Below, piece after piece: positions 1 through 33,652 of a DNA stretch of 33,652 nt. The stretch spans positions 1 through 33,652 of the forward strand of contig JALGVI010000029.1 of NCBI GenBank assembly GCA_029838215.1, given 5' to 3'. Below the pieces are notes generated by a model. It saw nothing but the letters and a program-made list of their open reading frames with translations, ran no database searches and was not told the DNA's origin. The stretch comes from Candidatus Helarchaeota archaeon (GTDB lineage Archaea > Asgardarchaeota > Lokiarchaeia > Helarchaeales > RDOG01). Both the position numbers and the translations under genes were made by a program. Every line of letters starts with the position of its first letter. Positions within the stretch are counted from its first letter, which is position 1.

Positions 1-1
1 T

Positions 2-121
2 AGAGGAATGACGCTTCATGAAAATGACAAAAAGATCGGTTCTTTCACGTTTCCTGCAACAGATCCGTTCTGGGAAGCATATTTTAAAGCCATTCAATAT
101 TCTGAGGATTCTAATCAATGA
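2..121 (+). CDS. 3' end of an unidentified gene truncated by the window edge
   Basis: Open frame from the window start (RGMTLHENDKKIGSFTFPATDPFWEAYFKAIQYSEDSNQ*). Its TGA (119-121) overlaps the next ATG (118-120) as ATGA, typical of translational coupling. Confidence 0.6.
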   Translation, partial: RGMTLHENDKKIGSFTFPATDPFWEAYFKAIQYSEDSNQ

Positions 122-708
122 GTGAAGATGAAAAACAAGATTTTGTCTTGGGAAATTTATGCCGAGCATTGAGAATTCTAGAGAATAGTGAGCATTTTTA
201 TAAATTAATTCCCGAAGTCAGGATTAATTTTGTTTTTGCATTGCAAGACGCAAGAAAACCGCTCGATGTTGCAGCCATTCCTGGTCGTATCACGGCGTTC
301 AATGGCCGGTTACAAGTTCCCAGTTATCCCCAGTTCGGAAGTTCGGATCACATGGCTCGAGCCATGATCGAAATAATGAAATTTGATCCGAAAAAACGAG
401 CGGGCATCAATTTTAAATACACGGAGCAATTACAAGTTTGGATCGAGAAATTTTGCAATCAAAATGACCTGACTTTCGGAATGATTGACAGGCACGATGA
501 ACATGCAGGCATTCGAACTGAAGATGGACGATCAATGCCGTGGAAGATCAAGAAATTAGTTGAATCGAGCAACGGACTAGTCCCAGATGTTTTTTATGAG
601 AATGAGGCACTTGGAAAAGAACCACTATTCGTCCTAGTTGGCAATTCTGCAATAAGCGTGGCGGAGGATGTCGTGTCTATCGCCGACGGTTATTTTAATC
701 AGAAATAA
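118..708 (+). CDS. thiN: Thiamine-phosphate synthase, archaeal ThiN family (standalone)
   Basis: Family motifs LIPEVRINFVFA, DVAAIPGRIT, PQFGSSDHMAR, INFKY and GKEP; no N-terminal ThiD or HTH domain. Confidence 0.85.
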   Translation: MSEDEKQDFVLGNLCRALRILENSEHFYKLIPEVRINFVFALQDARKPLDVAAIPGRITAFNGRLQVPSYPQFGSSDHMARAMIEIMKFDPKKRAGINFKYTEQLQVWIEKFCNQNDLTFGMIDRHDEHAGIRTEDGRSMPWKIKKLVESSNGLVPDVFYENEALGKEPLFVLVGNSAISVAEDVVSIADGYFNQK

Positions 709-752
709 ACCGTTCGAAGACCTAGTAAATCAAGACATTTTTTACGAGTTGA

Positions 753-827
753 GCAGGTATGTCCGAGTGGTTTAGGAAGCGGTCTGCAGAACCGCCTACG
801 AGAGTTCAATTCTCTCTACCTGCTCCA
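753..827 (+). tRNA. tRNA-Cys (anticodon GCA), CCA encoded, no intron
   Basis: Acceptor GCAGGTA(753-759)/TACCTGC(817-823); D-loop AGTGGTTTA; anticodon stem GCGGT/ACCGC with loop CT-GCA-GA (GCA 786-788); T arm GAGAG-TTCAATT-CTCTC; U73 discriminator then CCA. Confidence 0.97.
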
Positions 828-902
828 ATACTTAATTTTCTTGATTTCAATTCTGATCTTTATTACTCCCACTCATTCTTTTGCTGGAAAAAATGAGTAA
901 AA

Positions 903-922
903 TTTAAATACATTCATGAATG
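903..922 (+). promoter_or_regulatory. Candidate TATA box (TTTAAATA) with abutting perfect 12-bp palindrome CATTCATGAATG
   Basis: TTTAAATA at 903-910 directly followed by the palindrome at 911-922, upstream of metY. Function is inferred. Confidence 0.4.
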
Positions 923-996
923 ATCAAATTATAATTTCCAATGGTAATAACATGACGGTGTCATCATTACTCTTAGTAATATGGAAGTGAAAAAAA

Positions 997-2268
997 ATGA
1001 AATGGCGATTCGAAACAATAACGCTACATGGTGGACAGGTTCCTGATGATAAAACATTATCTCGAGCACCTCCGATATATCAGACGACTTCTTACGTGTT
1101 TAAAAACCCTCAGCACGCTGCAGACTTGTTTGCGTTAAAGACACCCGGGAATATATACACGAGAATCATGAACCCTACAACTGCCATATTTGAAGAGCGT
1201 GTCGCTTTACTTGAGAAAGGTATTGCTGGTTTGGCGACTGCCTCGGGTCAAGCCGCTGAAGCGATATCCATGTTGAACATCACGAAAAATGGCGAAGAAA
1301 TTGTTTCTTCAAGTGAAATCTATGGCGGAACTTTCAATTTATTAAATCATACGTTGAGGAAAGTTGGGATAAAAACCCATTTTGTAGATCCCTCGGACCC
1401 CGAAAATTTTACTACCAAGATAAATCAAAAAACTCGATTGATCTTCATAGAGACCTTGGGAAATCCAAAATTAAATGTTTTAGACATTAAAGCAATTGCA
1501 AAAATTGCACACGAGCATGAAATCCCGCTTTTCATTGATAACACGGTTCCCACTCCATATCTTTGTAACCCAATCGAACATGGTGCTGATATTGTTCTTC
1601 ATTCTGCAACGAAATTCATTGGAGGTCATGGTACTTCTATTGGCGGCATCATCATTGATTCTGGCAATTTCGAATGGGATAATGGCAAGTTTCCAGAATT
1701 AACGGAACCTGATGAAAATTATCACGGTCTGATTTATAAGGAATCGTTTGGGAAAGCTGCATTCATTGCAAAGACAAGAGTGCATCTTTTAAGGGATTAC
1801 GGACCTGCTTTAAGCCCATTCAATTCCTTCTTGTTCCTTCAAGGACTCGAAACTCTTCCGTTGAGAATGGAACGGCACTGTCAAAATGCTTTGGAAGTCG
1901 CCAAATATCTAGAATCTCATCAAAAAGTCAACTGGGTTAATTATCCCGGCTTGCCTTCTAATTCAAATCATGAGATCGCAAAAAAATATCTGAAGCACGG
2001 CTTTTGTTCCCTGATAGGTTTTGGAATAAAAGGTGGGAAAGAAGCTGGAATCAAGTTTATTAAATCCGTAAAGCTCTTCTCACATCTAGCAAATATTGGG
2101 GATGCAAAGTCTCTCTGCATTCATCCTGCATCAACAACACATCAACAACTGACGAGAGAAGAGCAGGAAAGTACTGGTGTTACTGAAGATTACATCCGAT
2201 TATCAATTGGTATTGAAAACGTGCAGGATTTAATTGAAGACCTCGAACAAGCATTAAATCAGATTTAG
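997..2268 (+). CDS. metY: O-acetylhomoserine/O-acetylserine sulfhydrylase (aminocarboxypropyltransferase)
   Basis: [32 protein letters not shown]-lysine motif [32 protein letters not shown]. Confidence 0.95.
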
Positions 2269-3395
2269 TGAAAAACATGACGATGGTAAATTTTCAAGGA
2301 ACGAAATATTTGAATCTAAAAAGAGGCGTGGAGCTCGAAAACGGAAGAAGACTTCGGGACGTGAGCGTGGCATATGAAACGATTGGAAACTTAAACAAGG
2401 ACAAACCCAATGCCATCTTGATCTTTCACGCACTCTCTGGAAGCGCACACGTATATAAGAATGGAAGCAAGCAAAAGGGTTGGTGGGATGCCATGATCGG
2501 TCCAAACAAACCCTTTGATCCCACAAGGTATTTCATCATTTGCTCCAATATACTTGGCTCTTGCTACGGGACGACAGGTCCATCCTCCATAAATCCCGAA
2601 ACAGGAAAACCCTATGGACTTGAGTTCCCCTTTGTATCCGTTCATGACATGGTCAAAATCCAAAAATACCTGATCGATTTTTTGGGCATAAAAAAATTGC
2701 TTGCTGTAACTGGTGGCTCTCTAGGTGGAATGCAGGCTTTAGAATGGTCCGTTTCATATCCTGATTCCGTGAAAACTGTCATTCCTATCGCAACAACATT
2801 ACGAACATCTGCTCAAAACATTGCTTTTCACGAAGTCGGTCGTCAAGCAATTTATTCCGATCCAAATTGGAATAATGGCGACTACTATAATGGAGGGGTG
2901 TTTCCCAAACACGGACTTTCTGTTGCACGAATGGTCGGTCACATTACTTATTTGAGTGAAAATTCCATGAAGCAAAAATTCGGACGACGATTTCGAAAGA
3001 ATAATTCATCAAATGGCATCGATTCTCAATTCCAAGTCGAGAGCTATTTAAACTATAAAGGATTTTCTTTTACAAATAGGTTTGACGCGAATTCTTACAT
3101 TTACATTACCAAGGCCATCGATCATTTCGATTTGGGAACTAAGGATGCTCTATTGCGATTTAAAAATACGGATGCCCGGTTTCTCGTTCTTTCATTTAGT
3201 TCGGATTGGTTATATCCCAGTCATCAATCAAAAAGAATAGTCAGCACTCTAAAACGAAATCAAGTAGACGTGAGTTTTTGCGAAATCGATTCAAATTATG
3301 GACACGATGCCTTTCTTTTACCATCAACGAATGGACTTTACGAAAAAATTCTTACCGATTTCTTGAGAAAATCATTTGAGGAAGAAGGTGATTAA
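2268..3395 (+). CDS. metX: Homoserine O-acyltransferase, MetX family (ATG 2277 is an alternative start)
   Basis: HALSG, GWWDAMIG, SNILGSCYGTTGP, nucleophile elbow GGSLGG, SSDWLYP (Asp), GHDAFL (His), RFDANSY. Confidence 0.95.
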   Translation: MKNMTMVNFQGTKYLNLKRGVELENGRRLRDVSVAYETIGNLNKDKPNAILIFHALSGSAHVYKNGSKQKGWWDAMIGPNKPFDPTRYFIICSNILGSCYGTTGPSSINPETGKPYGLEFPFVSVHDMVKIQKYLIDFLGIKKLLAVTGGSLGGMQALEWSVSYPDSVKTVIPIATTLRTSAQNIAFHEVGRQAIYSDPNWNNGDYYNGGVFPKHGLSVARMVGHITYLSENSMKQKFGRRFRKNNSSNGIDSQFQVESYLNYKGFSFTNRFDANSYIYITKAIDHFDLGTKDALLRFKNTDARFLVLSFSSDWLYPSHQSKRIVSTLKRNQVDVSFCEIDSNYGHDAFLLPSTNGLYEKILTDFLRKSFEEEGD

Positions 3396-3396
3396 C

Positions 3397-3996
3397 ATGC
3401 TGAGTAGTTTGAGATACGATCTAAAAATAATTTACAATCTCATTCCTGAAGGATCAAAAGTTTTGGATATTGGATGTGGAAATGGAGAGCTTTTAGATTG
3501 CCTTACGAAAAGAAAGAAATTAAAGGCAATTGGTATAGAAATTAATGAATTGAAAGTCGCAAAATGCATTTCGAAAGGTCTGAATGTGATTCAATCCGAT
3601 GTAACTGAAGGATTGCAAGACTATCCCGATAATTCTTTTGATCAGGTCATTTTAAGCATAATCTTACAAGAAATTGAAAATCCCGTTTCAGTTCTAACGG
3701 AAATGATGAGAATCGGTAAGAGCGTCATTGTTTCCATTAAAAATATTGCAAATTGGAAAAATCGCATTAATTTTTTGCTCAACGGGAATCTTGCTCTAAC
3801 TGAAGGAACAAGTGAAAAATTCACCAGGCAGGGTCTTTTCCTTTCAAATATAAGGAATTTTAAAAGATTTTGTAAGGAAAACAAGTTTAAAATCATCAAA
3901 CAAACTTACATTTCGAATAACTTTGGAACGTATTTCACGGTATTTAATTCGTTTTTTGCAGAAATTGCAATATTTGTCTTAAAAAAAGGTAGGTGA
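3397..3996 (+). CDS. metW: Methionine biosynthesis protein MetW (SAM-dependent methyltransferase-like)
   Basis: VLDIGCGNG SAM motif, GLNVIQSD, YPDNSFDQVILS; directly after metX as is typical; ribosome site AAGGTGA before ATG 3397. Confidence 0.88.
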   Translation: MLSSLRYDLKIIYNLIPEGSKVLDIGCGNGELLDCLTKRKKLKAIGIEINELKVAKCISKGLNVIQSDVTEGLQDYPDNSFDQVILSIILQEIENPVSVLTEMMRIGKSVIVSIKNIANWKNRINFLLNGNLALTEGTSEKFTRQGLFLSNIRNFKRFCKENKFKIIKQTYISNNFGTYFTVFNSFFAEIAIFVLKKGR

Positions 3997-4001
3997 AAAA
4001 A

Positions 4002-4928
4002 ATGTCAAAAATTTTTGAAAATATCATTAAAACTATAGGGAACACGCCCATCGTAAAGCTAGGACGAATGGGGGATAGTGTAAAACCAACGGTTTTGGTG
4101 AAACTAGAAGCGTTTAATCCTGCGGGAAGCGTGAAGGATCGCATTGCAATGGCAATGATCGAAGCTGCCGAAAAAGCAGGAATAATAACTCCTGAAAAAA
4201 GTCATATTGTCGAACCCACGAGCGGTAATACGGGCATCGGGTTGGCAATGGTGTGCGCTGCGAAAGGATATAAACTGACACTGACAATGCCCGAGAGCAT
4301 GTCCATCGAACGACGGAAAATCTTGAAAGCATTCGGTGCTAATCTCGTGTTAACAGAAGCAAGTGGTGGAATGAAAGGTGCTGTCAAGAAAGCAGTAGAA
4401 TTAGCCAATAATTCAGATAGAATTTACATTCCACAACAATTCAAGAACATCGCCAATCCCGAGATTCATCGAAAAACAACTGCGAGAGAGATATTTGAGG
4501 CAACGGGTACCAATTTACAGGCGGTCGTGGCGGGTGTTGGAACTGGTGGCACCGTAACGGGTGTCGGAGAAGTATTGAAGAAAAAAATCCCCGGAATCAA
4601 AATTTATGCCGTGGAGCCAGAAGAATCCCCAGTTCTTTCGGGAGGAAAACCCGGTTCACATAAAATACAAGGAATCGGAGCCGGCTTCATCCCTGAAGTG
4701 CTAAACACGGCAATATATGGTGAAGTGATAACGATAAATTATGATGAAGCACAAAAAACAGCACGAGACTTGGCAAAACTGGAAGGAATATTTGTAGGAA
4801 TATCCTCTGGAGCCATTCTCAACGCCACGCTGAAGGTCGCAGAAAATTTCGAAAAAGATCAATTCGTTTTAGGAATCTTGCCCGATACTGGTGAACGATA
4901 TTTATCCACGGAATTATGGAACCTCTAA
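4002..4928 (+). CDS. cysK: Cysteine synthase A (O-acetylserine sulfhydrylase)
   Basis: IGNTPIV, KLEAFNPAGSVKDR (PLP Lys), EPTSGNTGIGLA, GTGGT, HKIQGIGAG, PDTGERYLST; AGGTGA before ATG 4002. Confidence 0.95.
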   Translation: MSKIFENIIKTIGNTPIVKLGRMGDSVKPTVLVKLEAFNPAGSVKDRIAMAMIEAAEKAGIITPEKSHIVEPTSGNTGIGLAMVCAAKGYKLTLTMPESMSIERRKILKAFGANLVLTEASGGMKGAVKKAVELANNSDRIYIPQQFKNIANPEIHRKTTAREIFEATGTNLQAVVAGVGTGGTVTGVGEVLKKKIPGIKIYAVEPEESPVLSGGKPGSHKIQGIGAGFIPEVLNTAIYGEVITINYDEAQKTARDLAKLEGIFVGISSGAILNATLKVAENFEKDQFVLGILPDTGERYLSTELWNL

Positions 4929-4938
4929 AAATGTTCAA

Positions 4939-4948
4939 TTTTTTTTTT
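4939..4948 (+). terminator. Oligo(T) terminator of the met/cys operon
   Basis: T10 run 10 nt after the cysK stop. Confidence 0.6.
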
Positions 4949-5061
4949 GGGGGGCGAAACTATCGGCAACAAATACGTCATGCTTTTTTAACAATGAGTT
5001 CAATATTACAAATTAAATGAAAAATTAGACAACTGAAGATAACATGCCAAGGTGATAAATC

Positions 5062-5499
5062 ATGCCAGAAGAATTGAGAACCAAAGTGAGCATTGTTTTA
5101 GAAAAGGAAATGCTGTTCAAGTGTGATATCGGAGAAATGAAAGTTGAAGAGTGTTATATCGATGAAACCGAGCAGGAAGAAGCAGAACGGCTTGGACCTG
5201 ATCCTGCAAAATTACTAGGATTATCCGTTCTCGGATGCATGGCTGCGAGTTTCCTCTTTTGCATTGAGAAACGAAAACTGGTCCTTGAAGACTTCAAGGG
5301 CGAAGCAGAAGTAGTTGTCATAAAAAATGAAAAAGATCTCTATCGTGTAAAGGAAATCAATGTAAAATTGCAACCAAATACATCAGATCCTGCCCTTGTC
5401 AAAAGAATTGGCCAATGCAAGAACCTTTTCGAATCACACTGCACGATAACGGAGTCTATTAGAAAAGGAATCAAAGTCAACGTTGATCTTGATTTATGA
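5062..5499 (+). CDS. OsmC/Ohr-like protein
   Basis: GPDPAKLLGLSVLGC (first Cys) and HCTITESIR (second Cys) match the OsmC-like pattern; ribosome site AAGGTGA. Confidence 0.8.
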   Translation: MPEELRTKVSIVLEKEMLFKCDIGEMKVEECYIDETEQEEAERLGPDPAKLLGLSVLGCMAASFLFCIEKRKLVLEDFKGEAEVVVIKNEKDLYRVKEINVKLQPNTSDPALVKRIGQCKNLFESHCTITESIRKGIKVNVDLDL

Positions 5500-5543
5500 A
5501 CCCTGAAATGGTGTTTTCTCGGTAAGCTCGGGGAGAATTAGAA

Positions 5544-6365
5544 ATGTTTGGTTTTAGTAAAGAACAGATAAGAAGATATGGAAGACAAATCGTCCTACCT
5601 GATGTCGGTGGATCGGGACAAAAAAAAATTCAAGGCTCTTCTGTCTTAATAATTGGCGTGGGAGGATTGGGGAGCATTGCAAGCATGTATTTGGCGGCTG
5701 CGGGTGTTGGAAAAATCGGTTTGGTGGACAGTGATGTTGTTGATCTAAGCAACTTGCATAGACAGATAATTTATTCAACGGGTGATATTGGGGAATTGAA
5801 AGTTGATGCCGCATCCAACGTCTTGAAGGAGATAAATCCCGAGATTCGCATTGACAAAATTCCACAAAAACTTACTCCTAAAAACGCCCGATCTTTAGTA
5901 AAGAAATACGACATGATTATCGATGGAACGGATAATTTTCCCGCAAAATACCTCATCAATGATGCGTGCGTCTTGGAAAGAAAACCATTTGTAATGGCGG
6001 GAGTCTTGCAATATGAAGGTCAGGTCATCACGGTAATACCACGTCAAACCGCTTGTTACAGGTGCATTTTTCCAAACATGCCAACTCCTGGTTTGATCCC
6101 AAATTGCAGTGAAGCAGGGGTTCTTGGTCCCATCCCTGGTTTTGCTGCGTGTTTACAAGCCACGGAAGCTTTAAAATTCATGCTTGGGCATGGGACACGA
6201 TTATTAACGGATAAAATGTTCATTTTTAACCTGCAATATTCGGATTTTCGACTTATTCGATTTGAGCGTGATGAAGAATGTCCGACTTGCGGAAATCATG
6301 CAAAAGATTATCTCGATGAACGAGATTATGAAGAAAATAACGAGTGCAGGTCTGAAGAAGCTTGA
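5544..6365 (+). CDS. ThiF/MoeB/HesA family E1-like adenylyltransferase, active-site Cys present
   Basis: RYGRQI, GVGGLG, DSDVVDLSNLHRQ, DGTDNF, zinc pairs CYRC and CPTC, crossover-loop PNCSEAGVLG. Confidence 0.92.
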   Translation: MFGFSKEQIRRYGRQIVLPDVGGSGQKKIQGSSVLIIGVGGLGSIASMYLAAAGVGKIGLVDSDVVDLSNLHRQIIYSTGDIGELKVDAASNVLKEINPEIRIDKIPQKLTPKNARSLVKKYDMIIDGTDNFPAKYLINDACVLERKPFVMAGVLQYEGQVITVIPRQTACYRCIFPNMPTPGLIPNCSEAGVLGPIPGFAACLQATEALKFMLGHGTRLLTDKMFIFNLQYSDFRLIRFERDEECPTCGNHAKDYLDERDYEENNECRSEEA

Positions 6366-6613
6366 AGAAAATGAAAGAATTCAAAACGAAGAACGTGTTA
6401 AATCTCGAAGGTGAAGTATGCCCATTCACGTTTGTTTATACAAAATTAAAACTGGAAGAAATGGACAAAGATGAACTGCTAGAAGTGATAATCGACTATG
6501 AATTAGCAATAGAGAACGTTCCACGTAGCGTTGTCTCGCAAAATTTGGGAAAATGCTTGGATATAGTGAAGGTCGGTGATAAAAAATGGAAGCTTCTCAT
6601 TCAAAGAATTTGA
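6362..6613 (+). CDS. tusA: TusA/SirA-like sulfur carrier protein (ATG 6371 is an alternative start)
   Basis: LNLEGEVCPFTFVYTKLKL (CPxP-like motif), LEVIID, ENVPRS; about 80 aa; overlaps the ThiF stop. Confidence 0.85.
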   Translation: MKKMKEFKTKNVLNLEGEVCPFTFVYTKLKLEEMDKDELLEVIIDYELAIENVPRSVVSQNLGKCLDIVKVGDKKWKLLIQRI

Positions 6614-6671
6614 TTTTACTTGATTTTTCGAAAATCGAAGATAACACGATACAAGGACACGTGAAAAACCA

Positions 6672-7307
6672 ATGACGCAAGGATTTGAGGAATATTTGCA
6701 CGTAATTCAATCCCTATTTCAGGAAAATCTCTTTCTACCCGTTTGTATAAGACTCCTCAAGGAAACCCGACCTGATGCGGTCATTGAAGAGCGTTTCTGT
6801 TCTGCCGTTTTGAAAGCTTCTAAAGGAGCCAAACTGGTTGTCAAGGACTTTTCCGAATGCTTGACTCCCGTAACGATGCTCGGTCTAGAGCAACCAAAAT
6901 ATACTGATCACCCCTTTCGCATTAAGCCCGCGACAACAAAAGCATTGAAGCTGGCACCTTTGGGAAAAATGGATGATTTCGACATCATTCTTTTCATTGT
7001 AAATCCCAGACAAGCCATGGACCTTGGATTGGCCGTTCAAATGCTAACAGGAAAGGGAGTTGAAACCAGTTTCAGCGGAACTTCTGCGCTCTGTGGCGAA
7101 GCAACAAGTCGAGTAATCATGACAAATAAGCCTCATGTCTCATTTCTTTGTAATGGAGCAAGATTATTCGTCAATTTCCCTGACGAATATTTGGTGATAG
7201 GAATTCCAAAAAGTTACTTGGATGGGATCATCGAAAAATTAAAGAAAATTGATGAAAGCCGTGCTTCAATACGAAAAAAACTCCTTAAAAGGTCCAAAAA
7301 CCGCTAA
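6672..7307 (+). CDS. DUF169 (COG2043-like) protein
   Basis: DIILFIVNPRQAMDL, SALCGEA, SFLCNGAR, EYLVIGIP. Confidence 0.75.
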   Translation: MTQGFEEYLHVIQSLFQENLFLPVCIRLLKETRPDAVIEERFCSAVLKASKGAKLVVKDFSECLTPVTMLGLEQPKYTDHPFRIKPATTKALKLAPLGKMDDFDIILFIVNPRQAMDLGLAVQMLTGKGVETSFSGTSALCGEATSRVIMTNKPHVSFLCNGARLFVNFPDEYLVIGIPKSYLDGIIEKLKKIDESRASIRKKLLKRSKNR

Positions 7308-7312
7308 ATCGT

Positions 7313-7912
7313 TCATGCTTTTGTTTTTATTTGTATTTTTTTGTCTTCTTCGATTTTTGTTTTAAGCTGAGAAAGAAATTCTTTATCGTCTTCTTTGAGC
7401 ATCTCAAGGATTTCGCTATTCTTGTCCCGATAAGGACACTCCTCGCAATTTTCGTGCTTTCCACACGTTAACTCGGTCAAGTCCGTCTCAACAAGTCTAT
7501 TTGCAAAATCGTCAAAGAGATTTAGCTTGCCATGAAAATTTTTTACGTCTTTTAGATGTGCTTCCTTAAATAAACAAGCAATTCGTTTAATTTTATTCGA
7601 TAATACTTGCGGATCATCGTCCAGATCCGAAACAAGGACGAATAAAAGGTTATTCATCTCAGGATCTCGAAACAGGAAAAATTTGAAATCTTCAAAATCA
7701 ATTGACTTAATGGAAGATCCTGCAATCTCTTCTGAAAATGAAGACAAAGCCTCCATAAAACCTGCAACCAGCGTGTCTCCACCTGTAAATGACTGACACT
7801 TTCCAAAACACTGTTTTACAAGAGCTGTCCCAGCTAAAATGATGAATAAATTACGAATCACGATTAAATACCAACATGAGATGAGATGATCATTTATTGA
7901 ATGAGTTTTCAA
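7313..7912 (-). CDS. Longin-like domain protein with C-terminal Cys cluster (likely start GTG 7861)
   Basis: IRNLFII..AGTALV, DTLVAGFMEALSSFSEEI, IKSIDF, LFVLVSD follow the Asgard longin/roadblock pattern; CGKHENCEECP follows. Confidence 0.6.
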   Translation of the reverse strand: MKTHSINDHLISCWYLIVIRNLFIILAGTALVKQCFGKCQSFTGGDTLVAGFMEALSSFSEEIAGSSIKSIDFEDFKFFLFRDPEMNNLLFVLVSDLDDDPQVLSNKIKRIACLFKEAHLKDVKNFHGKLNLFDDFANRLVETDLTELTCGKHENCEECPYRDKNSEILEMLKEDDKEFLSQLKTKIEEDKKIQIKTKA

Positions 7913-8178
7913 ATTTTATTTATTGCAGGATTGAAAAGCATTCATTTCTTTAAAATTTATCATTTGGATTTCGCATTTAAAATCGGGGATTGAATTTAGA
8001 CTTCAGTTTCGTTCATGAATGAATTTTCTAGTCAATTCATGGAACTCCACTATGTAAAAATGAATTTAATTCCGTTTAAAATACTGATAGCTAAATAAGA
8101 TATGACAGTGATATACTCGTGTGGATAATTTTATGAGCCTGCAAGAAAATAGAATCCATTTGATAAATTAATAGAGGA

Positions 8179-11118
8179 GTGGATGCGATTTTGTCAGAAC
8201 AAGAATCTTCTCAAAAAAAACGGTTAAGATTGGAGTTAGGTGGATTGACCTGCTCCAGTTGTGCACTTAAAATTGAAAAACAGCTTAATAAGCAACCCGG
8301 CGTGGCAAAAGCTGTCGTGAACTTTGGTTTAGAAAATGCCTTTGTCAATTATGACCCAAATATTGTTAATACGACCGATTTAATTCATGCCGTTGAGGAG
8401 ATCGGATATCGCGCCAATCTAAGTCGAATCGAGTTGCAAGTGGATGGCATTAATTCAGAGGATGATGTCAATAAGATTCATTCGGAAGTTGGTGCATTAC
8501 ATGGTGTCGAGAGCGTTTATGTCAACTATAAAACGGGTCTTGCACACGTGGAATATAATTCCGAAGAAATCACCCCAAAAGATATCATTAAATCAATAAA
8601 AGCACTCTCTTTTGAAGCACGAGAAACCTTGAGTGCTCAGGATAAACAACAAATTGAACGCCAGAAGGAAATTCGGGATTATCGCAGGCGTTTTATCCTG
8701 AGTCTCATTTTTGCCATACCGGTGATTGCATTATCTTGGTTACATTTGAATATTTTTCTAAAAGACATCATATTATCTTTATTTGGTGGAAGCCATTTCA
8801 TTTTTAGACTCGTGTTATTCATTTTAACCACCCCCCTTCAGTTTTACGTGGGTTCTAATTTTTACAAAGGAGCATATCTGTCTTTAAAGAATAAGTCAGC
8901 AAACATGGATGTCCTTGTTGTATTGGGCACGACCACGGCATATGCTTATAGTGTCTATACCTTGATAATCTCTTTCATTCTTACTATTTCCCCAACTGCA
9001 CCTTTACTTTTGGGAAATACGTTTTTTGAAGCCGCTGCTATGATTACCATGTTCATTTTATTGGGCAAGTACTTGGAAGCCTATACCAAGGGACGGTCTT
9101 CAGAAGCCATAAAAAAATTGATGGGACTTCAGCCAAATACGGCAATCGTGTTGAGAGGTTCTGTCGAAGTCGAAGTTCCGATTACCGAGGTTGACGTTGG
9201 GGATATCATCCTTGTCAAGCCTGGTGAGCAAATCCCTGTTGATGGGGTAATTGTCGAAGGACGGTCTCAAATTGATGAATCCATGATTTCTGGAGAGAGC
9301 TTTCCTGTTGTAAAAACGGAAGGTGATTCCGTTATTGGAGGGACCTTGAATAAAAGTGGTTTGCTCAAGTTCAAAGCCGAAAAAATCGGAAAGGATACCG
9401 TGCTTTCACGAATTATTAAACTTGTTGAAGATGCTCAAAGTGAGAAAGCACCGATTCAGCGTTTAGCAGATAAAGTTGCAAGCATATTCGTTCCTGTTGT
9501 CATAACCATCGCAATTTTAACTTTCATTTTCTGGAGCACAATTGGTACTTGGCTTTTTCCCCAAATCAACTTTGAGTGGGCGTTACTTGCATTCACGTCC
9601 GTCGTCGTGATTGCTTGTCCTTGTGCAATGGGATTAGCAATCCCCACTGCAATGCTAGTTGGAAGTGGCAAGGGTGCTGAAACAGGAATTTTAATCAAGG
9701 GTGGAGAAAGCCTTGAGACCGTTCATAAGATCCGGAGTATCATATTTGATAAAACGGGCACTCTCACAAAAGGTGCTCCTGAAGTTACGGATGTATTTTC
9801 CGTAAATGGAAGCATTAAAGACGTTCTCCAGCTTGCTGCAAGTGTAGAAAGAGGATCTGAACACCCTCTCGCAGAAGCAATTATCAAAAGAGCAAAACAA
9901 GAACAGCTTTTACTTCGTGAACCTAAAGAATTCGAAGCCATATCGGGTTTCGGCGTGAAAGCGAAAATCAATGATAGCCTTATCCTGCTTGGAAACGAGC
10001 GACTGATGAAAAAATATTCAATGAATATCGACACTGTCCATGAAATCGTCTTGAAATACCAAAACGATGGAAAAACCGTGATGATTCTAGCACAAAATGG
10101 CGAAGCGAAAGGCGTAATTGCCGTGGCAGATCCCCTCAAGGAAAATTCAATTGAAGCAATTCAAGGATTGAAGGAAATGGGGATTGAAGTTTCATTGTTA
10201 ACGGGAGACAACCAAAAAACAGCCAATGCTATTGCGCGAAAGGTACAAATCGACCGCGTTTTCTCTGAAGTATTACCTGAAGACAAGGCAAATGAAGTAA
10301 AAAAACTCCAAATGGAAGGAAAAATTGTTGCCATGGTTGGTGATGGCATCAATGATGCTCCTGCATTGGCTCAGGCTGATGTCGGGATTGCAATGGGATC
10401 GGGCACCGACATTGCCATTGAAACGGGTGATATTGTCTTGATGCGTAACGATCTCAGGAATGTTGTTGCGGGAATTAATCTCAGCAAGAAGACCGTTAAA
10501 AAAATGAAATACAATTTAATGTGGGCATTTCTTTATAACTCTCTATTTATTCCCGTGGCAGCAGGTGCCTTTGTTCCATTAATCATCATTCTAACGGGTG
10601 TGCCAATGTTCATTCCACCTGGCTTGGCGGCACTCGCAATGGCAATGAGTTCCGTTTCCGTTGTTTCTAATTCTCTATTATTGAAGAGATACGAACCAAG
10701 GATGAAAAGCCAAGTTGAAGAAGAACGAAAATTGCTTCAGAACGTTGAAATTGATCCTGTTTGCGGCATGGAAGTCATTCCGGGCGTGGATATAGAAACT
10801 GAACATGATGGCAAAAAATATTATTTTTGTAATCCATCTTGCAAGACCGAATTTGAAAAAAGACCCGACTATTATCTCTCGGATAAGAAAGAATTGAAGA
10901 AAATGGAAGAAATTGAAATAAAGGAGGAAAAAGAAAAAATGCCAATTTTAAAGTGTACAAGTTGTGGGAGCACATCTGACGTGCCGCAACATTGTGGAAA
11001 ACCTATGCACGTAGAAAAAGTGGATGGGAAAGACATGTTAGTGTGTTGGATGGGACCGAACTGCGGAAAGCAGGAAATCCCTGAACATCACGGTGCCCCT
11101 ATGGCATACGAAGAATAA
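8179..11118 (+). CDS. copA: Cu(I)-transporting P1B-1 ATPase with two N-terminal HMA domains, a YHS/TRASH domain and an extra C-terminal Cys/His domain (TTG 8191 may be the start)
   Basis: GLTCSSC, SGES, CPC, DKTGT, SEHP, GDGINDAP, YN and MAMSS; DPVCGM...YYFCNPSC. Confidence 0.95.
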   Translation: MDAILSEQESSQKKRLRLELGGLTCSSCALKIEKQLNKQPGVAKAVVNFGLENAFVNYDPNIVNTTDLIHAVEEIGYRANLSRIELQVDGINSEDDVNKIHSEVGALHGVESVYVNYKTGLAHVEYNSEEITPKDIIKSIKALSFEARETLSAQDKQQIERQKEIRDYRRRFILSLIFAIPVIALSWLHLNIFLKDIILSLFGGSHFIFRLVLFILTTPLQFYVGSNFYKGAYLSLKNKSANMDVLVVLGTTTAYAYSVYTLIISFILTISPTAPLLLGNTFFEAAAMITMFILLGKYLEAYTKGRSSEAIKKLMGLQPNTAIVLRGSVEVEVPITEVDVGDIILVKPGEQIPVDGVIVEGRSQIDESMISGESFPVVKTEGDSVIGGTLNKSGLLKFKAEKIGKDTVLSRIIKLVEDAQSEKAPIQRLADKVASIFVPVVITIAILTFIFWSTIGTWLFPQINFEWALLAFTSVVVIACPCAMGLAIPTAMLVGSGKGAETGILIKGGESLETVHKIRSIIFDKTGTLTKGAPEVTDVFSVNGSIKDVLQLAASVERGSEHPLAEAIIKRAKQEQLLLREPKEFEAISGFGVKAKINDSLILLGNERLMKKYSMNIDTVHEIVLKYQNDGKTVMILAQNGEAKGVIAVADPLKENSIEAIQGLKEMGIEVSLLTGDNQKTANAIARKVQIDRVFSEVLPEDKANEVKKLQMEGKIVAMVGDGINDAPALAQADVGIAMGSGTDIAIETGDIVLMRNDLRNVVAGINLSKKTVKKMKYNLMWAFLYNSLFIPVAAGAFVPLIIILTGVPMFIPPGLAALAMAMSSVSVVSNSLLLKRYEPRMKSQVEEERKLLQNVEIDPVCGMEVIPGVDIETEHDGKKYYFCNPSCKTEFEKRPDYYLSDKKELKKMEEIEIKEEKEKMPILKCTSCGSTSDVPQHCGKPMHVEKVDGKDMLVCWMGPNCGKQEIPEHHGAPMAYEE

Positions 11119-11128
11119 ATGACTACAA

Positions 11129-12184
11129 TCATTTAATTCCAAAAACTTTTTTTATTTTTCGTGCAAACTTCTCAGGATCGTGAAAAATTAAGTAAGAATA
11201 GCAAAACTTGGGAAGAAACCACGTATCATTTACCGTCGGACCCGGATTGTAATTAGGTCTCGTGAGAATTGAGAAATTGATGTTGAAATATTTTTGATTT
11301 TCAGCAAGTGGACCAAAAAAGAGAATGAAGTTAAATGCGTTTCTTTTCATTTTGGCATAAAGTTTTAAGATTTTCACGATTTCTGATGCAAGAGCCGTGA
11401 TGTCATTCTCGTTTAGAGAATCGAGGTTCTTTTTTTCACAAATTCCCTGAATTTCATAATTACCGCGCGGTGCATATGGAACCATCCAATGGAAGCTTCC
11501 TTGCTGTTCAATATATCTTTCACTTTTTGCTTCCAACTTGATGAGTTCATCCCAAAAATTTAATTCATGTTTCTCGTAAAACTCCTTGCTCTTCGAGCTG
11601 ATGATTTCCAAATAAGGAAACGAAAGAGTGGAAAGAATGACCTGAGCGTGAGGATGAAAAATGGAAGACCCTGCCGTCCCTAAATAATTCACACCAATAC
11701 AGGCGTGATTTACAGTATTATCTATATTTTTCACTATTTTTATATAGTCTATTCCATTTAACAAGGCATCTGCAATGAGTTCGGGCGTGAATTCTCCAAT
11801 TTTCGTGAAGTGTGTTCCCGGATCAAACACGATCACCGACGAGTAACATGTAAAGGAAAACAAATTCGGAAATTGGACGCTTTTTCCTTTTTTCATCCGT
11901 CCTTCTGGAAAAATTGAATTAGGAAATTTAGAGGCTGAGCTTTCTAAATTGTCGGAACAAAAGAAACAACTATGACTCGTCTTTTCGATCATTTCATCAA
12001 GGAATGCTTCATTTGGCTTTCGATATAATAAATCACGTTTTGTCGTGAGGCTTTCAGGCAAGATCGAAAACTCACCCGTGAGAGGGTGTTCTCGATAATG
12101 AATGACCTGTTCTTCCTCCTTGAAATCTTTATAAGGACTTAAAACACGGGCTGTTTCCGTGTATTCTCTTAATTGAATGACCAT
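11129..12184 (-). CDS. galT: Galactose-1-phosphate uridylyltransferase-like HIT protein
   Basis: YREHPLTG, CFFC, PNLF, GSSIFHPHAQ (HxHxQ), VPYAPRG. Substrate uncertain. Confidence 0.72.
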   Translation of the reverse strand: MVIQLREYTETARVLSPYKDFKEEEQVIHYREHPLTGEFSILPESLTTKRDLLYRKPNEAFLDEMIEKTSHSCFFCSDNLESSASKFPNSIFPEGRMKKGKSVQFPNLFSFTCYSSVIVFDPGTHFTKIGEFTPELIADALLNGIDYIKIVKNIDNTVNHACIGVNYLGTAGSSIFHPHAQVILSTLSFPYLEIISSKSKEFYEKHELNFWDELIKLEAKSERYIEQQGSFHWMVPYAPRGNYEIQGICEKKNLDSLNENDITALASEIVKILKLYAKMKRNAFNFILFFGPLAENQKYFNINFSILTRPNYNPGPTVNDTWFLPKFCYSYLIFHDPEKFARKIKKVFGIK

Positions 12185-12275
12185 TAAAGGAACCTCAAGA
12201 CTTTTCTATCATCATCAAACGGCTTTTTTTTTATTCTAAAATAAATATATTTGATTTTTTTTAAATTCGATTTTT

Positions 12276-12287
12276 TGCAAGCTTGCA
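12276..12287. promoter_or_regulatory. Palindrome TGCAAGCTTGCA, candidate operator (core CAAGCTTG)
   Basis: Perfect 12-bp palindrome in the divergent galT/ACAD intergenic region; the core recurs at 12338 and 16121. Confidence 0.4.
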
Positions 12288-12337
12288 CGTTTTAATCATA
12301 AAATCTGATTCAGCCGGAATTTGGCAAGTACGCCTAA

Positions 12338-12345
12338 CAAGCTTG
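12338..12345. promoter_or_regulatory. Second CAAGCTTG copy
   Basis: ACAAGCTTGCA, 60 bp from the first copy. Confidence 0.35.
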
Positions 12346-12519
12346 CATTTTTCGAAATTTCGGTTTCCTTCTTTCTGTTCTTTACAAGGATTTTAAGACG
12401 AGATATTGAAATCTCATTCTAATTTATTCGCAATATCGTGGTTTCGGTTTAAACACTTAGAGAAGTGGGAAAAAAAAATCTTTTTATTAAATTTTTAAAG
12501 ATTTAAATTATCTTTTTTG

Positions 12520-12539
12520 ATTTAAAACCGGTTTTAAAT
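12520..12539. promoter_or_regulatory. Perfect 20-bp palindrome ATTTAAAACCGGTTTTAAAT upstream of the ACAD gene
   Basis: Read directly; ends 60 nt before ATG 12600 and contains TATA-like TTTAAA arms. Confidence 0.5.
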
Positions 12540-12599
12540 TCAAGGAATATGCCCCGATAGGGCAATTTGAAAAAAAAAATATTACATGGTGAGAAAAAA

Positions 12600-14168
12600 A
12601 TGGTAGAAACATTCTTTTTCTGGACTGATGAACAGAAAGAATTTGCCAAACGAGTTAATAAGTTTGCAGACGATCATGTCGAAGAAGCAGAAATGGCTCA
12701 TGCCGAAAAACGATTTCCCTGGGAAGTCATGAAAAAAGTCGGCGAAGAAGGCTTCATGGGTGCAGGAGTCCCAAAGGAATATGGTGGTCTTGATTTAGGT
12801 GCAACAGGAAGTTGCATTGTCGCAGAAGCTCTTGGACGCTTGTATGCTGTTGGACACGTGTTTGTCGTCAGCATGTTAGGTGGCTTGCATCAATATCTCA
12901 AATTTGCTGATGAAGAAACGAAGAAGAAATACCTCGGACAAATTGCAGAAGGCAAGGTTCTGGGTGCCGTTTGTATTACAGAACCCTTTGCCGGTTCTGA
13001 TGCAGCAAATGTATATACGACTGCTGTAAAAGAAGGAGACGAGTGGGTCATTAACGGTAAAAAACGCATGGTCACGGGTGTTGGTGCTGCCGGACGTTAC
13101 TTCGTATATGTAAAAACGAGTGATGATCCTACTGATCGAAAGCAATACAAGCATCTTACCGCCTTTACAATCGACAGGGGTACAAAAGGTTTCACGTTGG
13201 AAAAAATTAATGATCTGGTTGGTTTTGATAACGTGCCAAACGGATATCTGGATTTTGATAACGTGCGTATTCCTGATTCACAACGAGTCGGAGAAGTGGG
13301 TCAAGGATGGCAGGTCATGATGTCCGGTTTAAACTTCGAGCGTTTAATCGGTGCGGCCGTCGTTGGTGGTGGATTTGAGGATATCATCAAGATGCTCCGC
13401 CATTATATGGAACGACGCGTGCAATTCAATCAAACCGTCAATCGATTTACGAATCTACAATTTGATTTTGCTGATATCATTGCAAAATGGAGAATCTCTC
13501 GACTGATCAGCTATTACACAGCCTACTTGCTTGATCACCAGAAAGATCTAAAACTCTCCGAATTTGACACGGGATGCTGGGCAAGTATTGCAAAGCTTTA
13601 CAATACGGTTTCTGCTCGCGAAGTAGGAAGCTCTGCAGTCCAAATCATGGGCGGAGATGGTTTGACTCGATTCTATCCAACCGAACGCCTGATTCGAGAA
13701 GCCAAGATCGGTGAAATCGTAGCAGGAACGACCGAAGTTCAAAAAATGTTGATCTATCGATTATCATTAGCAAAGAAAGGATTCGCCGAAATGACGCACT
13801 ACCTTAAACTCCATCCAACTCTTGACTTCCCAATTCCAACGAATGCACCATCCGAGTGGGAAGGAATGGAGATCAATAAGGAGAACGTCATGAAACTAAT
13901 GGCAAAAGACTTCAAGACAAATCCTGGATTATACATGAAACCTGAAGATATCAAATTCCTGACGAAAGGAAAACGCAAGGCCATTCACCAAGTTCTCGAA
14001 GAACTCGAGAAAGAAGGCAAGATCACGGTCATGCGCGGTCGTGACGGCAAGATAAAATTGGCAAAGGCAACCTACGTTGGTCTAAAGATCTATCCAAAAG
14101 AATTCTATCGATACTTCCCCGATTGGGCGAAAGAAGACGAATTCATGATGGAAATGACCAAATTTTAA
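12600..14168 (+). CDS. Acyl-CoA dehydrogenase (isovaleryl-CoA dehydrogenase-like catalytic arrangement) with about 130-aa C-terminal extension
   Basis: CITEPFAGSDA, WVINGKKRMVT, GLNFERL (catalytic Glu at the IVD/LCAD position), RVQF, QIMGGDG, EIVAGTTEV; GGTGAG before ATG 12600. Confidence 0.92.
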   Translation: MVETFFFWTDEQKEFAKRVNKFADDHVEEAEMAHAEKRFPWEVMKKVGEEGFMGAGVPKEYGGLDLGATGSCIVAEALGRLYAVGHVFVVSMLGGLHQYLKFADEETKKKYLGQIAEGKVLGAVCITEPFAGSDAANVYTTAVKEGDEWVINGKKRMVTGVGAAGRYFVYVKTSDDPTDRKQYKHLTAFTIDRGTKGFTLEKINDLVGFDNVPNGYLDFDNVRIPDSQRVGEVGQGWQVMMSGLNFERLIGAAVVGGGFEDIIKMLRHYMERRVQFNQTVNRFTNLQFDFADIIAKWRISRLISYYTAYLLDHQKDLKLSEFDTGCWASIAKLYNTVSAREVGSSAVQIMGGDGLTRFYPTERLIREAKIGEIVAGTTEVQKMLIYRLSLAKKGFAEMTHYLKLHPTLDFPIPTNAPSEWEGMEINKENVMKLMAKDFKTNPGLYMKPEDIKFLTKGKRKAIHQVLEELEKEGKITVMRGRDGKIKLAKATYVGLKIYPKEFYRYFPDWAKEDEFMMEMTKF

Positions 14169-14182
14169 GCATCATCCATCTC

Positions 14183-14200
14183 TTTTTTTATTTCCTTTTT
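14183..14200 (+). terminator. Oligo(T) terminator after the ACAD gene
   Basis: T7 and T5 runs between convergent stops. Confidence 0.5.
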
Positions 14201-14203
14201 CTA

Positions 14204-16042
14204 TTAAACAAAAATTAATCCATCCAATTTGATGAAATCCTTAGTTCGAACATCCCATGTCTTTCTTCTAATCGTTTCATCTTGCATCTCATTCATCAAA
14301 GTAAGCCGCTTAATTCGTTCATCAAGGGTTTTTGGCAATTCTTGCTTAAATTCGATAAATCTTGGAATCATGTAATAAGGAAGAACTTGAACCAAATAGT
14401 TATACAAGTCGTCATATTTTAGAGAACCATCTGTTTTCAACACCACGCAAAGTTTAATCTCATCATCTGATGCTTGTTCTTTTTTCAAACCGATCGCGGC
14501 ACTTTCAAGAACAAATGGATGTGCATTTACGACTTTTTCTATTTCGTGAGGAGAAAAAATTTTATCATGTCTACGAATTATCGTTTCTTCTTGCCCTATG
14601 ATGTAAAAAAAGCCATCTTTATCTTTATAACCCAAATTTCCTGTACGGACCCAGTTAGAACCCCTATATTTTTTCTTTTTATCTCCCGAAAATCTATAGA
14701 ATTCCAGTGAAATCGGTAATGTTGATCTCGAGATGATTTCTCCAACATTATCTGAACCTGGTTCTAACTCCTTCCCATCAGAATTAACTATTTTCAATTC
14801 AAAGCCATTAATTGGTTTTCCGACTGAACCAATTTTTCCGCCTTTTGAGCCCTTTTTATTGATCGTGACAGTGCTACCATTTAAAAAGGGCCATCCTTCA
14901 TAAATTGGAATGTTAAATCTATTTTCAAAAATTTCCCACAATTCCTTTGGAGCCTCTGACCCAAATGCGCCTTTAATTGAATGTTTCTTATCCGTTTCTT
15001 TTACCGGCTCGTTCAATAGTTTTAACAAAACTCCTTTATTATAACAAATGAGATTTGCACCATGTTCTCTAACTTCCTGCCAAAAAATTGAAGCATTGAA
15101 TTCTCTTGTTATGATTATGGATGAATCATGAAATAAACTCGGTAGGATCACGAAAATCTGCGTGAATATAATAAAAAGCGGGAAGGGACAATAAACAATT
15201 ACGGGCTTAAGATCCTGAATTTGTAGCAATTCATTTTTAATGATTAATCCTGCAAGAACCGCATGATTCCTCAACAAAATTCCTTTCGGTTTTCCGATGC
15301 TTCCCGAAGTATAAAGGATTTGCATTTTGTGCCAGTCTTTGACCTTAACATCTGGATTTTTTGTAATGCTCGTGTTGATTTCTTGGAAGTCTATCATTTT
15401 ATTGTTAAATTTGAACCCTTTTGGAGCATTATGTACTATTATCTTCTTAATTTCGGGTAGTTTTTTTTGAATTCGCTTATATTTTTCGAGAAATTCATGT
15501 TCTAAGATCAAAATTTTAATACGGCTATGACTTAAAATATATTCCAATAAGTCATCATCCAGCAAGTAATTTACCGGAACAAAGGTACAACCGGCTTTTA
15601 TTATGCCAAACTCACAGTAAATAAAGTCTAGACTATTTGGAAGCATCAAGGCCACATTACTTCTTCCAAATCCGAGCCTTTTGATCAAGCTTAAGAGTCC
15701 ATTTGCGATTCTGTTTGAATTCTCATTAAGTTTCTTGTAGGTGACTTTCTTATCTCGAAAATAGATAAAAACATGGTTCGGTTCTTTCAGTGCTTTTTTT
15801 TCTAATATTTTTGGCAGTGTTGCATTCTGTAATCCGTGTTCCTTTATCAAATCAACGATTCCGATCTTTTTAGTTAGAAACAAGCCATTGCTCCTTATTT
15901 CAATGTTGATTTCCTCTTGATCTGTAAAAGGGAAGGAATTGTCTTTAAATATCTTGCTTGATACATATATCCATCCATTCTTATATTTCCCGTTACCTGA
16001 TTTCTTTACTATGAATTTTCCTTTTCCGATGATGTTTGTCAT
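14204..16042 (-). CDS. AbrB-like domain fused to a CaiC-like acyl-CoA synthetase fold with degenerate catalytic motifs (probable pseudoenzyme)
   Basis: AMP-binding scaffold (VALMLPNS, YTSGSIGKPKG, GSVGKP, GEI, PYYMIPRFIEF, LPKT) with the A4, A5, A7, A8 and A10 motifs altered. The N-terminal 60 aa show an AbrB-like pattern. Ribosome site AGGAGA before the ATG. Confidence 0.85.
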   Translation of the reverse strand: MTNIIGKGKFIVKKSGNGKYKNGWIYVSSKIFKDNSFPFTDQEEINIEIRSNGLFLTKKIGIVDLIKEHGLQNATLPKILEKKALKEPNHVFIYFRDKKVTYKKLNENSNRIANGLLSLIKRLGFGRSNVALMLPNSLDFIYCEFGIIKAGCTFVPVNYLLDDDLLEYILSHSRIKILILEHEFLEKYKRIQKKLPEIKKIIVHNAPKGFKFNNKMIDFQEINTSITKNPDVKVKDWHKMQILYTSGSIGKPKGILLRNHAVLAGLIIKNELLQIQDLKPVIVYCPFPLFIIFTQIFVILPSLFHDSSIIITREFNASIFWQEVREHGANLICYNKGVLLKLLNEPVKETDKKHSIKGAFGSEAPKELWEIFENRFNIPIYEGWPFLNGSTVTINKKGSKGGKIGSVGKPINGFELKIVNSDGKELEPGSDNVGEIISRSTLPISLEFYRFSGDKKKKYRGSNWVRTGNLGYKDKDGFFYIIGQEETIIRRHDKIFSPHEIEKVVNAHPFVLESAAIGLKKEQASDDEIKLCVVLKTDGSLKYDDLYNYLVQVLPYYMIPRFIEFKQELPKTLDERIKRLTLMNEMQDETIRRKTWDVRTKDFIKLDGLIFV

Positions 16043-16120
16043 TTTATCTCCTATATGAAATTATCATTAATAATATCAATGAAAATGATGAATTCTAATC
16101 TAATACTTACTATTTTTCAG

Positions 16121-16128
16121 CAAGCTTG
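16121..16128. promoter_or_regulatory. Third CAAGCTTG copy, between the divergent pseudo-ligase and hydrolase genes
   Basis: GCAAGCTTGA at 16120-16129. Confidence 0.35.
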
Positions 16129-16178
16129 ATTATCGTGTATTCGTTGAAGATTTCATTTCGCTTCGTAGAGTATTATTT

Positions 16179-18056
16179 TTGACTTTCAAGTCACCTTACT
16201 ACAGTAATCATTACTACCAAATCGGAATATTTAAAAATATAGGTGCCCTACTCGCGACTGTTTTCTTAAAGCTCCTGCTTTATTACGAGGTGGTAAAAAT
16301 CGTATCAAAAAAAGTAAAACTCTTGCTATTACTAATTTTTCTGGGTCTAACGCTAACTGGCGTTATCGGTTTAAATTTTTTTCCTGCGAACATCTTAAGA
16401 ACGACACACTACGTTGTTAGAAATGACGGACAGGCAATAGTCTCTTATAATCTATACCAACCGATCGGAATTACTGAGCCTAGACCGGTAATCGTGATGG
16501 GGCACGGCATTATCGTAAGTAAAGAGATGATGACATCTTTTGCGATAGAATTAGCATGGAGAGGGTACATCGTCGTAAATTTGGACTGGTGCGGTCATGG
16601 TCAAACCATTGGAAGCTTAACCGTCTCGGGTCTGGTGAGTGATTTAGAATCAGTTCTTGCCGATATTCCAAATACTGCTCCCATGGCAAACATGTCTGAA
16701 ATCGCCCTTATTGGATATTCCATGGGTGGAATTGCAACTTATGACATTGCAGCTAATAATTCAAATATAAAGGCGTGGGTCGGCGTGGGAACCGCACCAA
16801 ATGATTTTATATCAAACACGAGCAATCCGAAAAATGTTTTGTTGATAATTGGATTGTATGATCAAGTCTTCAGCCCTCTTGAAGTCATACGGCAATCAAT
16901 GGTAAATTTGACGGGAACTCCGGGCGTCGCAGACTTTCAATACGAAGTGTTATATGGCAATATTGCTGATGGAACCGCAAGGCGATTTCACGTCGTCCCT
17001 ACGTCTGAACATCTAATGGTGCCTTGGCATCGAGACTTCATTTCAACGACCACGGATTGGATCGTCCAAACGTTCGACGGCGTGAAGCCAAGTCTCACGA
17101 TTACTGCATATGATGTCAGGTTTGCTTTTCTCATCATCGGTGTTTCTGGATTTACGGGTTTGGCTTTCGTTTCTGCATTACTTCTTGCAGATAAGTTCCG
17201 CATTAGAAAAGAAGAATCTCAAAGATCACAGGAAGAGTGTCTGATTTTAAGGGTGGAAGACATCGAAGCCACGTCTGCGCGATCCTTTATCCTGAAATAC
17301 TACGTGCATGCTTTTCTCTTGATACCTACGATTCTGGTTTTCGCCGTTCTCTTCTTAGTTCCATTACTGTTCTCCGCGTTACTAGGTGCACTTTTTGGTT
17401 GCTTGGGAATAAATATTCTAATATTTTGCTGGCGATTGACAAAAAAGTCAAATCGATCCATCAAGTCGATATTCAAGGAAAATTTGTTCCAAGAACCAAA
17501 AATATGGCTGTATTCCGTGATTCTCACTTCAATATTTTTCTTCGGTTATTATTCCACTATCGGACTTAATTATCTTGGATTTGTCTCATCGCTGCAAAGA
17601 ATTCCATTCGTCATTCTATATTGCTTCTTGGCTTTCGTGCTATTCTTCATCATTTTCGTTTTCCTTCAGAAAGCCCTGGTGCCGTTATTGGATGAAAAAC
17701 TAAAAATCAAGAATACTTCGGTTAAATACATTGCGACATCCTTGATCAACTTTTTGCTGATATATTCGTGGTTCCTTCCTGTAGTTCTCATTCCCTGCAT
17801 TATAATGAACGATTATTTCGTTGCATTGATCTTAGTTTTTCTATTCCCCATCATTTTATCTTTGGCTTTCTTCAGCACATATATCGAAAAATTAACCGGT
17901 TCCGTGATACCCTCTGTACTGATTTCAGCTTTGGTCTTGGGTTTTCTAATGACTGCAATGTCGCCTCTCATCATCGACCCACTTGGAACTTTAGTAGATG
18001 CTCTTGCTTGGGCAGAGTCAAGAGGTCTGATCAACTTCGCCTTCCTAATATTTTAA
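16179..18056 (+). CDS. Membrane-bound alpha/beta hydrolase (N-terminal anchor, hydrolase domain, multi-pass C-terminal domain); start probably near GTG 16290
   Basis: VMGHG oxyanion region, GYSMGG nucleophile, GLYDQ (Asp), SEHL (His); many hydrophobic segments after about residue 310. Confidence 0.8.
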   Translation: MTFKSPYYSNHYYQIGIFKNIGALLATVFLKLLLYYEVVKIVSKKVKLLLLLIFLGLTLTGVIGLNFFPANILRTTHYVVRNDGQAIVSYNLYQPIGITEPRPVIVMGHGIIVSKEMMTSFAIELAWRGYIVVNLDWCGHGQTIGSLTVSGLVSDLESVLADIPNTAPMANMSEIALIGYSMGGIATYDIAANNSNIKAWVGVGTAPNDFISNTSNPKNVLLIIGLYDQVFSPLEVIRQSMVNLTGTPGVADFQYEVLYGNIADGTARRFHVVPTSEHLMVPWHRDFISTTTDWIVQTFDGVKPSLTITAYDVRFAFLIIGVSGFTGLAFVSALLLADKFRIRKEESQRSQEECLILRVEDIEATSARSFILKYYVHAFLLIPTILVFAVLFLVPLLFSALLGALFGCLGINILIFCWRLTKKSNRSIKSIFKENLFQEPKIWLYSVILTSIFFFGYYSTIGLNYLGFVSSLQRIPFVILYCFLAFVLFFIIFVFLQKALVPLLDEKLKIKNTSVKYIATSLINFLLIYSWFLPVVLIPCIIMNDYFVALILVFLFPIILSLAFFSTYIEKLTGSVIPSVLISALVLGFLMTAMSPLIIDPLGTLVDALAWAESRGLINFAFLIF

Positions 18057-18286
18057 ACAAGTTAGAATCGAATGAATTTCAAGTGGTTTAATATATCTGT
18101 GCCAAGAAATATGAAAATAAACTGGGCATGCGCAATAAACCATTTGATTCTCCTTTTTTTTTAAAATTGAACGTGTTTTTCGGATGAATTTTTTCTTGAT
18201 TTGTTTCTCCCGAAGTCATCATGAGCGAATTCGTAAATTGCTCTCATGTATGTTTTTTATGTTATCATTGATTACATCCAAAAAAT

Positions 18287-19318
18287 ATGCTCAATTTTAA
18301 TACCGATAATGAAACTCACATATTCTATAATAATAAGGAATGTATATGTCAATCTGGGGGTTGGTCGATGATAACCAATGAAATACAGAATGAAATTTCT
18401 CAACTGTTCCTGAAATATGAACATTCAAGATACAATTTCGAGGATCTCAAGCTCATTTATGAACGACTTTCGGGAATTCCCGAATTGAATAAATTTTTCT
18501 TTTACGACCTTTTCAAAATGGCACTAGATCTTTTCATTTCTGGTCAGCAAGCTCAAGCAATGAAAATGATCCTGCAAATTGTTTCAATTGCACACGTGCC
18601 TGAAGAAGAGAAAAAATTACTGAAGCAAGAAATAATCACGACATTTTGCGGAGTTGAGCAAATGCACGAAAAAGAATTGACTGATTTTGAAGATCTAATT
18701 AAAGAACAGCATTTTTACTTTGAAGATGAGGAAAAACCTCTTGAATTGATGGAAAAGAGAGAGAATGAGATCGTGTCTGAGATGCTACAAAGAGCGAATA
18801 ATTATCAAATGATTTCATTTTCTAGAGAAACCGAAGGGATACTCGGTCCCAGTCCTATTAAGAAAATTGCCTTCGTGACATGCATGGATTGCCGAGTGGA
18901 CCTCGAAAGAATCTTTAATCTAAAACCAGGTGAGGCAATCATAATTCGCAATGCAGGAAATATCACGAACCTGGGAACTCTACGTTCGCTACTCTTGGCT
19001 GTTTATGAACTTAACGTGGAAATCATTTTCATCATTGGGCATTCTGATTGCGGAGCCAAGGCGACTGAAAAGGATTTAACTAATCTTCTTGAAAAAATGG
19101 CAAAAAAATTGAATTTGAAAACTGAAGAAGTCCTGTCATTGCTTTACATTGATAATCTAAAAGAATTCAAGTACATGCTTAATCCGATACAGGACGAAAA
19201 ATCCAACGTAAAAAAAGGCGTGAAATATTTACGCGATAAAGGGATATTCCCTGACAATATAATCATCAAAGGTTTTCTCTATGATGTAAAAACAGGGAGG
19301 CTCGAGGAAGTGCGTTAA
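18287..19318 (+). CDS. Beta-class carbonic anhydrase (clade D/Cab-like) with long N-terminal helical extension; ATG 18368 is a likely start
   Basis: TCMDCR, IRNAGN, GHSDCG zinc ligands, GFLYDVKTGRL. Confidence 0.88.
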   Translation: MLNFNTDNETHIFYNNKECICQSGGWSMITNEIQNEISQLFLKYEHSRYNFEDLKLIYERLSGIPELNKFFFYDLFKMALDLFISGQQAQAMKMILQIVSIAHVPEEEKKLLKQEIITTFCGVEQMHEKELTDFEDLIKEQHFYFEDEEKPLELMEKRENEIVSEMLQRANNYQMISFSRETEGILGPSPIKKIAFVTCMDCRVDLERIFNLKPGEAIIIRNAGNITNLGTLRSLLLAVYELNVEIIFIIGHSDCGAKATEKDLTNLLEKMAKKLNLKTEEVLSLLYIDNLKEFKYMLNPIQDEKSNVKKGVKYLRDKGIFPDNIIIKGFLYDVKTGRLEEVR

Positions 19319-19321
19319 GCC

Positions 19322-20101
19322 ATGTTCACGCCTTTAGATTTAATAATGGGAGGAATATCTCTCGGAATTTTATTCTTTGGAATCTTCATGGTATTTGGTA
19401 CTTATATAATTAGCCAATTACTAGAACACGGAGATGTTGCAACAAGCTCTGAAACTGATCATGATTTCGATCATGACCTCGATCACGACGTGGACCACGA
19501 TTTTGATCACGGGCTCGATCACGACGTGGACCACGATTTTGATCACGGGCTCGATCACGACGTGGACCACGATTTCGACCACGGGCTCGATCACGACATG
19601 GATCATCACTTAAGTGATGGTAGCGTGAGCCACGACTGTTCCGACCCAATTAATGTGACTGACGTAGACTTAGATTCAAGTCCGCACACGTTTGAGTTTT
19701 CAAAGACACCTCTTGGAGCACTTTTGGGAACCATTCTCCTCTCCTATGGCGGAATTGGAATCTTGATGTATTTTTTCCTTCCAACCATTCCAATTTTTTT
19801 CAGGATTTTAACTCACGTGCTAATTGTCATTGCAATAACATGGATTTTTTCAAGATTATTCAAGAAACTATTCCTCGAAACGGGCACGTTCATAACCCTG
19901 AGATCCTTGATAGGAACTCAAGTCACTGCAACAACGGATATCGTGCATGATTTTGGCGAGATCCGCGTCCGAACCATTGCGGGCTTTAAGAGATATCCTG
20001 CTCGACCGTATTTCAAGGAAAAGAAATTCCCCAAGGGTGAGTTATTGTATATTGTAAATGAATTTAATGGATTTGCACTTGTAAATGATGAATATAGATA
20101 A
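19322..20101 (+). CDS. NfeD-like (YuaF/YqiJ-type) membrane protein with His/Asp-rich repeat
   Basis: N-terminal TM, DH repeat, two further TMs (GGIG), C-terminal OB-fold-like LIGTQVTA..FGEIRV; directly upstream of an SPFH gene. Confidence 0.8.
   Translation: MFTPLDLIMGGISLGILFFGIFMVFGTYIISQLLEHGDVATSSETDHDFDHDLDHDVDHDFDHGLDHDVDHDFDHGLDHDVDHDFDHGLDHDMDHHLSDGSVSHDCSDPINVTDVDLDSSPHTFEFSKTPLGALLGTILLSYGGIGILMYFFLPTIPIFFRILTHVLIVIAITWIFSRLFKKLFLETGTFITLRSLIGTQVTATTDIVHDFGEIRVRTIAGFKRYPARPYFKEKKFPKGELLYIVNEFNGFALVNDEYR
19457..19612 (+). repeat. In-frame coding tandem repeat: 13 x 12-nt units (DH[D/G/H]x), containing three 36-nt units
   Basis: CTCGATCACGACGTGGACCACGATTTTGATCACGGG at 19478 and 19514 (identical) and 19550 (two synonymous changes). 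Confidence 0.95.
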
Positions 20102-20119
20102 AAAAAGGAGGTTTTAAAA

Positions 20120-21454
20120 ATGATAGTAAATTTTGCGCTGATTGGGGTTGGTGCAGGCCTTGCATTCCTCATCGGAATGCTCGTTTTAGCCATTTTAATT
20201 TTCGTGAAGAAATATATCGCCATCTACCCCCCAATGGTCTTCTTCGTCCATTTACGACGCGGAAAACCAATTGCACAAGGCGAAGGCGGAATGGTCATCC
20301 GCGTTCCTTTCTTTGATAAGGTTTTGACCATTGATAAAACTGTCCAGCAACTTAACATCGATTCGGAAGAAGTGCTTTCGAAAGAGAAACAAAAGATTTC
20401 ACTGCGAACAGTGGTTCAATGGCAAGCCATTGATGCAATTTCGACCATAAATAACGTAAAATGGCACGAAATTCCAAAGCTCATTCGAGCAATAATTGAG
20501 TCCGTCATTCGGACGACGTGTGCCCAGCTACGAGTTGAAGAAATACTTGAAGAACGGCAGAAAATTATAGATGCCATCAAGAAAGAGCTTCTAGAAATCA
20601 CAAAGGATTGGGGCGTCGCCATAATAACCGTCGAAATACCTGATGTCGATGTTATAAATGCGGAATTTCTGAAGGACATGTCCCGTCCTCGAGAAGCTGA
20701 AATGAAAAGAAAGGCCGAGTTAGCCGAGATCGAACGTGATCAAATAACACAAGTCAAGGAAGTTGAGCGACAACGAACCGTTAAACTACAACAAATTGCA
20801 ATGAGCAAGGAAACTGGAGTTAATGACCAAATAAAACTTAGAGACATTCAAGAAAATGAAAAAGAAAGGGAACTTTCAGTCCTCGAAATTGAAATGAAAA
20901 AACGAGTACTTCAAAAAGAATACGAAAAAAGACAAGCCGAAATTGAAGCCGAGAAAATCAAGAACATCAGGATGAAACAAGCGGAAGCCGAAAGATATCA
21001 AAAAATCACGGGGATCGCTGAAGCAGAAGCCGAAAAGATACGATTGGTTGCCGAAAGTGAAGCCGCGAAAATCCTGAAAATCGCAAAAGCAGAAGCAGAA
21101 GGAATGCGCCTGAAAATAAATGCACTGAATGAATATACTCCACAGGCATTAAAGGCCGAGTTGATTAAAATCCTACCAAAGATATATGAGAACATCTCAA
21201 TTGGGGATATAACGCTTTTTTCAACCGATGGGAACGGAAAAACTGATGGCGATGGTGGAAACTCGGCATATCAATTGTACGGACAGGTATTATTGCCAAC
21301 CGTTCTAATTTCAAAGATTCTGGGTCTAAACGGTGAAGACACTCTGACCACCATCTTGGGCAATAATGTCACTGAAGCAATGGGTGGAAATGGCGAAAAA
21401 AATAAAAGCGGACTCAAGAAACACGCAATTGTACCTGTACCTAAATCGTCATAA
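20120..21454 (+). CDS. SPFH/flotillin-like protein
   Basis: N-terminal TM, SPFH domain (RVPFFD, VLSKEK, IRTTCAQL, TVEIPDV), long coiled coil with AEA repeats, flotillin-type tail; ribosome site AGGAGGT. Confidence 0.9.
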   Translation: MIVNFALIGVGAGLAFLIGMLVLAILIFVKKYIAIYPPMVFFVHLRRGKPIAQGEGGMVIRVPFFDKVLTIDKTVQQLNIDSEEVLSKEKQKISLRTVVQWQAIDAISTINNVKWHEIPKLIRAIIESVIRTTCAQLRVEEILEERQKIIDAIKKELLEITKDWGVAIITVEIPDVDVINAEFLKDMSRPREAEMKRKAELAEIERDQITQVKEVERQRTVKLQQIAMSKETGVNDQIKLRDIQENEKERELSVLEIEMKKRVLQKEYEKRQAEIEAEKIKNIRMKQAEAERYQKITGIAEAEAEKIRLVAESEAAKILKIAKAEAEGMRLKINALNEYTPQALKAELIKILPKIYENISIGDITLFSTDGNGKTDGDGGNSAYQLYGQVLLPTVLISKILGLNGEDTLTTILGNNVTEAMGGNGEKNKSGLKKHAIVPVPKSS

Positions 21455-21468
21455 ATCACCAAACTATC

Positions 21469-21476
21469 TTTTTTTT
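21469..21476 (+). terminator. Oligo(T) terminator after the flotillin gene
   Basis: T8 run 14 nt after the stop. Confidence 0.55.
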
Positions 21477-21666
21477 AAGTTTTTAAGGCTTATTTAAGCA
21501 ATAGACTTCATTTAATGAACCAATTCTCATGAACTCACGATTTTTCGATGAGAATGAAATTTTTTTCTCTTATTTTAAAAACAACAGTTATCAACAATTT
21601 TTTAAAGATGAAAGAACAAGATTTTCAAAGAAAGATGGACGGATTTCAAGTTTAAAGGTGATGAAC

Positions 21667-22206
21667 ATGGGGAATGCAGCGAAGCACCACGTGCGAAAAA
21701 TCACGATCATTGGTGATTATGCCGTTGGAAAAACCAGCTTGCTCGCAAATTATATCGAGAAAAAATTCAGTTTCGATTATAAACCATCGATTGGTGTAAA
21801 TATCACCACGAAGGAATTTAAGCATCCAACTAAGAATGAATTCTGTGCAGTCAACTTCTGGGATATTGCGGGTCAGGAGTTATTTTCCAATCTTCGTGCT
21901 CAATTTTATGAAGGATCGGATGCTTGTGCAATAGTATTTGACTGCACGAGAAAGGAAACTTTCATGAACGCCAAGATCTGGTTTAGGAACCTACAAGTAT
22001 ACGATCAGGATTTAGGACTTGAGAAGATTATCTTAATAGGTAATAAGGCAGATCTTCAATCCGAAAGAGTCGTAACCATGGAAGAGATTCAGGCTTTATC
22101 AATGGAGTTGGGAATTATTTATGTTGAGACTTCTGCCCTAACCTGCCAAAACGTGAACTATGCATTCGAGAGCCTGATAAGACAAGTACTTCCTTGGGAA
22201 GCCTAA
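21667..22206 (+). CDS. Rab-like small GTPase (Ras superfamily), no C-terminal prenylation Cys
   Basis: G1 GDYAVGKT, G2 YKPSIG, G3 WDIAGQE, G4 NKAD, G5 ETSAL. AGGTG 6 nt before ATG 21667 favours this start over 21529. Confidence 0.93.
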   Translation: MGNAAKHHVRKITIIGDYAVGKTSLLANYIEKKFSFDYKPSIGVNITTKEFKHPTKNEFCAVNFWDIAGQELFSNLRAQFYEGSDACAIVFDCTRKETFMNAKIWFRNLQVYDQDLGLEKIILIGNKADLQSERVVTMEEIQALSMELGIIYVETSALTCQNVNYAFESLIRQVLPWEA

Positions 22207-22811
22207 CTAATTTTAAAAGGAAGCCCTTTCAATAGTTCTCCTTTTTTCCTAAAAAGAACACCCCGTTCTGAATCATCGATCTGAACTATCTGATCATTCT
22301 TGCTCAAGTCCCGTAGAATCATCCAAATTAACACGGTCGGAGGTGGCTGATCAAAGACTGATTTCATGGTTTCTTTTACCTCAGACACGGAAAGCGGTTT
22401 TGAACTTTTTTCTATTGTTTCGTGAACGAGCTTGATATAAGGAAGCTGGTCCAAGAACGAATTCAAATCTTCGAATTGAGTTAAATCTATGGCAACTCCT
22501 TCCTGTCCGATTAAATTGCCGTGTAGTGCAAAAAAACAATCTTTAAATAACTCTAGCAGATATTTTGCCTGCTCTTCATCATCATTCTCATCAATGAAAA
22601 CCGTGAAAGCAATTTTATGAATGATAGAAATTAAAATTCTATGATTGAACATGTTGATGCTCTTTATTGAACCGCCCAGTTCTTCTGCTAAATCTCCAAA
22701 AGCCGCAAGGAGACCGGAGATGATGACCGGATCTCTTTCTTGAAATCCGTAAGACCTTGAAATGAGCAGGTCGCCACCGTGTGTTCTAAAACATAGGAAA
22801 TACTTTAACAT
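22203..22811 (-). CDS. Longin-like domain protein with putative C-terminal winged helix
   Basis: YFLCFRTHGGDLL, DPVIISGLLAAFGDLAEELGGSIKSI, IAFTVF; C-terminal PLSVSEV...ILRDLSKNDQI; converges on the Rab gene with a 4-bp overlap. Confidence 0.65.
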   Translation of the reverse strand: MLKYFLCFRTHGGDLLISRSYGFQERDPVIISGLLAAFGDLAEELGGSIKSINMFNHRILISIIHKIAFTVFIDENDDEEQAKYLLELFKDCFFALHGNLIGQEGVAIDLTQFEDLNSFLDQLPYIKLVHETIEKSSKPLSVSEVKETMKSVFDQPPPTVLIWMILRDLSKNDQIVQIDDSERGVLFRKKGELLKGLPFKIS

Positions 22812-22966
22812 GGTTAATCCACTTTTTTTCTTGGAATTTACTTCGATCCCGTCTGTTTGATTTTGTTCTCAAGTCGTGAAGATAAAGAACAAGTTATAAG
22901 AATTTGTACAAGTAATGAAACAAAAATCATTCGATTTGAAATTTGACTTGATGATTTGGACCTGAA

Positions 22967-23521
22967 TTGAAGATGACAGAGAAGAGCGAGAAGAAATGTT
23001 ACGTTTATTATCAAATGATCCTTGATTTAGATACAATTGATCAAAGTCTACTACCTCGTTTGATCAAATGGTTGAAGGGAAGGGACAAAGTTCTCAAGAT
23101 ACGGGAGATACACGATGAAAGTTTGGATAAGGTCACTCATGTCGTCAATCGAGCCTTTTTAGATGCCCCAGACCCCTACGAGCGAGTGATGCCCGATGAT
23201 TTTAAGGAATTGGGAGAAGAATATGTCATTTTCATCGCGTCCATGTATGGCAAAGATGTCGGAGTTCTCGTCATCCTGCTTAACAAGATGCCCCACCTCG
23301 GTAAAAAAGCCGCTACAATATCGTTAATTGCAGTGATTCCAGAGCGAAAATTTCAAGGAATAAGCACCAGCATGGCAATCCATGCATACAAATGGCTCCG
23401 ATCTCATGACATTCGGTATGTAAAATGTCTTGTCGGTAAAGACAATGAACCCGCGTATCGTTTCATGACTCGTCTTGGATTTAAAAAATATGGCGAAAAA
23501 GAATTTACCATTGACGAATGA
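22967..23521 (+). CDS. GNAT family N-acetyltransferase
   Basis: ISLIAVIPERKFQGIS (motif A variant), NEPAYRFMTRLGFKKYG. Confidence 0.85.
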   Translation: MKMTEKSEKKCYVYYQMILDLDTIDQSLLPRLIKWLKGRDKVLKIREIHDESLDKVTHVVNRAFLDAPDPYERVMPDDFKELGEEYVIFIASMYGKDVGVLVILLNKMPHLGKKAATISLIAVIPERKFQGISTSMAIHAYKWLRSHDIRYVKCLVGKDNEPAYRFMTRLGFKKYGEKEFTIDE

Positions 23522-23555
23522 ATTGTTTTAATCAATTAAATAAAAAAAGAAAATG

Positions 23556-24335
23556 TTATTCTTCTTTTGGCACTTCATCAAATTCTAGTTTGAGCATTAT
23601 CCACACTATTATGACCGTGACATAGAATAGAATCATGCCTGATACCCAACTTTCGCCAGTACCCCCGAGTAATGTTAGAAGTACTGAAAAACCCAAGATC
23701 CCGATACCATAAGCAATCACCAACATCATCGCAAGCTTTCCAAAAAAACAAGATGTCATTGTTTTCTTCATGGAATAACCTGATAAGCCCAATGGCACGA
23801 GTAGAATTGAGTCTGGAAGTGGCGTGAGTGCAAATAAGAATATAATGAACGGGACGACAGCAGGACGGTTTTCCATCAAATTGCCCCACTTGTTAACCCT
23901 ATCAACCGTTTCTTCTGCCAATATTTCTCGTCCTCCCCGTCCAATGAAAAAATCAATAATTTCACCCGAAAAATTTCCAAGCGTTCCGATAAATGCTGCC
24001 ATCAACGGATATCCAAAAAATGCGATCGGCCACGGCAAGCCTGCATTTATCCCCCAAAGTGAGATAAAAGAAACTCCAAAGAAGTAAGGAACGGGAATTG
24101 GGATGAGGGCTCCGAGAAAACAGGAAATATAGATGATTAAAAAACCAATCGAACCCATGCTGGGATCGACCTGAGTCCATGTTTGTAAACTAAAGAAAAA
24201 ATCTACGAAAACACCAATTTGTTGATCAAAAACAATGAAAATGATAGTCATAACAACTAAGATGCTCAACGCTACTATTAATCCAACATCGACTTTCGTG
24301 AAGCGTCTATCAAAACGAATCATTAAGAAGTTCAC
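23556..24335 (-). CDS. DedA/VTT-domain membrane protein
   Basis: GALIPIPVP, GTLGNFSGEIIDFFIGRGGR, LFALTPLPD, GKLAM. Confidence 0.8.
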   Translation of the reverse strand: MNFLMIRFDRRFTKVDVGLIVALSILVVMTIIFIVFDQQIGVFVDFFFSLQTWTQVDPSMGSIGFLIIYISCFLGALIPIPVPYFFGVSFISLWGINAGLPWPIAFFGYPLMAAFIGTLGNFSGEIIDFFIGRGGREILAEETVDRVNKWGNLMENRPAVVPFIIFLFALTPLPDSILLVPLGLSGYSMKKTMTSCFFGKLAMMLVIAYGIGILGFSVLLTLLGGTGESWVSGMILFYVTVIIVWIMLKLEFDEVPKEE

Positions 24336-24486
24336 TTCCCAATAATTTAGTCAAGCCCTTGTAAAGTCTTTTATTTTTTTACTACAAATTATTGTAGATA
24401 AACATAATTTAGGTCAAATCTTAATAAGTTTAATGTGGTTTGTACTCTTCGAGAGGCATCAATTAAAGAGAGGTGCGTAACAAACA

Positions 24487-25410
24487 TTGGCAGTTGAGGA
24501 AATGGAATTGTCCAGGGACGTGATCGGGGATGAATTTGTTACGAAGTTAAAAGCGACAATTCTAGTGGACAACATGATCTATCGCCGTAATATGCTTGCA
24601 GAACACGGCTTTGCTATATTATTGAACGCACAGGTTGGAGATGATTCCCACAATACTTTTAATATTTTAATGGATACCGGGCAATCTGGGATTGCACTCA
24701 AGCAGAATCTCGAAAATTTGGATTTAGACTTGGATACTTTGGACGCAATCGTTCTCAGTCACGGACATTACGATCATACCGGAGGATTGAAAGTCGCAGA
24801 GACATTACTTAAAAGGAAAACCCCCGTGATTTGTCATCCTGATGCCTTGAAACCCAAATTTGCAAGATCACAGATGGGTGGTGTCCGACAGATAGGACTT
24901 CCGTTTAAAATTGAGGATTTTGTTGAAAAAAACCTTACATTCGTTGAAACGTTTGGTCCTCACTATTTCCATCCATCAATCTTAACAACAGGTGAAATTG
25001 AGCGAAATACCACCTTTGAAAAAGTTCCAAAGCGCTTCGAAACACGCTCTGAGAATGGAGATTTCGTTCACGATGAAATACTTGATGATCAAGCTCTAAT
25101 TTTTATCATGAAAGTTGGTTTAGTAATCATCACTGGTTGTGCCCATGCCGGAATCATAAATACTATAAATAAAGCCATTGCCTTGACTTCAATTCGGAAA
25201 ATACATGCCGTCATTGGAGGGTTTCACCTCATCGATGCCAACTTAACGAAAATCGGATCAACGATCAAGGAGCTAAAAAAATTCGATATTGATGTATTAT
25301 GCCCTCTTCACTGCACGGGACTCTTCCCAATTGAATCGATTATTTCGACATTTCCAAAGCATTATCGCGCTGGAGGTGTCGGGACGCAATTTGTTTTTGC
25401 CTCAAAATGA
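24487..25410 (+). CDS. MBL-fold metallo-hydrolase, COG1237-like
   Basis: AEHGFA, LMDTG, SHGHYDHTGG, DDQAL, GCAHAG, GGFHL, HCTG. Confidence 0.85.
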   Translation: MAVEEMELSRDVIGDEFVTKLKATILVDNMIYRRNMLAEHGFAILLNAQVGDDSHNTFNILMDTGQSGIALKQNLENLDLDLDTLDAIVLSHGHYDHTGGLKVAETLLKRKTPVICHPDALKPKFARSQMGGVRQIGLPFKIEDFVEKNLTFVETFGPHYFHPSILTTGEIERNTTFEKVPKRFETRSENGDFVHDEILDDQALIFIMKVGLVIITGCAHAGIINTINKAIALTSIRKIHAVIGGFHLIDANLTKIGSTIKELKKFDIDVLCPLHCTGLFPIESIISTFPKHYRAGGVGTQFVFASK

Positions 25411-25554
25411 ATTCTCATTCATGAGCGGCACGCATGTTTCAAAACATTTATAATGCATAAATTCCACGTTTTTCTAAATTTTAGTAATATTCCTCTTAAA
25501 TTATCATGCCTAGGAGTAATATCGCAGTTATAAATCACGATTGAAGGTGTTTTT

Positions 25555-27063
25555 TTGACCGAAACGCTGAGAACATATGAGGAAATAAATCGTAAAATTA
25601 AGAAAGGAACCATTCGTGTCGTAACGGCTGATGAAATGACGAAAATTGTCGAAGAAGAAGGTGTCGAAGTTGCAGCAAGGGATATTGACATTGTTACAAC
25701 TGGAACCTTTGGACCAATGTGTAGTTCTGGGGCGTTCCTAAATTTTGGTCATTCTGATCCCCCAATAAAAATGGAACACGTTTGGTTAAATGACATTCAT
25801 TGCTATCACGGCAATGCCGCAGTTGATGTTTATATAGGTGCCACGCGAATGAGTGACACGCGACCTTTTGAATACGGAGGCGGACACATTATTGAGGATC
25901 TTACGGCTGGGAAAGAGGTTACTTTATATGCAACGGCATATGCAACTGATTGTTATCCTCGAACCCACGTAGAAACGAATATTAGCTTAGAAGACATAAA
26001 TCAAGCCATTCTCGTGAATCCTCGGAATTGTTATCAACGATATTCTTGTGCGGTTAATAGTCAAAACCGCACTTATTTTACGTACATGGGAAAACTTTTA
26101 CCCAACTTTGGAAATGCTTCATACTCCGGAACTGGAGAATTGAATCCATTATGTAATGACCCTGATTATGAAACGATTGGAATTGGCACGCGCATATTTC
26201 TTGGTGGAGGCGTGGGCTATATCTGGGGTGAAGGCACGCAACATGACCCAAAGAATGGATTTGGAAACCTTTTTGTTAGCGGTAACTTAAAAAAGATGAG
26301 TGCAAAGTTCCTTCAAGGTGCAATACTTGAAAAATATGGAACCTCTCTCTATGTTGGATTGGGCATCCCGATCCCTATCTTGAATAAAGGGCTGGCAAGA
26401 AAGACAGGCATATCCGACGCGGAAATCTCTACTAAAGTTGTTGATTATGGTATTCGAAGGCGAAATCGACCCGTGTTGCAAACGATTTCGTATAAAGAGT
26501 TAAAATCCGGTTACATTTTAATTCATGATAAAAAAGTCAAGGTAAATTGTCTTTCGAGCGTTCGTAAAGCCAGGGAAATTGCTGATGAGCTGAAACGGTG
26601 GATTGAAGAAGGCACGTTTTACTTGACTTCGCCAATTGAAAGATTGCCGAGAGATGTCGTTTTCAAGCCCATGAAGGTCACGTCTGAAGCATTCCTTGTT
26701 GAGAATGTGATGGGACCTGCAATAACCTGTCGTTCTGATGCTTCAATTGATGATGTTGCGCGTTTGATAATCGAAAAATCAACAAATCACATAATGGTCT
26801 GCCAAAACAAAAAATTGGTCGGTATCGTGACATCATTTGACATCACGCGAGCGATTGCCGAACACATTCCTGACGTGGAGCATATCAGCACGAAAAACGT
26901 GATTACGGCACATCCTGAAGATTCGATCCAATTTGCTGCTCGAAAGATGGAAGAACACGGTATCTCTGCGTTGCCTGTCGTGAATAAAGAAAATAACATT
27001 CTAGGCATGGTTACGAGTGAAGATCTTTCTAAATTGCTTGGGCGGAGGAAATTCCGCACGTGA
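25555..27063 (+). CDS. L-aspartate semialdehyde sulfurtransferase (homocysteine biosynthesis, COG1900/MA1821-like) with C-terminal CBS pair
   Basis: DIVTTGTFGPMCSSGAFLNFGH (Cys56), YGGGH, TDCYPR, NPRNCYQ, IGIGTRIFLGG, LYVGLGIPIP, then two CBS domains. Confidence 0.92.
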   Translation: MTETLRTYEEINRKIKKGTIRVVTADEMTKIVEEEGVEVAARDIDIVTTGTFGPMCSSGAFLNFGHSDPPIKMEHVWLNDIHCYHGNAAVDVYIGATRMSDTRPFEYGGGHIIEDLTAGKEVTLYATAYATDCYPRTHVETNISLEDINQAILVNPRNCYQRYSCAVNSQNRTYFTYMGKLLPNFGNASYSGTGELNPLCNDPDYETIGIGTRIFLGGGVGYIWGEGTQHDPKNGFGNLFVSGNLKKMSAKFLQGAILEKYGTSLYVGLGIPIPILNKGLARKTGISDAEISTKVVDYGIRRRNRPVLQTISYKELKSGYILIHDKKVKVNCLSSVRKAREIADELKRWIEEGTFYLTSPIERLPRDVVFKPMKVTSEAFLVENVMGPAITCRSDASIDDVARLIIEKSTNHIMVCQNKKLVGIVTSFDITRAIAEHIPDVEHISTKNVITAHPEDSIQFAARKMEEHGISALPVVNKENNILGMVTSEDLSKLLGRRKFRT

Positions 27064-27072
27064 GGTGTGTTT

Positions 27073-27453
27073 ATGGACATATATTTCGAATTTGACTCCG
27101 AAAAAATTTATGAACCGGTGCTCGCTAACATCATCATTGAAACTCAGATTCCAATTAATATCGTTAAAGTAACCGTTAGTAACGAAGGTGGCGAAGCTCT
27201 AATCACGGTACCCGATGAAGTCGCAGATAAAATCATAGCACGACTTAGACAAAAAGGTCTCAAACCGACATCAAAATTTCGGAAAATTAATCTTGATAAA
27301 GAGTTATGCGTGGATTGCGGACATTGCGTGTCTCTATGCTCGTTTAATGCTCTCGCCATGGATGAGAACATGGAAGTCATGCTGGATAGTGAAAAATGCA
27401 CGGGATGCCGACGATGTTTAGATGCTTGTCCAAGAAATGCTATTTCAATATGA
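27073..27453 (+). CDS. NIL domain plus 2x[4Fe-4S] ferredoxin (MA1822-like partner)
   Basis: EPVLANII...NIVK NIL pattern; CVDCGHCVSLC and CTGCRRCLDACP; GAGGTG ribosome site. Confidence 0.9.
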   Translation: MDIYFEFDSEKIYEPVLANIIIETQIPINIVKVTVSNEGGEALITVPDEVADKIIARLRQKGLKPTSKFRKINLDKELCVDCGHCVSLCSFNALAMDENMEVMLDSEKCTGCRRCLDACPRNAISI

Positions 27454-27480
27454 GCAAATAACCTATCAAGAGGACTACAA

Positions 27481-28224
27481 ATGCTCTCACCCGAAGAGAA
27501 AGATCGCTATCATCGTCAGATTCTCGTTCCTGAAATTGGAGAAAATGGTCAAAAAACGCTGAAGAAAAGCTCCGTCCTGATTGTTGGAACAGGAGGGCTT
27601 GGATCTGCCGCTTCTCTTTATTTAGCGGCGGCAGGTATTGGAAAAATAGGAATACTTGACATGGATGTCGTTGAAGTCTCAAATCTGCAACGACAGGTCA
27701 TCCATGCAACATCTCGCGTGGGTGTTAAAAAAATAGAATCTGCAGAAAAGGTACTAAAAGATTTGAACCCAAACATCGAAATTATCACGTTTTCGGAAAA
27801 GTTTGAAGAAAAAAATGCTTCTAAACTCGTTCGACAGTTTCAATACGTCATTGATGCAAGTGATAATTTTCCTACAAAATTTCTCATCAATGATAAATGC
27901 GCAGAAAATAACATTCCTTGCACGATAGGAGGCGTGCGTGCATTTGAAGGACAATTCATTACTGTCATTCCTCACCAGACAACTTGTTATCGATGCGTAT
28001 TTCACGAACCACCCCCGCCAATGAAAGGAAAGTTGCCAATTTTGGGCTCAACAGCAGGAATAGGTGGATTGATAGAAGCAACCGAGTGCGTCAAATATTT
28101 TGTAGGATTGAGGGACGATCTTCTCACGAATTGCTTGCTGTTTTTTGATCTTAGAGCCATGAGCTTTGATAAAATAACGATCCTTCGGGATCCAAAATGC
28201 AAGACTTGTGGAACTGAAGCCTAA
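27481..28224 (+). CDS. Second ThiF/MoeB/HesA family E1-like protein, lacking the crossover-loop Cys
   Basis: RYHRQI, GTGGLG, DMDVVEVSNLQRQ, CYRC and CKTC; PPPPMKGKLPILG replaces xCxEAGVLG. Confidence 0.9.
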   Translation: MLSPEEKDRYHRQILVPEIGENGQKTLKKSSVLIVGTGGLGSAASLYLAAAGIGKIGILDMDVVEVSNLQRQVIHATSRVGVKKIESAEKVLKDLNPNIEIITFSEKFEEKNASKLVRQFQYVIDASDNFPTKFLINDKCAENNIPCTIGGVRAFEGQFITVIPHQTTCYRCVFHEPPPPMKGKLPILGSTAGIGGLIEATECVKYFVGLRDDLLTNCLLFFDLRAMSFDKITILRDPKCKTCGTEA

Positions 28225-28261
28225 GTTAATCCCAAAATGAGAAAAAATAAAAATTAATAAA

Positions 28262-28277
28262 TTTTCCTTCCTTTTTT
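28262..28277 (+). terminator. T-rich terminator between convergent units
   Basis: TTTTCCTTCCTTTTTT, with an A-rich tract just upstream serving the minus strand. Confidence 0.4.
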
Positions 28278-28287
28278 AGAAATCCTG

Positions 28288-29409
28288 TCATGTTTCAAAG
28301 AATTTATGATATTTCTTTGGCAAATCCGTGTATTTCACGGAAGGATCAAGATATCTAGACGTGTCTTTTGAATTGTATGTATTCCATAAGAGAATGCACT
28401 TGTCTTTTACTGAGTTATTATTGATGAAATCAATCATCGCTGCGGCTGTCTTCCCCGTGTAGGTGGGATCAAGAAGAACGTTTTCATTTTCCATGAATAA
28501 ATCAATTGCTTTCCGGCATTCTGGTGTCTCCAAGCCATATTTCTTGCCAAAGAATTCGTGCAATACCGTTGTTGGACTTTCAAACTTCACTTTTGGAATG
28601 GAAGGAGACAATTTTCTCAAATATTTATAAGTCGTTTTCGCCAAACCACGCACTGCACGTGCTGCTGAGAAAAATCCCCCTAAAAAAGAATAACTCGGTG
28701 TCACTCGCACTCCGACCACTTCTGTTTTCAATCCTGCGAGCTTGCAACCGAGTTCTAATCCTGCCATCGTGCCTGCGGAGCCCACCGTCACGAAGATGAA
28801 ATCCGGCTCAGGCATTTCTCCAGCATCCACTTGCTGTTTTAATTCGAGTGCCGCGCAAACATAGCCGAGTGATCCAATTTTGTCACTCCCTCCGGCATAC
28901 ATGTAATAAGTGTCTTTACTCGGGCGTTTTAGACGTTGAATGCCGTAAAAATGACCTGCTGTCATTATCAAATTCCCTGCGTGAACCATGTCTCCACCTA
29001 AGTGTTTCACTCCGCAATTATAAAATATCAATAATTTTTTCCTGACCGATTCAGTAACTGGTTGGTTAAATGTCAAAAAAACGGGCGTGAAATCTTGAAC
29101 TCCATTACACTTTTCCTGACAGAATATTGCCAATGAAAGATGATGATTTGAGCCAATTCCTCCTATGGTTACAATTGTGGACTTTCCGCTCGCAAGCACG
29201 TCCGCTAGGAGAAATTCAAGTTTCCTCGGTTTATTCGAACCATAGAAATCATTTGTATCGTTGTCACATTTGACCCAGAGTTCATCAATGCCTAAATACG
29301 ATTCCATTTTTTGAAGCTTTTTCACGGCCGTTTTTCTTGCTAATGGACCGATGAATGGGATTTTTCCACTCAAATCGGGATAAACATCAAATAGGATCGG
29401 TTGATTCAC
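28288..29409 (-). CDS. PLP enzyme, D-cysteine desulfhydrase/ACC deaminase family (paralog 1)
   Basis: WVKCDND, GSNKPRKLEF, GGIGSNH, VGSAGT, LDPTYTGK. Confidence 0.88.
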   Translation of the reverse strand: MNQPILFDVYPDLSGKIPFIGPLARKTAVKKLQKMESYLGIDELWVKCDNDTNDFYGSNKPRKLEFLLADVLASGKSTIVTIGGIGSNHHLSLAIFCQEKCNGVQDFTPVFLTFNQPVTESVRKKLLIFYNCGVKHLGGDMVHAGNLIMTAGHFYGIQRLKRPSKDTYYMYAGGSDKIGSLGYVCAALELKQQVDAGEMPEPDFIFVTVGSAGTMAGLELGCKLAGLKTEVVGVRVTPSYSFLGGFFSAARAVRGLAKTTYKYLRKLSPSIPKVKFESPTTVLHEFFGKKYGLETPECRKAIDLFMENENVLLDPTYTGKTAAAMIDFINNNSVKDKCILLWNTYNSKDTSRYLDPSVKYTDLPKKYHKFFET

Positions 29410-29415
29410 GAAACT

Positions 29416-30510
29416 TCACTCCTCCGGGAGACCTGCCAGATTTTCCTGAAAATATTGATGAAATTCTTTCGGTAAGGATAAATAATCCTGAAACTTGAGT
29501 TGTTTTACATGAGGGGATAAATCAATTGAATTGTATGTATTCCAATAGAGAATGACATCATCTTTGATTCCCTCTTTTCTAACGAAATCCATCAGAAATG
29601 CAAATGTTTTCGCCGTATAGGTTGTATCCAAGTGAATTCCTTCAAGTTCATCCATTAGTTCGATGGCTTTCTTACCTTCAGGTGTGACTTTTCCATATTC
29701 ACCACCCAAAAAATCATAACTAACAAAAGGTTTCTCAATAGAAGTGCTAATGTCGGGAACTGCATCCGAAAAAGACCTCATCCGTTTCAAGGTGCTTTTT
29801 GCCAGATTACGCACGTTCCTCGGGCTTGTCGTCTTCTTATCAACAACTCCATTCCCTAGGATCTCCACGTCATCCAATCCTGCTAACTTTAAACCCAACA
29901 TTAGACCCGCTAACGTGCCAGCACTACCCAAAGTCACGACAAGAAACTTGGGTTTAGGAATTTCGCCCTTCTCAATTTGAGATTTGAGCTCAAAAGCTGC
30001 ATCAACGAACCCCACGGTTCCCTCACTATTCGATCCGCCTGCCATCAAGAAGTATGGATTTCCCAACTCCGCAAATATTTTTGCTTGGTCTCTTACCAAA
30101 GCTTCTTCTTGGATTAGTCGTGCACCAAAATGTTGATATAGGAGCAGTTTTTTTTGCACGTCAGCGGTCAGTTCCTGCTGAAACAGGGCAAGTGCTATCT
30201 TAAAACCGAGATTCAATCTATTATTTAAAATGGTCGTTGCTAGGCAATGATTCGAACCAATTCCTCCCATGGTCACGATCGTCTTTTTCTGCTGCAGCTT
30301 TACGACCGGAAAAATAAACTCCAATTTACGCGGTTTATTTCCGCCATAGTGTGGGGTGCTCACGTCATCTCTTTTTATCCATATATTCGAACACCCGAGG
30401 TAATCTCCCATTTTTTTTAATCTATGAACGGGTGTTATTTGAACATCAAGCGATCTCCATGGAATCTCTTTCAAATCTGGATAAATATCGAATAAAAAAG
30501 GCGTTCTCAT
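29416..30510 (-). CDS. PLP enzyme, D-cysteine desulfhydrase/ACC deaminase family (paralog 2)
   Basis: TPVHRL, WIKRDD, GGNKPRKLEF, GGIGSNH, LGSAGT, LDTTYTAK; GAAGGT before ATG 30510. Confidence 0.88.
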   Translation of the reverse strand: MRTPFLFDIYPDLKEIPWRSLDVQITPVHRLKKMGDYLGCSNIWIKRDDVSTPHYGGNKPRKLEFIFPVVKLQQKKTIVTMGGIGSNHCLATTILNNRLNLGFKIALALFQQELTADVQKKLLLYQHFGARLIQEEALVRDQAKIFAELGNPYFLMAGGSNSEGTVGFVDAAFELKSQIEKGEIPKPKFLVVTLGSAGTLAGLMLGLKLAGLDDVEILGNGVVDKKTTSPRNVRNLAKSTLKRMRSFSDAVPDISTSIEKPFVSYDFLGGEYGKVTPEGKKAIELMDELEGIHLDTTYTAKTFAFLMDFVRKEGIKDDVILYWNTYNSIDLSPHVKQLKFQDYLSLPKEFHQYFQENLAGLPEE

Positions 30511-30776
30511 GATCTTACCTTCATAAAACTTGTACAATAATCTGGATATAACGATATTAGTTTTTTTTTCAAAAATTTAAATTCTAATATCAAAAAAAAA
30601 TCATCGATTTTCCTGTTAGTATTTTGGTACTAACACAAAAATTGATGAAATTGTTCTTTTTTGTTCCTTCTTACAAGTAGTAAGGACATGCGAAATCGTT
30701 TATTATCAGTCAACTTTTTTTAAAAAATTTATTTTTTAAGAATATCCTTAAATAAGTGAAATATGTTTATTTACTT

Positions 30777-31070
30777 ATGACTAACATTACATTTAGTGTC
30801 GATCAAGATTTACATCGCAAAATGAAAAATCATCCTGAGATTAAATGGTCTGAAATTTTAAGACGTGCCATTATTGATTACCTGACTAAAATTGAAGAAC
30901 CTTCTCAAATTTCAGTAAAGGATTTAAGGAATCAGCTTGATCCTGAACTTCTTCAGCGAATCGATAACATGGATCCTGAATATGCTGGCGAATTTTATAA
31001 ACAAGCTAAAAAGGTCGAGCTAGAGAGAACCAAACGACTATGGGATTTAGAGCGGAGCTCGGAGAGATGA
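30777..31070 (+). CDS. vapB: Ribbon-helix-helix antitoxin (VapB-like)
   Basis: MTNITFSVDQDLHRKMKNHPEIKWSEILRRAI; ATGA overlap with the PIN gene. Confidence 0.8.
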   Translation: MTNITFSVDQDLHRKMKNHPEIKWSEILRRAIIDYLTKIEEPSQISVKDLRNQLDPELLQRIDNMDPEYAGEFYKQAKKVELERTKRLWDLERSSER

Positions 31071-31450
31071 CTTGGTTATTGGACACGAATGCATTAATTA
31101 AATCCGCAAAGTTATTAAAGAAAAGAAAAATCTTTAGACGCAATCTGACATTCACGACGATTTTTTGCTTGATAGAATATCCCATAGCCATAAAATTCGA
31201 AGCACTCACGATAATATATCCCAATACGGACGATTATAAGAATGCATTAAAATATGCTTTTGAATTAAGAGAACACGGCACGCCTTTGCCGGCGATTGAT
31301 GTTTTAATTGCAACGATTGCGATTAATCGTAGTAAGTATCTTGTCACGAACGATGAGCATTTTAAATTTTTTCAAGATATTGAGCCACGTTTAAAGATTA
31401 TTTCCATGGAAGAATTGATGGTTCGCATTCAAAAAATAGAAAGAAAATAA
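31067..31450 (+). CDS. vapC: PIN-domain toxin (VapC)
   Basis: LLDTN, IEY, IDVLIA and VTNDEHF: all four acidic PIN positions present. Confidence 0.88.
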   Translation: MTWLLDTNALIKSAKLLKKRKIFRRNLTFTTIFCLIEYPIAIKFEALTIIYPNTDDYKNALKYAFELREHGTPLPAIDVLIATIAINRSKYLVTNDEHFKFFQDIEPRLKIISMEELMVRIQKIERK

Positions 31451-31485
31451 TCATCCAAAAGGGCTCATTCACTTCTTTTTAAGCG

Positions 31486-31502
31486 TTTTTTTTTCAAAAA
31501 AA
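31486..31502. terminator. Bidirectional terminator (T9-C-A7) between vapC and the permease
   Basis: TTTTTTTTTCAAAAAAA between convergent stops. Confidence 0.5.
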
Positions 31503-31511
31503 GTTGGGGAT

Positions 31512-32330
31512 TTATTGAAAGTCCATCCTGCGGAAGAGAATCGCACCCAAGATCATGAATCCTAAAGTAAAGCAGAGCATTCCGATGATGTCGAGTCCAA
31601 TTGGGAGAAAGCAGATACCGGTTAGAATGAACCGAAAGATGTCGACTGCATAGACAGCGGGATTGATCAGCAGTAGGAATTGAAACACCAACGGTAATGA
31701 GTTAATGGGGAAAAATACGCCGCTCAAGAAGAACATCGGCATGACCAAAAATGACATTACCGTTCCGAAAGCCTGCATGTCTTTCAATGACGTGGTGATC
31801 ACGAGACCGATTCCAATAACTCCCATTGCGAAGAATAGAAAGACAGGGATCAAGACGAGTATTCGCAAGATGAGAAAAGGATCGAATGAATAGGCTCCGA
31901 AGAGTACAGTTATCGTGAAAACGATCGATGCTTGAAACACGCAATTCAAAGCTCCACCCACCATTCTACCAACGACAATGCTAGTTCTTGGAACTGGCGA
32001 GACTTGAATTTCCTTAAAAAATCCGAATTGCTTGTCGATTAACACGCCCATCGCCATCATGATTCCCGAGAAAAGAATTGGCTGAACGATTAGACCTGAA
32101 GCCGTGAATGCAAGCCCCCTGAGTTCACCACCATATCCGACACCGCCGAGACTGGGTCCCATTAGTAGAAATACGATTAAAAAGAGAAGATTCGAGAACG
32201 TGTTACTAATGATTCGACTTTTTGAGCGATAGAATTTACGGACTTCGACTTTTGTTATGCTCCACGATGCTATCAAGTAATGTTTCCATTTTGGCACGTA
32301 TTCCACGTCTTGCAAAACGCTCATTTCCAT
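31512..32330 (-). CDS. ABC-2 type exporter permease (DrrB-like)
   Basis: DKQFGFFKEIQVSPVPR, GRMVGG, MPMFFLSGVFFPI, NPAVYAVD; six TM segments. Confidence 0.92.
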   Translation of the reverse strand: MEMSVLQDVEYVPKWKHYLIASWSITKVEVRKFYRSKSRIISNTFSNLLFLIVFLLMGPSLGGVGYGGELRGLAFTASGLIVQPILFSGIMMAMGVLIDKQFGFFKEIQVSPVPRTSIVVGRMVGGALNCVFQASIVFTITVLFGAYSFDPFLILRILVLIPVFLFFAMGVIGIGLVITTSLKDMQAFGTVMSFLVMPMFFLSGVFFPINSLPLVFQFLLLINPAVYAVDIFRFILTGICFLPIGLDIIGMLCFTLGFMILGAILFRRMDFQ

Positions 32331-32334
32331 TTTT

Positions 32335-33425
32335 TTACCTCCGACCTCTCATCATCATCATCTGTTTCATGAAATTCATTTTATTACTGGCTTCAACGCG
32401 AATTTTCCTTCCTGTATGATGGAGAAAAACGTCTTCGAGTGTTGGCTTGTTCATCTGAACGGATTTTATTTCAACACCTTCTTCTTTTGCGATTTCCACG
32501 AGTTGCGTGATTTGCGTGCCTCCATTTTCAACGATCAGGCTTATTTTAAACTCGTCCGATTGTTGCATTCGAGCCCTGTTTTTAGGCATGGTTTTCATTT
32601 TTTTCATTCGTTTCATCATTTGTTTCATCATTCCTGCGGGAGGACCCGGCATCTTTCCATTGCTTTTTATGAACTTGACTTGTTTGACAAAAGGTAATGT
32701 TTTTACACGTTTTTTCATCTTCATTGCATCTTCTTTCGTTGAGAACTCCAGTTGTATTGAATCTCCTTGTAGTTGGGATTTCAGTTCATCCGAGGTTCCT
32801 TGAGCAACAAGCCTTCCGTGATCAATAATTGCAATTCGGTCGCATAATTCATCTGCTTCTTCCATGTAATGTGTTGTTATTAATATCGTGATGTTCTTTT
32901 GTTGGTTCAAGCGGAATATGTATTCCCAAATCGACCGCCGAGTTTGCGGATCGAGCCCTAAAGTTGGTTCATCAAATAATAGAACAGAAGGAGCATGAAT
33001 CAGTCCCCGTGCAATTTCCAATCTTCTTTTCATTCCTCCTGAATAATTCTTCACGGGCCAGTCTTTTTGATCAACAAGATCTACCAACCCAAAGCAGGTT
33101 CTTGAAATACGACTCCTATCGACCGCCTTACTTTATCTGGATTGGTCATCACGTCGAATCCGTTCACGCTTGCCTTACCACTAGTTTTTTGCAATAATGT
33201 CGAGAGAATCATTATCGTGGTCGTTTTTCCGGCTCCATTCGGACCTAAAAAGCCGAAAATCTCGCCTTTTCTCACCTTGATGGTCAAGTCATTTACTGCC
33301 TTTACTTTTCCGTTGTAAATTTTGACCAGATTCTCGACAGAGATGGCGAATTCATCGTCGGTTTCTTGAACTAAAGTGCTTTTTTCATCGTTTTTTTCAT
33401 CAATTGTTAATTTCGTCACCTTCAT
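32335..33425 (-). pseudogene. ABC exporter ATPase (DrrA-like) disrupted by an out-of-frame internal deletion, or an assembly error
   Basis: 5' part 33425-33081 has Walker A GPNGAGKT and Q-loop VFQE. 3' part 33087-32335 has YSGGM, LLFDEP and TTHY in another frame. About 30 residues are missing between them. Confidence 0.8.
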
Positions 33426-33652
33426 TGTATATAATCGAAATGGTTATATACCCACAACGGATATAATTAAAATGAAAATATATAAATGTTTTTAAAAAAT
33501 TATCCTTCTCGGTAATGATACATGCGACCAACTGCTCCTGGTGGAAAATTCTTCACCAATTTTCTGATCTTGAATGAAATTGGCAAACATCCCGATGGAA
33601 TCTCGGGTTATCGAATAAAAAAGAACATAAATCTCAAATTAAAGGAGTCTAT

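Follow-up and report, generated by a model that had tools for sequence, protein, structure and literature searches.

An intact gene of an Asgard archaeon joins a small N-terminal domain, predicted to be of the AbrB DNA-binding type, to an acyl-CoA-synthetase body that has lost its ATP-binding residues. The gene belongs to an archaeal family for which we found no literature, and 15 of 18 family genes from different genomes carry the same palindrome upstream, which suggests self-controlled gene regulators built from a metabolic enzyme. The analyzed stretch (the window) is 33,652 nucleotides of a Candidatus Helarchaeota archaeon (GCA_029838215.1, contig JALGVI010000029.1). The initial annotation of an intact ORF with altered motifs of the ANL superfamily was correct in every reading, whereas its interpretation, a DNA-binding regulator with a catalytically dead ligase as the sensor, was only partly supported.

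Architecture of the ORF and the predicted N-terminal domain

The ORF (P0001) is translated without stops, and the sequence GGAG at 16048-16051 lies 5 nt before the ATG. Its parts are as follows.
14204-16042 (minus strand), complete ORF of 612 amino acids, stop codon included.
15866-16030 (minus), N-terminal domain, residues 5-59, predicted to be an AbrB-type swapped hairpin.
15806-15865 (minus), helical linker, residues 60-79, with helices 62-69 and 76-86 in the full-length model.
14633-15805 (minus), ANL (AMP-binding) large N-terminal subdomain, residues 80-470.
14273-14632 (minus), ANL small C-terminal subdomain, residues 471-590.
15281-15313 (minus), altered P-loop YTSGSIGKPKG, residues 244-254, with Ile249 in place of Thr.
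14879-14899 (minus), A5 motif EGWPFLN, residues 382-388, with Asn388 in place of Glu.
14636-14638 (minus), codon AAT, Asn469 in place of the A7 Asp of TGD.
14564-14593 (minus), degenerate A8 hinge motif QEETIIRRHD, residues 484-493 (Arg to Gln, Asp to Thr, and Gly to Asp).
14315-14317 (minus), codon CGA, Arg576 (in LPKTLDER) at the position of the A10 catalytic Lys.

The A4 motif reads PLFI (residues 288-291). The ligase body is a genuine member of the ANL superfamily: Pfam gave AMP-binding (PF00501) on residues 80-440 (E 1.7e-52, 179 bits against a cut-off of 29.9) and AMP-binding_C (PF13193) on residues 500-572 (E 2.7e-9, 38.3 bits against 24.5). The full-length model matched 4wv3 (Foldseek E 5e-40, TM 0.82 normalised to 4wv3), and it sits in the adenylate-forming conformation (rmsd about 4 Å to 4wv3, 4g36, and 5bsm, against about 10 Å to thioester-state structures). 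CaiC-like/PRK06155-type acyl-CoA ligases are the best NCBIfam and nearest sequence neighbors, but the scores were far below the curated equivalog cut-offs of the CaiC, PRK06155, and FadD families, the best being 257.6 against 722 bits (NF004808) and 254.9 against 476 bits (NF004837).

The AF2 model of residues 1-72 (pLDDT 77) showed a β-β-α-β-β topology (β 8-15, β 20-27, helix 29-32, β 45-50, and β 53-58), as proposed by the initial annotation. A VIA-align search against 48,161 chains gave only 10 hits with Z ≥ 2 (5itj, 3zvk, 7xi6, 5k8j, 2w1t, 1yfb, 9h6a, 6ifm, 2mrn, and 6nkl). All ten are swapped-hairpin DNA binders of the AbrB/SpoVT/MazE/VapB/Sso7c4/C56 types, several of them solved bound to DNA, but the Z scores are low (2.1-3.8; rmsd 2.0-7.5 Å, 44-58 residues aligned). 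The top rows of Foldseek were VapB, MazE, SpoVT, and AbrB, but with E > 0.6, and a search of the ESM Atlas gave MazE, PrlF, and SymE clusters at TM 0.50-0.53. The domain is predicted to form an interleaved homodimer, with an ipSAE of 0.53 against 0.00 for the best control, a mark that was reached in calibration by 20 of 30 proteins solved as pairs of one chain and by 1 of 23 solved as single chains. The runs agreed in at least 95% of contacts with pLDDT of at least 68. The contacts interleave all four strands: residues 8-10 pair with 43-47, and 24-27 and 54-56 pair with themselves across the interface. Similar complexes have been solved, and the result may therefore reflect likeness. The domain is net basic (11 Lys + Arg against 5 Asp + Glu).

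At the sequence level, Pfam scans of residues 1-75 and 1-100 gave nothing relevant and no hit to AbrB/MazE even at E 10, and profile searches of the PDB with the N-domain alignments gave only chance-level rows. One of 29 family N-domains hit PF04014 at E 0.051. A profile of the domain found 511 proteins, mostly stand-alone archaeal proteins of 55-90 amino acids, of which 23 of 63 touched PF04014 weakly (best E 9e-4). An hhalign comparison with the bona fide PF04014 domains of this genome gave a probability of 80% (E 1.4e-5), in register. A D-S-x-F-P-F signature and a long first hairpin mark a separate subfamily. The loci of two stand-alone homologs were short contigs with small unknown ORFs and no toxin genes.

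Family conservation and loss of ATP-site residues in this copy

P0001 belongs to a family of about 30-50 proteins of the same architecture in Promethearchaeota, Thorarchaeota, and Bathyarchaeota, and the same genome holds a sister paralog (P0002). The 28 full-length homologs at 40-52% identity share the N-domain, which is as conserved as the ligase body (mean pairwise identity 0.55 against 0.50).

The pseudoenzyme claim needs to be divided. The whole family lacks the A10 lysine and has a loose A8 motif: Arg576 of P0001 aligns with the catalytic Lys of Escherichia coli CaiC, no family member has Lys at this position, and 18 of 29 have a non-basic residue there. Arg also occurs at this position in three of four out-group ligases, and the A10 change alone is thus weak evidence. 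On the other hand, the P-loop Thr, the A5 Glu, and the A7 Asp are kept for ATP/Mg binding in 28 of 28 family members, four of four out-group ligases, and CaiC, and only this copy has lost them (T249I, E388N, and D469N). Lys579 is kept in 26 of 28 members. The retention of canonical motifs by close homologs had been named beforehand as a sign of a decaying copy, and this condition is half fulfilled: the sister paralog and all 27 other homologs keep these three residues, and "catalytically dead" is therefore a trait of this copy and not of the family.

Nevertheless, P0001 does not appear to be decaying. Its terminal branch (0.48) is equal to that of its sister (0.47), and pN is 0.29 against a saturated pS of 0.80 between the paralogs. 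The 612-codon frame is open although about 5.5% of point changes would create a stop. No ortholog closer than 52% was found in the protein database or in 41 related genomes, and, with saturated synonymous sites, dN/dS cannot be computed for this copy. In a search of sequencing runs, no RNA run was listed, and only one DNA run held a small share of the sampled words.

A palindrome upstream of the family genes

The following elements lie upstream of the P0001 gene.
16196-16207 (no strand), TTACTACAGTAA, the only exact TTAC-N4-GTAA palindrome in the window, 165 nt upstream of the ATG in the region shared with the divergent hydrolase gene; a candidate operator of family type with a perfect core and non-consensus flanks.
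16211-16221 (minus), TTTGGTAGTAA, next to the palindrome; the same TTTGGTNGTAA element lies 31 nt upstream of the ATG of the paralog and occurs 18 times in the genome on both strands.
16121-16128 (no strand), CAAGCTTG palindrome, about 80 nt upstream of the ATG; a separate candidate site.

The palindrome TTAC-N4-GTAA was found within 220 nt upstream of 15 of 18 family genes, usually at -22 to -36, including 7 of 8 regions examined after the motif was defined. The family consensus is TTTTAC-K-N2-M-GTAAAA (a consensus form is TTTTACTTTAGTAAAA). The background is 0.015 per 220 bp in the same loci and 0.0018 in this genome, which has 30 such sites in 3.6 Mb. No site was found in 20 upstream regions of ligase genes lacking the N-domain, whereas the palindrome tracks the N-domain-bearing genes across at least six deep clades. 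Every hit of at least 19 bits with the position weight matrix in about 100 kb of loci is intergenic, including sites before the adjacent DUF2284/B12-binding/RACo operon and in a divergent ABC-transporter promoter. However, the site of P0001 itself is atypical. In addition to its position at -165, it scores 6.9 bits on a 20-nt matrix whose training sites score 18.5-23.8, and it may lie inside the hydrolase ORF if that gene starts at TTG 16179. The paralog has only a two-mismatch version of the site.

The CAAGCTTG palindrome occurs three times in the window, all intergenic, against 0.47 expected, and the other two copies lie upstream of the acyl-CoA dehydrogenase (ACAD) gene. It is not near the paralog and is only mildly enriched in noncoding DNA genome-wide (17 of 91 hits in 12.6% of the sequence), and it is not assigned to P0001.

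The neighboring genes are as initially annotated: an ACAD at 12567-14168 (plus strand, convergent) and an alpha/beta hydrolase with a hydrophobic N terminus starting at 16179 (plus, divergent). The proposal that they form a lipid or acyl catabolism regulon of P0001 has little support, because the gene context varies across the family and no family-type site, even with one mismatch, lies upstream of the ACAD gene.

Proposed role and alternative explanations

Here, we propose, with moderate confidence, that P0001 is a noncatalytic member of an undescribed archaeal family of one-component DNA-binding regulators. In this view, two N-terminal swapped-hairpin domains interleave into an AbrB-type dimer, which would bind the short palindrome overlapping or adjoining the core promoter, and the ANL body would act as the signal-sensing module that changes DNA binding. 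In most family members the ATP site is intact, so the signal may be ATP, AMP, or an acyl-adenylate. This copy would have replaced three ATP/Mg ligands after duplication, and it most likely neither adenylates nor binds ATP normally. It may act as a regulator that ignores nucleotide, or one that senses only the acid or CoA. Against this reading, the strict conservation of the ATP site in the rest of the family suggests real chemistry there, and the family may consist of enzymes that also regulate. The architecture, the fold class, the predicted dimer, the family conservation, the motif losses, the absence of gene decay, and the family-specific palindrome are shown by the computational analyses, whereas DNA binding itself, the recognition of that palindrome by this protein, the repression of transcription, the regulon, and the modulation by a ligand (for which the initial annotation had suggested a fatty acid, CoA, acyl-CoA, or nucleotide) are inferred.

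It is possible, although less likely, that the swapped-hairpin domain is only a dimerization or partner-binding module and that P0001 is a noncatalytic scaffold or regulatory subunit, for example, a heterodimer partner of P0002, with the palindrome read by another factor. The dimer prediction says nothing about DNA, two paralogs with the same N-domain coexist in one genome, and the site of P0001 is atypical. However, the palindrome follows the N-domain-bearing genes and is absent before ligase genes without it, the domain is strongly basic, and the ten structural matches are all AbrB/MazE-type proteins. A bifunctional enzyme–repressor of the BirA type, in which the ligase body still makes an acyl-adenylate as co-repressor and this copy keeps weak activity through compensating residues, is unlikely. 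The retention of the P-loop Thr, the A5 Glu, and the A7 Asp in the family, the retention of Lys579, and the adenylate-forming conformation of the model are consistent with this, but P0001 lacks all three ATP/Mg ligands as well as the A8 Arg, Asp, and Gly, and no family member has the A10 Lys.

An ordinary active acyl-CoA synthetase with an unusual N-terminal extension and tolerated motif variants is still less likely. The ANL profile and fold matches are strong, and genes of acyl-CoA metabolism (thiolase, enoyl-CoA hydratase, ACAD, and other ligases) are frequent neighbors in the family, but invariant residues are lost, the scores fall far below every equivalog cut-off, and the genome has about ten canonical ligases. 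A duplicate on its way to becoming a pseudogene is very unlikely. P0001 has the most departures from conserved family positions (18 against 9 for its sister) and a GC content lower than that of the genome (33.9% against 38.6%). However, its N-domain has only two departures, its frame is intact, its terminal branch equals that of its sister, and a ribosome-binding site is present. As a more speculative and improbable possibility, the family may be an Asgard/Bathyarchaeota-specific class of adenylating repressors in which an acyl-adenylate made or bound by the ligase body acts as co-repressor, in the manner of BirA, and controls its own gene, corrinoid/RACo operons, and transporters, and P0001 would be a ligand-blind paralog that forms mixed dimers with its active sister and tunes that response.

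SpoVT of Bacillus subtilis (PDB ID: 2w1t) has a swapped-hairpin N-domain, as is predicted for P0001 (Z 3.2, rmsd 2.4 Å, 46 residues aligned), followed in the same chain by a larger sensor-type domain, but that domain is GAF, whereas the module here is a 530-residue ANL fold in an archaeal protein without detectable sequence similarity to SpoVT. The AbrB, MazE, and VapB antitoxin domains (PF04014; 1yfb, 2mrn, 3zvk, and 5k8j) and archaeal Sso7c4 (5itj) and C56 (7xi6) share with P0001 the predicted topology, the predicted interleaved homodimer, the basic charge, and a palindromic candidate site near its own promoter, although an atypical one in P0001, as with autoregulating antitoxins, but P0001 does not reach PF04014 directly, and no toxin gene is adjacent at its locus or at the family loci examined. 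Compared with the CaiC-like ligases, both ANL subdomains are present and the fold is intact in the model, but the ATP-site, A8, and A10 residues are replaced and an N-terminal DNA-binding-type domain has been added. BirA, the biotin protein ligase and bio-operon repressor, resembles the proposed regulator in concept, because an adenylate-forming enzyme body is fused to an N-terminal DNA-binding domain and its ligand state controls operator binding. However, BirA has an unrelated fold (class II aaRS-like with a winged helix) and is a fully active enzyme, whereas this copy has lost its ATP ligands.

Literature searches found no description of an AbrB–ANL fusion, and no regulator in any organism is known to us that uses an ANL fold as its sensor. 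Transcription control in Asgard archaea is almost unstudied, and this family gives a concrete case with a defined protein, a candidate operator of 12-16 bp, and candidate target operons. It also provides a natural pair in one genome, one copy with an intact ATP site and the other without it, and their comparison could show how an enzyme becomes a pure sensor. If the corrinoid/RACo link holds, the family could reveal how these sediment archaea switch on methyl-transfer or acid-utilization pathways.

Predicted fold of the N-terminal domain and the family that shares it

The features of the window referred to in this section and the following ones are listed below.
14204-16042, minus strand: ORF encoding 612 residues without a stop, with GGAG lying 5 nt before the ATG
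14636-14638: codon AAT of the altered TGN motif
16196-16207: TTACTACAGTAA, the strict TTAC-N4-GTAA match of the window
16179-16291: region containing the two alternative starts of the divergent alpha/beta-hydrolase gene
12278-12285, 12338-12345 and 16121-16128: three copies of the palindrome (G)CAAGCTTG(C)
12185-12566: AT-rich intergenic region upstream of the acyl-CoA dehydrogenase (ACAD) gene

The initial annotation held as an observation: all of its motif readings in the ORF (YTSGSIGKPKG, PLFI, EGWPFLN, TGN, GQEETIIRRHD and LPKTLDER) are correct. Pfam places AMP-binding on residues 80-440 (E 1.7e-52) and AMP-binding_C on residues 500-572. The nearest NCBIfam models are CaiC/PRK06155-like ligases, but the scores are far below their cut-offs, for example 257.6 against 722 bits. 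Ras-family GTPase and flotillin genes lie nearby in this Asgard archaeal window, and the closest homologs are labelled Promethearchaeota or Thorarchaeota.

Residues 1-75 have no Pfam hit. An AF2 model built on 29 family N-termini (pLDDT 77) consists of beta 8-15, beta 20-27, helix 29-32, beta 45-50 and beta 53-58, followed by a helix. An exhaustive structural comparison against 48,161 chains returned only ten chains with Z ≥ 2, and all ten are swapped-hairpin proteins: Sso7c4 (5itj), VapB (3zvk, 5k8j, 9h6a, 6ifm and 6nkl), C56 (7xi6), SpoVT (2w1t), AbrB (1yfb) and MazE (2mrn). The Z scores (2.1-3.8) are low, as expected for half of an obligate dimeric barrel, and the evidence lies in the exclusivity of the list rather than in the scores. 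Foldseek ranked the same proteins first, but with E > 0.6. A search of the ESM Atlas added MazE, PrlF and SymE clusters at a TM score of about 0.5, together with three clusters of stand-alone archaeal proteins of about 68 aa at TM 0.66-0.73. When two copies of the domain were folded together, the prediction passed the mark of the method, with an ipSAE of 0.53 against 0.00 for the best of three controls, agreement between runs in at least 95% of contacts and pLDDT of at least 68. Strand 8-10 pairs with residues 43-47 of the other chain, whereas strands 24-27 and 54-56 pair with themselves, which is the interleaved AbrB arrangement. Because similar complexes have been solved, this result shows likeness and is not proof.

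A profile of the domain searched against 1.84 billion proteins found 511 hits, most of which are stand-alone proteins of 55-90 aa. Of 63 of these, 23 touch PF04014 weakly and 5 touch SymE. A profile-profile comparison with the PF04014 domains of the window's own genome gave 80% probability, in register. We conclude that the domain is a divergent subfamily of the AbrB/MazE superfamily, marked by a nearly invariant D-S-x-F-P-F signature. Hundreds of stand-alone archaeal proteins of 55-90 aa (among them the database proteins P0126, P0133 and P0136-P0269) share the domain and this signature, and the two gene contexts examined (loci L032 and L033) are short contigs full of small unknown ORFs, possibly mobile elements or viruses. 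One database protein of 222 aa (P0130) joins the same domain to a Sigma-54 DNA-binding domain (PF04552, E 1e-44), which is odd for an archaeal domain and may be an assembly chimera.

About 30 proteins of 600-620 aa cover 97-99% of the query at 40-52% identity, whereas the next hits, at 33% identity or less, lack the N-domain. An ESM Atlas cluster of 52 archaeal members has the same shape. Among 41 related genomes, full-length members were found in about nine. The genome of the window holds a second member, the paralog P0002, at positions 26273-28090 of contig C109. In a tree of the ligase part, the two are sisters (SH-aLRT 99) with terminal branches of 0.48 for the query and 0.47 for P0002.

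Residue losses in the ligase body

Column counts separate two layers of change. Across the family, the A10 position is never Lys: counting the query, it is Arg in 11, Leu in 11, Phe in 3, Met in 2, Ala in 1 and Glu in 1. Escherichia coli CaiC has the canonical Gly-Lys at the position aligned with Arg576, but three of four out-group ligases also have Arg there, so that this item alone is weak. The A8 Arg, Asp and Gly are variable in the family, whereas the four out-group ligases keep them. In contrast, the P-loop Thr, the A5 Glu and the A7 Asp are kept in 28 of 28 members.

The window's copy alone replaces all three of these ATP-site residues (T249I, E388N and D469N), and also carries G391T. 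It has 18 departures from positions that are at least 90% conserved, against 9 in its sister, and only 2 of the 18 are in the N-domain. The copy is not decaying: its branch length equals that of its sister, pN is 0.29 against a saturated pS of 0.80, and the frame is open although 5.5% of point changes would give a stop. The GC content of the gene is 33.9%, against 38.8% for the paralog and 38.6% for the genome. The full-length model (pLDDT 87) is a normal ANL fold in the adenylate-forming pose. The pseudoenzyme label of the initial annotation therefore fits this paralog, whereas the family as a whole looks like ATP-binding proteins with relaxed catalytic residues in the C-terminal subdomain.

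A palindrome upstream of family genes

The 220 nt upstream of ten family genes from different assemblies were aligned by eye, and a recurring inverted repeat, TTAC-N4-GTAA, often in the form TTTTACT-N2-AGTAAAA, was seen. Eight further upstream regions were then retrieved as a hold-out set. The strict pattern occurs in 15 of 18 regions, including 7 of the 8 hold-out regions, and is usually located at -22 to -36 from the ATG. The background is 7 hits in 99.7 kb of the same loci, and three of those 7 lie 50-63 nt upstream of the adjacent DUF2284/B12-binding/RACo operon. The 3.6-Mb genome of the window has 30 hits in total, nearly all of them inside the open reading frames listed. Twenty upstream regions (10.6 kb) of ligase genes without the N-domain, from the same genomes, have none. 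With a 20-nt matrix built without the query, every hit of at least 19 bits in nine loci is intergenic, and the hits lie before the family gene, before the corrinoid operon, in a divergent ABC-transporter promoter and in one gene-free gap. At locus L030, a family-type palindrome scoring 19.3 bits (11971-11990) lies in the divergent promoter region between an SBP_bac_5 substrate-binding protein gene and an ABC permease operon, 4 kb from the family gene. Since the motif occurs in at least six deep clades of the tree, shared ancestry of neighbouring DNA cannot explain it. A short palindrome at a fixed position before genes that encode a predicted dimeric DNA-binding fold is the classic signature of autoregulation, although it does not prove that this protein is the binder.

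The window has exactly one strict match, TTACTACAGTAA at 16196-16207, which lies 165 nt upstream of the ATG in the region shared with the divergent hydrolase gene. Its core is a perfect palindrome, but its flanks are not the T-rich/A-rich consensus, and it scores 6.9 bits against 18.5-23.8 bits for the training sites. The start of the hydrolase gene is ambiguous. The longest ORF begins at TTG 16179, with no ATG in the first 100 codons, and the site would then be inside that ORF; GTG 16289 would give a typical N-terminus with basic residues followed by a hydrophobic stretch, and the site would be 82 nt upstream of it. The choice decides whether the palindrome is coding or promoter DNA. Next to it lies TTTGGTAGTAA. 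The same TTTGGTNGTAA element lies 31 nt before the ATG of the paralog, and the genome has 18 copies counting both strands. The third-best matrix hit in the genome (TTTAATTTAGTAAAA, contig C82:19671-19690, equivalent to 1672-1691 of the extracted locus L063) lies at -37 to -22 before a canonical 668-aa AMP-binding ligase gene (C82:19708-21714), which is a candidate regulon member. These are leads found after the fact, and for this particular copy the operator evidence is moderate.

A different palindrome, (G)CAAGCTTG(C), occurs three times in the window, against 0.47 expected. All three copies are in the two intergenic regions that flank the convergent ACAD/ANL pair, and two of them are 60 bp apart. 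A similar trio (positions 2658, 2719 and 2797) lies in a gene-free stretch of contig C1 of the same genome, and there is no copy near the paralog. The intergenic region upstream of the ACAD gene is unusually long (382 bp) and AT-rich, and holds several direct and inverted repeats and poly-A/T runs, with no ORF listed in it.

Gene context and proposed role

Neighbours differ among family members. Three loci, which carry the family members P0014, P0010 and P0007, follow a DUF2284/B12-binding/RACo operon. One member lies among ligase, thiolase, FAD-oxidase and enoate-reductase genes, one is divergent from a Liv-type ABC transporter, and others lie beside enoyl-CoA hydratase, thiolases or further ligases. 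The ACAD beside the query is convergent and has no family-type site. The lipid regulon suggested by the initial annotation is therefore not supported beyond loose association.

The closest architecture is that of SpoVT, in which an AbrB N-domain is joined to a sensor domain. The closest logic is that of BirA, an adenylating enzyme that is also a repressor, and the closest sequences are CaiC-like ligases. No description of an AbrB-ANL fusion was found in the literature library searched. Here, we propose that the protein is a one-component regulator with a sensor derived from an enzyme. The initial interpretation is partly supported: it is strengthened by the palindrome, but is corrected on the scope of the pseudoenzyme claim and on the proposed regulon. 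The domain order, the conservation within the family, the residue losses of this copy and the distribution of the palindrome were established by the sequence analysis, and the swapped-hairpin fold and its dimer are structure predictions, whereas DNA binding by this protein and a sensing role of its ligase body are inferred. We consider the regulator model for this copy more likely than not, with moderate confidence.

In three genomes, the family-type palindrome (L026:2051-2062, L029:2103-2114 and L031:2164-2175, in the respective loci) also lies 50-63 nt upstream of an operon for DUF2284, a B12-binding corrinoid protein and a RACo activator immediately before the family gene. In the genome of the window, the paralog P0002 is tail-to-tail with an ORF whose start looks like a RACo ferredoxin domain. 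This suggests a link between this putative regulator family and corrinoid-dependent methyl transfer.
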